Of a DNA stretch of 64,000 bases, positions 1 through 64,000 are shown piece after piece. The stretch is from a virus: IMG/VR virus record IMGVR_UViG_3300031918_000005, positions 103,486-167,485 of that record; one strand, given 5' to 3'. How positions within the stretch are numbered: the stretch's first letter is position 1; the number at the start of each line of letters is the position of its first letter. The notes beneath the pieces are model-generated. The model worked only from the letters and a program-made list of their open reading frames with translations. It was not told the DNA's origin and ran no database searches. The translations under genes and the position numbers were made by a program.

Positions 1-193
1 GTAAATTATATTGGTTGATTATAGCCTCTGCAGCTGATTTTATTGTTATATCATCATCTTCTTCTATACCAACTAGATATTTTTTATTTTCTTTGCTATT
101 GAACAAATAATAATTGCCATCAGTGTCTTTAGATATCAACAATTTATTGTCATATTCAAGGAAGTAGCTTCCATCTGATATTTTCCAATTCAT
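1..193 (-). CDS. hypothetical protein, runs off the left edge (MNWKISDGSYFLEYDNKLL...)
   Basis: ATG at 193 on the minus strand, open to position 1; TAAATA-rich leader. Confidence 0.7.
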   Translation of the reverse strand, partial: MNWKISDGSYFLEYDNKLLISKDTDGNYYLFNSKENKKYLVGIEEDDDITIKSAAEAIINQYNL

Positions 194-291
194 AATCGAA
201 TATTTTAATTTTTATTTATTTATTTTTATTCATTACAAAAACGCAAAAATTCAATATTAATGTAAAGACATTTATTAATAATATAAAAACG

Positions 292-325
292 ATTCGACCA
301 TCAAATGAGGGTTTGATGGTCGAAT
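292..325 (-). terminator. intrinsic terminator downstream of the tail tube gene
   Basis: 14-bp perfect stem attcgaccatcaaa/tttgatggtcgaat, followed by a T-run on the minus strand. Confidence 0.75.
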
Positions 326-361
326 TGGGCATTGGATTAGAAAGGGGGTGTATTCAATATA

Positions 362-928
362 TTATCCAGCTAATAAATCCTTTTGATTTTCGCATTGGAA
401 CTTGAAACCAGTAATTTTATAGATACTTTCAGTATTTGTACTTAAATTCCAAGCTGGTAATTGTGTCACTGGAAAGAAAATTGGGATTTCATAATACTTT
501 ATAAGTTGTCCAATTTTGTTCGTAATTTCAATGCTTGCAGAACCAGTATGGTCTTTTTTCAATGTTTGGAGTGCTGTTGCAGGGTCATAAAGTAATTTAG
601 ACCAATCTCTCAACAAATCATATGGATAAGGAACTAATGTTTCAGGATTAACATTGACTTCAAAATCAAATGTTAATTGCATTTTTGTGTCAACAATAGT
701 TCCGATATAAGTTCTATCGTGGTGTCTATACTTTTGAGATACAGTTCCTGGAATTTTATCATTATCAAGACCATCAATTTTAAGATGTTGCTCAAGCAAT
801 AAAGCAGAACTTCCATATTTCTTTTGAAGTGAGGTTGGTAATATAATATTTGCTTTATATCTTGTTAAAAATACTGGTTCGTCCAGATTTATAGCAGCTC
901 TTGAGCCTCCAAAACTATAATTATCCAT
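362..928 (-). CDS. tail tube protein (T4 gp19-like)
   Basis: 188 aa; tube-like pattern (LTFDFEVN...LRDWSKLLYDPAT...KKDHTGSASIEITNKIG...FFP). Confidence 0.65.
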   Translation of the reverse strand: MDNYSFGGSRAAINLDEPVFLTRYKANIILPTSLQKKYGSSALLLEQHLKIDGLDNDKIPGTVSQKYRHHDRTYIGTIVDTKMQLTFDFEVNVNPETLVPYPYDLLRDWSKLLYDPATALQTLKKDHTGSASIEITNKIGQLIKYYEIPIFFPVTQLPAWNLSTNTESIYKITGFKFQCENQKDLLAG

Positions 929-1006
929 ATTATTTCAATTTATATGATTATTTTTAATTATTTAGTAAAATGACAATATAATAAAAAGTATTTTGAAATA
1001 ATATAT

Positions 1007-1750
1007 TTAATCGAAGTACAATAAACCTAAATCTGCAGGGCTTTGTTGATATTCTTTAAGATATGTTTCAACTTCTTTTACCATATCTTTGCCTTCATCT
1101 TTGATAGCTTTGAAGTCTATTTTATATCCACCTATTAATTTTTGATCTGTAAATCCGATTATATTACCAAAAGATATTTTACATTTTCCAAGACAATATT
1201 TTCTGAACATGACATCATCGAAGAGTTTTTCTTCAGGAACATTCATCGAACATTCAGCCAAAATAGATGCTTTAACATCAACACCTTCAACAGTTATCAT
1301 ATGGGTATTTTGATTGAAAGCATAAACCAAGTCAGTAACGATGAAATTTGTAAGGAAAGATGTATAGTAATTATAGGTTATAGCAGTAAGCATCGCATTT
1401 GAGTTACCACCGATACCCATATTAAAATTCCAGTTCGTTTGTTTAAAATCCGTATCTTTACCATTATAAAGACCAAGATTATAATTACCTGAAATAGTTC
1501 TGATTCTAACAACAGCATGAACAGCCTTAGGCATTTCAATTTGTCTTCTAGCTTTGAACAAATCGGTATGGAATGCTGTATCATCAATAATTATATAACA
1601 GAATTCATGAGATAAATCCGAAAGTTCATAATAATAATCTCTAGTGTTTGATATTATTGTGTTTATCCTATTTTTATTAGGTGCTGAAGGTATTGTTCCA
1701 CCCTCACTCAATTCATCAATTAACCAATTAATAAATTCTTTTCTTGTCAT
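1007..1750 (-). CDS. neck/head-completion protein (gp13-like)
   Basis: MTRKEFINWLIDEL N-terminus and FRKYCLGKCKISFG...GGYKIDF...EGK C-terminus resemble gp13. Confidence 0.6.
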   Translation of the reverse strand: MTRKEFINWLIDELSEGGTIPSAPNKNRINTIISNTRDYYYELSDLSHEFCYIIIDDTAFHTDLFKARRQIEMPKAVHAVVRIRTISGNYNLGLYNGKDTDFKQTNWNFNMGIGGNSNAMLTAITYNYYTSFLTNFIVTDLVYAFNQNTHMITVEGVDVKASILAECSMNVPEEKLFDDVMFRKYCLGKCKISFGNIIGFTDQKLIGGYKIDFKAIKDEGKDMVKEVETYLKEYQQSPADLGLLYFD

Positions 1751-1768
1751 ACCTTTTTATTTTATTTA

Positions 1769-1860
1769 GTATTATAAAAAGTTGGTATTATAAAAAGTTG
1801 GTACATTATTATTTTCCACAATATTAAATAAAATAAAATAAAATAAAATAAAATAAAATA
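1769..1860. repeat. 16-bp tandem duplication plus (TAAAA)n microsatellite
   Basis: gtattataaaaagttg twice at 1769-1800; about 7 TAAAA units immediately before the ATG at 1860. Confidence 0.85.
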
Positions 1861-2837
1861 TGAATTATTACAATTTATTACAATGGTATAATAAAAATAA
1901 AAATTGTTATTTTATTAAAAAAGGTGCTAAAGATTCAGAAGAATATACAAAAATTTTAAGTTTAACTTCTTTCCTTAATGAATATTATGATACAATTTCT
2001 CTATCTCAAAGAATGTGGCATATAGAAAATGATATATTTGAAATTCAAAAATGTGAAATATGTGGAAATATTGTAAAATTCGAAAGACACATAAAATATT
2101 ATAAAACATGTTGTAAAACATGCAATATAAAATACAGAAATTCTGATGAATTAAAACAAAAAACAAAAAACACTAATATTGAAAGATACGGTGTTGAATG
2201 GAGTCAACAATCTGTTATTATTAAACAAAAAATGATTGATAACAACATTAAAAAATATGGAGTTGTATCCACTTCTAAATTACAAAATGTTAAAAACAAA
2301 ATGTTAAAAACAAATTTAGAAAAATATAGTGGAACTGGATTTGCAAGTGATAAAAACAGAGAAAAACAGAGAAAAACAATGATTGAAAGATATGGAGCTG
2401 AAAATCCAAGTTTTATCACATCAATATTACAAAGAGGTCATTTAACCAAAATCAAAAACAATTCTTATCAAAAATCAAAGGAAGAAGATGAATTTTATCA
2501 AGATTTAGTATTATTGTTTGGAGAACATAATGTAATTAGACAATATCAAGATGAAAGATATTATAACAAAATCACAAACAAAAAATTTGTTTGTGATTTT
2601 TATGTGAAAAGTTTAGATTTATTTATAGAATATGATGGTCATTGGTCACATAAACCACAGTATTTAAAAGAGAAAGAAAGAAATGAATTTATTAAAAAAC
2701 TTAATAATAAAAACACAGAATATTCACAAAGTATGTTGAAAGCATATTATAGAGATATTGAAAAAAGAAATATTTCAAAAATCAACAATTTAAACATTGA
2801 ATTTGTACCAAGTAACAAATTATTAAGGCACATTTAA
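1860..2837 (+). CDS. free-standing putative homing endonuclease (Zn-finger, TNxERYG repeats, C-terminal PD-(D/E)xK/Vsr-like domain)
   Basis: CEICG...CCKTC; TNIERYG/NNIKKYG/TNLEKYS/TMIERYG repeats; CDFY...FIEYDGHW; opposite strand to its neighbours. Confidence 0.7.
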   Translation: MNYYNLLQWYNKNKNCYFIKKGAKDSEEYTKILSLTSFLNEYYDTISLSQRMWHIENDIFEIQKCEICGNIVKFERHIKYYKTCCKTCNIKYRNSDELKQKTKNTNIERYGVEWSQQSVIIKQKMIDNNIKKYGVVSTSKLQNVKNKMLKTNLEKYSGTGFASDKNREKQRKTMIERYGAENPSFITSILQRGHLTKIKNNSYQKSKEEDEFYQDLVLLFGEHNVIRQYQDERYYNKITNKKFVCDFYVKSLDLFIEYDGHWSHKPQYLKEKERNEFIKKLNNKNTEYSQSMLKAYYRDIEKRNISKINNLNIEFVPSNKLLRHI

Positions 2838-3388
2838 TTAAACAAAGTGTTTATATCAATACCATCTGATATACATCCACCAAGAAGATTTTGTAATATT
2901 TTTAAAAGAAGCTCTTCTTCTTGTTCTATATCTTCATTTTTATACCATTCCTCAATAAGTAATATAGAATCTAAACTATTGATTGGTATAGGTAATTTTT
3001 CAGATTTAAAATATTCATTTACACATATTAAATGTATAGACTTTGCATATAATTGCTTTATATTTTCTTCATCTACTTCAATACCAAAATTGAACTTACA
3101 ATCAAGTGCTAATACTGTGTGATATAATTCATCTTTTTTTGTGGGTTTAACTTGGTATTTTTTAATAATATCAAGTTTGTTGGAATTTTGCTCGATATAT
3201 TCAAATTGCTCGTCTTTTATTTTTGCAGAATATACAATACCTTCAAGTGTTACATAAAACACTTTTTCATCTTTGGAATTATTCTCAACGACATTACCAA
3301 ATTGACCAGCTTTTAAGATTTTAGTATCATAATTAGCTGAATAAACTTGTAGTCTGTCACACTTTAATATAGCTTTACCTTTTGCCAT
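2834..3388 (-). CDS. hypothetical protein
   Basis: 184-aa ORF in the minus-strand operon. Confidence 0.6.
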   Translation of the reverse strand: MAKGKAILKCDRLQVYSANYDTKILKAGQFGNVVENNSKDEKVFYVTLEGIVYSAKIKDEQFEYIEQNSNKLDIIKKYQVKPTKKDELYHTVLALDCKFNFGIEVDEENIKQLYAKSIHLICVNEYFKSEKLPIPINSLDSILLIEEWYKNEDIEQEEELLLKILQNLLGGCISDGIDINTLFN

Positions 3389-3391
3389 AAA

Positions 3392-4066
3392 TCAACCTTT
3401 AGTTTTTTTATTTATTTTATAAATTGTTTTGTGTAACCAATATTCAAGTTTTGTTAGTAATGATTTCGATTCCATATTTTTATAATACAATTCAAAAATA
3501 GATATCTTCTCAAATTCCGATATTTGTGTGTTGAGTATGTCAACATCTGTATCATATGTTACACAATTATGAACCAACAATCCATCAGCAATAAACATAT
3601 GAAGCTTATCATCAATTGTTATGTCAAATACTTTATGTTTACCATTCAATAATTCAACTGATTCAATAATATCAAATTTACCTTCGGCATCGGTAAGACA
3701 ATATTCATTCATTACACAATCTTCCAAATGGCTTTTCAATCGTTTTGTTGAAAAGTATGTATTTTTAACAACGACTGTATTTCTTACAATACAGCAAGGA
3801 AATATATGGTCTTCAGTAGCTTGTATTATTTTACCAGTTTTAGTGGTTATTTTACACAATTCTTTTTTACCATTATAATGTACATGAGTTATTTTTGAAA
3901 TTCTTGTTTTATCTATATTAACAAAGTAACCAAAGGGTTCTATTTTATAAGACCTTTGGTTACTATATATTATAACATCTTCAATCAAAGATATCAAATA
4001 TATGATAAGCTTAGGGGAAAAATTTTTACACGATGTTTTTTGTAACTTCGACATAATCTTCATCAT
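3392..4066 (-). CDS. extein-less split-intein protein: long IntC fused directly to a short IntN
   Basis: block B ATEDH, block F VFDITI and block G LVHN, followed at once by CVTYDTDV...ISIFELY (intein block A of the atypically split TerL-intein type). Confidence 0.8.
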   Translation of the reverse strand: MMKIMSKLQKTSCKNFSPKLIIYLISLIEDVIIYSNQRSYKIEPFGYFVNIDKTRISKITHVHYNGKKELCKITTKTGKIIQATEDHIFPCCIVRNTVVVKNTYFSTKRLKSHLEDCVMNEYCLTDAEGKFDIIESVELLNGKHKVFDITIDDKLHMFIADGLLVHNCVTYDTDVDILNTQISEFEKISIFELYYKNMESKSLLTKLEYWLHKTIYKINKKTKG

Positions 4067-4517
4067 TTGTTTTAAAGATGGTTTTAATTTTATCTTTTTT
4101 GACTATGGAAACGATTTCATGATCACAAAGATACCCACCAACCTTTATAAATTCAGTAACTTTTTCAAATGCTTCTTTAGCATCTTCTGCTGATACATAC
4201 ATGTTTGTGTTTGATGTTTTTGTAGATTTATCATCTGATTCAACACTAAATCTAACAATAATTTTGTAATAGCATTCTGAATCATCGCCAACAACATCAG
4301 AAATTTCTTCCTTAAGTATTTTTTTAATTTCAAACACCTTGTTACCTTCTCCATCACCAAGACACCCTATACAAATAAGCTCTTTTTTAATAAGCTCTTT
4401 GAATATCTTTTCAGATTTTTCATAATTCGTTGCAGGAATGTAATATTCTTGAGATTTTGGCACTATACCAAATTCTGTTTGTGTTTGTTCTTTGATAATT
4501 GCTTTGAAGTAAATCAT
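4026..4517 (-). CDS. hypothetical protein with two internal repeats (DUF4494-like)
   Basis: two similar halves (YYIPATNYEKSE / MYVSAEDAKEAF). Confidence 0.5.
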   Translation of the reverse strand: MIYFKAIIKEQTQTEFGIVPKSQEYYIPATNYEKSEKIFKELIKKELICIGCLGDGEGNKVFEIKKILKEEISDVVGDDSECYYKIIVRFSVESDDKSTKTSNTNMYVSAEDAKEAFEKVTEFIKVGGYLCDHEIVSIVKKDKIKTIFKTNDEDYVEVTKNIV

Positions 4518-4522
4518 GATAA

Positions 4523-6106
4523 TTAAGTTTTATTTATATTAATATTAATTGATTCAACTGAAAAACCTTCCTCATTATAATAAGCCCTTCTTTCTTTACC
4601 CCATTTATTCATATATGATATGATAGAGTCCATTTTACCAGTGGTCATATTTTGTTTTTTGGTGTTTGTAGTTTCTATAATGTCATATATTGTTGTCATG
4701 TCTTTACCTTCATAAAGACGAGCCAACCTTCCCATTGTTTGGTTATTGGTAGTATTGGATTTAAAAGCTTCGGCATATAATATATTAGCTAGACTTTTGA
4801 TTGATTGGCCAGTAGAGAATGTTGTATAATTAGCAACAAGTATGGAATTACCAGTATCATCTTTTTTGATTTCATCTTTATATATTTCCCTAAAATTTGT
4901 TTCTACATCACCATCAATATAATATATTTTTTTACCAAGATTATGGTAAATATTAAGCTCTCTAAGTCTTTCTGATATTTGTTTACCATATTCGCCTTTT
5001 TTATCTGTGAAATAAACAAGTGTATTACCTTTTAGTTGACTTATGAGTTGACATTTCCATTCAAAAAGTCTTTTATGTGACCTTATGAATTGTTGTTCAT
5101 ATCTCAATTTCTTTTCGGGGTCATCTATATAGTCCTTATCAATAGCAAGCTGTAATTTCTCTTTGTCAGTTGCGAAGTCAACAGTTATTTGTTTTACTCT
5201 ACAATCTGTTGTCGCACCAACATCAACCAAAGACTTCTTAGATATTACCTGAACAATTGGTCCAAAATTATCTTCATTAGTAAAATGGTCTGAAGTATCA
5301 CCAATTTTTGGATGTGAACCTGATAAACCTATCAGATTATTAACAACACCACAATTTTTAATTATATTTTTTATGGATGAAGAAACCGACCTATGTGATT
5401 CATCACACATTATAGTATCAAATTTTGATAAAAATTTATCATCATAATTAACAAGTGTAGAAAAATTACCAATTATATGATCAAATTTTTCTATATTTTT
5501 TCTATCTTTGGATTCACCATATGCCATACCAAGCTTTAAATTATATTTCCCATTTGAATATTCGGAAAACTCTTGGAATGTCTGTATAACAAGTGCAGGG
5601 TCGGGTTCTATTATAAGAACATGCTTAGATTGATTTGTATATCTAAGTAACATCAATAACAAATACATAATAAGTGTTTTACCACCACCAGTACCAACAT
5701 CAATTCTGCCAAATCTATATTTGAATGCGTTATAAACTGATTCAACCTGATAATCATATGGAGTTATGTCTTCAAGCTCTTCTGTCATATTATAGCAGAA
5801 GCTTTTAACTTGTTCATATGTTATTTTTTCTCTTAGGAAACTATCAAAGTTTTGAAAGCTAATAGGAAATCCAAATCTTTTACACATAGTAATAAGATTA
5901 GACCATTGAGTTGATCTAATCTTATCAGGTGATATCATATAATCAACAATACCTTTCCATCCCTTACCTTTAGCACCCATTTTTTTCTGAAGGATATAAA
6001 AATTTTCAACCTTTTTTCTGAAATAAATAGCAGTTTGAAGTTGTTCTGCTTCAGAATTATAAAATAATATTAAATATTGTTTATCTTCAGTTAATTTTGC
6101 TATCAT
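4523..6106 (-). CDS. uvsW: SF2 DNA helicase, UvsW-like
   Basis: PYDYQ Q-motif, GTGGGKT Walker A, DESH, GLSGS, QTMGRLAR. Confidence 0.85.
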   Translation of the reverse strand: MIAKLTEDKQYLILFYNSEAEQLQTAIYFRKKVENFYILQKKMGAKGKGWKGIVDYMISPDKIRSTQWSNLITMCKRFGFPISFQNFDSFLREKITYEQVKSFCYNMTEELEDITPYDYQVESVYNAFKYRFGRIDVGTGGGKTLIMYLLLMLLRYTNQSKHVLIIEPDPALVIQTFQEFSEYSNGKYNLKLGMAYGESKDRKNIEKFDHIIGNFSTLVNYDDKFLSKFDTIMCDESHRSVSSSIKNIIKNCGVVNNLIGLSGSHPKIGDTSDHFTNEDNFGPIVQVISKKSLVDVGATTDCRVKQITVDFATDKEKLQLAIDKDYIDDPEKKLRYEQQFIRSHKRLFEWKCQLISQLKGNTLVYFTDKKGEYGKQISERLRELNIYHNLGKKIYYIDGDVETNFREIYKDEIKKDDTGNSILVANYTTFSTGQSIKSLANILYAEAFKSNTTNNQTMGRLARLYEGKDMTTIYDIIETTNTKKQNMTTGKMDSIISYMNKWGKERRAYYNEEGFSVESINININKT

Positions 6107-6594
6107 TTTTTAATAAATTTTTCTCTATGCTTTGTTATATTTTCTTCCGAAAGTTTGCTTAAACAAATTGAATATGTTAACAATATTTTCAGAAATTCGT
6201 TTGGTAATTCTTTACATCCAAATCGATTATAATTTTGGAAAAATTCAGCAGCTTCAACAATTTCTTGTTTGTCGGAACTCGTTACAAGAACATCAAACAT
6301 TTCATGGAATTGCTTTGTTTCAGGAAATTTTTCATCATAGTTTTTTTTAAGAATTAGCATCCTTTCAAAATTATAACATACAAATTCGAAAAGGATAATT
6401 TCTTGTTTTCTTATCATCCCATCAACCACAATCAAAGCTATTATTGTTAGATAATAAAGTATTCCGTATCCAGATACAGTATACAGTATTATTTTAAAAA
6501 ATAAATTCATATCAATGTTTGAAATAACCACAATCAATCCTATAAATAAACTCATTTTTAAAGATTTTAATAAAACACTTGTTACCATAATCAA
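6103..6594 (-). CDS. membrane protein (two N-terminal TM segments)
   Basis: hydrophobic stretches at residues ~14-58. Confidence 0.6.
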   Translation of the reverse strand: MIMVTSVLLKSLKMSLFIGLIVVISNIDMNLFFKIILYTVSGYGILYYLTIIALIVVDGMIRKQEIILFEFVCYNFERMLILKKNYDEKFPETKQFHEMFDVLVTSSDKQEIVEAAEFFQNYNRFGCKELPNEFLKILLTYSICLSKLSEENITKHREKFIKK

Positions 6595-7118
6595 CTAATT
6601 TTTCTAAATTCTTCAAGTTTAACAACCAATTCATGTCCGAAAGTCATATCCGAAACATTTTTAATTGATTCCATCAAAAAATTTATATGATTATCTAAAA
6701 ATGATATACAATATTGATATTGAGAAAGATTTGCATCAATCATTGTTCTTCTCTCAAAATCATTTGCTGGCTTTATACCATCGATATTAGTACCAAATTT
6801 ATATTTTTTAATTTCATTATTTTTAAGTATAACAAAATCTTTTGTAAGCCATATTTGGTCATCTATTATACATTGCTTGCGTATGATTAATGTTTGTCTA
6901 TCAAAATAAAATTCATTTTTTGATTTTGATAATAGTGAAGCATTTTTCATATTATAACTAAGACCTTGTATTTTCTTAGTTATTCTTTCAGTATCAAATT
7001 CTTTCCTTTTTTCTATAAAATCGGTGATATCGGTGATATTAGTTGTTAAAATGCTGTTACCGATAAAATACTTTATAGTTTTATTGAGGTCATATATATT
7101 TTCAGAAGAGTTCTCCAT
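6591..7118 (-). CDS. recombination mediator, UvsY-like
   Basis: helical protein near uvsW; MIDANL...FLMESIKNVSDMTF...LEEFRK resembles the UvsY C-terminus; probable start ATG 7118. Confidence 0.5.
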   Translation of the reverse strand: MENSSENIYDLNKTIKYFIGNSILTTNITDITDFIEKRKEFDTERITKKIQGLSYNMKNASLLSKSKNEFYFDRQTLIIRKQCIIDDQIWLTKDFVILKNNEIKKYKFGTNIDGIKPANDFERRTMIDANLSQYQYCISFLDNHINFLMESIKNVSDMTFGHELVVKLEEFRKIS

Positions 7119-7275
7119 GAGTAGGTTTCTTTTTCTTTTTATGTTCTTGAACAACTTTTATGTTCAGTTTCTTAACAACTTTTATATTGGAATCTTCACC
7201 AATTTCAATTTCAGGAAGATTTATTTTTTCTTTCAAGTCGTTGTCAAAATTTATATTTCTTTTAAGATTCTGCAT
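7102..7275 (-). CDS. small hypothetical protein, 57 aa (MQNLKRNINFDND...KKKKPTHGELF), missing from the ORF track
   Basis: fills the gap between the gp46-like and UvsY-like genes and overlaps both. Confidence 0.55.
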   Translation of the reverse strand: MQNLKRNINFDNDLKEKINLPEIEIGEDSNIKVVKKLNIKVVQEHKKKKKPTHGELF

Positions 7276-10015
7276 TTTTCATTTTTGATAATTTTATTTG
7301 GGCAAAATTATTTTCAACATTAACTTCAATTTTATTATCAAAAAATGTTGGACTTATTACAGAATGATTTACCAAGAACACATTCATGTTCAATCCATCA
7401 ACTATTTCTCTTTTAGTTATCTCAAGCACTATAGGAAGCATAGACACATGGAGTGATGAGAATATCTCATCCAAGAACACAACATTAAGGTCTGTACATT
7501 TATTTTTGATAAATTTAACTATTGTACAGATGATTGAAAAGTCTATCATCTTTGATTGACCAAGAGATATTGTTCTGAACGATGCTTCATTACCAAATCT
7601 ATATATAGATGGTTTGAATTCATCGTCAAATTTAATAGTTAATGGTAGATCGAAATTACTAAGTATTGAATTAACTGAATGATTAATATAAGGAATGATT
7701 TTTGCTATAATAAAACTTTTTATTCCCTTATCCGATAATGAGTACTCAACAATCTTCAAGAAAATCAATGATTTGTTTATTATGGCATATTCATTAATAA
7801 CTTCATCAATTTGTTTAGTGTATTCAGCCATCTTCTCCACCATCAAATTTTTATTGTTGGTGATGATAAGATTATTGTTGTTTATGGTTTGTGTGTTTTT
7901 ATCGATTTCTTCAGTAAGAGTTAAATTTTCTTCAGATATTTCAGTTACAGATTTAGTTGCTTCTTCGAATTGTGAATTAAGCTCCTCAAGTTCAACACCT
8001 TCGAATAAAGTTTTAACTTCTTCGAATTGTGTTTCATCTTCAACAAGTTTTAACTCCAGTTTGCTTATTTCCAATTCTATGTTTTGCTTTCTAGTAAATT
8101 CATCTGTTATAAGTTGACCTACTGATTTTTTCTTAAGTTCCTCAATTTTACTTTCTTTATTAGCAACATTTTCATCATTAACTTCTTCAAGCTGGAATTT
8201 CAATTTATCGATTTCTTCGATTTTTGATTTATCAAATTTATCAATTTCATCCTGATAAACCTTTTTTGTTGAATCAAGTTCATCATGTTCTTTTGATAAA
8301 TTTTTGATTTCTTCTTCCTTATTTTTCAAGGCATCTTCTTTTAAATCAACAAATTGTATATTGAACTTAATAGCTTCAAATTTTTTCTTATCTGATTCAA
8401 AATCAACTTCGGTGCTGATATCAGTATAATTTAATAAAACATAACTAGCTTCAATAAGCTCTGATTTTTTGGAATCATCGATGAAGTTGTATTTTTCATT
8501 TGTATATTTTTCATTAGTAATATTGGTTTTTACTTTTAAACTGATTTTTAGCTCGATAGATTTTCTTTTCGATGCTTCCAATTTACCTTCAACTTCTTTG
8601 ATGAGTAAATCTTTTCCATCAACAGATTCCTTAATTATTGGTAATTCAATTTCAAGTTTTCTATTGTCATCTTCGAGTTCGGACATTTTTGATGAATATT
8701 CAGCATCGGAAAACAATGTTTCACATGTCGGGCATTTACCTTCCTTATATAAACCCAAGAAATAATTGTTCTTTTCAAGTTTCTGCTCTTTAATAACATA
8801 ACCAGCATTTTCTTGTTCTTTCAATTCTTTCAATTCGGTTATCTGTGTGGTGAAAGATTCAATAAGTTTATTTTCTGATATATATTGATTTCTTACAGTG
8901 TGTAAATCGAGCTGGTCTTCCAAAATGAAATCAATAGCATTGTTAAAATCGACATAAGCTCTAGATTTCAATAACTCATTATATTCAGTTTTTGCAGAAT
9001 CAATAATTTCAAGTTGTTTATCGATTTTTTTCTTAAGATTACCTATTTGCTCTGAATAATTGTTATATTGCTTAAGTGATGTCTTTTTGTAATATACTTG
9101 GATATCTGTTAGTATTGTTTGGATTTCATCAGTTGTCTTTGTTTCAGTTTTCTTCAGAATTTCCAAATTTTTCTCCAAATCAATGATGGATTGTTTTTGC
9201 TCACTGATGTTTGTTTTTACAGCCTCAAGTTCCAAGTATTCCAAGTATTTTGATATATTGTCACATTTCTTTTGCCATAATTCCATTTCATCAACCTTTT
9301 CACCTGATAAAGTGGTTTTTTCTGTGTTGATTCCCTTAAGCAGTTCTATTTCTTTTTCAAGCTCCGATATTTTATCATCGCTTTGCATATTGGCTTTTAA
9401 TTTTTCAATTTCACCTTCGATAAATTCCTTTTTAACATTATTGCTAACCAATTTATCGAGGTATGTTTTCATACCAATTTTATTCTGCTCGTTCATTTCA
9501 TTAAGAATATAGAATCCGAATATTCTATCACGAATTGCACGAGTATCTTTTGGTGTCATAGATATGAAGGACTTGAAATCAACCATTGAAAGAGATACTA
9601 TATTGGAGAATATATGATATTCAACATCAAGTATTCTCTCATAAACATATTTCTTTGTTTCAGGTATTTTACCAGTATCAATAAGTTCACCATCTTTATG
9701 GATTATTATGGATTTTATTGATGTTCTTGTATAATTGCTTTCAATAGACCATATACTGTTGAATGATTCAAGTTCCACTTTAATATAACCATTACCATTT
9801 ATGTCATTGGAAATTTCAGAAACACCAATAGGAACTTTATCGAAATACATACCAATCTTCAAACAATTGATGATTGAAGATTTTCCATGACCGTTTTTTC
9901 CTATTAATATATTGAGTGTTGCTTCATCTGATTCCGACAGATTTTCAAAATTTATCGTTTGTTTATTGTTACCAAAAAGAAATGTATTCTGAATTGTTAA
10001 TGATTTTATTCTCAT
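7262..10015 (-). CDS. Rad50/SbcC-like recombination ATPase (T4 gp46-like)
   Basis: GKNGHGKS Walker A, long coiled coil, CPTC zinc hook, ISLGQ signature, FLDE Walker B. Confidence 0.92.
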   Translation of the reverse strand: MRIKSLTIQNTFLFGNNKQTINFENLSESDEATLNILIGKNGHGKSSIINCLKIGMYFDKVPIGVSEISNDINGNGYIKVELESFNSIWSIESNYTRTSIKSIIIHKDGELIDTGKIPETKKYVYERILDVEYHIFSNIVSLSMVDFKSFISMTPKDTRAIRDRIFGFYILNEMNEQNKIGMKTYLDKLVSNNVKKEFIEGEIEKLKANMQSDDKISELEKEIELLKGINTEKTTLSGEKVDEMELWQKKCDNISKYLEYLELEAVKTNISEQKQSIIDLEKNLEILKKTETKTTDEIQTILTDIQVYYKKTSLKQYNNYSEQIGNLKKKIDKQLEIIDSAKTEYNELLKSRAYVDFNNAIDFILEDQLDLHTVRNQYISENKLIESFTTQITELKELKEQENAGYVIKEQKLEKNNYFLGLYKEGKCPTCETLFSDAEYSSKMSELEDDNRKLEIELPIIKESVDGKDLLIKEVEGKLEASKRKSIELKISLKVKTNITNEKYTNEKYNFIDDSKKSELIEASYVLLNYTDISTEVDFESDKKKFEAIKFNIQFVDLKEDALKNKEEEIKNLSKEHDELDSTKKVYQDEIDKFDKSKIEEIDKLKFQLEEVNDENVANKESKIEELKKKSVGQLITDEFTRKQNIELEISKLELKLVEDETQFEEVKTLFEGVELEELNSQFEEATKSVTEISEENLTLTEEIDKNTQTINNNNLIITNNKNLMVEKMAEYTKQIDEVINEYAIINKSLIFLKIVEYSLSDKGIKSFIIAKIIPYINHSVNSILSNFDLPLTIKFDDEFKPSIYRFGNEASFRTISLGQSKMIDFSIICTIVKFIKNKCTDLNVVFLDEIFSSLHVSMLPIVLEITKREIVDGLNMNVFLVNHSVISPTFFDNKIEVNVENNFAQIKLSKMKNAES

Positions 10016-10022
10016 CTTATAG

Positions 10023-10036
10023 TTTATGTTTTTATA
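10023..10036 (-). promoter_or_regulatory. TATAAAAACATAAA motif (recurs at 43714, 47781 and 56282)
   Basis: identical 14-mer 7 nt upstream of the gp46-like, MazG-like and ligase starts; one-A variant upstream of dut. Confidence 0.6.
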
Positions 10037-10066
10037 TTAAAAACAAATTAGATTTTTCTTATAAAA

Positions 10067-10104
10067 ACAAATTTGGCTAGGATAATTATCCTAGCCAAAT
10101 TTGT
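10067..10104 (-). terminator. perfect 38-bp palindrome, probable terminator
   Basis: acaaatttggctaggataattatcctagccaaatttgt is its own reverse complement; T-run follows on the minus strand. Confidence 0.75.
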
Positions 10105-10121
10105 GATTGTTTGTTGTTTTG

Positions 10122-10301
10122 TTAGTCTTTAAATGCTATTATCATAGTACCTAAAAGTCCTAGCCCTAACCCTAAATACCCAACAAAAGGAACTTGAGCG
10201 GTCAATGAATAAGTTCCAATAAATGCGGAACATGTTAAAAGTGCTGTACCAATTTTAACCCATTTAGGGCTAGTTGGTTGGTTGATGTTTGTTAGTTTCA
10301 T
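10122..10301 (-). CDS. small two-TM membrane protein, putative holin (59 aa), missing from the ORF track
   Basis: MKLTNINQPTSPKWVKIGTALLTCSAFIGTYSLTAQVPFVGYLGLGLGLLGTMIIAFKD. Confidence 0.6.
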   Translation of the reverse strand: MKLTNINQPTSPKWVKIGTALLTCSAFIGTYSLTAQVPFVGYLGLGLGLLGTMIIAFKD

Positions 10302-10325
10302 AATCTAATAAATTTTAATTATTTA

Positions 10326-10730
10326 TTAATCTATAATTTTAATTTTATATGACAGATAAATAATTTCAACTATATCAGTGTTATTATTGGTTATTTTGAT
10401 AGAACCTTTTGTAAAAAATAAATGTTGGGCAATAAACAATTCGGTTGTTGTTGAGTTTTCAACTTTAATTGGTAAAGAATCTTTTACAAATATACAAAAA
10501 TTGTCTGATGTTATTTCAATAAATTCTGATGGATTTATTTTTGTAACAATTTTGTTAACTTCTCCATCAATGTTTAATTTAAAATCGCCTAAATAAATAT
10601 TATTACCTGATTGATTATAAGTGATAGATTCACCAAGAAATTCAAGTATATTTTTACTTTTTAAGATTTTCTTGTCGTATTGTATAAGTTCGCTTGGTTT
10701 TTCGTTACCAGTTATTACTTTACCGCCCAT
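10326..10730 (-). CDS. hypothetical protein
   Basis: 134-aa ORF, beta-rich. Confidence 0.55.
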   Translation of the reverse strand: MGGKVITGNEKPSELIQYDKKILKSKNILEFLGESITYNQSGNNIYLGDFKLNIDGEVNKIVTKINPSEFIEITSDNFCIFVKDSLPIKVENSTTTELFIAQHLFFTKGSIKITNNNTDIVEIIYLSYKIKIID

Positions 10731-10736
10731 AATATA

Positions 10737-12740
10737 TTAAATTGAATGTATTTCACAAGAACCACCTGAACAAGCAGATTCTCTCGTGGTTTCTTTATTT
10801 ATTGAAACGCCAACTTTTGATAAATCAATATCTTCAGGTATCATACTAATCATATATTCATATTGTTCTTTGTCGATTTTTTCAAAAGGTGTTTGTTGAT
10901 AAGTATTATCGATTTTAGGTAATAATGTAAGACCAGCACAATCTTTTCTGTTTTCCCAAATCCAATTAATAACTTCATCAACATCTTTGTTGTCAACAGA
11001 TACTGTTGCGGAAACATTATTGTAAGAAGAACCTTTATGATGTCCGTTTCTTATCCAATTGATATTATATCTTTTGATACGCTCAAGAAGTTCTATTGGT
11101 GATTCATTTTCTGTGATACAATTATCATCACTTTTCATAGGTAAAGATAACACCAATTTAGTTTTATCAAGCAAATCATCTTCAATAAAATCTGGCATTA
11201 CTTCTTTCAGATATTTTGCAATCGGCTGTGCCTTTTGAATTCTGATTCTTCTAGTATAATATTCAGCAAATGCAGAATGTACACCAGCACCAAATGCTTC
11301 AGCAACCAATGTTGTAGAGCCTTCAGGTTTTATACAAGTAACTCTATCAGCTGGATTTATACCAATAAGATTGGCAATTCTTTCATTTTCTTCTACTGCG
11401 CATTTTGCAGCTTGAGCCTCATCAAGATTTTCAATCTTACGACCAGCAATACCAGTTATTGAAACACCAAGTAATGCTTGTTTTTCAGCTTTTTCTTTCC
11501 AAGAATATCTAATATAATGAAAATCAGTAAATCCAGCTTGTAAAGTACCAAAGAAAGCAGCGATTTTTGAACGAATATCAAAATCTTCTTGAGATTCTAT
11601 ATTATAAGCATTAATTGTTGTTAAGTTACAGAATGACTCCGATTCAAAAACGATTTCACCACAAGGATTCGATAAAACATTATCTTCATTTGTGAACAGT
11701 ATTCCAGGCTCTCCAGTACCGTTTGTGATTGATTTTTTCATCACAGTTTTGAATTCATTTTCTGTGATATTATCATATCTTTCAGAAATAGAATTGTTAG
11801 ACATTGCTCTGTGTGGATAAACATGATACCATTGAATTTTATTGTATCTTAATAGAGCAATGTCTTCAACACTAACAGAGCTTATGCTTACTTCATGAGT
11901 TAAACCATCTTTTGTTATAATTTCATAAACGTTATTACCGTTTTCTTCTCTCAAGTATTTGTGAGATTTGAATTCAATTACTGATTTTGCATCAATAATA
12001 GTACTATCTTTATCAGCAAAAACAATGATAGCAGCCGAACGAATACCACCTGATACAACTGAATAAGCAATGATATCAACTATATCAAGACATTCTATAT
12101 CTGTTAATTGTCTTCCAATTGCATTTTTAAGAATAATATCAATTTTTGTTATAGCCCATTGAAGCTTCTCACTTCCAGGAGCTTGACATTGTAGTTTTTT
12201 GATTAAAGAACCTTTTGGTCTGATATCAGAGAAATCAAAGGTAGGATAATTATTTCCTCTGAAATAAGAATACATCAAAATTCTTATTGCATCAGACCAT
12301 CCCTCAACACTGTCAGAAATTCTGAATTTTTTTGGTGATGATGGTTGGATTACTGGAGGTAATTTGTTGATACATCTTTTTTTCAATGACACACCAACAC
12401 CACAACCCGATAGAGATAAAAACATAATTTCTGAAAAAACTTTAATATTGTCAAGTTCAATACCTGAACAATTATACATTCTCGCATGGTTGTTTTCAAT
12501 TGGAATACCAGAATACTGTAATGCTCTCATCGATGGAAAGACTTTTTTATTTTTTATAAACTGACCGTTTGAAATTATTTCATCTTCTAAATTTGGATAT
12601 TGCCTTACCATCATCTGTAAGTATTCGTCAACTATTTCTACCCAATTCATTTTTCTTTGTGGATTGCCTAATTCTTCTTTTATTCGTGAATACTTCGTGA
12701 ATACAACAATATCCGATAGTAATTGGTCTGGTTTAATCAT
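10737..12740 (-). CDS. nrdJ: class II (adenosylcobalamin-dependent) ribonucleotide reductase
   Basis: YNCS, GGIRSAA, NPCGE, TCIKPEGS, C-terminal CSGGSCEI. Confidence 0.9.
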   Translation of the reverse strand: MIKPDQLLSDIVVFTKYSRIKEELGNPQRKMNWVEIVDEYLQMMVRQYPNLEDEIISNGQFIKNKKVFPSMRALQYSGIPIENNHARMYNCSGIELDNIKVFSEIMFLSLSGCGVGVSLKKRCINKLPPVIQPSSPKKFRISDSVEGWSDAIRILMYSYFRGNNYPTFDFSDIRPKGSLIKKLQCQAPGSEKLQWAITKIDIILKNAIGRQLTDIECLDIVDIIAYSVVSGGIRSAAIIVFADKDSTIIDAKSVIEFKSHKYLREENGNNVYEIITKDGLTHEVSISSVSVEDIALLRYNKIQWYHVYPHRAMSNNSISERYDNITENEFKTVMKKSITNGTGEPGILFTNEDNVLSNPCGEIVFESESFCNLTTINAYNIESQEDFDIRSKIAAFFGTLQAGFTDFHYIRYSWKEKAEKQALLGVSITGIAGRKIENLDEAQAAKCAVEENERIANLIGINPADRVTCIKPEGSTTLVAEAFGAGVHSAFAEYYTRRIRIQKAQPIAKYLKEVMPDFIEDDLLDKTKLVLSLPMKSDDNCITENESPIELLERIKRYNINWIRNGHHKGSSYNNVSATVSVDNKDVDEVINWIWENRKDCAGLTLLPKIDNTYQQTPFEKIDKEQYEYMISMIPEDIDLSKVGVSINKETTRESACSGGSCEIHSI

Positions 12741-12820
12741 CTTGTAATATTTTATTGTTTAAATTATATTTATATAGCTATACGCAAATAGCTCAAGTTA
12801 TTTATATTAGAAACAGATTT

Positions 12821-12893
12821 TTGACAGATATTAGAAATCCTTTGATTGAATATTGGTTTATATACATATTAAGATTTATTAAATATCTGTCAA
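12821..12893. promoter_or_regulatory. 12-bp inverted repeat containing TTGACA in the divergent intergenic region
   Basis: ttgacagatatt (12821-12832) and aatatctgtcaa (12882-12893). Confidence 0.5.
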
Positions 12894-13094
12894 TTTATTA
12901 ATATTGTACATTATATTAATGCTAGTTTATATCTTATGTTTGAACAGTATATAAAGTATCAAATCTAAACAAAGATTATATATTTGTTATTATTATGTCA
13001 GTATTAACACATACATCATATTGAAAACAAGAACACAATCAATATGATAATAAAAATAGGTATATCCTATAAATAATTAGGATTAGAGCAACAT

Positions 13095-14870
13095 ATGGTC
13101 AATACAACAACAAAACAATTATCAATACCTCGAAGCTATATCTTAAATGATAAGCTCGAAGATAATTTATTAATATTTGTTTTAAAACTGAAATCAGAAT
13201 TTGAAAATGGGAACTTTTCAATATATGATATCCCGACATTACACAAAAAGTTGGGATATAATCAAGATATTTGTTTAAATCTTTTAAACAAATCTTTCAG
13301 ATATAATTTCTTGGCTGAAATTAACACAGATATCGATTTCAGTTCTTTGAATGACTTCAGATTGTTAATGAAGGATTACACACAATTATTCTTAGAAGCA
13401 CACAATATAAAAAAATATTCTGATTTATCAGAGGTGTCTTCCTTTTTATTAGAGTGTGATTCGGTATTAAACAATTTTAATTACAGAGAATATTTACGGA
13501 AAGCCTTCAATGTGGTTTCCTTGATTTTAAAGAGATACACAAGAGCAGACTTATACATAAATACTTTTATAAAGCTTTCAAATTCATCAATTTCTATAGA
13601 AAGCCAAAAAACACAACTTGATACAATATTATCAACAACTTCGAACATAATAATTTATTTGAAGTCAGATATTGTGTTGAGAAGAAAGTTATCATTTTCT
13701 GAATCACATCTTAAGAATCAATTTAATATTATTATGTCAACATATGATAATATCAATATTGAAAAATCAGGTAATAACAGACTTAATAACAACAACAGAA
13801 AATTAATCAAAAATATTAGGAGATATAATTTGTTTTGTATACAGAACAAGGAATTATTAAAAAAAGTTAATAATTATAACAATTTAAAACTGTTTTTTAA
13901 TAATGAAAAATCTCTCAACATAAAAATAAATTCCTTCAGACCAAAACTTGAGCAACTCAAAGATAAAATTCCAGTAAGTCTTAAAGATAAAGAAAATTTA
14001 AGTCTATCAATAAGCCAATTTGAATGGTTACAACTCAAGGATTACAATACAGTTAAAAATTTATTCATAAAGCCTGAAATAAATTACAAAGTAGACTTGG
14101 ACTTTATAAAAAACAATACTTTCCACACAATAAAAAGAAAATTGGTAGAACTTAGAATATTATATTTGGTTGAACATGAATCAAAGGGTATTTCTTATAC
14201 CGAACTTTCTAATTGTTGTAGATTAAGCAGGTCAAAGATTGTTGAGCTGGTTAATGAAATGGTTAAATCCAAAAAGATATTCAAGAATCATTTCGAAAGT
14301 ATATTAATGGGTTCATGTAGCGATAAATCAACACCAATAAACAATTTATGTTTTATACATAATGGTAATGTTTACATGAAACCAAAAAATGAATATGATG
14401 TTCTTGAAAAACCAGCACATTCATGGCAAACATCAAAAAAAATCAATATAAAATATTCAACAAACAAAAGACTTATTAATATTTCGGCTGAAAATCCTTT
14501 CAAAGAATTGATTAACAAACTTCAAAAATTCCATGATAAAAATATTGATAGGATAGAACATTTCAAAATCAGAACAAACAACAGAACAGCATATATCTAT
14601 GTTAATTTCAAAGGTACTCACTTTGAAATTTATAAATCAACAAAAAATACTTATTATAGAAATTTAATAAATGGTACACATGTAGAGGATTACATGTTAT
14701 ACAAGTTTTTAGGCAAAAATTCAAATGTGATAATGTACAGTACACTAGATTACGAGTCAGTAAAGTTTGACACAAGCCATGAAAATTTTATATCAAAAAT
14801 TTTTAATAAGAGAAGTGATAGTTATTTCTTTGGAGAAAAGAAATTTGAATTATTGTATAATCAGCGATAA
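13095..14870 (+). CDS. large basic hypothetical protein with a wHTH-like segment
   Basis: 591 aa; ISYTELSNCCRLSRSKIVELVNEMVKSK; flanked by long non-coding regions. Confidence 0.6.
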   Translation: MVNTTTKQLSIPRSYILNDKLEDNLLIFVLKLKSEFENGNFSIYDIPTLHKKLGYNQDICLNLLNKSFRYNFLAEINTDIDFSSLNDFRLLMKDYTQLFLEAHNIKKYSDLSEVSSFLLECDSVLNNFNYREYLRKAFNVVSLILKRYTRADLYINTFIKLSNSSISIESQKTQLDTILSTTSNIIIYLKSDIVLRRKLSFSESHLKNQFNIIMSTYDNINIEKSGNNRLNNNNRKLIKNIRRYNLFCIQNKELLKKVNNYNNLKLFFNNEKSLNIKINSFRPKLEQLKDKIPVSLKDKENLSLSISQFEWLQLKDYNTVKNLFIKPEINYKVDLDFIKNNTFHTIKRKLVELRILYLVEHESKGISYTELSNCCRLSRSKIVELVNEMVKSKKIFKNHFESILMGSCSDKSTPINNLCFIHNGNVYMKPKNEYDVLEKPAHSWQTSKKINIKYSTNKRLINISAENPFKELINKLQKFHDKNIDRIEHFKIRTNNRTAYIYVNFKGTHFEIYKSTKNTYYRNLINGTHVEDYMLYKFLGKNSNVIMYSTLDYESVKFDTSHENFISKIFNKRSDSYFFGEKKFELLYNQR

Positions 14871-15316
14871 TTTACAATAATTATCTTTAAAATATAGAGA
14901 ATTTATAATTTAATCGGTTGTATTTTTTCTAAAATCTATATTTTTTCGGAAATATCAATAAACATAAATTTGATATGTGAATGAATTGAATTCAAATCCT
15001 ATAAGTTTACGGAAATCCTACAATAACATGATATGTTTTAAAAGTATACACACAGCACAACTATTAATGCCACCTTTTCCAAAAAATCATTGTCTGAATA
15101 CAGACAACCACTTCGTTTGATTTTTTTTCTAAAGGTAACACTTCATTGTCCTATGTGACTGGCTCACTTCGTGAAGGTTTAAAGTAAATTACAAATGTTT
15201 CGGCTACGCCTAACATAAGGGATAAATATTGGATGATTTCTAATAACTTAAAATACATAAAATATTAATATAAGCATGATGTCAAAAGTGTAAATAATTA
15301 AAATAGAATTAAGGTT

Positions 15317-16945
15317 ATGAAGATTGACAAAAAACTTTTATCAGGTCAAGAACTTATTATAAAGATAGGGAAGATTGAGTACCCTATTTCCGAATTTGTT
15401 TGTGTACTTAATGCACATTTTATAACCTTTTCCGATTTATCGGTTTGGTTTTCTATATCGAAGGATGATAAAACTTATACTGATTGGGAATTAATATTGG
15501 AATCCGATTGGTTTGAAAGCTTAACTACTAATATACCTCTTTTCATAAAATTAAAGCTTTCCTATACTTCTGTTGTTGAAAGTTCTATAACAATAAGTGA
15601 CATAACATTAACCCAAACAAGACCAAAAACCATAATTGCTGTACAAGGTGAATCAATAGCTCTTTCAGCAGTAACAGAAGAAAGTCTTATGAATTATGCC
15701 GAAATGGGAGAAGGTCTTGTAAAATTAGAAACAGACCTTAATTATTATTTGAATAAACATAATGGTATTGAGGTTGATTATTTCCACACAAATCCTGATG
15801 TTGAAACAAAAGATGATTTTTTAAAGGAATATTCATTATATAATGTTGTTGATAGAAAGGTTGTTAAAGTTGTTGTAACAGATAATAAAACTCCTATACC
15901 AAAACATGAATTTTCTCAATGGGGTATAGAATTCGAAAAACTTGAAATTTATTTTGAAAAAACATACTTTGAAGAGGAATTTGGAATTAATGAAGCACCA
16001 AAACCATATGATTACATATATTTCCGAGAGCTTAATAGAATGTATTATATTGAAGATATGTACTTGGAGCATGGAATAAACGAAGTCGGTACATATCATG
16101 TTTGTGTTATTAAGAAATATGAAGACATTTCTGCAGTTGCTAAAGATGAAGATTCACTTGATTTCTTGAAGGAACATATTGATGTTTTGGAATTCACTGA
16201 TGAACAAAAAAATGAAATAAAAGATACTTATAACCCACAACAAAACATTGAAAAAGATATAATTTATGATAATGTCAGAACCCTTGTTTCTGAAAAAGTT
16301 ATTATAACTAAAGATATGTTTGACTTCAAATCTGGTATTATAAGTAAATATTTTTATGATATGCTTGATACCACTTCGGAAATTATTTATAAACCATTGG
16401 TTAATCTTGACTTTAATTCAGGTATGTCAATAATGTTTTGGATAAGACCTATAATAACTGATGCTGGTAAACCAAATGAAGCAAAACTTGCTGGTAAATT
16501 ATTATCTATTGGGGGTAATTTTGATTTATATGTTAATGATGACACAAAAGATAATAATTTCAATTTACCTCAATCATATAATGGATTCTATTGTGTTGTT
16601 GTTTCTATTAATAATCAATTTAATATAATGTCGAAATTTGTTTATGAAATGGCAGAAAACGGTCTTGAAAGAATTGATTACTCCAGTATTGTTCTTGGTG
16701 GTTCTGTAATCCTGAATGAATCTATAATGAAACTCCACGCTGGAAATTATAATATAAGATGTGTTAGATTGAGTAATTATGTTATACAAGACCAATATCA
16801 TCAATATATAATGCTAGCTAAAAACATTAAAAAAGCTTCAGCATTTACTATAATAGATGATTGTGAACCTATCACAAATTTAAGAAAAATCAAAAAATCA
16901 GTATTTCCTAATATTAATAGAGAAACATTTGGTGATGTTATATAA
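15317..16945 (+). CDS. neck/head-completion protein (gp14-like) with extra N- and C-terminal domains
   Basis: GIEVDYF...DDFLKEY...FSQWGIE...PKPYDYIYF...RMYYI; C-terminal LamG-like MSIMFWIRP. Confidence 0.55.
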   Translation: MKIDKKLLSGQELIIKIGKIEYPISEFVCVLNAHFITFSDLSVWFSISKDDKTYTDWELILESDWFESLTTNIPLFIKLKLSYTSVVESSITISDITLTQTRPKTIIAVQGESIALSAVTEESLMNYAEMGEGLVKLETDLNYYLNKHNGIEVDYFHTNPDVETKDDFLKEYSLYNVVDRKVVKVVVTDNKTPIPKHEFSQWGIEFEKLEIYFEKTYFEEEFGINEAPKPYDYIYFRELNRMYYIEDMYLEHGINEVGTYHVCVIKKYEDISAVAKDEDSLDFLKEHIDVLEFTDEQKNEIKDTYNPQQNIEKDIIYDNVRTLVSEKVIITKDMFDFKSGIISKYFYDMLDTTSEIIYKPLVNLDFNSGMSIMFWIRPIITDAGKPNEAKLAGKLLSIGGNFDLYVNDDTKDNNFNLPQSYNGFYCVVVSINNQFNIMSKFVYEMAENGLERIDYSSIVLGGSVILNESIMKLHAGNYNIRCVRLSNYVIQDQYHQYIMLAKNIKKASAFTIIDDCEPITNLRKIKKSVFPNINRETFGDVI

Positions 16946-17023
16946 TAAAAAAATGTATTCCCTGATAAAGATGATGTATTTTCCTTAAATTCAAAATATA
17001 CAAACAATATTAAAACAAATAAA

Positions 17024-17386
17024 ATGCAAGCAAAAATCAAAAAATTACAAGCCGTTATAACTGGACTTATTATTATATTATTGATATGTGTAACAATATT
17101 AGTGCTTTCAACAATCGATAATAAATCTCATGAAGCCAATATTGAAGCCAACAAAATTGAAATATTAAAAAGAGATTCCGTTATCGGGGTTTATAGAAAT
17201 AGGAATGATTCAATTGACATTCTTGTATTGAAGTATAAGAATAAAGTTGATAGCCTTCAAAAAGTAAAGAAAGTCATTTTGGATATACCAACAAAACAAA
17301 CTTCTAAAAATGTTGAAGAAGCCTATAATGAAATGATTAAAGAATTAAACAAATATAAACTTGAAACAAATGAAAACGATAAGTAA
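17024..17386 (+). CDS. membrane-anchored coiled-coil protein, putative spanin-like lysis protein
   Basis: N-terminal TM plus coiled coil with DS repeats; overlaps the next gene. Confidence 0.45.
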   Translation: MQAKIKKLQAVITGLIIILLICVTILVLSTIDNKSHEANIEANKIEILKRDSVIGVYRNRNDSIDILVLKYKNKVDSLQKVKKVILDIPTKQTSKNVEEAYNEMIKELNKYKLETNENDK

Positions 17387-17783
17387 ATTATTAATTTTAT
17401 TTATATGCCTAATTACCGTTCAATCGATTTTTTCACAAGAACAAAAATGTGATAGTATAAAAAATGTTAATATATCCATGTGTGATATGGATAATATTAC
17501 ATCAGCTTTCAGAGAAAGAACGAAATATAAACAACTTAATGTTATTAATGATTCTATTATTATTGCTCAATCCGTTGTTATTGTTAATACCACTGAAAAA
17601 TTGAAAAATGATTCAATAATGATGGCTAATTACCAAAAAAATGAACTTGATTTGAAATCTATTGTTGTTGATCAAGATTTCATTATCACCAAAGAAAAAA
17701 AGAAAGTTAAAGTTTGGAAATATACTTCTTATGGTTTTGGAATTCTTGCAGGTATTTTTGGTATTGTAGCATATATAAAATAA
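17361..17783 (+). CDS. secreted/membrane coiled-coil protein, putative spanin partner
   Basis: signal peptide ending SIFS-Q, coiled coil, C-terminal TM GFGILAGIFGIVAY. Confidence 0.45.
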   Translation: MKQMKTISKLLILFICLITVQSIFSQEQKCDSIKNVNISMCDMDNITSAFRERTKYKQLNVINDSIIIAQSVVIVNTTEKLKNDSIMMANYQKNELDLKSIVVDQDFIITKEKKKVKVWKYTSYGFGILAGIFGIVAYIK

Positions 17784-17789
17784 TTAATA

Positions 17790-19142
17790 ATGAGCAAGTT
17801 AGACAACATTTCTCCGATAGATAGTAGATATAACAAACAACACATCATAAGAAATTTATGCTCTTATAAAAACCAACTACAGTCAAAGGTGACAGTTGAA
17901 CTTAGTTGGTTTTTCCATTTATGTAAAGAATATGGATTTGAAATAAAAGATGGTGAATTTATTGAATTAACAAATCGTTCAGTTAATGAAATTAATCATG
18001 TTATTGAAATTGAAAAATCAACTAAACATGATATAAAAGCCATTGAATATTATATTCGTGAAATCGTATTTACATCTGAATTCTTTAATAGACACACAGA
18101 AGAAGAAAAGGTAAAAATTTTAAATCTTATACATTTTGGTCTTACAAGCCAAGATATAGTTAGTTTAGCAACAAATTTATTGTTTTATAAAATATCTCAA
18201 GTTTTCATATGTGGTATAAATGATGTTATATCACATATGAAAACGATATTTTCCGAAAACAATGTTTTGATGGTTGGTTATACTCATGGTCAACCAGCAA
18301 TACCAATTAATTCCAGTCTTATATATCATAATTATCGTGAAAGACTGGAAGCATTAATTACAAAACTTGAAAATATACAACCGAGAGCAAAATTTGGTGG
18401 AGCTATTGGTGATAATTCTTCTTTAAAGCTTGTTGGTGTTATTGATATTGAGGAAATTATGGATTCATTCATTAATGAATATGATTATTCCAAAAATTTT
18501 ATCCGCTCAAAAAACACAACACAAATAGATAATTGGGTATATCTTGTTGATTTATTGAAAGAATATCTTCAAATATCTTCAATATTTATTGATTTATGTC
18601 GTGATATTTGGCATTATTGTTCAATAAATTATTTGGTACAAAAGAAAGATGATAAACAAATAGGTTCATCAACTATGGTTCAAAAAACCAATCCAATAAA
18701 TTTTGAAAATTGTGAAGGTATAATGGAAAAATTGGAATCTGATTTTTCATTTTATATTAAGAAATTTTCAAAATCTAGATTACAAAGAGATTTATCCGAT
18801 TCTGTTGTAATCAGAATGGTTTTTGAAAGTTTCGCAATGTTCAATACTGGTATGATTTCATTTTCTAGAGGATTATCCAATATTGAATTTAACACCGAAA
18901 AAATAACTTCTGAATTGAACAATCATTATGAAATATCAACAGAATATATTCAATTATTTTTAAAATATAACGGTGTTGATATGGCTTACGAGCTTGTTAA
19001 AGAAAAACTTGAAATTATACCTTTGACAAATCGTGAAAGTTATGTTAAATTTATTGATTCTCTTATTGATGAGAGAATCATAACTGAAGAAATGTATTAT
19101 GAAATGATGGAATTTAATTTATCACATTATAAAAACTCATGA
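17790..19142 (+). CDS. purB: adenylosuccinate lyase
   Basis: ISPIDSRY, TKHDIKAIEY, IHFGLTSQD, THGQPA, GSSTMVQKTNPINFEN, SRLQRDLSDS. Confidence 0.93.
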   Translation: MSKLDNISPIDSRYNKQHIIRNLCSYKNQLQSKVTVELSWFFHLCKEYGFEIKDGEFIELTNRSVNEINHVIEIEKSTKHDIKAIEYYIREIVFTSEFFNRHTEEEKVKILNLIHFGLTSQDIVSLATNLLFYKISQVFICGINDVISHMKTIFSENNVLMVGYTHGQPAIPINSSLIYHNYRERLEALITKLENIQPRAKFGGAIGDNSSLKLVGVIDIEEIMDSFINEYDYSKNFIRSKNTTQIDNWVYLVDLLKEYLQISSIFIDLCRDIWHYCSINYLVQKKDDKQIGSSTMVQKTNPINFENCEGIMEKLESDFSFYIKKFSKSRLQRDLSDSVVIRMVFESFAMFNTGMISFSRGLSNIEFNTEKITSELNNHYEISTEYIQLFLKYNGVDMAYELVKEKLEIIPLTNRESYVKFIDSLIDERIITEEMYYEMMEFNLSHYKNS

Positions 19143-19180
19143 TATAATACATTTTTATTTCTTAAATAAAATAAAAGTTT

Positions 19181-19879
19181 ATGCTTATACAAAAAGCGAT
19201 ATCGCCTATAGCATATTATTCGATTGAATCTAGACAAGAAATTGAAATCGAAGGTGAAAAAATTATTGATTTCACATCCCAAGTGTTTTCTGAAAAGAAA
19301 TTAGTGGGATTTAATGATGCTGGTGCTTCATCAATATCATCAGAATTTGAAGGTAAACCAAACCTTGTATCTATGGCATTATATAACGATCAAAATTCTG
19401 CAGATATCATGATGTTTTATAATGAAATAAGCAATCCCTTTTCTATTTCATCAGATATGATAATCCTTATGCCATCAATATCTGATGGTATATCTGCTAT
19501 TGATTCCCAAACATCATCTGTTCAGAAAAATAAAAAAAATAAATCACAAATAGAATTTAATAAAAAAATTAATGTACAAGATAAAAAGAGAATAATGGAA
19601 CTTATTAAACAAAATAATAATTCTATTACTATTCCTAATACCGATGCAGGTATAAATGATGCTGGCATTAACTCAAATGGTGAAGTAGCTACTTTTGATG
19701 ATTTTATAAAATCACCTAATATGACAACTGAAGACCAACTGAAGATTGTGGATGGTAAAGTTATTTTGGGTGCTAATATTTCAAATCGTCGTTGTAGCGA
19801 CAAAGCCACGAAAACACAGGGTTTATCAATTTCTATAAGACAATCCATTCTTGACAAAATAAAATCGGGTGAAATTTAG
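19181..19879 (+). CDS. baseplate wedge protein (gp53-like, LysM-type)
   Basis: KPNLVSMALYND...MFYNEISNPFSI...ILMP. Confidence 0.6.
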   Translation: MLIQKAISPIAYYSIESRQEIEIEGEKIIDFTSQVFSEKKLVGFNDAGASSISSEFEGKPNLVSMALYNDQNSADIMMFYNEISNPFSISSDMIILMPSISDGISAIDSQTSSVQKNKKNKSQIEFNKKINVQDKKRIMELIKQNNNSITIPNTDAGINDAGINSNGEVATFDDFIKSPNMTTEDQLKIVDGKVILGANISNRRCSDKATKTQGLSISIRQSILDKIKSGEI

Positions 19880-20328
19880 TATTCTTTCGGTTTTTCTTCT
19901 TCAACTTTATAATATTCCATTAGAATCTTCTTCAGTGATTTTCTTAATTCATTAATGTCATAATTGTTTACCATTATATCAATTAATTTTTCACTATTGA
20001 TTTCATCTTTGAAAGTTTCCTCAACAAATCCAAAAGTTTTTTTATCAAATACTGATAAAGTTATGTTTTTTTGCATAGAATTTTTCTGTTTTCTAGATAA
20101 TATATCTTGAACAGTTTTTTCTACTTCTGATTTTGGTTTGCTTATTGATTGTAATATAGTGTTATTTTGTGAATTTTTATTAGGTTTCAAATCGACATTT
20201 TGTAAATAAACTTTTGATTCACCATCAGTCACAGCAACATCTTTTGTTCCTTTCACTATTGCTTCTAATTCAGGGTCAAACAATTCAAAATCTTTAGATT
20301 CAATTTCTTCAATTCCATCTTTAGTCAT
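19876..20328 (-). CDS. hypothetical protein
   Basis: 150-aa ORF. Confidence 0.55.
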   Translation of the reverse strand: MTKDGIEEIESKDFELFDPELEAIVKGTKDVAVTDGESKVYLQNVDLKPNKNSQNNTILQSISKPKSEVEKTVQDILSRKQKNSMQKNITLSVFDKKTFGFVEETFKDEINSEKLIDIMVNNYDINELRKSLKKILMEYYKVEEEKPKEY

Positions 20329-20433
20329 AATAATATTATTTAATATTTATAATTTTTTATAAATTTAAAAAATTGATATTTTCATATATTGATACAAATT
20401 TATTGTGTTGAATATAAATATATAAAACATATT

Positions 20434-21573
20434 ATGACAATACCACCAATTAATATAGTTATAGGCGATTTACATTTTGGTAGATATAGCAATGATTTGA
20501 AAGAACTCGAAATTTCAATACAATACTTCAAAAACTTTATTTTCCCAATGTTAAAAGAACTCAACGAAAAATTTGGTAAAGAAAATATTGGTGTCATACA
20601 AATTGGTGATATTTATGATAATCGTTCATTGATATCGACCGAAATACAAGATTCTATACTTGATATATTTGAAGAAATGGCTGAAGAAAATCTTGTTATT
20701 GCTGATACTGGAAACCATGACAAATTTAATCAATTAATCACAACAAGTCGTATTATATCATATATTAAAAACTGTAAAACTGTAAACAAACCTACAAGAT
20801 TTACAACAGCAAACGGAAAAACAATTTCTATGATTCCAGCTATGGAAACCAAAGAAAAATTTTTGGAAGCTATATCAAAAGATGAACCAGCTGATTATAT
20901 GTTTGGTCATGATGATATCGCTGGATTTTCGCACGAAGGTATTATGGTAACAGAAGAAAAATCAATAAATATCAAAGAATTGTCAAAATATGGTCATGCT
21001 ATATTAGGCCATATACATAAAGCACAAGCAAAAGGTAATATAACATATGTTGGTTCTGCTTATCATACACGAAAAAATGAATGGGAGAATTCACCACATA
21101 TAATGGTTATTAATTTGGATACTTCAAAATATAATTTTATTAAAAATATAATTTCTCCAAAATATGTTAACATATATGTTGATGATTTGCTGGAAATGAC
21201 TGTTGATGAAGCTAATGAAGCAATTAAAAACAATAAGGTGTCTATATTTGTTGATGACTTCAACAAAATAAACACAACTAAAATATCAGAATTCCTGACT
21301 GGTCAATATTCCCTGAAATATGAACAAAAAGTAGGCAAAATATATTCACAAAACGAAGTTGATAATAATTCATATGATGAGAATATAAAATATGAAACAG
21401 TTGATGATATCAAGAAAACTATAATCGAATATATAGAATCAAACGATTCATTCATTATTGATAAACAAATGATTGCAATCAGCACAAAAGCAAAAGAAAC
21501 ATTAATAACAAAACTTAATAATTTGTATAATGCTTCGAAAGATAAAGTTAAGATGATTGATGATAACAACTAA
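20434..21573 (+). CDS. Mre11/SbcD-like nuclease (T4 gp47-like)
   Basis: GDLHFG, GDIYD, GNHD, FGHD, GHIH metallophosphoesterase motifs; probable start ATG 20434. Confidence 0.9.
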   Translation: MTIPPINIVIGDLHFGRYSNDLKELEISIQYFKNFIFPMLKELNEKFGKENIGVIQIGDIYDNRSLISTEIQDSILDIFEEMAEENLVIADTGNHDKFNQLITTSRIISYIKNCKTVNKPTRFTTANGKTISMIPAMETKEKFLEAISKDEPADYMFGHDDIAGFSHEGIMVTEEKSINIKELSKYGHAILGHIHKAQAKGNITYVGSAYHTRKNEWENSPHIMVINLDTSKYNFIKNIISPKYVNIYVDDLLEMTVDEANEAIKNNKVSIFVDDFNKINTTKISEFLTGQYSLKYEQKVGKIYSQNEVDNNSYDENIKYETVDDIKKTIIEYIESNDSFIIDKQMIAISTKAKETLITKLNNLYNASKDKVKMIDDNN

Positions 21574-21955
21574 ACAACTAAATATTATGCAAAAGCTAAT
21601 TAAAGTTTTCATAAACCTAAAAAACAACTTACAACTTCAAAAATCTTATAACGAACTTGATAAATTGTATAATGAGCAATATTTTTCAGAAATGAAGAAA
21701 AATATTGATACTATAATTTCTGAACTTACAGAAGGTAAAATTAACAGAGATAATATTTCTGTTAAACCAATCGAATATAAATCTTTGATTGAAGAACTTA
21801 TTGAAAAAAGGAAAAAGATTGAGGATTTTAACGATAAAAATTCTACTACTGAAAGAGCTAAAATAACATCATATATTGATTTGTTAACTCATGTTATTGA
21901 AATTTTCAATTCTGAAATAGGTGAACAACTGAAAGATAAATATACACAAAATTAA
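21557..21955 (+). CDS. hypothetical helical protein
   Basis: ORF between the gp47-like gene and purZ. Confidence 0.55.
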   Translation: MMITTKQLNIMQKLIKVFINLKNNLQLQKSYNELDKLYNEQYFSEMKKNIDTIISELTEGKINRDNISVKPIEYKSLIEELIEKRKKIEDFNDKNSTTERAKITSYIDLLTHVIEIFNSEIGEQLKDKYTQN

Positions 21956-21967
21956 TATTGAATTAAA

Positions 21968-23368
21968 ATGAAACATTCACAAACGACTTTTAATTATTTC
22001 TTTGCAGAAGGAAAAATAAGTTTCTTACTTGATGGGTTTGCAGGCTCGAGTGGTAAAGGACTTTTATCATCTAACATTGTTAAAAATAGCACAAATTGTA
22101 ATTTTGCTATTTCAACAAATGGTCAAAATGCATCACATTATTATGAGGAAAAATTTCCTGATGGTTCTGAAAAAATCATTTTGTTCAAAGTACTTCCAAC
22201 ATCTTCTGTTTATCATAAAAAGCTTGATGCCGTTTATGTGTGTCAAGGAGCAGCATTTGAACCAAAAAGACTTCTTGAGGAAATAGAACTTACTGGTATT
22301 CCAAGACATAAAGTGAGAATTCATTATAAAGCTGGTATTATATCTCAACAAGACAGAGATTTTGAATCTGGTGTTTGTGATTATGAAGGTAATATTAATA
22401 AAGAACGACAAAAGGGTACTGTAACTTCGGGTACTACAGCAAGTGGTGCTGGTGCTGTTCGTGCTAAAAAATGTATGCGTAATCCAGACCAAAAAATTTA
22501 CGCTTATGAATACCCTGAATTACAGGAGTTTTTATGTGATACGGAAAGAGAAATCATGTATAGACTTGATTCAGGCCAATCTGGTCTTTTCGAAATCGCT
22601 CAAGGTTTTGCACTTTCTTATGGTTTATCATACAGCAAAAGAAATACAACTGCTCGAAACTGCTCGATAACTGCTGCTATCGATGATGCTATGATTGCAC
22701 CTTTTTATATTGGTAATGTTTTTATTAATTTAAGAACACATCCTATCAAGATAAACAATATGAAATGGGTATTGAAAGGTGATGTTCCATATTATGTAAC
22801 TGCTGAATTATCTTTAGCTGAAGCTAAAGCAAGATTCGAAGAAAGACTTTTCAATTTTGTTGATAACGGTATAGTAATAACAGTTATTACTAAAAAAGAT
22901 ATATTTTTAACTGGTTTTGATTTAGAAAAATATCCCGAAATACCATATGAAGTTGTTGATTCTTATTCAGGTGATTGGTATCGTAATGGTTGGGAAAAAC
23001 CTGAAACACAAGAAGAATTGACTTGGGAACAAGTTGAGGAACAATATGGTGATAAAATAAACAAAAAAGCTATTTATACATCACTTACATTAATGCCAAG
23101 AAGAGTTGGAAGCTTTTCTACAGAACTCCTTGAAGATTCAATTAGATACAATATGCCACCAAGTGGTTACAAGGTTTATCTTTCATTAAATTTCTGTAAC
23201 TGGCTTGATAAAGAAATTGAAGGCAAAACAGAAGTTCAAGATATAACAGAAAAAGTTGAAAATTGGATTAATAAAAATATTGATTCTGTTGTTTTAAATT
23301 TTAAAGGTAGTGTAAAACTTGCTATACTTGGAACTGGTAAATGGGTTGATGAATTTATCCAAGTATAA
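21968..23368 (+). CDS. purZ: PurZ-type adenylosuccinate synthetase homolog (N6-succino-2-amino-dAMP synthase)
   Basis: GSSGKG (Ser where PurA has Asp in GDEGKG), NASH, FKVLP, EIAQGF, QEELTWEQ, RRVGSFS, LNFCNWL (PurZ-type, not PurA TKLD). Confidence 0.8.
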   Translation: MKHSQTTFNYFFAEGKISFLLDGFAGSSGKGLLSSNIVKNSTNCNFAISTNGQNASHYYEEKFPDGSEKIILFKVLPTSSVYHKKLDAVYVCQGAAFEPKRLLEEIELTGIPRHKVRIHYKAGIISQQDRDFESGVCDYEGNINKERQKGTVTSGTTASGAGAVRAKKCMRNPDQKIYAYEYPELQEFLCDTEREIMYRLDSGQSGLFEIAQGFALSYGLSYSKRNTTARNCSITAAIDDAMIAPFYIGNVFINLRTHPIKINNMKWVLKGDVPYYVTAELSLAEAKARFEERLFNFVDNGIVITVITKKDIFLTGFDLEKYPEIPYEVVDSYSGDWYRNGWEKPETQEELTWEQVEEQYGDKINKKAIYTSLTLMPRRVGSFSTELLEDSIRYNMPPSGYKVYLSLNFCNWLDKEIEGKTEVQDITEKVENWINKNIDSVVLNFKGSVKLAILGTGKWVDEFIQV

Positions 23369-23387
23369 TAATTAACATAAATAATAC

Positions 23388-23425
23388 TTTATTGGGGATA
23401 ATTGTTTTTTATTATCCCCAATAAA
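23388..23425. terminator. hairpin after purZ
   Basis: 15-bp stem tttattggggataat/attatccccaataaa. Confidence 0.65.
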
Positions 23426-23450
23426 CATATTTAAATAATAAAAAACAATT

Positions 23451-24248
23451 ATGTCCGATACTTTTAATAACGAAATGACTGTGACCAAGAACTATGATGA
23501 TATATTCTTGAGGTCTATTATTGTTGCTATTTCTGCATTTATGACTAACATTATAACATTTAAAAGATATAGAAATAATACTCTTGAAGTTGTTGAATGC
23601 CCAGTGATGTATTCTGTAACTGGTGACCAAAGGTTTATAACAGATTTATTTTTGGATTCACATCAATACCCATATAGTGGTGAAAAACCAAAAGCTGATG
23701 GCAATTATAATAAAATTCCATCAGGTGTTTTCACTATAACAGAAGCTGGTTTACAAAATCAAAATGTTAGTGGTGGTAATGAGAGATTAAAATACTTCAT
23801 TGATGAACAAAATGAACATGGTATAACACCACAAGTACCATACACAGCGAGAGGTGCTTGGTTCCCTGAAACATTTAAGATGGAACTTGAAATAAGAACT
23901 GCTTCAGAAAATGAAAGACTTAAAATATATGATGTTATAATAGAAACTTTATATAAGGTTAGAAAAACATATATCAACGATTATAAAGGTTTCAAAAAGA
24001 TACCGTTAACATTGTCGTTTCCTGAAAGTCAAGAAATAAAAAGGAATTTTACATTTACTATGAATTCTCAAGATAAATTACCGTCATTAAAATTAACGCT
24101 TGAAGTTCATACTAAAAGACCTATTGTTGATTATTCCACAGCTATCAAACTTGATAACAAAATCAAAACTGTAACTGTTCAAGGTTCTGCTAAAACTTCT
24201 TCTGCTAATAAAGAACCTTTGAATAATATAACAATTGGAGAACAATAA
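23451..24248 (+). CDS. tail completion/sheath stabiliser (gp15-like)
   Basis: FLRSIIVAISAFMTNI...ECPVMYS...QRF resembles the gp15 N-terminus. Confidence 0.55.
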   Translation: MSDTFNNEMTVTKNYDDIFLRSIIVAISAFMTNIITFKRYRNNTLEVVECPVMYSVTGDQRFITDLFLDSHQYPYSGEKPKADGNYNKIPSGVFTITEAGLQNQNVSGGNERLKYFIDEQNEHGITPQVPYTARGAWFPETFKMELEIRTASENERLKIYDVIIETLYKVRKTYINDYKGFKKIPLTLSFPESQEIKRNFTFTMNSQDKLPSLKLTLEVHTKRPIVDYSTAIKLDNKIKTVTVQGSAKTSSANKEPLNNITIGEQ

Positions 24249-24249
24249 A

Positions 24250-25353
24250 ATGTCTGATATAAAGATAATTAAAATACCATCACAACCAATAGAACAAACC
24301 TTATCACAACCATACAAGACCGATACGGTCGGTTACTTTGTGAATGTTCTTGATGGTAAATCTAAGGCATCAAAAAGAAAATTTAATTTTCCAAGTAAAA
24401 AAGCTGCTGGTGATTTCTATAAAGAAAATGCTGGTAAATGGAGAATAGATTTTTCTGATATGTCTGGAAATCCTATGCCACAAACTGAATCTTTACTTTT
24501 TGATTCTCAAAAAGAAGCATATGATAGATATGCTTTATTAATGAAATCAAATGAAAAAATTGTTGAATCAACAAACGATGAAGAAGATGATTTTGTTATA
24601 AATGAACTTGAAAAAAGTTTCGGACAATTTCTTCCTGAATATATGAAACCAAAACAATTTGGACTTAGTGGGGAAGATGAAAAAGATGAAGATATTGTTC
24701 AAGATGAAGATGTTACCCAAGCTGAAGAAAAATACCTTCAAGCATCATCCGTTGCGCTAAATGCCGCTAAAGAATTATTGAATTCAATATCGGAACTTTA
24801 TATTGATAAAGGTGTATTGGAAAAATATCCTTACTTTAAAAATAAACTTTATTTTGAGGAGAATTCGATACAAATGATTCATACTCAAATGATGATGTCA
24901 CAACTTGTATTAAAAAAATTTTTCAAACAAGTAATCAAAAACCCGACACCAAAAAATATAGAATCTCTGTCAAAAATTCAAATGTCACAACTTGCAATTA
25001 GTAAGTATCAAAGGGAATATTTGTCAGATGTTGAGGATTCATTTAAGAAACTTAAAAAGGATTATGGTGATGGTCAATTTGTTAATCAATCAGGTGTTGA
25101 AGAAGGAGAAGTTGTACAACCTGATTCACCAGTTATCAATGATAGGAAAAAACTTATCAGAGAACTTGCTGAAGTTACTGTTTCTGAAGAGTTGATACCT
25201 TTGTCACCAAATCAAAGGTTGAGAGATAAAATAGCAAAAGAAGATATTGGAAAATATGAACAGAAATTCTTAATAAGAACTGAAGCAATAGATTCACCAT
25301 TGGAAGATATATTGGAAGAGAAAAAAGATGTATTTGGAAGTTATATAGATTAA
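24250..25353 (+). CDS. hypothetical protein, possibly terminase small subunit-like
   Basis: helical C-terminal half (NPTPKNIESLSKIQ...FKKLKKD) loosely like gp16; lies upstream of the TerL fragment. Confidence 0.3.
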   Translation: MSDIKIIKIPSQPIEQTLSQPYKTDTVGYFVNVLDGKSKASKRKFNFPSKKAAGDFYKENAGKWRIDFSDMSGNPMPQTESLLFDSQKEAYDRYALLMKSNEKIVESTNDEEDDFVINELEKSFGQFLPEYMKPKQFGLSGEDEKDEDIVQDEDVTQAEEKYLQASSVALNAAKELLNSISELYIDKGVLEKYPYFKNKLYFEENSIQMIHTQMMMSQLVLKKFFKQVIKNPTPKNIESLSKIQMSQLAISKYQREYLSDVEDSFKKLKKDYGDGQFVNQSGVEEGEVVQPDSPVINDRKKLIRELAEVTVSEELIPLSPNQRLRDKIAKEDIGKYEQKFLIRTEAIDSPLEDILEEKKDVFGSYID

Positions 25354-25364
25354 AAAAATAAAAT

Positions 25365-25745
25365 ATGAATATTGGTGTGGATTTTGATGGAACATGTGTA
25401 ACACATGAATTTCCAAAAATTGGAGAAAATATTGGTGCTGTCCCAGTACTTAAAAAAATTATTAAATCTGGACATAATATAATACTTAATACTATGCGAA
25501 GCGATATATGTAATTTGCAAGAAGCCATAGATTGGTTCGCTTCTAATGGTATTAAATTGTATGGTATTAATGAAAATCCTAGACAAAAATCTTGGACTAC
25601 AAGCCCTAAAGTATATGCTGATTTATATATAGATGATGCTGCTATTGGGTGTCCACTTCTATTTGATATTAATATATCTACAAGACCTTATGTTGATTGG
25701 GTAAGAATAGAGAAAGCACTTATAGACTGTAAAATCATAAGATGA
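25365..25745 (+). CDS. HAD-superfamily phosphatase (BT0820-like)
   Basis: DFDGT, LNTMR, KVYADLYIDD. Confidence 0.8.
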   Translation: MNIGVDFDGTCVTHEFPKIGENIGAVPVLKKIIKSGHNIILNTMRSDICNLQEAIDWFASNGIKLYGINENPRQKSWTTSPKVYADLYIDDAAIGCPLLFDINISTRPYVDWVRIEKALIDCKIIR

Positions 25746-26818
25746 TGGTTAAATTTCTTAAGATAATATTAAAAATTGTTATATATTTTAATCATAAACT
25801 TTGGAAATATAAAGTTGATGAAGATTGTATAATTAATTCTGTTGTTCCTAAAAACAACACGCTTATAGGTGGTGTTAAAGGAAGCCAACACTTATCTGCT
25901 GTTCATATAAAAACCAATTCAGAAATACTTAAGATAACAACTAAAAACGGTTGTTGTGTTAAATGTTCAATAAACCATTTATTTTATGATTCCAACATGC
26001 AAATTGTTGAGGCTAAAAATATCACAAGACAAACATTCTTGGTAACAAAATATGGTTTATCAAGAGTTGTTATGATTCAAAAATTACCAAGAGAATTTAC
26101 ATTTGATGTTACAATAGGTTCGGGTGAAATGAGTTATTTTTCGAATGATATATTGAGCCATAATTCAATTATATCAGGTATTTTCATAATGTGGTATCTT
26201 CTTACAAATTACGATAAGGGTGTGGCCTGTACTTCTGCAACCGATGATAAAGTAAAAGAACTTATTGAAAAAATAGAAACGGTATATGATAACTTACCGT
26301 TTTATATGAAACTTGGTATATGTACAGATAACCAAAAAAGGAAAGTGTATGATAATGGTTGCTCTATAAAGGGTGAAACTGCAACGGAAAAAGCTGGAGC
26401 TGGATTAACAGTTAATGGTATACTTTATTGTGATGAGTTTGCGTTAATTGACCCAACAGTACTGAAGGTATTCTATACAACAATATTTCCAACAATGTCT
26501 TCTTCACAAACAGCAAAAATGATTATAACATCAACTGCAAGGGGAAGAAATTTATTTTGGCAACTTTATACAGATGGACTGCTTGGTAAAAATTATTTTA
26601 ATCCTATTCGTGTTGATTATTTTGAGGTTGAAGGTCGTGATGAAAATTGGAAACAACAAGAAATTGCAAATCTTGGTGGTTCTATTGAATCATTTGAACA
26701 AGAATATGCAAATTCTTTTGATACAAATCAACAATTGCTTTTACCAGCTGATGTAATGAAAGTTATGAAATCATATCAATCACATTTCAAAAATAATTGT
26801 TTATCACAAGCATCTTGA
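25742..26818 (+). CDS. terL: terminase large subunit, middle fragment: split-intein IntC plus ATPase domain from the Walker A Ser onward
   Basis: CSINH block B, FDVTI, LSHN/S junction (Ser142); then gp17-like LYCDEFA Walker B, IITSTARG, FEQEY; no Walker A lysine and no nuclease domain. Confidence 0.88.
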   Translation: MMVKFLKIILKIVIYFNHKLWKYKVDEDCIINSVVPKNNTLIGGVKGSQHLSAVHIKTNSEILKITTKNGCCVKCSINHLFYDSNMQIVEAKNITRQTFLVTKYGLSRVVMIQKLPREFTFDVTIGSGEMSYFSNDILSHNSIISGIFIMWYLLTNYDKGVACTSATDDKVKELIEKIETVYDNLPFYMKLGICTDNQKRKVYDNGCSIKGETATEKAGAGLTVNGILYCDEFALIDPTVLKVFYTTIFPTMSSSQTAKMIITSTARGRNLFWQLYTDGLLGKNYFNPIRVDYFEVEGRDENWKQQEIANLGGSIESFEQEYANSFDTNQQLLLPADVMKVMKSYQSHFKNNCLSQAS

Positions 26819-26859
26819 AAAACAACTCATATTTATAATATAAAGAAATAAAAACTGAA

Positions 26860-27150
26860 ATGAAAAGTAAATCTCTAGCTATTTTAAATTCCATTAAAAA
26901 TTCCATCACAAATTATTCTGTTTTGGAAGGTGTAAACAAAAAAGATATTGAAGAATTTAATGAAGATATACTTAATTCTTTACCTAAAAATAATTATAAA
27001 GAATATAAAGAATTTATTGATGAAGTTTGTGAAGTTTTTATAGAATGTTTGGAAGAAGATGAAGATATAATTCTTCCCGATGTACTCGAGCATGTATATA
27101 AAGAATCTCAAATAAAACAATATTTTAACGATTTAATCGAAAAATGCTGA
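26860..27150 (+). CDS. hypothetical protein
   Basis: 96-aa acidic ORF. Confidence 0.55.
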   Translation: MKSKSLAILNSIKNSITNYSVLEGVNKKDIEEFNEDILNSLPKNNYKEYKEFIDEVCEVFIECLEEDEDIILPDVLEHVYKESQIKQYFNDLIEKC

Positions 27151-27668
27151 TGGAAATAATATTAAAAATTGTGGTTGTAGCAATAATAGCTGCAATTTTA
27201 TACTGGAAAACAGTAAAATTATATTATTACACAATAGGGTGTTTTAGAAATATATGTTCTTTGAAAGACATACAAGATAAATATAAATTGACAATTAATA
27301 ACCAAGTTATTAATAACTTAAGGATGTCAACTTTTGGAATAATGTATATAGTTGTCGTTATTCCTGAAGAAATTGAATCAAAACATTTTGATGAGTATCT
27401 TCAGGAATATTGTAAATTTCTTGAGCAATCAATGTCTGTACAAAATTTATACGGACTTGTTATGACAAGGAAAGAAAAATTTATAATGAAGTCCGATGAA
27501 GAAGTCACAAACACAATATTTTATCTGAAGTTTATACCTATATTGTACAAAAACACATTTGGAAGATTTCTGCTATTTTTATCGCTTTCTGCAATATCAA
27601 TATATCTAATCAACCGATTTGATGTTGCCCAAATGTTATTGGATTTAGTCAAATTAATCAATCTATAA
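27144..27668 (+). CDS. membrane protein
   Basis: N- and C-terminal TM segments. Confidence 0.6.
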   Translation: MLMEIILKIVVVAIIAAILYWKTVKLYYYTIGCFRNICSLKDIQDKYKLTINNQVINNLRMSTFGIMYIVVVIPEEIESKHFDEYLQEYCKFLEQSMSVQNLYGLVMTRKEKFIMKSDEEVTNTIFYLKFIPILYKNTFGRFLLFLSLSAISIYLINRFDVAQMLLDLVKLINL

Positions 27669-28195
27669 TGGTAAGTAATAACTTTCATATCAAGTATAAT
27701 AAAATGTTTATGATATTTTTTATACTTGTTATGTTGGGTTCTCTTGTTTCGGCTTATCACATATTTGAAACAATGTCTATTGGCAATCCAATAATTTTTG
27801 CATTAGCAATAGCTGTTGTTTATGAATTTGCTCAAGTACTAATAGTATTGTTAATACCTCAAATAAAAGATAAAACTAAATCATATGTTTTTTCTGTATT
27901 CGCAATTATAATACTCATACAATTATTTTCCAATATATATTATTCATATAATTTTATCCAATCACATATGGATAAAAACGCTGTTATGTTCAATAATTTT
28001 TATGATATACTGAATATCTTTAGTGAAATAACTGATAAGAAACTTGTTACATTCATATTTGCATCAATTATAGGTATGCCTATTCCTATCATAACATTGC
28101 TACTAGCAAAGATTTTTTCTGATAAAAATGACGAAGATGATGATGTACAGAGTACAGATGAATATTATAAAAAATTAATATCAGAATTGGAATGA
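27668..28195 (+). CDS. four-TM membrane protein
   Basis: four hydrophobic segments. Confidence 0.65.
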   Translation: MVSNNFHIKYNKMFMIFFILVMLGSLVSAYHIFETMSIGNPIIFALAIAVVYEFAQVLIVLLIPQIKDKTKSYVFSVFAIIILIQLFSNIYYSYNFIQSHMDKNAVMFNNFYDILNIFSEITDKKLVTFIFASIIGMPIPIITLLLAKIFSDKNDEDDDVQSTDEYYKKLISELE

Positions 28196-29673
28196 TAAAT
28201 GCGAAGCAGATTTTTGATAACATGTCTATCTCGTACTTTAATGAAGATGGTATAATTGAAATAATGAATTTACCAATTTCTGATAATGAAAAATTTATAT
28301 GGGAAGAAACTACAGAAGAAGATAGATATAAGCATAATGTTATTACTTCTCAATTTGATAGACCAGTAAAAAGAATAAGGAAAAATTATTTGTCAAAATA
28401 CAGACAGATAGAATATATCAATAACTTACCACAAGAACTTAAAGACAAAATATTTTCAGATAATAAACCGAAAAAATGGTTTTGGGATATTGAAACTGAA
28501 ATCATAGATGGTGTATTCCCTGATGCATCAAATCCTATAGGAAAAATTTTACTCCATACAATATGTGATGAATTCGGCAATGGAACTATATTTGGTCTAA
28601 AACCGATGACTGGTGAAGAGCTTAAACGTATTGAAATTGACTTAATCAATCACTTATCCAAAGTTAAGGATAAGAAATTGATTAAGAAGGTTAATCTTCA
28701 ATATCGCCAATATGCCGATGAATATTCCATGAATCATGATTTCATTTCAAATTACATGATAAAGTTTCCTATAACTTTTGGTTGGAATGTTTTGAAATTT
28801 GATGCTCAATATTTTTTCAATAGATGCAAAAAACTTGGAATCGATTATGTTAAAATCCTTTCTCCAGTTCATAAATCTTTTTCACATTCTTTATCTGATA
28901 AGTACAATAAAGAAAATAAAATACTACTTGATTTACCGCTTCATAGACCTATAATTGACTACATGCAGATTTTTGAATTTTTCGACCAATCTGTAAAGTA
29001 TAAAACATCAATGTCGCTTGGATTTATATCTGAAGAAGTACTTGGAGTTACCAAAGTTGAATATTCTGGTAATTTACAAACACTATATGAAAAAGATTTT
29101 CCTAAATTCTGTTTCTATGGTATAGTTGATGCATTTCTTGTGCAAATGATTGATGAAAAAACCGATATTTATTCACTTATGCAATCAATTACCAACATTG
29201 GTAAAGTTGAATTATTATTTGGCACATCGGTTTCTATAATTATTGAATCTTTGTTTAGTGACTATTATTATAGAGTGTATAACAAAGTGTTTATCAAAAA
29301 AGAGAATGTTCATGAAGGATATGATGGTGCTTTTGTAATAGACCCTATTGTTGGGCTTTACGAATATATTGGGATTTATGACTTTGAAAGTCTATATCCT
29401 TCAATCATGCAATTCCTCAATATTGGTCTTGATACATTTGTTGGTCAAACCTATGGTGGAGATAAAACAACTGTAATTACTAACACTGGTGAACAAATGC
29501 CATTTGATAAAGCTACTATGATTAGAGCCAATAATGGTGTTGTTTATACAAACAAAATTGAAGGATGCGTGAGAACATCCATTAATGAATTATTCACAAG
29601 GCGTGTAAATGCTAAATATGCCAATAATGATATTGGTAATGAAGTGGAGCAACTCAAAAAACTATTAATATAA
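28192..29673 (+). CDS. family B DNA polymerase, N-terminal half (3'-5' exonuclease plus first palm motif)
   Basis: WDIET, GWN...FD, YGIVD, YDFESLYPSIM; ends in the first finger helix and lacks KxxxNSxYG and YxDTDS. Confidence 0.88.
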   Translation: MINAKQIFDNMSISYFNEDGIIEIMNLPISDNEKFIWEETTEEDRYKHNVITSQFDRPVKRIRKNYLSKYRQIEYINNLPQELKDKIFSDNKPKKWFWDIETEIIDGVFPDASNPIGKILLHTICDEFGNGTIFGLKPMTGEELKRIEIDLINHLSKVKDKKLIKKVNLQYRQYADEYSMNHDFISNYMIKFPITFGWNVLKFDAQYFFNRCKKLGIDYVKILSPVHKSFSHSLSDKYNKENKILLDLPLHRPIIDYMQIFEFFDQSVKYKTSMSLGFISEEVLGVTKVEYSGNLQTLYEKDFPKFCFYGIVDAFLVQMIDEKTDIYSLMQSITNIGKVELLFGTSVSIIIESLFSDYYYRVYNKVFIKKENVHEGYDGAFVIDPIVGLYEYIGIYDFESLYPSIMQFLNIGLDTFVGQTYGGDKTTVITNTGEQMPFDKATMIRANNGVVYTNKIEGCVRTSINELFTRRVNAKYANNDIGNEVEQLKKLLI

Positions 29674-29679
29674 ATTTAT

Positions 29680-29976
29680 ATGGAAGGTAAAAAAGTAATT
29701 GTTAATGTAATCAAAAAGAGAATCCTTGTAAAAATCGAGGAACAAAAAGAGGAAACCGAGAAAGGTCTTATTGCTATAAAACTTGATGATACAGACCAAA
29801 CTCTTGGTGTGATTGTCGGTACTGGTTCTGAAGCTTTGGAAGCTAAAGTTGGTCAAAGAATAATGTTTAACCGATATTCGGGAACATCCTTGACAATAGA
29901 AAATGAGCCATATAGAGTTATGCAAGAAGAAGATATTCTACTCATAATAACAAATAAATACTCTATTAAACCATAA
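29680..29976 (+). CDS. groES: co-chaperonin GroES
   Basis: RILVK...TEKGL...GVIVGTG...KVGQRIMF.RYSGT...EEDIL. Confidence 0.85.
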   Translation: MEGKKVIVNVIKKRILVKIEEQKEETEKGLIAIKLDDTDQTLGVIVGTGSEALEAKVGQRIMFNRYSGTSLTIENEPYRVMQEEDILLIITNKYSIKP

Positions 29977-30037
29977 GAGATCCTCTCTTTAATTCGTGAT
30001 ATTCACAGAATATTAAAACACCATAAAATAGAAGAAA

Positions 30038-31636
30038 ATGAACGAAAAAGTACAGATAAAATCAGGTGCTGATGCAAGAAGTATTATACTTGAAGGAGCA
30101 AAACAGCTATGCGATATTGTGTCATCCACACTTGGACCAGGAGGTAAAAATGTTTTGCTAAAGCATTTGAATGAAAAAATTATACAATCAACAAAAGATG
30201 GTGTAACCGTTGCGAGATTTATCGAACTTGAAAACGAATGGGAAAACATAGGTAGTAATCTTTTGAAGCAATCATCTATGCGTACAGCAATAAATGCTGG
30301 TGATGGAACTACATCAACAGTTATATTTGCTTATTCTTTGATGTGTGAAATAAATGAATTCCTTAAAAATAACCCTGATTACAATGTTCACAAACTTCGT
30401 GATGAATTGAACACATGTAAGGATTTGATGATTGAATATATTAAGGAAAAATCTATCATATCAAAAACAAATCAAGATATTAGAAATATTGCTATGATTT
30501 CAACAAATGGCGATGAAAAAATTTCAAACTTGATTGCATCTGCTTATGAAAAATTTGGTAATGAACATGGTGCTATTGTTGTTGAACCGTCGCCATCAAC
30601 CGAAACATCCATTTCAATTCAAAGTGGTATCAAAGTGGCTTCAGGATATACAAGTTATATGTTTATGACAGATACAAACAAAATGGTTTGTGAATTGAAC
30701 AATTGTGGTGTACTTATAACAGACCAACCTATATCAAAAGGTTCTGATATGTTAAAACTTCTTGGTGTTGTTAACGATAAACATGATTCATTGCTTATCA
30801 TTGCTGAAAATATTGAAGGTGAGGCTGTTCAAACTCTTGTTGCAAACCATTTACAGAAGAAAATGCAAATATGTCTAGTTAAACCAACATTCTATGGTGA
30901 AAGAAGAAAAGATTATTTGTCAATGATTGCTTCTGCAATAAATTCAAAACCTTTTTACGTTGAATCAGGAAATAAATTATCTGATTTCAGCAATGAATAT
31001 GTTGGTACTGCTGAAAAAGTTATAATTACAAAAGATGAAACAACAATCCAAATTTATGAAAATAATAAAGTAAAACTGGATTTCAAAATTGCTGAAATAA
31101 CTTCCAATATTAAATCGATGGTTGATAAAGGAGTTCCCGAAGAAAGCGAAGATATTCAATGGAAACGAAATTTATTATCATTCGCAAAAGGTAATATAGC
31201 TACAATCCGACTTGGTGGCAACTCCGATACTGAAATATATGAAGTTAAAGATAGAATTGATGATGCAATAGCTGCGGTAAAATCATCACTTGAAGAAGGT
31301 GTATCAGTTGGTGCTGGTGTATCATATATTAGAGCAGCAAATTCTTTACCAAGTACATTGACTGCTGACTTAATCAAATCGGCATCTTGTTCTATAAAAA
31401 GAAAATTATTGAGCAATTTATGTGCAAAAGATATTGATATATTGATTAACTTTGATATCATAAGTAAAGGAAATTCAGGCATTAATAGAGATTTTGAAAG
31501 GGTTGATTTAATGGAATCTGGTATTATCGACCCGACAAAAGTTGTCAGAAACTGTGTTGAAAATGCTGTTTCTGTAGCAACAATGTTCTTACTTACTGAT
31601 AATATTGCTATGAAAGTTGAAGATTTGTTAATCTAA
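30038..31636 (+). CDS. groEL: chaperonin GroEL
   Basis: TLGPGGKNV, TKDGVTVA, AGDGTTS, KDRIDDA, GIIDPTKV. Confidence 0.93.
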   Translation: MNEKVQIKSGADARSIILEGAKQLCDIVSSTLGPGGKNVLLKHLNEKIIQSTKDGVTVARFIELENEWENIGSNLLKQSSMRTAINAGDGTTSTVIFAYSLMCEINEFLKNNPDYNVHKLRDELNTCKDLMIEYIKEKSIISKTNQDIRNIAMISTNGDEKISNLIASAYEKFGNEHGAIVVEPSPSTETSISIQSGIKVASGYTSYMFMTDTNKMVCELNNCGVLITDQPISKGSDMLKLLGVVNDKHDSLLIIAENIEGEAVQTLVANHLQKKMQICLVKPTFYGERRKDYLSMIASAINSKPFYVESGNKLSDFSNEYVGTAEKVIITKDETTIQIYENNKVKLDFKIAEITSNIKSMVDKGVPEESEDIQWKRNLLSFAKGNIATIRLGGNSDTEIYEVKDRIDDAIAAVKSSLEEGVSVGAGVSYIRAANSLPSTLTADLIKSASCSIKRKLLSNLCAKDIDILINFDIISKGNSGINRDFERVDLMESGIIDPTKVVRNCVENAVSVATMFLLTDNIAMKVEDLLI

Positions 31637-31713
31637 TAAGAAACCAACTTATTATATAAAATATAAAATATTTTGAATTTTTGAACCTAATGTTAAATTA
31701 AAATTTTTGAAAA

Positions 31714-32976
31714 ATGAGTGAAAATGTAGAAAAAAATGAAACTTTTGAATTCAATGGAATTTTTGAAGTAAAAGCCGAAGATTTTGAACAAAAAAATCAG
31801 AGCATGTTGTCTGAAGATTTCTATCAAACGAAATTGGATGATGAAAAAGTAAAGGATGGTCGTTATGTAACAACTGGTCGTTTAGTACCTGATGTTAATT
31901 GCGGTGAAATAAGAAAAGATAGAGTAACAAAACATGTTTATTATCTTCCTAATCCCGAAGACCCTACCAAAAAAATGTATGTTGATGCTCCAAGCAACAA
32001 CCCAAAATCGAAAGATCTATGTACAGCAGCTTATATGAAGCATGTTTATGACAAAGGAAAAAATTACGACCAATCGACACCTATCCAGTTGTCTAAAAAA
32101 TTGGAAGTTCTTAAACGAAACACGTACCATTATGCCTTATTTTTGATTTATGATGATATTCAGCATCCTGAATTGAATGGTAAAATCAAAATCATGAGAT
32201 TTGGTAAAGTTTTGAACGACAAATTGGATTTCCTACTTAAGGGTGATCAGGCTCTTAAAAAGAAACCTATTGTACCGTTTGATCTAATTAATGGTAAAGA
32301 TTTAACTATTGTCGTGTCGGAGGGTAATCAAAATTTACCAACTTATGAACAAAGTTTCTTCAATGATGGAATTTGTGGTATATCTTTTGATTGTGGTAAA
32401 AGTACAGTAGCTGAATTTAATGCAGAAACAGGGAGACAAATTTTTGATTTCCTAAAATTGAATTCACCTGATTTAACACAAACTTATTATAAAGGTACAT
32501 CTGAAGCAGATGAAAAACTTTTAACAGAATGTGTTAAAAGTGCCTTTGGTGAGCAATATTATGACAAATTTTGTGAGTTATACTTTGAAGTATACGGTAC
32601 TCCTTATGTTCCTAATTACAACAATGTTACAAATGTTAAAGAAGAATCTACAACATCTAGCGTAGCAGATGGCAGACCTGCAGCAGTTGTTACTCAACCT
32701 GCAGCAGTTGTTACTACTGATAAAGCAGTTGTTACTGAATCTAGTACTACATCAAATTTCAAATCGTTGAAAGAATCTGCTGTTGAAACAGTAGCAGAAG
32801 CACCTATTGAAACTGCGCCAATTACGACAGTTGTTGAAACAGTAGCAGAAGCACCTATTGTGACTGCACCAATCGCCACAACAGTTGAAACAGTAGCAGA
32901 AGCACCAATCGCCACATCAGAGGCATCAGAGTATTCAACTCTTGATTTTGATAAAATCCCTGATGATATAAAATAA
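31714..32976 (+). CDS. single-stranded DNA-binding protein (gp32-like)
   Basis: HPELNGKIKIMRFGKVL...PFDLINGKDL...PTYEQSFF; acidic low-complexity tail. Confidence 0.8.
   Translation: MSENVEKNETFEFNGIFEVKAEDFEQKNQSMLSEDFYQTKLDDEKVKDGRYVTTGRLVPDVNCGEIRKDRVTKHVYYLPNPEDPTKKMYVDAPSNNPKSKDLCTAAYMKHVYDKGKNYDQSTPIQLSKKLEVLKRNTYHYALFLIYDDIQHPELNGKIKIMRFGKVLNDKLDFLLKGDQALKKKPIVPFDLINGKDLTIVVSEGNQNLPTYEQSFFNDGICGISFDCGKSTVAEFNAETGRQIFDFLKLNSPDLTQTYYKGTSEADEKLLTECVKSAFGEQYYDKFCELYFEVYGTPYVPNYNNVTNVKEESTTSSVADGRPAAVVTQPAAVVTTDKAVVTESSTTSNFKSLKESAVETVAEAPIETAPITTVVETVAEAPIVTAPIATTVETVAEAPIATSEASEYSTLDFDKIPDDIK
32678..32915 (+). repeat. coding tandem repeats in the gp32 tail
   Basis: 21-bp PAAVVT units; gttgaaacagtagcagaagcacc at 32782, 32833 and 32884 (51-bp period). 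Confidence 0.85.
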
Positions 32977-32995
32977 GCTTAAAAGCTGAATACTT

Positions 32996-33031
32996 AAAAG
33001 CCTGAAATTGCTTTAGCAATTTCAGGCTTTT
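32996..33031. terminator. bidirectional terminator between convergent genes
   Basis: aaaagcctgaaattgc/gcaatttcaggctttt stem. Confidence 0.85.
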
Positions 33032-34663
33032 TTATGCTTTATAGGCTTCTATGTTTAAATTAACACACCCCATATAATCTTCTGAAGGATCAAATTCATC
33101 TTTATAATATACTCCACTGCTGTCAGTCCAATCTCCTCTGATTATAGCTATTTGATTGTTATCGACTTTTATATTACCTAAGTCATCAATATACCCACTT
33201 TCTTGAGCAACAAATATTACTTTTACTGAATATATATTTTCTAAATCATGTAATATAGAAACTATATCAGAATGTATTATACATGATGTTGAACTTCTGT
33301 TTAAAAGGTAATTACTTAAAGCATTCAATATATATTGGCGTACTATCAGCATGCTTGATATGTCAGAATCAGAATCTTTATTAAGTTCACAATAAACCAT
33401 CATTATAAAATTTTTTATTACAGGGTCTGAAATATTTATGGTTATATTTGCTGATTTTATTCCAGCTTCTTGAATTTGTGTTAATATTTGTGTTTTTTCA
33501 TTATCTATAAGTAAAAATTTGTCTTTACTTATAGTGAAATAATTATCACCACTTACTAGTCTATTTTTTAATAACGGAACTAAGTATACAGAATATTCAT
33601 TTATATTATCGACTGTCTTTTTATATATATTGATTGATGAAAAATAATTCATTTTATTGAAGAAATAATTTATAGACCTGTCATCGTGTATAATAAAACT
33701 TCTTGAAATATTTGGTGCTAATACCTTTGTTAAATTTATATCTTCAGAATTTGCACCAAGTGTTGGTAATATGTTGTTGTTGGCATAAAAAATGTCGCTC
33801 ATATCAACTTCTTTACCATTACCATCAAAACAAGTATCTGTTAAATTCCAGACGGTTTTGTTGTTTAATATATTACCAAGTGTACCATTTGTTGTTAATA
33901 CATTAACCTTTATTTCCGAGCCAAGAGAGGGTACTTCTTGGAAGTTCTTTTTACCAAATATTATGTCAATACCTGAAGTCATTCCAGTTTTAACGAGAAC
34001 ACCAGCAGTACCATATGGAATGTCATAAAGCGATACAAATTGCTCGTATAATTTTCCATTAACAAAAATTTCAACAAATGAATCATCATACATTTGATAC
34101 TGTAAATTTGGTAATTCAAATGTTTGTATATTTTCACCAGTTCCAGTGAAAGTGTGTGTTTCAATTACACCTTCTATTATTGGAACTGAAAGCTCTTTAA
34201 TATCATCAAGATTAAATGTCTTGAAATCTGTATTCAACAAAATCGTATACTGGAGTCCAGTATCAACATTCAAAACTCTTGTGTAATTCGAAATATGAAC
34301 TTTATTACCAGCAACTTCAGTTTCTATGGAAGGTTTTTTAATCAATATAATGTTACCTCTTGCAGAAGACCCTCTGAAAGCATTGTGTCCTTGTAATCTT
34401 GAAAGACCATGAACTGAATGAATTCTATTGGCTGTTTTGAAATTTGATTGATTTGATGAATCAGTTATATAATACACAACATTGTTTACATGATTCTGTA
34501 AAACAAGTGTTAACTGACCAAATACTGATGAATACGAAAATGTGCGTAAATTATTTTTAAATCTAGTTATAAGATTAGTTGTGACTTCATTTATAGCATC
34601 AATAGCTCTAACCTTATTTTTTGGTATCAAATTTTTTTCTATGTTGTCATTATTTACAGCCAT
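33032..34663 (-). CDS. baseplate wedge protein (gp6/baseplate J-like)
   Basis: TANRIHSVHGLSRLQGH, IIFG...PSLGSEIKVNVLTTNGTLGN, GANSEDI. Confidence 0.75.
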   Translation of the reverse strand: MAVNNDNIEKNLIPKNKVRAIDAINEVTTNLITRFKNNLRTFSYSSVFGQLTLVLQNHVNNVVYYITDSSNQSNFKTANRIHSVHGLSRLQGHNAFRGSSARGNIILIKKPSIETEVAGNKVHISNYTRVLNVDTGLQYTILLNTDFKTFNLDDIKELSVPIIEGVIETHTFTGTGENIQTFELPNLQYQMYDDSFVEIFVNGKLYEQFVSLYDIPYGTAGVLVKTGMTSGIDIIFGKKNFQEVPSLGSEIKVNVLTTNGTLGNILNNKTVWNLTDTCFDGNGKEVDMSDIFYANNNILPTLGANSEDINLTKVLAPNISRSFIIHDDRSINYFFNKMNYFSSINIYKKTVDNINEYSVYLVPLLKNRLVSGDNYFTISKDKFLLIDNEKTQILTQIQEAGIKSANITINISDPVIKNFIMMVYCELNKDSDSDISSMLIVRQYILNALSNYLLNRSSTSCIIHSDIVSILHDLENIYSVKVIFVAQESGYIDDLGNIKVDNNQIAIIRGDWTDSSGVYYKDEFDPSEDYMGCVNLNIEAYKA

Positions 34664-34679
34664 AATTCTTAATTTTTAT

Positions 34680-34952
34680 TTATTGTGATATTTCCCATCC
34701 AAACGATTTGGCAAGGTCTAATGCTGGTTGTTCATCAACCAATCCTGCAGCTATTAATCTATGATAATAATCTTTTATGCGTGATAAATGGTCTATGGCT
34801 ATTTCTCTTGCTATTGATGTAGTACTACTATGTTCAACTTCAACCAAGCATCCAACTTGTAATTCTTCTTGGTCTAATGTTGAAGTATCTGTTTCGTCAC
34901 CATCACCACCTTTTATAATATCTATCGATTCAAACACTTTTAATTTTTTCAT
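34680..34952 (-). CDS. DUF5661-like protein
   Basis: ELQVGCLVEVEH...AREIAIDHL...DYYHRL; start MKKLKVFES at 34952. Confidence 0.65.
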   Translation of the reverse strand: MKKLKVFESIDIIKGGDGDETDTSTLDQEELQVGCLVEVEHSSTTSIAREIAIDHLSRIKDYYHRLIAAGLVDEQPALDLAKSFGWEISQ

Positions 34953-34963
34953 ATATTCAATTT

Positions 34964-36766
34964 TTAATATACTATACCTCCAGCACATTGAGAATCGGTG
35001 GCATTAACATATAGATTGTCTTTAACATTTTTATCTTGGAATTCTACCGAAGCACCATTTGAATTTGTTTTTAATTTATCATCATCACCAATAATTTCTT
35101 CCAACATTCCTGAAAGCGGTAAATATGTTCTTCCTTGACCCGAATTCATTATTGCTTGTATATCGGAACTATCCATTTTTCTAGCTCTTTTTAAGCTAAC
35201 TTCTAAAGTCCATTGAGTTGGAAAATCATCAAATCCTAAATCATCTCCTGGAGTTATAGTAAAATCTTCACAAATTAAATTACCTATAGTATAAATTGGG
35301 TTGTAAGGATTACCAACAACCAAATGATATTCACCAACTGGAACACCTGATACCAATGAGTGAATGGCAACAATATTTGGTCTTGATTTTCTTGTTGCTA
35401 CATCAAGCATTTTTGTACCACTCATTTTAGCACCACCAAGTAAATCACTAAACAATGTTTGCCAATTTCCTGACATCATATTTTTCCAAAGTCCTGACAA
35501 CGCATCACCAGCCTTACCCATAGTAGAACCTACACTATCAGCCATAGATTTGAAAAACCCACCATAATCACCTGAATATAATTTGTGATAATCACCTAAA
35601 AATCCGTATTGCTCCATGTGTCTTGGTAAGAATCTGTTAGCTCCACCCCACCATTTTGCATGATAAAAAGTTAAAGCAAGCATATTGCTGATTAAATCCA
35701 ACATGGCCAATTTTGGATTTATGTTTTTATATGATTTTAATTCATATTCAAATTTTAATTTGAAAGCTAAATCAGCACCAATACCAGTATCTCTTGTCAT
35801 TGTGTCTTTGATTACATTAATCGGTCCAAGAACTTTATGAATATATGATACATCCCTCGATGCTTTTATTGCATCGATTTGAGAACTGTGTTCACCTGAT
35901 ATATCTGAATATTGATTTGTTCCAGTTAGTGCTGTAGCTTGTGATGCGTATGTCATACCACTACCAACAGCACTCTGTAAATTTATTCCAGCCAACCTAT
36001 TACCAAGTGAAACATTTGGAACAAATCCACTTATAAATCCCTTTTGTTGCTCAAGAGTTGGTATATTTGCTTGAGCTTCATCCCAAATTTGTGCAGATAC
36101 ATTTTTCCATCCAATCTTACCTGTTATTGAAAATAATGATGACAATGTGTTACCAGTTGGATCACCGAAGTAAGTTATTGCCTGTGCAACTGGTTTTATA
36201 TCGGTTCTATTTGAATTTGTAAATTGTAAATTGTCATATACTGGATATGCAAATCGCCTTAAAGTTAAAAGTCGGTTTAAAGGGATCTTTTTATAATACT
36301 TTGCATAAAGGAAATCATTTGCATAATATGGCATTGCGGACATCTTATCAGGTGCAAAATCTGTCAATAAATTGCCGATTGTTAATTCTGGTTTATCTTT
36401 TTTATGTGAAAAAACACCATCTTCATCTTTTTTATCATAGAAATCATTTATACTATTACAAAATGAGTGAGTGAATAAAATATAATTATTAAACAGCGAA
36501 TTAACACCATTTATACTCTGACCAGCAGTATAATTTTTATCAGCTTTTCCTTGATGTGTATACATTCTCATACCATTACCACTCATCAAAGATGTTTTTG
36601 GTTTATTAACAGGGTCGGATTTAGGCTTGCTTGTACCTTTGAAAGAACCGTTTGTATAAGATTGCTTTTCAGGTATATTGTTTTTTATAGAACCAGCACC
36701 TGAAACATCTTTCAATGATTCATTTGGAGTTACCAATTTTTCTAAAGATTGAGATGCCTCTGTCAT
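34964..36766 (-). CDS. putative virion structural (baseplate/tail) protein
   Basis: 600 aa, upstream of the gp6-like gene, TAAATA leader; function not recognised. Confidence 0.4.
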   Translation of the reverse strand: MTEASQSLEKLVTPNESLKDVSGAGSIKNNIPEKQSYTNGSFKGTSKPKSDPVNKPKTSLMSGNGMRMYTHQGKADKNYTAGQSINGVNSLFNNYILFTHSFCNSINDFYDKKDEDGVFSHKKDKPELTIGNLLTDFAPDKMSAMPYYANDFLYAKYYKKIPLNRLLTLRRFAYPVYDNLQFTNSNRTDIKPVAQAITYFGDPTGNTLSSLFSITGKIGWKNVSAQIWDEAQANIPTLEQQKGFISGFVPNVSLGNRLAGINLQSAVGSGMTYASQATALTGTNQYSDISGEHSSQIDAIKASRDVSYIHKVLGPINVIKDTMTRDTGIGADLAFKLKFEYELKSYKNINPKLAMLDLISNMLALTFYHAKWWGGANRFLPRHMEQYGFLGDYHKLYSGDYGGFFKSMADSVGSTMGKAGDALSGLWKNMMSGNWQTLFSDLLGGAKMSGTKMLDVATRKSRPNIVAIHSLVSGVPVGEYHLVVGNPYNPIYTIGNLICEDFTITPGDDLGFDDFPTQWTLEVSLKRARKMDSSDIQAIMNSGQGRTYLPLSGMLEEIIGDDDKLKTNSNGASVEFQDKNVKDNLYVNATDSQCAGGIVY

Positions 36767-36862
36767 ATTATTTTTAATTATTTACAAAAAAAGTTTTACT
36801 GTCATTATGTGACAAATATGACCGATTTGTTGTATAAATTAATAAACTTTATATAAATTAAT

Positions 36863-37123
36863 ATGGAACTTAAAGATTCTCTTGAAAAACAAGATGAAAG
36901 AGCCGAAAATGAAGAAAAACTAAATCATTTAACAGCCTTAACATTTGTTTATAGAACTATCGGAATGTCGGTTGATGTAAAAGATGCATTATTGATTGAA
37001 AAATTTACTGATTTCGTTAAAGATAAAACAATGACTGATATCAAATTGTCTGATATTGATGAAATAATAAAAGAATCAAACAAAGATTTTGAAGCTATCA
37101 TAGCGAAATCAACACTTGTATAA
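36863..37123 (+). CDS. hypothetical protein
   Basis: first gene of the deaminase-kinase operon. Confidence 0.55.
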   Translation: MELKDSLEKQDERAENEEKLNHLTALTFVYRTIGMSVDVKDALLIEKFTDFVKDKTMTDIKLSDIDEIIKESNKDFEAIIAKSTLV

Positions 37124-37126
37124 ACT

Positions 37127-38158
37127 ATGTTTGCAGAACTTCATACTCATTTAGGTGGTGCTACATCACCTCAAACTTTATTTTCAATAGCTTACGATAG
37201 AGGTTTTAATATAAAAAGGTTTTCCAATTATGAAAATTTTTCAAACTTAATTCGTAATGGTATTGATAGTCGAGCAATTAGAAGAGGTAATGAATTTACT
37301 GAATATCTTGATAGATATAAGATGATTCAGGAAATATGTTCTTATCCACAGTCAATACAAGAATCTGTTTATAAAGTACTTGAAGACTTATACATAAATC
37401 ATAATTACAGACTTGTTGAATTGAAATTCAATCCAGCATTGAGAAATCAAAAAGGATTATATGACCTTGATTCTATAATATTGTCCGCATGTAATGGTAT
37501 TCAAAAAGCCAAAAATATATTCAAAGATTTGGAATGTGGTATAATAATTGAATCAGACCAATCATTCCCACTTAAGCTTACTCAAATTATTTTTGAGAAA
37601 GCTGTTAAATTTAAGAATTTTGGTGTAATTGGTGTCGATATTTCAGGATTTTATGGTGATTATTCACATAATCTCTATGGTGGTTTTTATAAGGAAGTAT
37701 TCAAATATGTTAAAGATAACGGATTAAAGATAACTTTACATCTTGGTGAAACACTTGTTGACGTGCCGAAGGAATCAGAAAGAAAATCACTTGAAGATTT
37801 TAAATCTATAATTGAACAAGTTGATAGAATAGGTCATGGTGTTCAGTTTTTATTATATTCTAAATTTGCCACTGATTTAATAAGAGCGTTAAAAATTCCA
37901 ATAGAATTTTGCCCAAATTCAAATTTAAAAACAAAGGTTATAAATCAGGAAGAAATAGAAACTGTTGTTACAAAAGCACATTATAACGATATTGATATAG
38001 TTTTGTGTACCGATGGTCATGTTTTCAATGGAAATTTTGAAGACAATCTCAAGACAATACAACACTGTGTGAAGGATAAAGACATTTTTGAAGTATTCAA
38101 AAATTCGGTATCAAATTTTGATAGAACTAAAAAACATTCATTCATTAATATTTTATAG
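37127..38158 (+). CDS. adenosine/AMP deaminase family protein
   Basis: AELHTHLGG, TLHLGE, DRIGHG, EFCPNSN, CTDG. Confidence 0.88.
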   Translation: MFAELHTHLGGATSPQTLFSIAYDRGFNIKRFSNYENFSNLIRNGIDSRAIRRGNEFTEYLDRYKMIQEICSYPQSIQESVYKVLEDLYINHNYRLVELKFNPALRNQKGLYDLDSIILSACNGIQKAKNIFKDLECGIIIESDQSFPLKLTQIIFEKAVKFKNFGVIGVDISGFYGDYSHNLYGGFYKEVFKYVKDNGLKITLHLGETLVDVPKESERKSLEDFKSIIEQVDRIGHGVQFLLYSKFATDLIRALKIPIEFCPNSNLKTKVINQEEIETVVTKAHYNDIDIVLCTDGHVFNGNFEDNLKTIQHCVKDKDIFEVFKNSVSNFDRTKKHSFINIL

Positions 38159-38159
38159 C

Positions 38160-38648
38160 ATGTTTGGTAAAAAAATTATATTGGTAGGTGCTGGAGCATC
38201 AGGAAAAGATTATTTCAGACAGAACTTCCAAAAACATTTAGGATTGAAATTTAGTTTATCATGTACCACAAGAGAACCAAGAGAAGGTGAAATTGATGGT
38301 AAGGACTATAAATTTATACCAAAAGAAATGTTTGAAAGCTTTATTAAATTTGGTAATATGCTTCAATATGCTGAATTTAATGGAGAATTTTATGGTACTA
38401 CAAAAGATGACTTCAACGAATGTGATTTATTCATAATGTCACCTGATGGCATTGCACAAATGTCACCTGAAGATAGAAAACTTTGTTCTGTCGTGTTTAT
38501 ATTTGCTGATGCTGCTGTAACATATGACAGATTTTTACAAAGAGGATTCAGTGAATTACAAATCGGTCAAAGACTTGTTGCTGATGAAAAATTGTTTAGT
38601 GGATTTAACAACTATGACTATATAATTGTTAATAACTTTAAAGGTTAG
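38160..38648 (+). CDS. gmk: guanylate kinase
   Basis: GAGASGKD, SCTTREPREGEIDGKDYKF, FNGEFYGT. Confidence 0.88.
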   Translation: MFGKKIILVGAGASGKDYFRQNFQKHLGLKFSLSCTTREPREGEIDGKDYKFIPKEMFESFIKFGNMLQYAEFNGEFYGTTKDDFNECDLFIMSPDGIAQMSPEDRKLCSVVFIFADAAVTYDRFLQRGFSELQIGQRLVADEKLFSGFNNYDYIIVNNFKG

Positions 38649-39174
38649 TATCAGTATTTTCACCTTTTGGAAAATCGCCTTTGGAAAGTTGTGTTGTTAT
38701 ATTTGACAGGAATTTGTCACCTGAATCATTATAACCAGTTCTGTATTGTGAAAATTTTTTCCCAGCCAAATAAAGATTTGAAATATAATCATCATCGATT
38801 ATAAACAATCTCCAACCTGAATCTTTGGCATAACCAGTTATTTTATTAGAAGTTGATTTTTGAGAAACAGACCTATGTCTTGATATTTTATTGGTAACAG
38901 TTGAATCTTTTGATGTGTCTGCAACAACATACATTCTTAAGTATGTTATATTTTTCCCTTTTTTATTTGTTCTAGAACCCAAAACGTAAGGCTCACCGAA
39001 CCTTGGACCGCTTGTGTTGTCACCAGTTTTATCAGTATAATAGAAGCTTATATATTGGCGTGATTTTATAGCTGATATAAGGTTGTTAATTTTTACAGAA
39101 CCTATACCCTCAAATATTGGTAATATTTTCTTCTTAACATCATCTACATTCTCAAATAATTTTAATGGCTTCAT
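38638..39174 (-). CDS. WYL-domain-like protein
   Basis: AIKSRQYISFYY...RFGEPYVLG...YLRMY...GWRLF. Confidence 0.6.
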   Translation of the reverse strand: MKPLKLFENVDDVKKKILPIFEGIGSVKINNLISAIKSRQYISFYYTDKTGDNTSGPRFGEPYVLGSRTNKKGKNITYLRMYVVADTSKDSTVTNKISRHRSVSQKSTSNKITGYAKDSGWRLFIIDDDYISNLYLAGKKFSQYRTGYNDSGDKFLSNITTQLSKGDFPKGENTDTNL

Positions 39175-39236
39175 CAAATTTTATTTTATTTAAAGATTGT
39201 GTGCTTTTATGTTTTAAATAAAATAAATTGATAACG

Positions 39237-40895
39237 ATGGATTTAACAAAAATTGGTTCAACATATTCTAATGCTAAATCAGGGAATTTGGTATCATCAC
39301 TTACAGATAAAAACGCTGGTAAAGATGCTATATTTGAATATGTGGAAAAAAAGAAATCCGAAAACAGCCAATTTCTTGATAAATTAAGTACTAGATTTTA
39401 TAATCCACAATCAAATTATAAGGTAAATTCTCCAAGTTCTGACTGGATAGACACTGACGATGAATATGTATTGAAATATGTTGATGACCCAACATTGCTT
39501 GGTTTCAGATTAATAATAAGTTCTCATAGCCCACTTTTCAATACAAATATTTCTCAAACAGATGAAGAACAAGAGGAATCTGCATTCAATTATCTATTAT
39601 CAATAAACCAAATTGATAGAGCTAAAAAACTCCTTAATTTCATAGAATCTTTCAAACTCCTTATTGATGAATATCCTTATTATATGTCAGAAATGTCAGG
39701 TCTTGGCGATATTTATAAAATTGAATCAAAGAAATCATATTATGAAAGAAAATTAAAGATTAAGACAATTGAATCTATTGATATGTTTATTTCGGCAATG
39801 ATGCATGATTACATCAATGCTGTTTATGATTTTAATGAACTCAAATGGGTAGTTCCTATAAATTTGTTATTCTTTGATATAATAATTTATATATCTGAAG
39901 TTAGAAAATTCAAATCTGTTAGTACTGCAATAGAAGAAACTTTAATTGCTAATTCAAAGAGTGAAAAAATTGTTGATAAAGATAATATGTTTTTACTCAA
40001 CAAATATATAGGTGCTTATGCCTTGAGATTTAATGAATGTGAATTCACTTCTGAAGGTATGAACGGTTATCTATCAACAATTAGCCATACAGCACCTAAG
40101 CCAATTGAAAATGAGATTAATATGAAACTTGGAAAGATGTCATTCCATTTGACAAATCTACACCCATTTTCTCATATTCAACAATATTATGATGAAATTT
40201 ATCCACATATAAATCCAATAAATTCTGTTACAGAATCCGATTTATCTAGATTTGGTAATGAAAAGATTGAAAAATCTGATAAAACATTGTTCCAAATGGC
40301 TGGCGATGCTATTAAAAAAGAAGCAAAATCTGCTGCAGATGGTATTGTGAAGCAGATTGACACAAAAATAGGTAATACTATATCACTTGCTGAAGATAAA
40401 CTTCAAACACTTGGTAAAGAACTTGTTTCTGAATACTCTCCAGCTAATATATCAAATAGGCTTATTGGCGATGAACTTAGTAAGGTTTCTAAAAAAGTAA
40501 ATGATGGTTTGAACTCACTTATTAATGATTTGGAAGATAAGACAACGAATAAAACTGGAAATTTAATAAAAAGTTCTGATTCAGAACATTTGGCATCACT
40601 TATAATAAATCAAGATGGTATTCAATCTTCACAATCTGTAATTACTGGTAATGGGGAATATATTATAAATAGAGAGAAAGGTACTTCCGAGCCTCTTCCT
40701 GACATTCAAAAAATAAACAAGGATTTACAAGCCCAATATAAAATAGAATTAAAGGAAAAGGATAGAAATACTAAAGATGAGAGTTCTACCGATATAAACA
40801 AACGAATACTCGATCTAATACTCGATGGAACTAGTGCTGATAAATTATTGAGAGAAACCTTGTTTTTGAGAGATATAAATCAAAAAATAAATTAA
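39237..40895 (+). CDS. putative virion structural protein
   Basis: TAAATA leader; function not recognised. Confidence 0.4.
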   Translation: MDLTKIGSTYSNAKSGNLVSSLTDKNAGKDAIFEYVEKKKSENSQFLDKLSTRFYNPQSNYKVNSPSSDWIDTDDEYVLKYVDDPTLLGFRLIISSHSPLFNTNISQTDEEQEESAFNYLLSINQIDRAKKLLNFIESFKLLIDEYPYYMSEMSGLGDIYKIESKKSYYERKLKIKTIESIDMFISAMMHDYINAVYDFNELKWVVPINLLFFDIIIYISEVRKFKSVSTAIEETLIANSKSEKIVDKDNMFLLNKYIGAYALRFNECEFTSEGMNGYLSTISHTAPKPIENEINMKLGKMSFHLTNLHPFSHIQQYYDEIYPHINPINSVTESDLSRFGNEKIEKSDKTLFQMAGDAIKKEAKSAADGIVKQIDTKIGNTISLAEDKLQTLGKELVSEYSPANISNRLIGDELSKVSKKVNDGLNSLINDLEDKTTNKTGNLIKSSDSEHLASLIINQDGIQSSQSVITGNGEYIINREKGTSEPLPDIQKINKDLQAQYKIELKEKDRNTKDESSTDINKRILDLILDGTSADKLLRETLFLRDINQKIN

Positions 40896-40896
40896 T

Positions 40897-41148
40897 ATGA
40901 ATATAGATTATTCAATATATAAATCACTTAAGCATAGGAAAGACAATATAAAGAATCTTGGATATGATTACAGAGGAAAGATTGTTAATAATTCTGTATC
41001 AAATTTAATCAGAAACAGCAATAATCAGGTTTTGAAAGATTTACTCATTCTTTTTGAAAGATGTATAGGTTTTATGATACTTGGAGTAAAAACCATAAAA
41101 TCAAGAAATAATATATGTGTTGATAAAGATACAGACCTTATAAATTAA
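40897..41148 (+). CDS. hypothetical protein
   Basis: 83-aa ORF in operon. Confidence 0.55.
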   Translation: MNIDYSIYKSLKHRKDNIKNLGYDYRGKIVNNSVSNLIRNSNNQVLKDLLILFERCIGFMILGVKTIKSRNNICVDKDTDLIN

Positions 41149-41149
41149 T

Positions 41150-42892
41150 ATGGATAAAGAAATTGTTAAGTCAATATTACCTGATGATTTATATCAAGAA
41201 TTTACAGCACTTGAAAATAAACAACCAGCAGAGCTTGATACTTGTAAAATTCCTAACAGAAACATTTCAATATCACCACTTTCAGGTTGTGTACCTATTG
41301 TACCAAATTTCGACTCATCAAAAGAGGTTAAAAAAATAGCAAATTTAGTTGAATCAATTTTATCGGGTCTGATGAAATCTGATGAGCAGAATAAATCATT
41401 GTATAATGATAAAAAAAACAATTGTTTTGATATAATAGATTTAGCAGTTAAAAAAATTTCTACATCAACTATAGAAAAAGCAAATAAAAATCAATTTGTT
41501 CCACTTCAGCAAATTTTAAAAAATCTTGCTGAAGTGGTTGTATATAATACAATACTTGAACAAATAAGTTACAAATATTCGGGGCAAGAAAAACTGTACT
41601 TGAAATTTGATAATTCATTTACTTTAGAGCTTAATGATAATGGATATTATAAACATATATCAAAATTACCACATTACCATTTATCAAATGGTATAAGAAA
41701 TTTTGATATTCATAATGCGTTTGATGATTTAATAAAATCGGTTGTTGTTAGAAAGGAATATAAATTAAATCAACAAGTTTCACAAATTAATATTATTAAG
41801 TATTATGTAGATGTATTTGAACTTTCTACAACTGATATAGGTGATGGGAATGTTGATTTCAACAAAATATTTTATGACAAAATACTTTTGTTTAAGTTGT
41901 ATGTTGTAAAATTTTTGAATGAACTTTACAATAAGGTACTATCGAATAAAACTAATATAGACAATCTTGCTGTTATGCAAATGTACTCGTTTGGTAGCAA
42001 GGAATCGGAGGTTGGTTATTATAAAAATAATATAATTATGTTTTATGATGGAATTGATAGCATTATAAATTCCTATATAAACGATGATATATCAAATATT
42101 ACAAATTTGAAATTGTATACGCAAATATCAATTGATTCAATATCATATGATTATATTGTTGTATATTTTGAAAAATTAAATTTAATTTTTCAAAAAAATA
42201 TTAGTGATTACTTCCTAACAATAGATATACTTGATTTTGAGCAAATCAAATATGAGACAATTTATGAATTACTTCAAATCCCTTGTACTTCAAATATAGA
42301 ATCTGTATTATCTGAAGAAGTTACAGAAGAACAAACACCTTTTGATGCAACTTTGAAAAGAATATCAAAAAACAAAGACGATTATGATTTTTTAAATTCA
42401 AAATATTGGAAAAGTTGGACTAGAGGATTCAATCTTATATCTTTGATTCCTACACATTGGACTGTGGGCATAATAACTCCTACTGGTACAAAAATAAAAT
42501 TACCAATAATTTATACACATTTATTAACAGTATCTGCTGGTTCAACAGTATTTGTTGTGTGGTTGTCAATAAATGGATTGGCTATTTCACCAGTTATAAT
42601 GACAATTGATAATAATATGAAATCTACTTGGAAAACATTGTTTAGAGGCGGAAATCAGCTTATTGAATCAAGTCAAGGTTCTAAGCCAGTCCCCACTGGA
42701 TTTGAAATTCCTCAATCGGTTGATGGTGCTACAGCAACCATTGATACAAAACCAGATTTAACATCAATTGCTCCTATGTTAGAAGATTCATTCCCATCCA
42801 AAGATAGAATGTCTATATCAAATCCAGCTCACTTAAAATTTTTAAATACAGTATGTAACAGTGCAAAAAATTTCATGGGATTAGTTCCATGA
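41150..42892 (+). CDS. hypothetical (probably structural) protein
   Basis: 580-aa ORF in operon. Confidence 0.5.
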   Translation: MDKEIVKSILPDDLYQEFTALENKQPAELDTCKIPNRNISISPLSGCVPIVPNFDSSKEVKKIANLVESILSGLMKSDEQNKSLYNDKKNNCFDIIDLAVKKISTSTIEKANKNQFVPLQQILKNLAEVVVYNTILEQISYKYSGQEKLYLKFDNSFTLELNDNGYYKHISKLPHYHLSNGIRNFDIHNAFDDLIKSVVVRKEYKLNQQVSQINIIKYYVDVFELSTTDIGDGNVDFNKIFYDKILLFKLYVVKFLNELYNKVLSNKTNIDNLAVMQMYSFGSKESEVGYYKNNIIMFYDGIDSIINSYINDDISNITNLKLYTQISIDSISYDYIVVYFEKLNLIFQKNISDYFLTIDILDFEQIKYETIYELLQIPCTSNIESVLSEEVTEEQTPFDATLKRISKNKDDYDFLNSKYWKSWTRGFNLISLIPTHWTVGIITPTGTKIKLPIIYTHLLTVSAGSTVFVVWLSINGLAISPVIMTIDNNMKSTWKTLFRGGNQLIESSQGSKPVPTGFEIPQSVDGATATIDTKPDLTSIAPMLEDSFPSKDRMSISNPAHLKFLNTVCNSAKNFMGLVP

Positions 42893-42934
42893 TTTAAATA
42901 AATAAAAACCTGAATATTAATTAAAAAATTTATT

Positions 42935-43630
42935 ATGAAACTTAATTCAGTTAAAAATTTTGTTCTATCAAGAACAAAGGTAAGTAATTCATCAGTACAA
43001 GTTGGTGATTTATTTATTACTCCAAATTTCGATTCAAAAATGTCTGATGAGATATTGAAGGATGTAGTTGAATTTGCTAAAAAGAATTTCAGTGATATAC
43101 AAACATTGAATGGTAAATCAATCAGACATTTAAGATATTTGTTTGAAGATGACACAAAAATGACACAATTTTTCATGGGTGCACTAACATTTTCCACAAT
43201 TGATAATTGTAAATTCTCAATTGTTAACAGCAAAATTGGCAATTCAGCAACGCCTTTAATTTCTGTTTCAGACCTTAAAGAAAATGAGCCTGCTAAAGAA
43301 TTCGAAGCAGTTGATGAAGGTGATAATGTGAAAACTGAAACTGAAACTGATGCTGATGCTGAAACTGAAACTGATGCTGAAACTGATGCTGAAAAAGAAG
43401 TGAAAACTGAAGGTGATAATGTGAAAACTGAAGGTGATAATGTGAAAACTGAAGGTGATAATGTGAAAACTGAAACTGAAACTGTTGCTGAAACTGATGC
43501 TGAAAAAGAAGTGAAAACTGAAGGTTATGATGTGAAAACTGAAACTGTTGCTGAAGAAGAAGTTGAAGCCGATAAAAAATCTATAAGCAGAAAGAAAAAT
43601 GCTGACACAATCGGAAGTAAATTGAATTAA
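42935..43630 (+). CDS. hypothetical protein with an acidic repetitive tail
   Basis: EGDNVKT and ETDA repeats. Confidence 0.6.
   Translation: MKLNSVKNFVLSRTKVSNSSVQVGDLFITPNFDSKMSDEILKDVVEFAKKNFSDIQTLNGKSIRHLRYLFEDDTKMTQFFMGALTFSTIDNCKFSIVNSKIGNSATPLISVSDLKENEPAKEFEAVDEGDNVKTETETDADAETETDAETDAEKEVKTEGDNVKTEGDNVKTEGDNVKTETETVAETDAEKEVKTEGYDVKTETVAEEEVEADKKSISRKKNADTIGSKLN
43316..43560 (+). repeat. coding tandem repeats
   Basis: gtgaaaactgaaggtgataat three times at 43400-43462, plus gaaact/gatgct hexamer runs. Confidence 0.85.
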
Positions 43631-43647
43631 TCATTAACTCAATTTAA

Positions 43648-43689
43648 AATAGAAAAAGCCAAGAGAGTGATCTCTTGGCTTTTTCTATT
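43648..43689 (+). terminator. intrinsic terminator
   Basis: 19-bp perfect stem aatagaaaaagccaagaga/tctcttggctttttctatt with a GTGA loop. Confidence 0.85.
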
Positions 43690-43734
43690 GTGATTATTTA
43701 TATTCTATCATCATATAAAAACATAAAACAATCT

Positions 43735-44355
43735 ATGAAAGTAACAGTTAATAGTATAGAAGAACTTTCAAATGAATTGAATAAATACTCCGATTATAAG
43801 CATTCTAAAAAATTTATGAATAATAAATTTTTTATATTCAAATCAAAAATTTTTGAAAGTTCAACACTTAACATAAAAATCGAATTTGGTAAAACTTTGG
43901 TTAAGGTAATAGAAATACAATCACTTCCTAAAACATACGATTATATCGAAAATTATATAAATTATGTTGGTCAAGAAATAAACAACAACAAATCTGGTAA
44001 TAAAATAATACTTGATTTATTAAATATGTGTATGGGTAATTCAATTGAGGCTAATGAGGTTCTTGGCGTTTTGCAAAAGAATGTATTCTTCGGCAAAGAA
44101 TATGAAAAATGGAAAATGATTGATGAATTATCGGACAACTTATTTTATTTTGTTGGAATTATGCGTTTGATAGGTACTAACTTTGAAGAGGTTATTAATG
44201 CCAATATGATAAAATTGAAATCTAGATATCCTGATGGTAGGAGAAATCTTAGTGTTTTCATTAATAAAAATAAAGAAAAAGAAAAAGTACTAATACAAGA
44301 ATTAATAGATAAAAACGAAAAAAATGGAAAGTCTAAAAATCCTGAAATTCAGTAA
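43735..44355 (+). CDS. MazG-like NTP pyrophosphohydrolase
   Basis: MG...EANEV...KNVFFGK...DELSDNLFY...NMIKLKSRYPDG; probable start ATG 43735. Confidence 0.75.
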   Translation: MKVTVNSIEELSNELNKYSDYKHSKKFMNNKFFIFKSKIFESSTLNIKIEFGKTLVKVIEIQSLPKTYDYIENYINYVGQEINNNKSGNKIILDLLNMCMGNSIEANEVLGVLQKNVFFGKEYEKWKMIDELSDNLFYFVGIMRLIGTNFEEVINANMIKLKSRYPDGRRNLSVFINKNKEKEKVLIQELIDKNEKNGKSKNPEIQ

Positions 44356-45154
44356 ACTTAATGTAAAAAGGTTTATTGATTATTTGTCTGATACAAACAT
44401 AAAAGAAAAAGAAACTATTGACTTTGAACAAACAAGATTGGTATGTAAATCTCATAGCGAAATGAAGATGTATATCAAATTTGTTGAGGTTGGTATTGAC
44501 AAATTATTCGGAGAAATCAATCCTTACAAACACCTATATTTTCCATTAAATGATGTCGGTAAACTTATTAAGATTTTTGAATTGTACAATTCTAATAATA
44601 TTGAAACAGTTGATGGTGATATACATTATTATGATGATAATGAAGGTAATCAAGTTGCCACACTTTTTAATATCAAAGCTGGACAGCTGAAAAACAAAAT
44701 AGCTCTTGGTGAGTATGGAAATATTCAATATTTGAAAACTGATATATGGGAAAAAACCATATCAGAAGTTGAAAAATCTTCAATTGTTTTCAAATTATTG
44801 GCTATTGATGTTGATAATTTACTTAAATTATTGGCTATTGATAAGGACACAGCTTTTTTAAATAAAACGAAGGATTTCAACAAATTCGCTGTTAAACCAA
44901 CAAGCAATGGAAAAATATCAATAAATTCATTTGAAGGCAAATGGGAATATTTGATAGAAGATGTTGAGATAATGACAGAAAAGAAAGAAATTTATTTCTT
45001 TGATATAACGCTTAAACTTCTTGATAAAAAAGACCATAAAGTTAGCGTATATCTTTCATCGAGAGGTCTTTATATGGGATACATTGAAGAAATTAAATTA
45101 GAAGAAACTATAAAACCTAAAAAATACTTGGTAAGCTGTGATATCAAACGATGA
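44324..45154 (+). CDS. hypothetical protein, possibly sliding clamp (gp45/PCNA-like)
   Basis: 276 aa, two-domain alpha/beta pattern; size and context only. Confidence 0.35.
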   Translation: MESLKILKFSKLNVKRFIDYLSDTNIKEKETIDFEQTRLVCKSHSEMKMYIKFVEVGIDKLFGEINPYKHLYFPLNDVGKLIKIFELYNSNNIETVDGDIHYYDDNEGNQVATLFNIKAGQLKNKIALGEYGNIQYLKTDIWEKTISEVEKSSIVFKLLAIDVDNLLKLLAIDKDTAFLNKTKDFNKFAVKPTSNGKISINSFEGKWEYLIEDVEIMTEKKEIYFFDITLKLLDKKDHKVSVYLSSRGLYMGYIEEIKLEETIKPKKYLVSCDIKR

Positions 45155-45743
45155 AGAAGAAATAATTGATAAAATAGAAAAAATAGAAGATGGCTCTGAA
45201 TACATCATCAACAGCCAATCAACTCTATCTTTTTCTATTGATATTTGTGTGGAAATAGACCAAGAGCTTACAGACCCCGAGGCATATTATAATAATAAAT
45301 TTATATATGAAAGGGTTGTAAAAGCACTCAAGGAAATATCTCACTCAAACGAAAAATATAACTACATAAGAGATTTATCGATTGAATTCATTGAAATAGG
45401 CTCACTTGTTTTGTATTCTGATATTCTGTTTAAGGTTGAATACGTATTCGATGATGATGATACAGTTCTTATACACAATGAAGTTAATGATGAAATTAAG
45501 CTGGTTTATAAGCTTGAGTTAATGCCGAACGATAATGCTTGTAAGAAAATAACAAACAAAGATATACAATTTATATTCAGTGAACTTATATCAAAGTTCA
45601 CAATCAATAGAGATAAAGACGCAATATATGATGTGTTCATGTCATTTTCCAATTACATGAAAATAGATGTAAAGAAAATATATAAATCTCTAGATGATAA
45701 AACACAAAAAATTTTAGTAGCTGCACTTAATAAAAAGATTTGA
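45138..45743 (+). CDS. hypothetical protein; C-terminal helical domain loosely gp33-like
   Basis: IYDVFMSFSNYMKIDVKKIYKSL; weak. Confidence 0.3.
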   Translation: MISNDEEEIIDKIEKIEDGSEYIINSQSTLSFSIDICVEIDQELTDPEAYYNNKFIYERVVKALKEISHSNEKYNYIRDLSIEFIEIGSLVLYSDILFKVEYVFDDDDTVLIHNEVNDEIKLVYKLELMPNDNACKKITNKDIQFIFSELISKFTINRDKDAIYDVFMSFSNYMKIDVKKIYKSLDDKTQKILVAALNKKI

Positions 45744-46186
45744 AAAAAATGGAAAATCAAACTAAGGCTTTTAACGATTTAACACTTAAAATCGTTAAAA
45801 ACAGATGTGAATTGACTGGATTCGATTACAACCCACCGTTTATTGAAGAAATAAAAATAATTGGTGGTCGATTTGACAGTACAAAATTCTTATACTTCTT
45901 CGATGATTTAACACAAAAAACTTATGACAAAATAGTTGAAGTGTGTAATTATTATTTTACTCCTCAAAAACACTATACTTCAGGCCAAAGAAGTCTCGTT
46001 AAAAAAATAAGCACCATATTTGGAGAATGTTCAGGTGACTTTATTTTTAGAAAAGATGATGAAGGACTTTCATTCGTTGATTTGAATCAAGCATGTGGTG
46101 TTCCTAATCAAATAGCAACAGTTCTTAGGAACAATAAAGTCAAGGTTGTTAAAACTACAGAAAGAAGGATTTATATCAGTAATTAA
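45740..46186 (+). CDS. hypothetical protein
   Basis: 148-aa ORF in operon. Confidence 0.55.
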   Translation: MKKMENQTKAFNDLTLKIVKNRCELTGFDYNPPFIEEIKIIGGRFDSTKFLYFFDDLTQKTYDKIVEVCNYYFTPQKHYTSGQRSLVKKISTIFGECSGDFIFRKDDEGLSFVDLNQACGVPNQIATVLRNNKVKVVKTTERRIYISN

Positions 46187-47709
46187 TCAAGAGTGTACTT
46201 GAATTTGCTGAAAATTGATTCATTATTCCCATTTAATGATTTACCAACAACATAACATGTTGAATTATTGCTAACTTCATATATCTTTTTGGAAGTTGCT
46301 TCATCAATTGTGAATAAAAGTTGACCATTTGTTTTACTTATAGTACTGTCAATGGTTTCTTTGATTTCCACCTTGCTCGAAGCTGAATTCGGGAATGTCA
46401 AATAATACACAACGCTGTTGGGTATTTCTTTACTTGAACCAGAGGTATCTGTGAATTCAAGAAGTAATGTTTTCTTCAGTGGTGCTATTTCTATTGCTTC
46501 ATCTGATGATTTTATAGCAAACTTATCAACAAACTTATCAACAACAATAGTTTTTATAACTTCATCAATTTGAGTAGCTATATTTCTATTTGTTTTTACT
46601 ATATGATTATAAACATCAAATTTTGTTGGTAATATATCTAATTGTATGAGTTTATTTCCAAAAATTGATGTATTGAGAGTTGAGACAGATGAAGTTATAG
46701 TTACACCCATACCATCACTACTGTTGATAAGTTGAACAGTGTAATCTATTGATATTGATGATATATTATTATTTTGTATTACTGGTCTAAACTTAAACAA
46801 TTTTTGGAAATTGTTATTTTGTATTGTTGTATATTTATCGGCTTCAATATAAGTATCACCAACTTGTTCTATAACATTTATTGTGTGAATTATATAAAAA
46901 TTATTTCCTGAAATGGAATTTAATTTATATATAAAATCTTCAATCTGTTCATTGTTGTATCTTAATTGATACTCGAAATAGTCACCTTCGGTTGATAATT
47001 GAATAAATCCTGACAAATTAGTATATTTATCTTGTGTGACAAGTTGATTTTTTATCGTGTCAACAAGTAAAAATTTGTAGAACCCATTAACGTATTCACC
47101 ATAATTCACTAATGAATATTCGAAGTATAATGCGTGATCTGTAACCAAATTATCACCTATAACATTGAATACATCTTCAGATTTGATATCTTGTAACATC
47201 AACCAATATTCTAATGATGGTATTTGTATTTCCAAATATTTATCAAATATAGCTTCGGAAAGTTTTATTGGTGTTGAATTATATTGTATGATGCTGGAAA
47301 ACTTTCTTATATAAACAAAATCGGCGAAATAAATTTTTTGGCCAGTTTTTGAATATGTATAGATTTTTAAATTAAAACCATCATTTCCTATAAAATTAAA
47401 CCCTGAAGCTAGATTTATTCTTATAATATTGTATTTCATTATAAATGATTCCGCTAAATCAGGAATTATTTTATTGATATTTTGATCTACTGAAGCTAAA
47501 TCGTATACACCATCTTCATTGATTATTGTGAAATTATTGGTGGTTTCTGCAGATGAATATTTGTCTTGACCATTTTTTAAAATGATTTTTGAATTATCAT
47601 ATAAATTTTCAATAACATATAATTTATTGGATATTACATTTTCACTTGTTTCTTGATAATCGTATTCTAGTAATACTTCATCCTGTAATCTTATGACCGT
47701 TTTTGACAT
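46183..47709 (-). CDS. putative virion structural protein
   Basis: 508 aa, beta-rich, TAAATA leader. Confidence 0.45.
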   Translation of the reverse strand: MSKTVIRLQDEVLLEYDYQETSENVISNKLYVIENLYDNSKIILKNGQDKYSSAETTNNFTIINEDGVYDLASVDQNINKIIPDLAESFIMKYNIIRINLASGFNFIGNDGFNLKIYTYSKTGQKIYFADFVYIRKFSSIIQYNSTPIKLSEAIFDKYLEIQIPSLEYWLMLQDIKSEDVFNVIGDNLVTDHALYFEYSLVNYGEYVNGFYKFLLVDTIKNQLVTQDKYTNLSGFIQLSTEGDYFEYQLRYNNEQIEDFIYKLNSISGNNFYIIHTINVIEQVGDTYIEADKYTTIQNNNFQKLFKFRPVIQNNNISSISIDYTVQLINSSDGMGVTITSSVSTLNTSIFGNKLIQLDILPTKFDVYNHIVKTNRNIATQIDEVIKTIVVDKFVDKFAIKSSDEAIEIAPLKKTLLLEFTDTSGSSKEIPNSVVYYLTFPNSASSKVEIKETIDSTISKTNGQLLFTIDEATSKKIYEVSNNSTCYVVGKSLNGNNESIFSKFKYTLD

Positions 47710-47824
47710 ACCAATATTGATTTTAATTATTTAAATGATTTTAGTAAATATTATGTTTGATTAATAAATCGGAACGCAAATATAAAAAACATAAACTTGA
47801 TTTTAACCATTTAAAAATTATATC

Positions 47825-48259
47825 ATGCAAGTAAAAATCATTAACAAATCAAAACATGACCTTCCAGAATATACAACAGTGAATTCTGCTGGAATGGATT
47901 TAAGAGCTAATATTGATGGCTTGATTAAATTATCACCTCTTGAAAGAAAACTCATTCCAACTGGATTATTCATTGAATTACCAGTAGGTTTTGAAGCTCA
48001 AATCAGACCAAGAAGTGGTTTAGCACTTAAACTAGGAATAACTGTTTTGAATAGCCCAGGTACTATCGATGCCGATTATCGAGGTGAAATTGGTGTTATT
48101 TTAATCAATCTTTCTTCGGAATCAAGAGTTGTTGCTGATGGTGACCGCATTTGCCAAATGGTTATAGCCAAACATGAACAAGCTGAATGGGAACAAGTTG
48201 AAGTACTTGAAGACACTGAAAGAGGTGCTGGTGGATTTGGTCATACTGGAAAAAAATAA
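47825..48259 (+). CDS. dut: trimeric dUTPase
   Basis: [32 protein letters not shown]. Confidence 0.97.
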
Positions 48260-48268
48260 AACTTTTAT

Positions 48269-49108
48269 ATGGGTTATTCTGAAACACTTTTGGATTATGA
48301 TATGTATTTATATCTTCATGAATCTATAAACATTTCAAGGTTTCAGGATGAAAGAAGAATGTTTGTACACACAATAGATTTGGCAGAAGGTGCTGGAGGT
48401 GATTATTCAGTTATCAATATATTTGAACTTTTACCAATGACACTTGAGGAAATCGAAAATGTTACATTAATAGAAGATGAATATTCGTTTTTCAAATTGG
48501 TTCAAATAGCAATGTTTAGGTCTAACACAATAATAGTTCCTGATTTAGCAAAATGGTATTATCACTTCTTAGTAGAAGTTTGTATTCCCGACAACACAAA
48601 AATATGTCTCGAAAATAATTACGATGGTAATTATTTTCGAGAAGTGTTGACCAAATTGTATGGTGATGAAAATGAACTTGATGGTGATTTCATGTTCTTT
48701 GTATTTCCATACAATATGAAAGATGACCAGTCTTATGCAGTTAGAATTGGTCTTAGACAATCAGAACACACAAAGAATTTGGGTACTACAATGATGAAAA
48801 CTCAAATGCGACAAAATCAACTTATACTTACCGAATTCATAACAATAGAAGAAGCATTATCTTTTGCAAGGAAGAAAACAAAAGATGGTGGTTTTGGTGG
48901 GTATTGCGCTATGATTGGTAATGATGATTGTATAATGTCTGTAGTTAATATAACGCATATTAGAAAACTTCCTGAATTCCAAGAACTGATTGATGAAGTA
49001 TCCAAATATTGCCCTAAAGAATTTTGGGATGCTATCAGCAAGAAAATGAAAACAATTGCATCTTCAGATTCATCAGGTGATATAACATCAATTTTTGGCG
49101 CAAAGTAA
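48269..49108 (+). CDS. terL: terminase large subunit, stand-alone C-terminal RNase H-like nuclease domain
   Basis: IDLAEGAGGDYSVINIF, FRSNTI, LENN, GNDDCIM match gp17 nuclease motifs. Confidence 0.85.
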   Translation: MGYSETLLDYDMYLYLHESINISRFQDERRMFVHTIDLAEGAGGDYSVINIFELLPMTLEEIENVTLIEDEYSFFKLVQIAMFRSNTIIVPDLAKWYYHFLVEVCIPDNTKICLENNYDGNYFREVLTKLYGDENELDGDFMFFVFPYNMKDDQSYAVRIGLRQSEHTKNLGTTMMKTQMRQNQLILTEFITIEEALSFARKKTKDGGFGGYCAMIGNDDCIMSVVNITHIRKLPEFQELIDEVSKYCPKEFWDAISKKMKTIASSDSSGDITSIFGAK

Positions 49109-49150
49109 TATATAAATTTTAATAAATAAGGAAATTAAAATTTATCGATT

Positions 49151-50410
49151 ATGTCCGAATATAAAAGTCCTTATACTGGCGAACAAACTGATGCTTTATT
49201 ACATGCATCGAATTTTAATTTATATAAAGCACTTAATGCAAGTGGCACAAATTTAGATGTTGCTGGTAATAATAATACAGCTTCTCCAACCAATGATCCA
49301 TCTCCTGGAAGATTTCTTGGTACATTTGATGAATTTAAAAATGAATTTGTAAAGCTTCTCAATAGAACTTATATGAAGGATTATTTCATCACAGATTCTA
49401 TAACCAAGGATGTTACGTTAAATTTAGTTGAAATTTTTAGACAATTTTCCATAAGAAAATCATCCGCTGGTCTTAGTTTTGACCAGAATGGTGTCGAATA
49501 TCTAACAATTAGTGATTCAGGTATCACAATTAAAAAGAATGATACTATTTCTGAATCAGATATAACACATGTGGCTATATTCAATACCGCTGGTCTTATT
49601 GGTAAACTTGCTAAATCATGGTTTGCATCACAATTAGAGCTTAATGAAGTTAGAGCTACTGCACAAGGTGCTACAGTAGCTTATGTTTTTGATAATATAT
49701 CAATACTTGATTCTTGGATTGCAGGAACTGGTGGATTGCCATCAAACAATCCAACAGCTATACCAGCAGATTTGCAAATAGGCAACAATCTTTACACTTT
49801 ACATGAAGAAGAACAAGATTATTGGTGGGATGGTAATCAAAAACAGCCTCTTGGTGATAATATTATAATATCAAATTATATACAGAAATCCAACGTAATT
49901 AACAATTTAACTTCTGATAATATTGATTTACCTTTGTCAGCAAATCAAGGTAAAATACTTGATGAAAAAGATGGTTATTCTACAATTATATTTTCTAAAA
50001 CTCTTAATAATACTGTAACATCGATATCAGGAACTATTAAAGGATTTACATCGGCTCTTATATATGATGATGGTGTAGGTAATCAATGGTATGGTGTAAA
50101 ACCAAATAATAATGGTTATATAGATATATTCTTTTATCAAAATGGTGGTGTATTACCTTCAACTACAAATGTAAGTATTTTGAGAATGTCAATAATGAAA
50201 GTAATTGCAACAAGCTTAAATTATTGGAACGATAAGGATATTGTTGTTGATTTTGTTGAGTCTACTAATGTGGTCAATTCAGAAGCTTTAACTCCTAAAA
50301 ATTCAATAAGAATTCCAGTTGATAGTAATTATTTTTATTTTTATGATTGTGCTGCTGATCTGCCAATTATATATAATATGACTGTTTCGATACATTTTCA
50401 AGCTTTGTAA
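49151..50410 (+). CDS. tail fibre-like protein
   Basis: VINNLTSDNIDLPLSANQGKILD phage tail-repeat motif. Confidence 0.55.
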   Translation: MSEYKSPYTGEQTDALLHASNFNLYKALNASGTNLDVAGNNNTASPTNDPSPGRFLGTFDEFKNEFVKLLNRTYMKDYFITDSITKDVTLNLVEIFRQFSIRKSSAGLSFDQNGVEYLTISDSGITIKKNDTISESDITHVAIFNTAGLIGKLAKSWFASQLELNEVRATAQGATVAYVFDNISILDSWIAGTGGLPSNNPTAIPADLQIGNNLYTLHEEEQDYWWDGNQKQPLGDNIIISNYIQKSNVINNLTSDNIDLPLSANQGKILDEKDGYSTIIFSKTLNNTVTSISGTIKGFTSALIYDDGVGNQWYGVKPNNNGYIDIFFYQNGGVLPSTTNVSILRMSIMKVIATSLNYWNDKDIVVDFVESTNVVNSEALTPKNSIRIPVDSNYFYFYDCAADLPIIYNMTVSIHFQAL

Positions 50411-50411
50411 T

Positions 50412-51767
50412 TTATTCAGCGAAATCTCTTTTATTACAATCTATATTCATTGTGATAATATTTCCTTCTGAAAAAATATATCTGATTTTTGTGGAAATAT
50501 AAAATCCACTAACAAATTTATCAATAACAATATCTTTCTTTAAGGTATCATTATATTTTGTATCATTGTTTTCATCTTCGGGTCTATCATGTAGAAATTT
50601 ATCAACATCTCTATTTTGTATTATTATCGGTATTTGCATAAAACATCTTATGGCTGGATTTATAGCTGTTAATGTTACCGATATTTTGTAATTTGATAAA
50701 CTTGTTATGTTCATTTCATTCAATCCTTTTGCAGCGAAATAATTTTTATGAACATTAACATTGTTTTGTTCCCCAAAATGTATAGTTTTTGTTATTTTGT
50801 CGGAAAGTTCATTTGTTTTATGAGGAGTTTTGTTACCTTCTGTAACTAATGGTTGTATATAAAATTCCTTGAATTCCTCATCGGTTTTTTCATACATTTG
50901 TAAATATAGCTTACTACCAAGACCATTAATAACAGAACCTATATTATTTTTATTCGAATAATCAACTATGAAATTTGCTCTTCCTAAATCATCAATATTA
51001 TGAAGAAAAAAATCTTTTAATTCGCCTTCATCTTCCTGGCCATTCTGAACATCAGCAATGGCCATTTCTTTTATTTCCGTTATCTTCATAAGCTCACCAT
51101 CCGTAACAACCATCTTATTAATTTCCACAAAATTTAGGTAATAATGTTGGTCTATAAACACCTTAAAAAATGAGTTATCATCTTTATAGATTGATGGTAA
51201 TATATCATATTGTATGAAATCTAAGAATGACATTGAAGGACAAACATGGCACATTGAATCATTTGTATACGTTTCGTTTGCTGCATAACCAAGTTTTAAT
51301 TCTTTTGCAACTTTTTTTAGTGTATCAAAACTTGTTAATTTACCAAAACTAATAACCTTTTCATTAAAAAGTTCGGGTAAATTAAGTACAGCAGTTATAT
51401 AAACATAAGTATCTTCTTTTGAAAAAGATGTAATCTTATAATCTTGTCTTATAGGTTTGAATTCCTTATTTTTACTTCTTACAAATAATTTAACAATTGA
51501 ATCTGTTACACCAGCTTGATTTGAAAGTATTCTTTCTTCATCATCTATTGTTAAATTTAATTTAGGTAAAAAATCACCAACTTCTATCGATGAATATTTT
51601 ATGGAATTATGGTCAAAATACTTACCATTTATTTCAACTATTGGAGCGTACAACCCGATAGCCATATTTGGATTTGATTCATCATAACCTTTTTTCTCTT
51701 CTGTATTCGGTACTGAAAGCTCTGAAAGCTCTATTTCGGGATTGAAAATTACTACTATATCTATCAT
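50412..51767 (-). CDS. baseplate hub protein (gp27-like)
   Basis: TSFDTLKKVAKELKLG; C-terminal SGFYISTKIRYIF...CNKR. Confidence 0.55.
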   Translation of the reverse strand: MIDIVVIFNPEIELSELSVPNTEEKKGYDESNPNMAIGLYAPIVEINGKYFDHNSIKYSSIEVGDFLPKLNLTIDDEERILSNQAGVTDSIVKLFVRSKNKEFKPIRQDYKITSFSKEDTYVYITAVLNLPELFNEKVISFGKLTSFDTLKKVAKELKLGYAANETYTNDSMCHVCPSMSFLDFIQYDILPSIYKDDNSFFKVFIDQHYYLNFVEINKMVVTDGELMKITEIKEMAIADVQNGQEDEGELKDFFLHNIDDLGRANFIVDYSNKNNIGSVINGLGSKLYLQMYEKTDEEFKEFYIQPLVTEGNKTPHKTNELSDKITKTIHFGEQNNVNVHKNYFAAKGLNEMNITSLSNYKISVTLTAINPAIRCFMQIPIIIQNRDVDKFLHDRPEDENNDTKYNDTLKKDIVIDKFVSGFYISTKIRYIFSEGNIITMNIDCNKRDFAE

Positions 51768-51840
51768 AATCGGATTGTGATTTTATTTATTTATATACTG
51801 GATTTTGTTTTGATTTAAATAAATAAAACAAAATTTGATT

Positions 51841-52854
51841 ATGGAAATGATTGAACTTATAAAGGAAAAAATCAAAGAATCTCAATCTTTTGATTTGTTA
51901 CACCAACTCGACTTAAAAATTAAAGATATCAATACTAGTGATAAAGATGTAATACTGCTTGAAGTAATATCTGAAATGTTGGAAGATAATGAAGGTGAAA
52001 AAGGTTCTGTTCTTATTGATAAATTACCAAATTTTTCCGAATATCAACTTGGATTATTGAATGACACCATAAGTTCATGTTGTACTACCAATTTCCAAAC
52101 AAAAGATGAATTAACAAATTTTTTGTTTAACTTCTTTAATACTCAAGAATTACTACATTTCAATATTGATGATTTAACAGATGAAAATATTTATGATTTA
52201 AATAAAATATTTTCAGATTATCAAGAGTCTATTGGTTCTGAAATAACAACCGAAACATTGGCTTTCAATCCAGACCTTGTTGCTCAAATAAGATTTGATG
52301 TTGTTAAATATCTTCAGGACATAAAAAAATTTGATAATAATTTTATTGATAATGTTGAATCTGCAAAGTACACTCGTGATGTTTTCGATGATGAAGATAT
52401 TATACTAGAAGGTGTATCGGGCGATGATAAAATGAAGAAAATAGAAGAAATGGATGATCAATCTATTATTTTTCTTTATGCTTTGTTTAGTGGTGATTAT
52501 ACCAAATCCTATTCTTATTCAATGCGTTCAGAACTTGCTGATGAAGTTATGAAGCACCCCGATGGTAAAATATCACAATATCTTTCTCCAATAACACCTC
52601 AACAACAACAAGAACTTTTTAACAACAACAATACTGAAAAAGTTGATGTTGACCAGTTTTGGAAATCAATGAAAGATAAATATGGAACCCAAATCAATGA
52701 AAATCTTCTTTCATTATATGTGAAATTGTTCCCAATTAATGAATGTAAGAGATTATTGATTTCACTTTCCAATATAAATGTAATAAAAGGTATCAATGAA
52801 AACTATTATATGGTTTCAGGAAAATCTCTTAATAATATAAAACTATTAAAATAA
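51841..52854 (+). CDS. acidic hypothetical protein, probable head-associated
   Basis: TAAATA leader; three INE motifs at the C-terminus. Confidence 0.45.
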   Translation: MEMIELIKEKIKESQSFDLLHQLDLKIKDINTSDKDVILLEVISEMLEDNEGEKGSVLIDKLPNFSEYQLGLLNDTISSCCTTNFQTKDELTNFLFNFFNTQELLHFNIDDLTDENIYDLNKIFSDYQESIGSEITTETLAFNPDLVAQIRFDVVKYLQDIKKFDNNFIDNVESAKYTRDVFDDEDIILEGVSGDDKMKKIEEMDDQSIIFLYALFSGDYTKSYSYSMRSELADEVMKHPDGKISQYLSPITPQQQQELFNNNNTEKVDVDQFWKSMKDKYGTQINENLLSLYVKLFPINECKRLLISLSNINVIKGINENYYMVSGKSLNNIKLLK

Positions 52855-52860
52855 TACACA

Positions 52861-55800
52861 ATGATTACTAAAGTAAAAAAACTTGTAAGTGATAACAAAA
52901 ATAATAGAGTTAATAAAAACTTTAGGAATTTTGTTAATGAAAACCAAATCTTATTGAATTCAACCGATTCCAAAGCTATTAATGAAAAATTAAATTCATT
53001 TTTAGCAGATAACTCTATTTTACATGTTGATTTTAAGCCAGTAAAAAGAAAAATGCTGGTTACTGAATCATCAAAAATAATTAGTTCATTAAATAGGTTA
53101 AGACTTACAAATAGAAAAATCTATAATGAAGTCAAAAAGGTATTTGAAAGTAAAAAGAATAACAGATATATTGTTAAGTTAATCAATGAATCATATTCTA
53201 TTCTTTTCCATAAATATGGTCACCTTTCAAGAGCCATAAATGAAAATGCTGGTTTGGACTTAACAACTGGTACTTTCAATATTAGTTCTATTCAAGAACT
53301 TAAAGATAATTTCTCACCAAATTTTGTTAAAGCATTTAGTGCTGATTTTGATAATGTTGCACTTAATGAATTGTTTACACATGAAGGTGAACTTGATTTA
53401 ACAATTTCCAAAGACCCAAATACTATGTCGGGATATACAGCAAGTGTTGTATTAAATGCTCCTGATGTCAATGATATTGACCAACAATTGGAAATAAGCT
53501 GGAATACTGTAGCTAAACAATTTTTTGAAAAAGAAATCGTTGAAGAAGTTTCTGAAGCTTGGTATATAAATGAAGCTCTTCAATTTGAGGATTCTGATAT
53601 TCAGAAAAAAGCTAAAGAACTTATGAAGCCTGAAGATATAGACCACCATGCAAGTGATTTATATTTGAAGGTAAATGACATTTCTAAAAAATTGGTTGAT
53701 GAATATGAATATAAATCGGTTGTTACTCAATTCAAGAGTAAAACCGATGGTGGCCAATGGTATGAAATACCATTTGCATATAATGAACATCCAGTAAATG
53801 AAGCCGAAAAAACCATATCAGTTGAAAAACTTATGGATATGGCTGACAGAGCTGGTGAATATTGTATTGATGCTAAAGAAGCATTAAAAGAATTAGGTTC
53901 TGCTTATGGTTCTGCTCAAATTCCACTTGATGCAATTGAAGAAAGACTTTATGAATATGATATGGAACTTTCTGATGTTACAGATGAAGTGTTTGAAAAA
54001 ATCAATGAAGATGCTACAGAGCCTGAAATTATTACACAATTGAAGAAAATTGTTTCAGACCAACAATATGCAGACTTGAAAGATTCTGTAACTGGAAGTA
54101 CTGTAAGAGTTGATATGGGTTCAGCATCATCGATGTTACAAATATATGATAATATAAATGATATCCAAAAAGCAGATTTTATTTCTAAAGGTTTGGTTGG
54201 TATGCAAGACCTTGCTAACAAGATATATGGTAAAATGAATGAAAGTGTTGATTTCAAAAAATCTATCAATGAAAGCTATGAAGATTATGACGATGAAAGC
54301 GATGAAAATCTTGCCCATCAAATTTACAATATTTTAAAAAATGAAAATAAAGAAATAACACAATCAAATATCCAAGATGTGATTAGAGATGTTGATAATA
54401 GCGGTTATTCTATATGGGTTGATGAATTACAAGAAGATAGTGGTAAGCTTATTAAAATAGAAAATATCATACTTAATGGTGTTGTTAATGAACAATTGGA
54501 TGAAGAACAATTGGACGCTATTGCTGATTCTACTGGTGTTCTTGATGCCAAGCTTGATACTTGGGATGGTAAAGGTGAACTTAAATTTATAGCTCCAACA
54601 CTTATTAAACCTGAATCTGAAAAATCATTTATAAAAACAGCAGGAAGCATTATTGAAAAGAAATTTGGAAGACCATATCAAGTTGAAATAAATAACAACG
54701 AAATAAAGATTACTAGCTTTGATAATATCAATGAAAATGCTGGTGAATTTGAATTTGAATATACACCAATTGATAATGATATAGTTTTGAAATTACAAGC
54801 TGGTAATGGTGATAATTTCAATACTGTTTCAATAGCTGTTGATTTATTGGCTGTTTATAATACTCAATCAGAACATATTGGTACTTTGAAGCATAATATT
54901 GATGGAGCATTCAGTCTTATGACAGATTTATCAATTGATGAATTTAAAAAAAATATCGGTCTATCACCAGTGAATGAAGATTGGAATAAAGATGATGGAA
55001 GTCCCGAATATATAGCAAAAGTTCAAGCCGAATATGATATCCTTGTTGAAAAATATAACAACGGTGAAAATGTTTTGAAACAATTGAATGATGCTGAAAG
55101 ATTTTTGGGATTACCTGAAACTAATAAAAAACCAATTAATGAAAGTATTGATGATGATGTAGAATTTGTTAATAAAGCAATGAAAGAAAGACAAGTTAAT
55201 AATGGTACAGGTAGTTTAGAATTTTTATCTGAATTAATCAATGCTATTAAGACTAAAGATAATGGTACTATAGAAATGATAATTCCTGAAAAATTTGGAA
55301 GTATGGATGTAGAAGCAGCAGTTAATATCTTAAATAAAAACAACTTTACGGCATCAGCTAATGAATTAAAATCATTATATCCTGAAACTGTTAATGAAGA
55401 TGATAGTTCTGATGAAATTACAATGAATAACCTTGATTGGGGTAAAACCACAGAAGAAAGAAATAAAAATCTTGATATATTTAATTCTTTAAAAACTGAA
55501 GAAGAAAAACAAGATTTCATTAAAAAATTAAAAGGTGTTAACAATTCTGTTAATGAAGCTGGTGAAGATTTTATCAATGAATATGTTAACAAAGATGACA
55601 AATTTAAGTACATGTTGCTTAGCCGTATGCAGTCTGATTGTGAATATTACTTAGGTAATGGTGGTCGTGCTGATAAGCATTTGTTTATGGGTAATGTACC
55701 TGACCAAATTACATTGATGAATGCTTTATGGGATTCATTCACTGAAAAACCTGAATGGTTATCAAAAGAACAAATTGATGAATATGCTGAAAAAATGGGT

Positions 55801-56217
55801 TCAAAAGTAAATGAAAGCGATGATTCCGAAGGCTACAATAAGTTTATTGAAAATTATCCTTCTAAACCAGTTGGTGGTTCTGATAGAGTTAGCTTTGATG
55901 TTGATTATAAAAATCTATCTAATGAAGATAAAAAGAAAGCTAATGAATTTTATAAATCAGGTGGAGCTGTTAATGAAGATGAACAACTTGATAATTTTTA
56001 TAAAGTTGTTGAAATTATAAAAAACTATGGTTATCAACTTCCTCAAGAATTATTTGATGAATATTTAACTACTGAAAATGTTAAATCATTTATTGACCAA
56101 TATAAAGTTGTTGAAGCTGATTCTGATGTAGATAATTTTACTGAAATGATTGAAGCATTTGTTGTTAAGCAAGTTGAAGCGATCTTTCCAAAAGATGTGA
56201 TACTTCAATACATTTAA
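52861..56217 (+). CDS. large acidic modular protein with repeated [IV]NE linkers and an LPD11-like domain
   Basis: about 17 [IV]NE motifs; YMLLSRMQSDCEYYLGNG...KPEWLSKEQIDEY resembles LPD11. Confidence 0.65.
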   Translation: MITKVKKLVSDNKNNRVNKNFRNFVNENQILLNSTDSKAINEKLNSFLADNSILHVDFKPVKRKMLVTESSKIISSLNRLRLTNRKIYNEVKKVFESKKNNRYIVKLINESYSILFHKYGHLSRAINENAGLDLTTGTFNISSIQELKDNFSPNFVKAFSADFDNVALNELFTHEGELDLTISKDPNTMSGYTASVVLNAPDVNDIDQQLEISWNTVAKQFFEKEIVEEVSEAWYINEALQFEDSDIQKKAKELMKPEDIDHHASDLYLKVNDISKKLVDEYEYKSVVTQFKSKTDGGQWYEIPFAYNEHPVNEAEKTISVEKLMDMADRAGEYCIDAKEALKELGSAYGSAQIPLDAIEERLYEYDMELSDVTDEVFEKINEDATEPEIITQLKKIVSDQQYADLKDSVTGSTVRVDMGSASSMLQIYDNINDIQKADFISKGLVGMQDLANKIYGKMNESVDFKKSINESYEDYDDESDENLAHQIYNILKNENKEITQSNIQDVIRDVDNSGYSIWVDELQEDSGKLIKIENIILNGVVNEQLDEEQLDAIADSTGVLDAKLDTWDGKGELKFIAPTLIKPESEKSFIKTAGSIIEKKFGRPYQVEINNNEIKITSFDNINENAGEFEFEYTPIDNDIVLKLQAGNGDNFNTVSIAVDLLAVYNTQSEHIGTLKHNIDGAFSLMTDLSIDEFKKNIGLSPVNEDWNKDDGSPEYIAKVQAEYDILVEKYNNGENVLKQLNDAERFLGLPETNKKPINESIDDDVEFVNKAMKERQVNNGTGSLEFLSELINAIKTKDNGTIEMIIPEKFGSMDVEAAVNILNKNNFTASANELKSLYPETVNEDDSSDEITMNNLDWGKTTEERNKNLDIFNSLKTEEEKQDFIKKLKGVNNSVNEAGEDFINEYVNKDDKFKYMLLSRMQSDCEYYLGNGGRADKHLFMGNVPDQITLMNALWDSFTEKPEWLSKEQIDEYAEKMGSKVNESDDSEGYNKFIENYPSKPVGGSDRVSFDVDYKNLSNEDKKKANEFYKSGGAVNEDEQLDNFYKVVEIIKNYGYQLPQELFDEYLTTENVKSFIDQYKVVEADSDVDNFTEMIEAFVVKQVEAIFPKDVILQYI

Positions 56218-56239
56218 AATATTATTTTCTTCTCCAATT

Positions 56240-56274
56240 AACAGCCAAATTGTCGTTATGATGATTTGGCTGTT
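56240..56274 (+). terminator. intrinsic terminator
   Basis: aacagccaaat...atttggctgtt stem followed by Ts. Confidence 0.7.
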
Positions 56275-56302
56275 TTGTTATTATAAAAACATAAAAATAA
56301 TT

Positions 56303-58399
56303 ATGATAACAATAGGTGATAAAATTTTCAAAAACTTTATTGAATTAAAATCGGAATTGGAAAGATTTAATAACTTATATAGAATTGGTCTGCCTGAAAT
56401 TTCTGACAAAGAATTTAATATCCTATACCAAAAATACGTTGAATTGACTGGTCAACATATCTATTCTCTTGATGGTAAAGTTGAATATATCAAGCTTAAT
56501 GGCGATAAAGTTAAAAACCTGTTGCCGATGACTGGTATTAACAAAATTACCACTATTGATGAATTCATCAAATGGATCACAAAATATGGATTATTTAATA
56601 AAAAACTTATTATCACACCTAAATATGATGGGGTGTCGTGTGTTCTTAATAATATTGAAGAAGATACACTTGAAGAAGGTCATAGAATTGTTACTATTAA
56701 AGGAAAAGAAAACGAAGCTTACCCTATAAATCATCACTTCTCACATATCAATAAAAATATTGGTTCTCATTCACCACTTTTTGACAATTATTTTCATGTT
56801 GGTGAACTTATAATGTCTAATGAAACATTTGATTTAAAATATTCTCACATATACAAAAATGTGAGAAATATGGTTGCAGGAAAACTCAACCCACTTTCGG
56901 AATCATCTGAAGAATTGAGAGATATCAATTTTATTAGATACAACATATATGATAAATCTTTAACAGAACTCAATAAAATTGATATCTTAAATTATCTTAA
57001 CACACATTATAATAATCAGTTCAAAGTTCCATATGTTGAATTAACTATATTTAACACTGATACTGATAAACAATTATTAGAAGATCATTTTTATAATCTT
57101 TATAAGCAATGGTCTAGAGATTTTGCTATTGATGGAATAATTATTGATGTTAATGTTTCTGATATACGCAAAGAACTTGGATTTGATACAAAAGGAAATC
57201 CAAAATTTACAGTTGCTTATAAAAATGAAGACACATTTGGTGATAGAGCTGCTGTTAAAATTAGGTCATTACAATTTCCTATTGATAAAGATGGTTATTT
57301 CAATCCTTGCATTACCACCGATTTGGCAAATCTTGATGGTGCTGAATGTGGTAAAAATATTTATATCGATACTATTGATTTTATGCGTAAAAACAAAATA
57401 TCGGTTGGTGCTGATATTATTATTAAAAGAGGCGGTCAAATTATACCAAGGGTTTATAAGGTTAGCACCAACTTTGAACACAAGGATGAAGTTTTTGAAT
57501 CTTATCAATCAATGATTGATGCTGATATATTGCCTAGCAAGTGCCCTTATTGTGAAACACCAATCATGTATGATGAAAAAGAGGTGATGATGAAATGTAA
57601 CTACGATGAATGTCCTGAAATATTTCAAAAACAAATAGAATTCTTTTTTACACAAATAAAAGCCAAAGGTATTGGTGAAAAACTTATCAGACAATTCCAA
57701 TCAGAACTTTATAAATATAATAAATACCATCTTGATTTTATTTCAATTATACTTCAAACTTCAGAAGCTGATTTCAGAAAATTTGAAAGTTTTGGTGAAA
57801 GAAAAGCCGAAATTGTTTATTCCTCAATACATAAATCTTTAAATAATGCTTCTTTACCATTATTAATGTCCGCAACCAATTTATTTTCAGGTCTTGCTGA
57901 AACTAAAATTAGTTGGGTTCTTGATAATTTTGGTATAACATTTAATAACATTGAAAAATTGAGAGAACTCACTTTGGATGGTATCAAGAATGTTAAAGGG
58001 TATTCCGATATAACAGCTTCTGTGTTTCATTGTGGAATTACTGGATTTGGTTTATGGTATGAAAGCATCAAAGAACTGCTTGAATGCAAGGAAGACATAT
58101 CTTCTGCAGTCGGGGATATATCGGAAGAATTGGTTGGTCAAAAATTCTGCTTTACTGGATTTAGAAATACCGAACTTGAAAATAAAATAATTCAAAAAGG
58201 CGGTAAAATCAAGAATTCTTTCTCACTTGATATAACCACACTGGTTGTGAAAGATAAATCAATATCAACAACAAAGGTTCAAAAAGCTGAAAAAGCTGGG
58301 ATTACAATAATTGATGAACAAGAATTAAAAAAATCGCTTTTCATACATGAAGATACACAAATAATATTTTCAGAAGAATCTAATAAAGCATTATTTTGA
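56303..58399 (+). CDS. ligA: NAD-dependent DNA ligase
   Basis: KYDG, RNMVAG, DGIII, CPYC...C...C zinc finger, HhH, C-terminal BRCT (FCFTG...GG...KAEKAGITII). Confidence 0.93.
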   Translation: MITIGDKIFKNFIELKSELERFNNLYRIGLPEISDKEFNILYQKYVELTGQHIYSLDGKVEYIKLNGDKVKNLLPMTGINKITTIDEFIKWITKYGLFNKKLIITPKYDGVSCVLNNIEEDTLEEGHRIVTIKGKENEAYPINHHFSHINKNIGSHSPLFDNYFHVGELIMSNETFDLKYSHIYKNVRNMVAGKLNPLSESSEELRDINFIRYNIYDKSLTELNKIDILNYLNTHYNNQFKVPYVELTIFNTDTDKQLLEDHFYNLYKQWSRDFAIDGIIIDVNVSDIRKELGFDTKGNPKFTVAYKNEDTFGDRAAVKIRSLQFPIDKDGYFNPCITTDLANLDGAECGKNIYIDTIDFMRKNKISVGADIIIKRGGQIIPRVYKVSTNFEHKDEVFESYQSMIDADILPSKCPYCETPIMYDEKEVMMKCNYDECPEIFQKQIEFFFTQIKAKGIGEKLIRQFQSELYKYNKYHLDFISIILQTSEADFRKFESFGERKAEIVYSSIHKSLNNASLPLLMSATNLFSGLAETKISWVLDNFGITFNNIEKLRELTLDGIKNVKGYSDITASVFHCGITGFGLWYESIKELLECKEDISSAVGDISEELVGQKFCFTGFRNTELENKIIQKGGKIKNSFSLDITTLVVKDKSISTTKVQKAEKAGITIIDEQELKKSLFIHEDTQIIFSEESNKALF

Positions 58400-58416
58400 A
58401 ATGATGATTTGAAATG

Positions 58417-58460
58417 AGTTTTTAGGCACACATAACTTAAAAAATGTGTGCCTAAAAACT
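58417..58460. terminator. hairpin/terminator after the ligase gene
   Basis: 17-bp stem agtttttaggcacacat/atgtgtgcctaaaaact. Confidence 0.75.
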
Positions 58461-58479
58461 TTTAAATAAACAAAAAAAC

Positions 58480-61400
58480 ATGTTAGATAAAAAATCATCA
58501 CTGATTCTGTGTACAAATTCTCGTTTAACTGGTAACGTTAAGATTGTTGTTGACTCTTTGGATAAATTATATCTTGAGCTAATTCCAGCTAATTCAACAT
58601 TGAAATCAACAACTATAAGTAACCCAATCATAGATAAAAATGGTGAATTTGTAAATGATATATGTAACAAATATAAATCTATACCCGATAATTTGTTTTA
58701 TGATATCGAAAAAAATGATGTAACTACACAAAAAACAAGCATACTTGAGCAATTCAATACACTTTATTCATATGGACTTGATAATTGTATATCAAAATTG
58801 CACAATGAACAATTTAAGTTATTTGCTCCACTTCTTATAGGTGAAAAAGTGCCGAAATATTTTGTTATTTTTAAGGTTGATGAACTTGATGATGAAAAAA
58901 CTAATCAAACTGAACTTATTATAGGAAATCAGTATATAGTTCAAACTTTAACAAGTGATGACTATATAACTCATAACAATAAAAAATATACGCATTCCAA
59001 TATTTTCATTGCCGAAACAACAACTTATACATCGAATAAAAATATCAATGTAAAGGTTGTTAATTATTCTGATTCTCCAAATGATATAAATCAGGACTTA
59101 TTCAATTCTTATATTAAGAAATCAAATATTGTTAAGATATTTGATTTACAAAATTCATCAATAGGAACATATCTATCAAAATTAACTTCAAACAAAAAAT
59201 TTACTGATGCACCTATAAAAGTTGATTTCAATGCTAAAGTTATATATTATACTGGTATCTCAAAAAACAAAGGTGAAATAATAACTGTCGAAGAGAATAT
59301 AGAGAGTATTTTCAAAAAAGAAATGGAAATATCAAAATTTGACAGATATGTTACCGATGGATTTATGCGGAACGGAATATGTATGTCGAATCTCATAAAT
59401 TTTGAATTTTTATTCGATGATGATACTTCTGAAGATTTCCAATTTAACCGTTATTTTGGATTGTATCTTGATGAATTTTCTGAAGATGATGTTGATCTTT
59501 CCATTTTAAGTGATGTTGAAGGATTATTTTATACAAAAGATGTTTATGCTGATATATTCCATTTGGTTGATTTTGACACAAAACAACCAAAAACAGAACT
59601 TGATACTTCCAAAGCATTAATAGAGAAATTACAAACCAAAAGAACTAAAACCAATGGTATTTCATCAATAAACCTAGAAATAACTGATAAGGTGTATATT
59701 GGGCATGAAATACAGATTTTTAAAAATGGTAACATATTAGGTTCTATAGTTTCTGATGAATTACCTCAATTAACCTCAACAGATTTTGTATATGATAAAT
59801 GGAAAAATGAAGGTACTGTGTTTAATATGTATAATCCAATCGGTTCTATTGCTGAAATAGCAAAAAGAATGTGTACAGCAATAAATTATGAAATAGGAAA
59901 TTATGGATTTGGTGATATGAAATATATGTGGAGTGGAAGCAACATTATGTTTTATATGACATATATGCCTGATATAACATTGGAATTTAAAGTTTCGGAA
60001 TGTTTTAAATCAGAATCCATTTCAATACCAATTTCCAGCTTTACTGGAAATGCGAAAACCAAAAACCATAGATTTATTATTGATAAGGCTAATAGAAAAT
60101 TGTTTGATAGTTCAGCATATGTTCAGACAATGTCAGGTAATTTAGCTGGAATTAAAAATTTTTCAAGTTATTTTGATGTTGATGTTATTGAACTTTCGGA
60201 ATCAAACGAACTGATAAATTATAATGAACTCAACAAATATTTATCAGTGACTATTGATGATAAATCTGATGAAGTGTTATTTACACAAAAGAATAAAGTT
60301 TTAATTTATAAAGATAGAATATTCAAAGATGGTGTATTTGATATAACACCTATAAAATCTTTCTTCATAGATTTCGAGCAAGCATATGTTAACCCACATT
60401 TGCATGAATATAATAAGTACTATAATTTGATAGATAATCAACTTATTGTAGGTGAAGCATATTTGCTTTTCTCTTCCAATAAGTTGATAACAACAATACA
60501 CCACAATGGTGTTCAGTATTCAACATCGGTTATTACTCCTGAAACTCCAACCGAATTCATAGCAACAGCAACATCTTTTAATATATTAAAAGGTATTCCA
60601 GTTATTATTAATAAAAAATATTATAACGACCAAGAAATCAGCAATTTTTCGGGATTCTATGGATTAAACGAAGATTCTTCTAGTTTTTCATATCAATTGA
60701 ATATATATCAAAATCTTACACATCAACCATATCTTGTGAGAACATTAACGCTTACTGAAGATAATACTGAAGAGCCATTAAATCAATATGTATCTTATAA
60801 TGTTGTTGTTAATAAAGAAGATGAGCCTCTATCATATGATAATTATTATGTCAAATTTGCTCAAAACTTTGTCCAAACGATAATTGTTCAACAAGACAAA
60901 ATCAAATATCTTCTTTCATATGATTTCATTAATGAGTATAAACGTATGAAAGAAGATATCAATGGTGTCTATGAAGATAGTAAACTTTTACCGTTTATTA
61001 TTAATAAGTGGTCTATGAAGGACAAAGATGCGAGATGCGATAATTACAGACTTAACATATCACCATCATTTGGAGAAACCAATCAATGCTCATCAATTGA
61101 TAGATTTGCTGTTAATCAGCAATATTACACAAATGAGTGGTTTTATATATCATCTTATCCTGATTTGATTTTATCTGAAAACATAAAATCAAACAAATTT
61201 TATTTTGATAAGTTGTTTGATTCCAATTCTCATAAATCCGATGGAGTTGATTATTTCACAAGATATTTCACAGTTTATTCTGCAAACATAGATAATGCAA
61301 AATATAGTGTTAATTACCAAAAAAGATGGGCTACATTCGAGAAAACATTTGATAATCAGTATGATATATTTTTTAATGGTATAAAATACAGAATCATATC

Positions 61401-63189
61401 AAACAATATAGATTACACAGATTATAAATTTGCTGTTATTCTCAATGTCAAAAAAGAAGTAAGTAATGGAATAATGGAAGTTGATATTTCAACAAATCAT
61501 AAATATAAGTCTATTTGCTTGTGTATTAATGTCGAAATCAATGATTACAAGATAATCGATAAAGATGGTAATCTTAGACCTGATTATGTTTATATGTATG
61601 CTATGAGGTCTTTAGTATCTGTTGTTGGTGACAACGTTCTTGATGTTTCAACAACAAAGGTGTATGGTCAACAGACCAATTTATCAAATCTTCCATATGA
61701 CTTATTCTCTAGAACAACTGCTATAGATTCTGAAACACAGTTACCGATAGATGTTCAAATCAACAACACATATGGTTATAAAATGAAGTCAATATTTGAT
61801 TTTGATTTGGAATCATTGAGTTTGAGATTAAAAGCGGATCCATTATATCTTAGAAATATTTTACAATCAATACAAGATCTGTCAATATTAATTGATGAAA
61901 ACCAAGAATATATAGCACCACTTGCAAAATCAATTCTTGATAACTCTACTGAAATACACATTAATAACTTAGAATCTGTTGTAACAAAAATATCTGATTA
62001 TAAATATGTTTTGTCACAACATATAGAATCGTACAAAAGTGGTGTTACAACTCCAATATCTGATATTGATAACAATTTATTATCTGAACTTGCATATATT
62101 TTTATAGTTGGTGGTGGTCAAAATATATATTTGAAATTACAGCAACTTCTTACAGCATCATCATTTTTTAGACTTATACAAGAAAATAAAAGTTATATCA
62201 ATAACTCAATTATTGATGATGGTAATAAATTTTTGATGATACAACACACTAAATTGCATCTTGATAAAACATATAATACTAAAACAGAAAATTTTGATGA
62301 CACTAGATTTGATTTTGTTAGAATGTCTGGAAGATATTATCCTGAAACTTTTGATGTAATCAATTTCAAATCAATAATTAAAAGTGAAATGATAAAGGAA
62401 TCTGAATTATTTCTTGATTCACAAATCACTTTTATTCCTACAGATTATTCCAATGAGGTTGATAAACTTAGAAATTCGGAACTTGTTTTAGAAACAAATT
62501 TAGAAATCGAGAAATATAATCCTTTCATATTTTATGGCTATAATGTTAAACTCAATCAAAAATATGAGCTTGATGAATCTATTGGTAGATATAAGCTTGA
62601 TGTATTCAAAAATATGTTTGAAAAATATTATACAGTTTTTGAAAATGTTGGTGCATCTAAATTAGTTAATATTTCACAAAGCAAGGAATTTGAATTTTTA
62701 AAGACATTTTTTAACTCCACGAATTTGAAGTTACCTTTTCAGATTTCATCATCACAATTTCAGTCAGTAACAACTCAAGAAAGCCTAATTGTGAATTCAT
62801 CACTTTATTATTTGAAAACTCAAGATAATAAACTCAATATAAGAATTGATTATATCAACTTACTTAAAGATATTGTATATTATAAAATTAAAGACCAAAT
62901 ATTCAAATATTCAATAATAAATGTTGATATTGATGTGTTTATAAAGCTTATAGTAGAAAGAATTTACAAATTTTATGTAATCAATCTTGTAAAAATTTAT
63001 GAAAGAGAAGATGGACTTGGTAAATTTGAATTTGAAGATATATCTGAATCATATTTAACAAGGATAAATTATAAACAGATTAAAAACTATATTCTGAATA
63101 CTTATATTGAAAATGGGTATTCCGAAATAGAAGTAAATAACTACACAGATCAATCAATATGTGTAAGATATGATTTGACTTTATTATAA
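58480..63189 (+). CDS. very large putative virion (baseplate/tail) protein
   Basis: 1569 aa, TAAATA leader, upstream of the tail-fibre gene. Confidence 0.5.
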   Translation: MLDKKSSLILCTNSRLTGNVKIVVDSLDKLYLELIPANSTLKSTTISNPIIDKNGEFVNDICNKYKSIPDNLFYDIEKNDVTTQKTSILEQFNTLYSYGLDNCISKLHNEQFKLFAPLLIGEKVPKYFVIFKVDELDDEKTNQTELIIGNQYIVQTLTSDDYITHNNKKYTHSNIFIAETTTYTSNKNINVKVVNYSDSPNDINQDLFNSYIKKSNIVKIFDLQNSSIGTYLSKLTSNKKFTDAPIKVDFNAKVIYYTGISKNKGEIITVEENIESIFKKEMEISKFDRYVTDGFMRNGICMSNLINFEFLFDDDTSEDFQFNRYFGLYLDEFSEDDVDLSILSDVEGLFYTKDVYADIFHLVDFDTKQPKTELDTSKALIEKLQTKRTKTNGISSINLEITDKVYIGHEIQIFKNGNILGSIVSDELPQLTSTDFVYDKWKNEGTVFNMYNPIGSIAEIAKRMCTAINYEIGNYGFGDMKYMWSGSNIMFYMTYMPDITLEFKVSECFKSESISIPISSFTGNAKTKNHRFIIDKANRKLFDSSAYVQTMSGNLAGIKNFSSYFDVDVIELSESNELINYNELNKYLSVTIDDKSDEVLFTQKNKVLIYKDRIFKDGVFDITPIKSFFIDFEQAYVNPHLHEYNKYYNLIDNQLIVGEAYLLFSSNKLITTIHHNGVQYSTSVITPETPTEFIATATSFNILKGIPVIINKKYYNDQEISNFSGFYGLNEDSSSFSYQLNIYQNLTHQPYLVRTLTLTEDNTEEPLNQYVSYNVVVNKEDEPLSYDNYYVKFAQNFVQTIIVQQDKIKYLLSYDFINEYKRMKEDINGVYEDSKLLPFIINKWSMKDKDARCDNYRLNISPSFGETNQCSSIDRFAVNQQYYTNEWFYISSYPDLILSENIKSNKFYFDKLFDSNSHKSDGVDYFTRYFTVYSANIDNAKYSVNYQKRWATFEKTFDNQYDIFFNGIKYRIISNNIDYTDYKFAVILNVKKEVSNGIMEVDISTNHKYKSICLCINVEINDYKIIDKDGNLRPDYVYMYAMRSLVSVVGDNVLDVSTTKVYGQQTNLSNLPYDLFSRTTAIDSETQLPIDVQINNTYGYKMKSIFDFDLESLSLRLKADPLYLRNILQSIQDLSILIDENQEYIAPLAKSILDNSTEIHINNLESVVTKISDYKYVLSQHIESYKSGVTTPISDIDNNLLSELAYIFIVGGGQNIYLKLQQLLTASSFFRLIQENKSYINNSIIDDGNKFLMIQHTKLHLDKTYNTKTENFDDTRFDFVRMSGRYYPETFDVINFKSIIKSEMIKESELFLDSQITFIPTDYSNEVDKLRNSELVLETNLEIEKYNPFIFYGYNVKLNQKYELDESIGRYKLDVFKNMFEKYYTVFENVGASKLVNISQSKEFEFLKTFFNSTNLKLPFQISSSQFQSVTTQESLIVNSSLYYLKTQDNKLNIRIDYINLLKDIVYYKIKDQIFKYSIINVDIDVFIKLIVERIYKFYVINLVKIYEREDGLGKFEFEDISESYLTRINYKQIKNYILNTYIENGYSEIEVNNYTDQSICVRYDLTLL

Positions 63190-63201
63190 AAATTTTCAGC
63201 T

Positions 63202-64000
63202 ATGGCAAAATATGATTTAAACGGAACAGAATATATTAATATAACCGAAATATCGGAAAGTGATTCATCTGAACAAATGTTGGAGATTATAAATGAAAAT
63301 TTTAAGTCTTTAGCACAAATTGCTGATGTTTCTTTCTCCGATTTCTTGACACGAAAGATATCTGACCATATTAATGCTGGAAATATATCAGTAAATAGCA
63401 TCGGAAAACCTGGAAAATCAGGTATTAGTATTCTTGATGATACAGTAAAAAAACAAGTAGTTTCACAAGGTTCGGAATTTATAAGTTTTAACAAATTTGG
63501 CAGAACTGTTTATTTATCGATACATCTGATAAGTACAAATTCAGGAACCCAATTTTTAGTTCCCGAAAAATATGTTCCAATTATTAGTGCCAATATTGTT
63601 GAAACAAAAATTTTGGTAACAGAAATTGGAACATTAATTTATAACAGTGAAACTAACACAATAACAAAAAGTGGAAATTTTTCAGGTGATTATATTGTCA
63701 CATATATTTCACAAATTTCATCAGTTGAAAGTGGTGGTTATCAAGAACTGCTTGATAACAAGGAAGATATATCAAATAAAGTCACAACTATAACAGAAGA
63801 TAATAAAGATTCAGAAGTACTATACACATCAGTTAAATCTGTTGATGAAAGAATAACTGAAAGAATAACAACACTTGATAACAAGGAAGATATATCAAAT
63901 AAAGTCACAACTATAACAGAAGATAATAAAGATTCAGAAGTACTATACACATCAGTTAAATCTGTTGATGAAAGAATAACTGAAAGAATAACAACACTTG
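63202..64000 (+). CDS. tail fibre-like protein, runs off the right edge (missing from the ORF track)
   Basis: ATG 63202 (MAKYDLNGTEYINITEISESDS...INENFKSL), open to the end; KEDISNK...YTSVKSV repeats. Confidence 0.7.
   Translation, partial: MAKYDLNGTEYINITEISESDSSEQMLEIINENFKSLAQIADVSFSDFLTRKISDHINAGNISVNSIGKPGKSGISILDDTVKKQVVSQGSEFISFNKFGRTVYLSIHLISTNSGTQFLVPEKYVPIISANIVETKILVTEIGTLIYNSETNTITKSGNFSGDYIVTYISQISSVESGGYQELLDNKEDISNKVTTITEDNKDSEVLYTSVKSVDERITERITTLDNKEDISNKVTTITEDNKDSEVLYTSVKSVDERITERITTL
63751..64000 (+). repeat. exact 123-bp (41-aa) tandem repeat
   Basis: units start at 63751, 63874 and 63997. Confidence 0.9.

Follow-up and report, generated by a model that had tools for sequence, protein, structure and literature searches.

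Phage genes fractured by split inteins and accompanied by a free-standing endonuclease have been described by Dassa et al. in 2009 (PMC2677866). These loci are two-part: a conserved enzyme, the terminase being among them, is cut at a conserved motif, and an IntN gene, an endonuclease gene and an IntC gene follow one another on the same strand, the IntC bearing the host protein's C-terminal part. Atypically split inteins in which a short IntN (25–37 aa) complements a long IntC, such as AceL-TerL, GOS-TerL and the consensus Cat intein (PDB 6DSL), also reside in phage terminases, with one intein divided over two genes. The succession IntC-then-IntN in a single chain is found in the engineered SICLOPPS constructs (PDB 5OL1, 5OL7), where cognate halves cyclise the peptide between them, and in engineered ligations of three fragments by a pair of orthogonal split inteins (e.g., PMC7090010, PMC11271493), where the middle piece starts with an IntC, ends with an IntN and carries a cargo. 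Two inteins close together within an NTPase gene are known from haloarchaeal MCM (PMC10643990), where they are unsplit and occupy separate sites with extein between them.

The stretch of DNA analysed here (the window) is the final 64 kb of the 167,485-bp record of an uncultured phage, the relatives of which carry T4-type portal, neck and terminase genes. On its minus strand lies an open reading frame of 224 aa in which a 167-aa IntC (IntC_A) runs, without extein, into a 57-aa IntN (IntN_B) that begins with Cys168. We call this gene the bridge; its features and its neighbours are the following.

3392–4066, minus strand: bridge gene, IntC_A – Cys168 – IntN_B, 224 aa, no extein.
3566–4066, minus strand: IntC_A, residues 1–167, the long C-half of an intein that is atypically split (profile matches, structure model).
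3971–4015, minus strand: N-terminal helix of IntC_A, residues 18–32, with Glu29; candidate docking helix (model and sequence).
3806–3817, minus strand: block B, Thr84-x-x-His87, the His invariant in 13 aligned homologues.
3623–3625, minus strand: block F, Asp148, invariant in the homologue alignment.
3566–3571, minus strand: block G, His166-Asn167, terminus of intein A, invariant in the homologue alignment.
3563–3565, minus strand: Cys168 (codon TGT), which serves intein A as +1 nucleophile and intein B as residue 1; a Cys in 19/19.
3395–3565, minus strand: IntN_B, 57 aa, with block A, hairpin, helix and C-terminal helix (residues 203–223, with Glu208; model and HMM).
4026–4517, minus strand: DUF4494 gene, overlapping the bridge start (context).
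4523–6106, minus strand: superfamily-2 helicase gene (context).

The anatomy of the bridge, first proposed in a reading of the letters alone (the sequence-only reading), is borne out by the positions of the intein blocks, by profile searches and by a structure model. TIGR01443 matches residues 145–168 above its cut-off, and Pfam Intein_splicing matches residues 51–167 (E 1.8e-8) slightly below its own. The last 57 aa by themselves match no library profile model, yet an HMM derived from the IntN halves of other terminase genes only gives them 26.3 bits, as compared with a maximum of 11.8 bits in 2000 shuffles. The AlphaFold model (mean pLDDT 82.9) is confident over about residues 30–220; its residues 34–167 superpose on solved inteins (Z 11–12, rmsd about 2–3 Å), covering these from about their residue 20–40 to the end, so that as modelled this section has the Hint fold and is an IntC devoid of the N-terminal strands. 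An assembly artefact, a misassembly or a frameshift is excluded by the recurrence of the same length and junction in homologues from many independent assemblies. The DUF4494 and helicase genes neighbour the bridge in close relatives, too. Two genes away from the bridge, a DUF7487/DUF559 endonuclease-like gene (1860–2837, plus strand) runs in the opposite direction; it is missing at the corresponding place in a close relative (L002), and several similar genes are scattered across the phage genome.

The terminase itself is encoded in further pieces, one of them outside the window, about 14.2 kb before its start, and given here in coordinates of the complete phage record (G000).

G000:C1:88806-89279, minus strand: TerL-N (109 aa, ending with the Walker A GK) followed by IntN_A (48 aa, Cys1); predicted upstream partner of the bridge.
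25742–26818, plus strand: IntC_B (to 26164) followed by the terminase ATPase, which starts at the Ser+1 (26165–26167) of Walker A.
48269–49108, plus strand: terminase nuclease, a separate gene, no intein (alignment to terminases, BLAST).

The first of these is the gene ending in GK|C plus an IntN that the sequence-only reading had expected elsewhere in the genome. Aligned with four intein-free terminases, TerL-N (109 aa) and the ATPase part (217 aa, from Ser 26165) are gapless at the GK|S junction and, therefore, the bridge contributes no terminase residue. The gene at 48269 extends the same alignment; missed by Pfam Terminase_6C, it was spotted by eye and confirmed by BLAST, and the separate nuclease must associate non-covalently or act alone. 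The nuclease is a separate gene also in G001–G005 and in the phage of P0189 (see below). A genome-wide scan with intein profiles, which the sequence-only reading had suggested, covered all stop-to-stop frames of at least 40 aa and returned exactly two IntN and two IntC (E < 1e-5; next best 0.03–0.12); neither a fifth intein half nor another host protein (e.g., a split PolB) was found in these searches. This phage has a family B polymerase in two distant genes without intein (28192–29673 in the window and G000 89387–90604), the gene for the C-half being immediately upstream of TerL-N. It also encodes a Cpn10 and Cpn60 chaperonin pair (29680–31636 in the window), which adjoins the P0189 gene as well. 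At the end of the record (G000 167332–167485), the last 30 bases of the contig recur at 167333 and the first 30 at 167366, suggesting that the ends overlap as in a circle, apart from a minor artefact at the end.

With two IntN and two IntC only, two matchings are possible: the relay (IntN_A with IntC_A, IntN_B with IntC_B) and the bypass (IntN_A with IntC_B, the bridge being closed on itself). Both inteins of this genome have the residues of class 1: Cys at position 1 of IntN_A and IntN_B, an invariant block B His, block F Asp and terminal His-Asn in the IntC_A and IntC_B alignments, and a +1 nucleophile, Cys168 for intein A and the Ser at 26165 for intein B. Complementary decay of A and B into one unit is not observed, both IntC retaining every catalytic residue. 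The IntC_B profile matches gp41-1, VidaL and CatC.

As in the fractured genes of Dassa et al., a conserved enzyme is cut here at a conserved motif (Walker A, GK|S), and IntC_B is fused to the host's C-terminal part. In contrast with those two-part loci, two split inteins share one site, IntC_A is followed by nothing but IntN_B, and instead of two parts on the same strand with an endonuclease between them, there are three genes dispersed on both strands, 17–22 kb apart. The classical order does exist among relatives, for intein A in L169 and for a single split intein in L170. With AceL-TerL, GOS-TerL and Cat, the system shares the terminase host and the short IntN/long IntC format, the IntN halves measuring 48 and 57 aa together with their added helix; the halves here, unlike those inteins, bear extra helices at the split. 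Ser1 combined with Cys+1 is common to GOS-TerL and to intein A of G003–G007 and P0189. GOS-TerL as another such stack is unsupported, since a Cys+1 occurs naturally at the type of site that it occupies. Contrary to the sequence-only reading, which had placed the AceL-TerL type at Walker A, this type appears to belong to the ATPase–nuclease junction: CatC matches an intein at that junction with E 1e-18 and the Walker A IntC_B profile with only 8e-8, without the helix. We take the native flanks of AceL to be that same junction, a terminase site other than Walker A. The bridge model resembles the SICLOPPS chains, but no peptide separates its halves, and P0189/P0283 assign these to different inteins. 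The middle piece of the engineered three-fragment ligations is likewise arranged, though it is man-made and carries a cargo, while the bridge is natural and has none; and unlike in haloarchaeal MCM, the two inteins share one site and are split. A natural extein-less bridge or back-to-back inteins were not found in searches of the published literature that covered mostly non-subscription papers.

Metagenomic relatives provide a series of states. There are intein-free terminases that read GK|S with nothing missing; G012 has a single contiguous intein at GK|S, the N-part of which is similar to IntN_B; and in LR756500 (L170:4146-7734), the Walker A intein is singly split, its two halves flank an endonuclease-like gene, and its IntC terminus is Ser-Gln instead of His-Asn. 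P0189 consists of TerL-N, a contiguous intein A (Ser at position 1) and IntN_B, while its contig (167,877 bp) also encodes IntC_B:ATPase (P0283) and the nuclease; the superfamily-2 helicase gene is located two genes upstream of this unsplit form, too. Since intein A is complete in cis in P0189, IntN_B is left, among the identified halves, for IntC_B only, and the pairing that the sequence-only reading had proposed with the ATPase fragment at 25742 is thereby supported. In L169, the order is TerL-N:IntN_A, endonuclease-like gene, bridge, i.e., that of a fractured gene; in L174, the bridge lies 0.9 kb upstream of IntC:TerL; in L166, it is flanked by two endonuclease-like genes (identified by reading motifs); and finally, the trio of TerL-N:IntN_A, bridge and IntC_B:ATPase is fully dispersed, as in our phage. 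These intermediates and the junction alignment point to the IntN on TerL-N as the partner of IntC_A. A and B belong to the same helical-linker family (24–34% identity within one genome), and single-intein terminase halves are closer to IntN_B and IntC_B than to the halves of A.

Unsplit inteins stand back to back in the GyrA protein P0159, where the usual GyrA site is occupied by two whole inteins that adjoin each other with no extein between them; the first begins with Ser, and its +1 residue is the Cys of the second. P0219 is similar, and a junction of similar kind is present at residue 670 of the terminase-like P0205. In two loci (L168:9237-9800 and L169:770-1333), directly upstream of a bridge gene, the IntN of TerL-N begins with Gln, by a codon that is identical in the two samples; this IntN_A may thus belong to a split intein outside class 1. 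Thr1 is found in G013 (L133). In L150 and L161 (G014, G015), the terminase is fractured at two other sites, the middle gene being IntC-extein-IntN (Ser1); in L150, this IntC closely matches Cat.

The bridge is real and conserved. Four close homologues (47–50% identity) show conserved synteny wherever the contig is readable, and a profile search yielded seven further stand-alone bridges of 198–232 aa (23–31% identity). The trio is present in eight of eight large genomes (G000–G007, our phage included), which, as five of the seven large records are mutually close, represent about four independent lineages including G000. Those seven IMG/VR records with IntC_B:ATPase (six rated complete, one 83% complete) have no detected intein beyond the trio. 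Conversely, no bridge-like match occurs in 18 mostly partial records with an intein-free or singly split terminase, no phage-collection record has a bridge gene at detectable similarity, and single-protein pattern scans gave no matches; the L135, L002 and L165 records were searched in part. The HN|C junction is conserved in all 19 homologues, in contrast to IntN_A, the first residue of which is variable (Cys in 7, Ser in 6, Gln in 1). Both halves of the bridge are under purifying selection, with dN/dS of 0.13 for IntC_A and 0.07 for IntN_B among G003–G007, of 0.31 and 0.10 between G001 and P0004, and of 0.53 and 0.24 between G000 and G001. The bridge is probably essential. Multiple origins of the bridge are not claimed: the tree splits IntC_A, but a single clade is not rejected by the AU test (p 0.18).

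The explanation we favour, with a probability of roughly 0.75, is that two inteins are stacked at one Walker A site, each of them split, the middle piece being an obligatory, single-use splicing relay. Two related inteins would have settled back to back between the Lys and the Ser of the terminase Walker A, by which the Cys1 of B would double as the +1 residue of A; each would then have been split close to the N-terminus and its pieces scattered, leaving the middle gene with IntC_A and IntN_B. Splicing of A first would involve docking of the IntN_A of TerL-N on IntC_A and transfer of TerL-N from Cys1 to Cys168, whereupon cyclisation of Asn167 would free IntC_A and leave TerL-N:IntN_B; this product would dock on IntC_B and pass TerL-N to the Ser+1 of the ATPase, restoring GK-S. 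Were B to splice first, IntC_A would be treated as an N-extein and joined to the ATPase Ser, and A would then splice the resulting IntC_A:ATPase with Ser as +1. Either order would give the same product, the bridge being consumed with zero residues left in the enzyme; hence, the sequence of A then B, assumed in the sequence-only reading, is not required, although it seems to be the preferred one, given that the +1 residue of A is a Cys in every case and that IntN_A begins with Gln in L168 and L169. By the logic of class 2 inteins, this Gln1 would need direct attack by Cys+1 (standard intein chemistry and class 2 after PMC4031507). Moreover, the Cys168 thioester formed in step A would already be the first intermediate of B, making a direct hand-over possible. 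We infer the relay pairing in this phage, the orthogonality of A and B and all of the chemistry.

Candidate docking helices offer a possible code for such specificity. A helix closes each IntN half and opens each IntC half (modelled in the bridge, read from sequence in the others). Counted over related rows, many of which are near-copies, single-intein systems have Lys/Arg at one position of the IntN helix and Glu/Asp on the IntC helix (9/9), and intein A retains this signature (13/13 parsed; 17/19), the Glu29 position being acidic in 17 of 19 IntC_A; in intein B the signature is inverted or lost, with Glu, Ile or Val at the IntN_B position (18/19) and a basic IntC_B helix that is never acidic (0/19). 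As a candidate contact, this pattern fits the relay rather than the bypass, in a supporting role only. Folding a contiguous helical-linker intein from one sequence gave an uninformative model (pLDDT 49.7).

Were the halves cross-reactive, TerL-N:IntN_A could splice directly with IntC_B:ATPase, and a working relay would be parallel or auxiliary. Chemically this is plausible, given that the IntN of AceL-TerL and GOS-TerL are exchangeable (PMC11766414), that A and B are of one family with the identities given above, and that IntN_A of our phage has a normal Cys1. We nevertheless regard the bypass as unlikely: a dispensable gene would be expected to decay or vanish, whereas the bridge persists in all eight genomes with dN/dS of 0.07–0.5 and invariant catalytic residues; the helix signature would set a basic IntN_A against a basic IntC_B; and the Gln1 of IntN_A in L168 and L169 would, by class 2 logic (PMC4031507), require the Cys+1 that the bridge alone offers.

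The bridge could also be a circular permutant closed on itself, IntN_B folding onto its own IntC_A, and act as a decoy, an inhibitor or a self-cleaving regulator titrating the real pair. AlphaFold, offered no other partner, does show the two halves as one confident unit (about residues 30–220), and residues 56–197 align to the permuted SICLOPPS inteins 5OL1 and 5OL7 (Z about 9). Against it, P0189 keeps IntN_B even though its IntC_A already has its own IntN_A attached covalently to complete it, Glu208 and Glu29 would oppose like charges, and in L169 IntC_A takes the place of the cognate C-half of fractured genes; furthermore, splicing is impossible when a single Cys is both residue 1 and +1 of the same domain. 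We hold this to be very improbable. The least probable alternative is a three-protein complex in which TerL-N passes as a thioester from Cys168 to the ATPase Ser+1, with no stable TerL-N:IntN_B amide, possibly no cyclisation of Asn167, and a reusable bridge. Such a shuttle would exploit the chemical identity of that thioester with the first intermediate of B, and it would agree with the drift of position 1 of intein A (Cys, Ser, Gln) beside a Cys168 that never changes, but inteins are single-turnover and their split halves bind tightly, and Asp148 as well as His166-Asn167 never vary, which would be expected were A to carry Asn cyclisation to its end. The invariant His-Asn thus argues for a bridge that would still be consumed, as in the relay.

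The relay would persist because the halves of A and B would have diverged to a point where TerL-N and the ATPase make a poor pair in the absence of the bridge. We see in this a neutral ratchet left behind by selfish elements rather than a regulatory device. The "AND gate" of the sequence-only reading holds in the logical sense, as three genes would be needed, while nothing supports a regulatory purpose and the neutral ratchet suffices as explanation.

In sum, the gene for the packaging motor of these phages is scattered, and two of its pieces appear to be joined only through a conserved third protein made of intein halves. It is probable that a group of uncultured phages harbours a natural, obligatory, extein-less relay in which a third protein joins the halves of the terminase P-loop by means of two mutually orthogonal split inteins with their specificity in docking helices, some lineages having a first intein without the normal residue-1 nucleophile or a direct thioester hand-over. 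If true, this would be the first described natural protein that consists of intein halves only and has the sole job of tracelessly joining two other proteins. It predicts co-evolved orthogonal split-intein pairs with a short IntN and a specificity helix that can be swapped, which would be of use in protein ligation and in logic circuits. A gene in four pieces would also explain why the terminases of these phages are hard to annotate, and since metagenomes hold all states from the intein-free to the fully dispersed, they would allow one to test directly in what way obligatory complexity arises from selfish elements.
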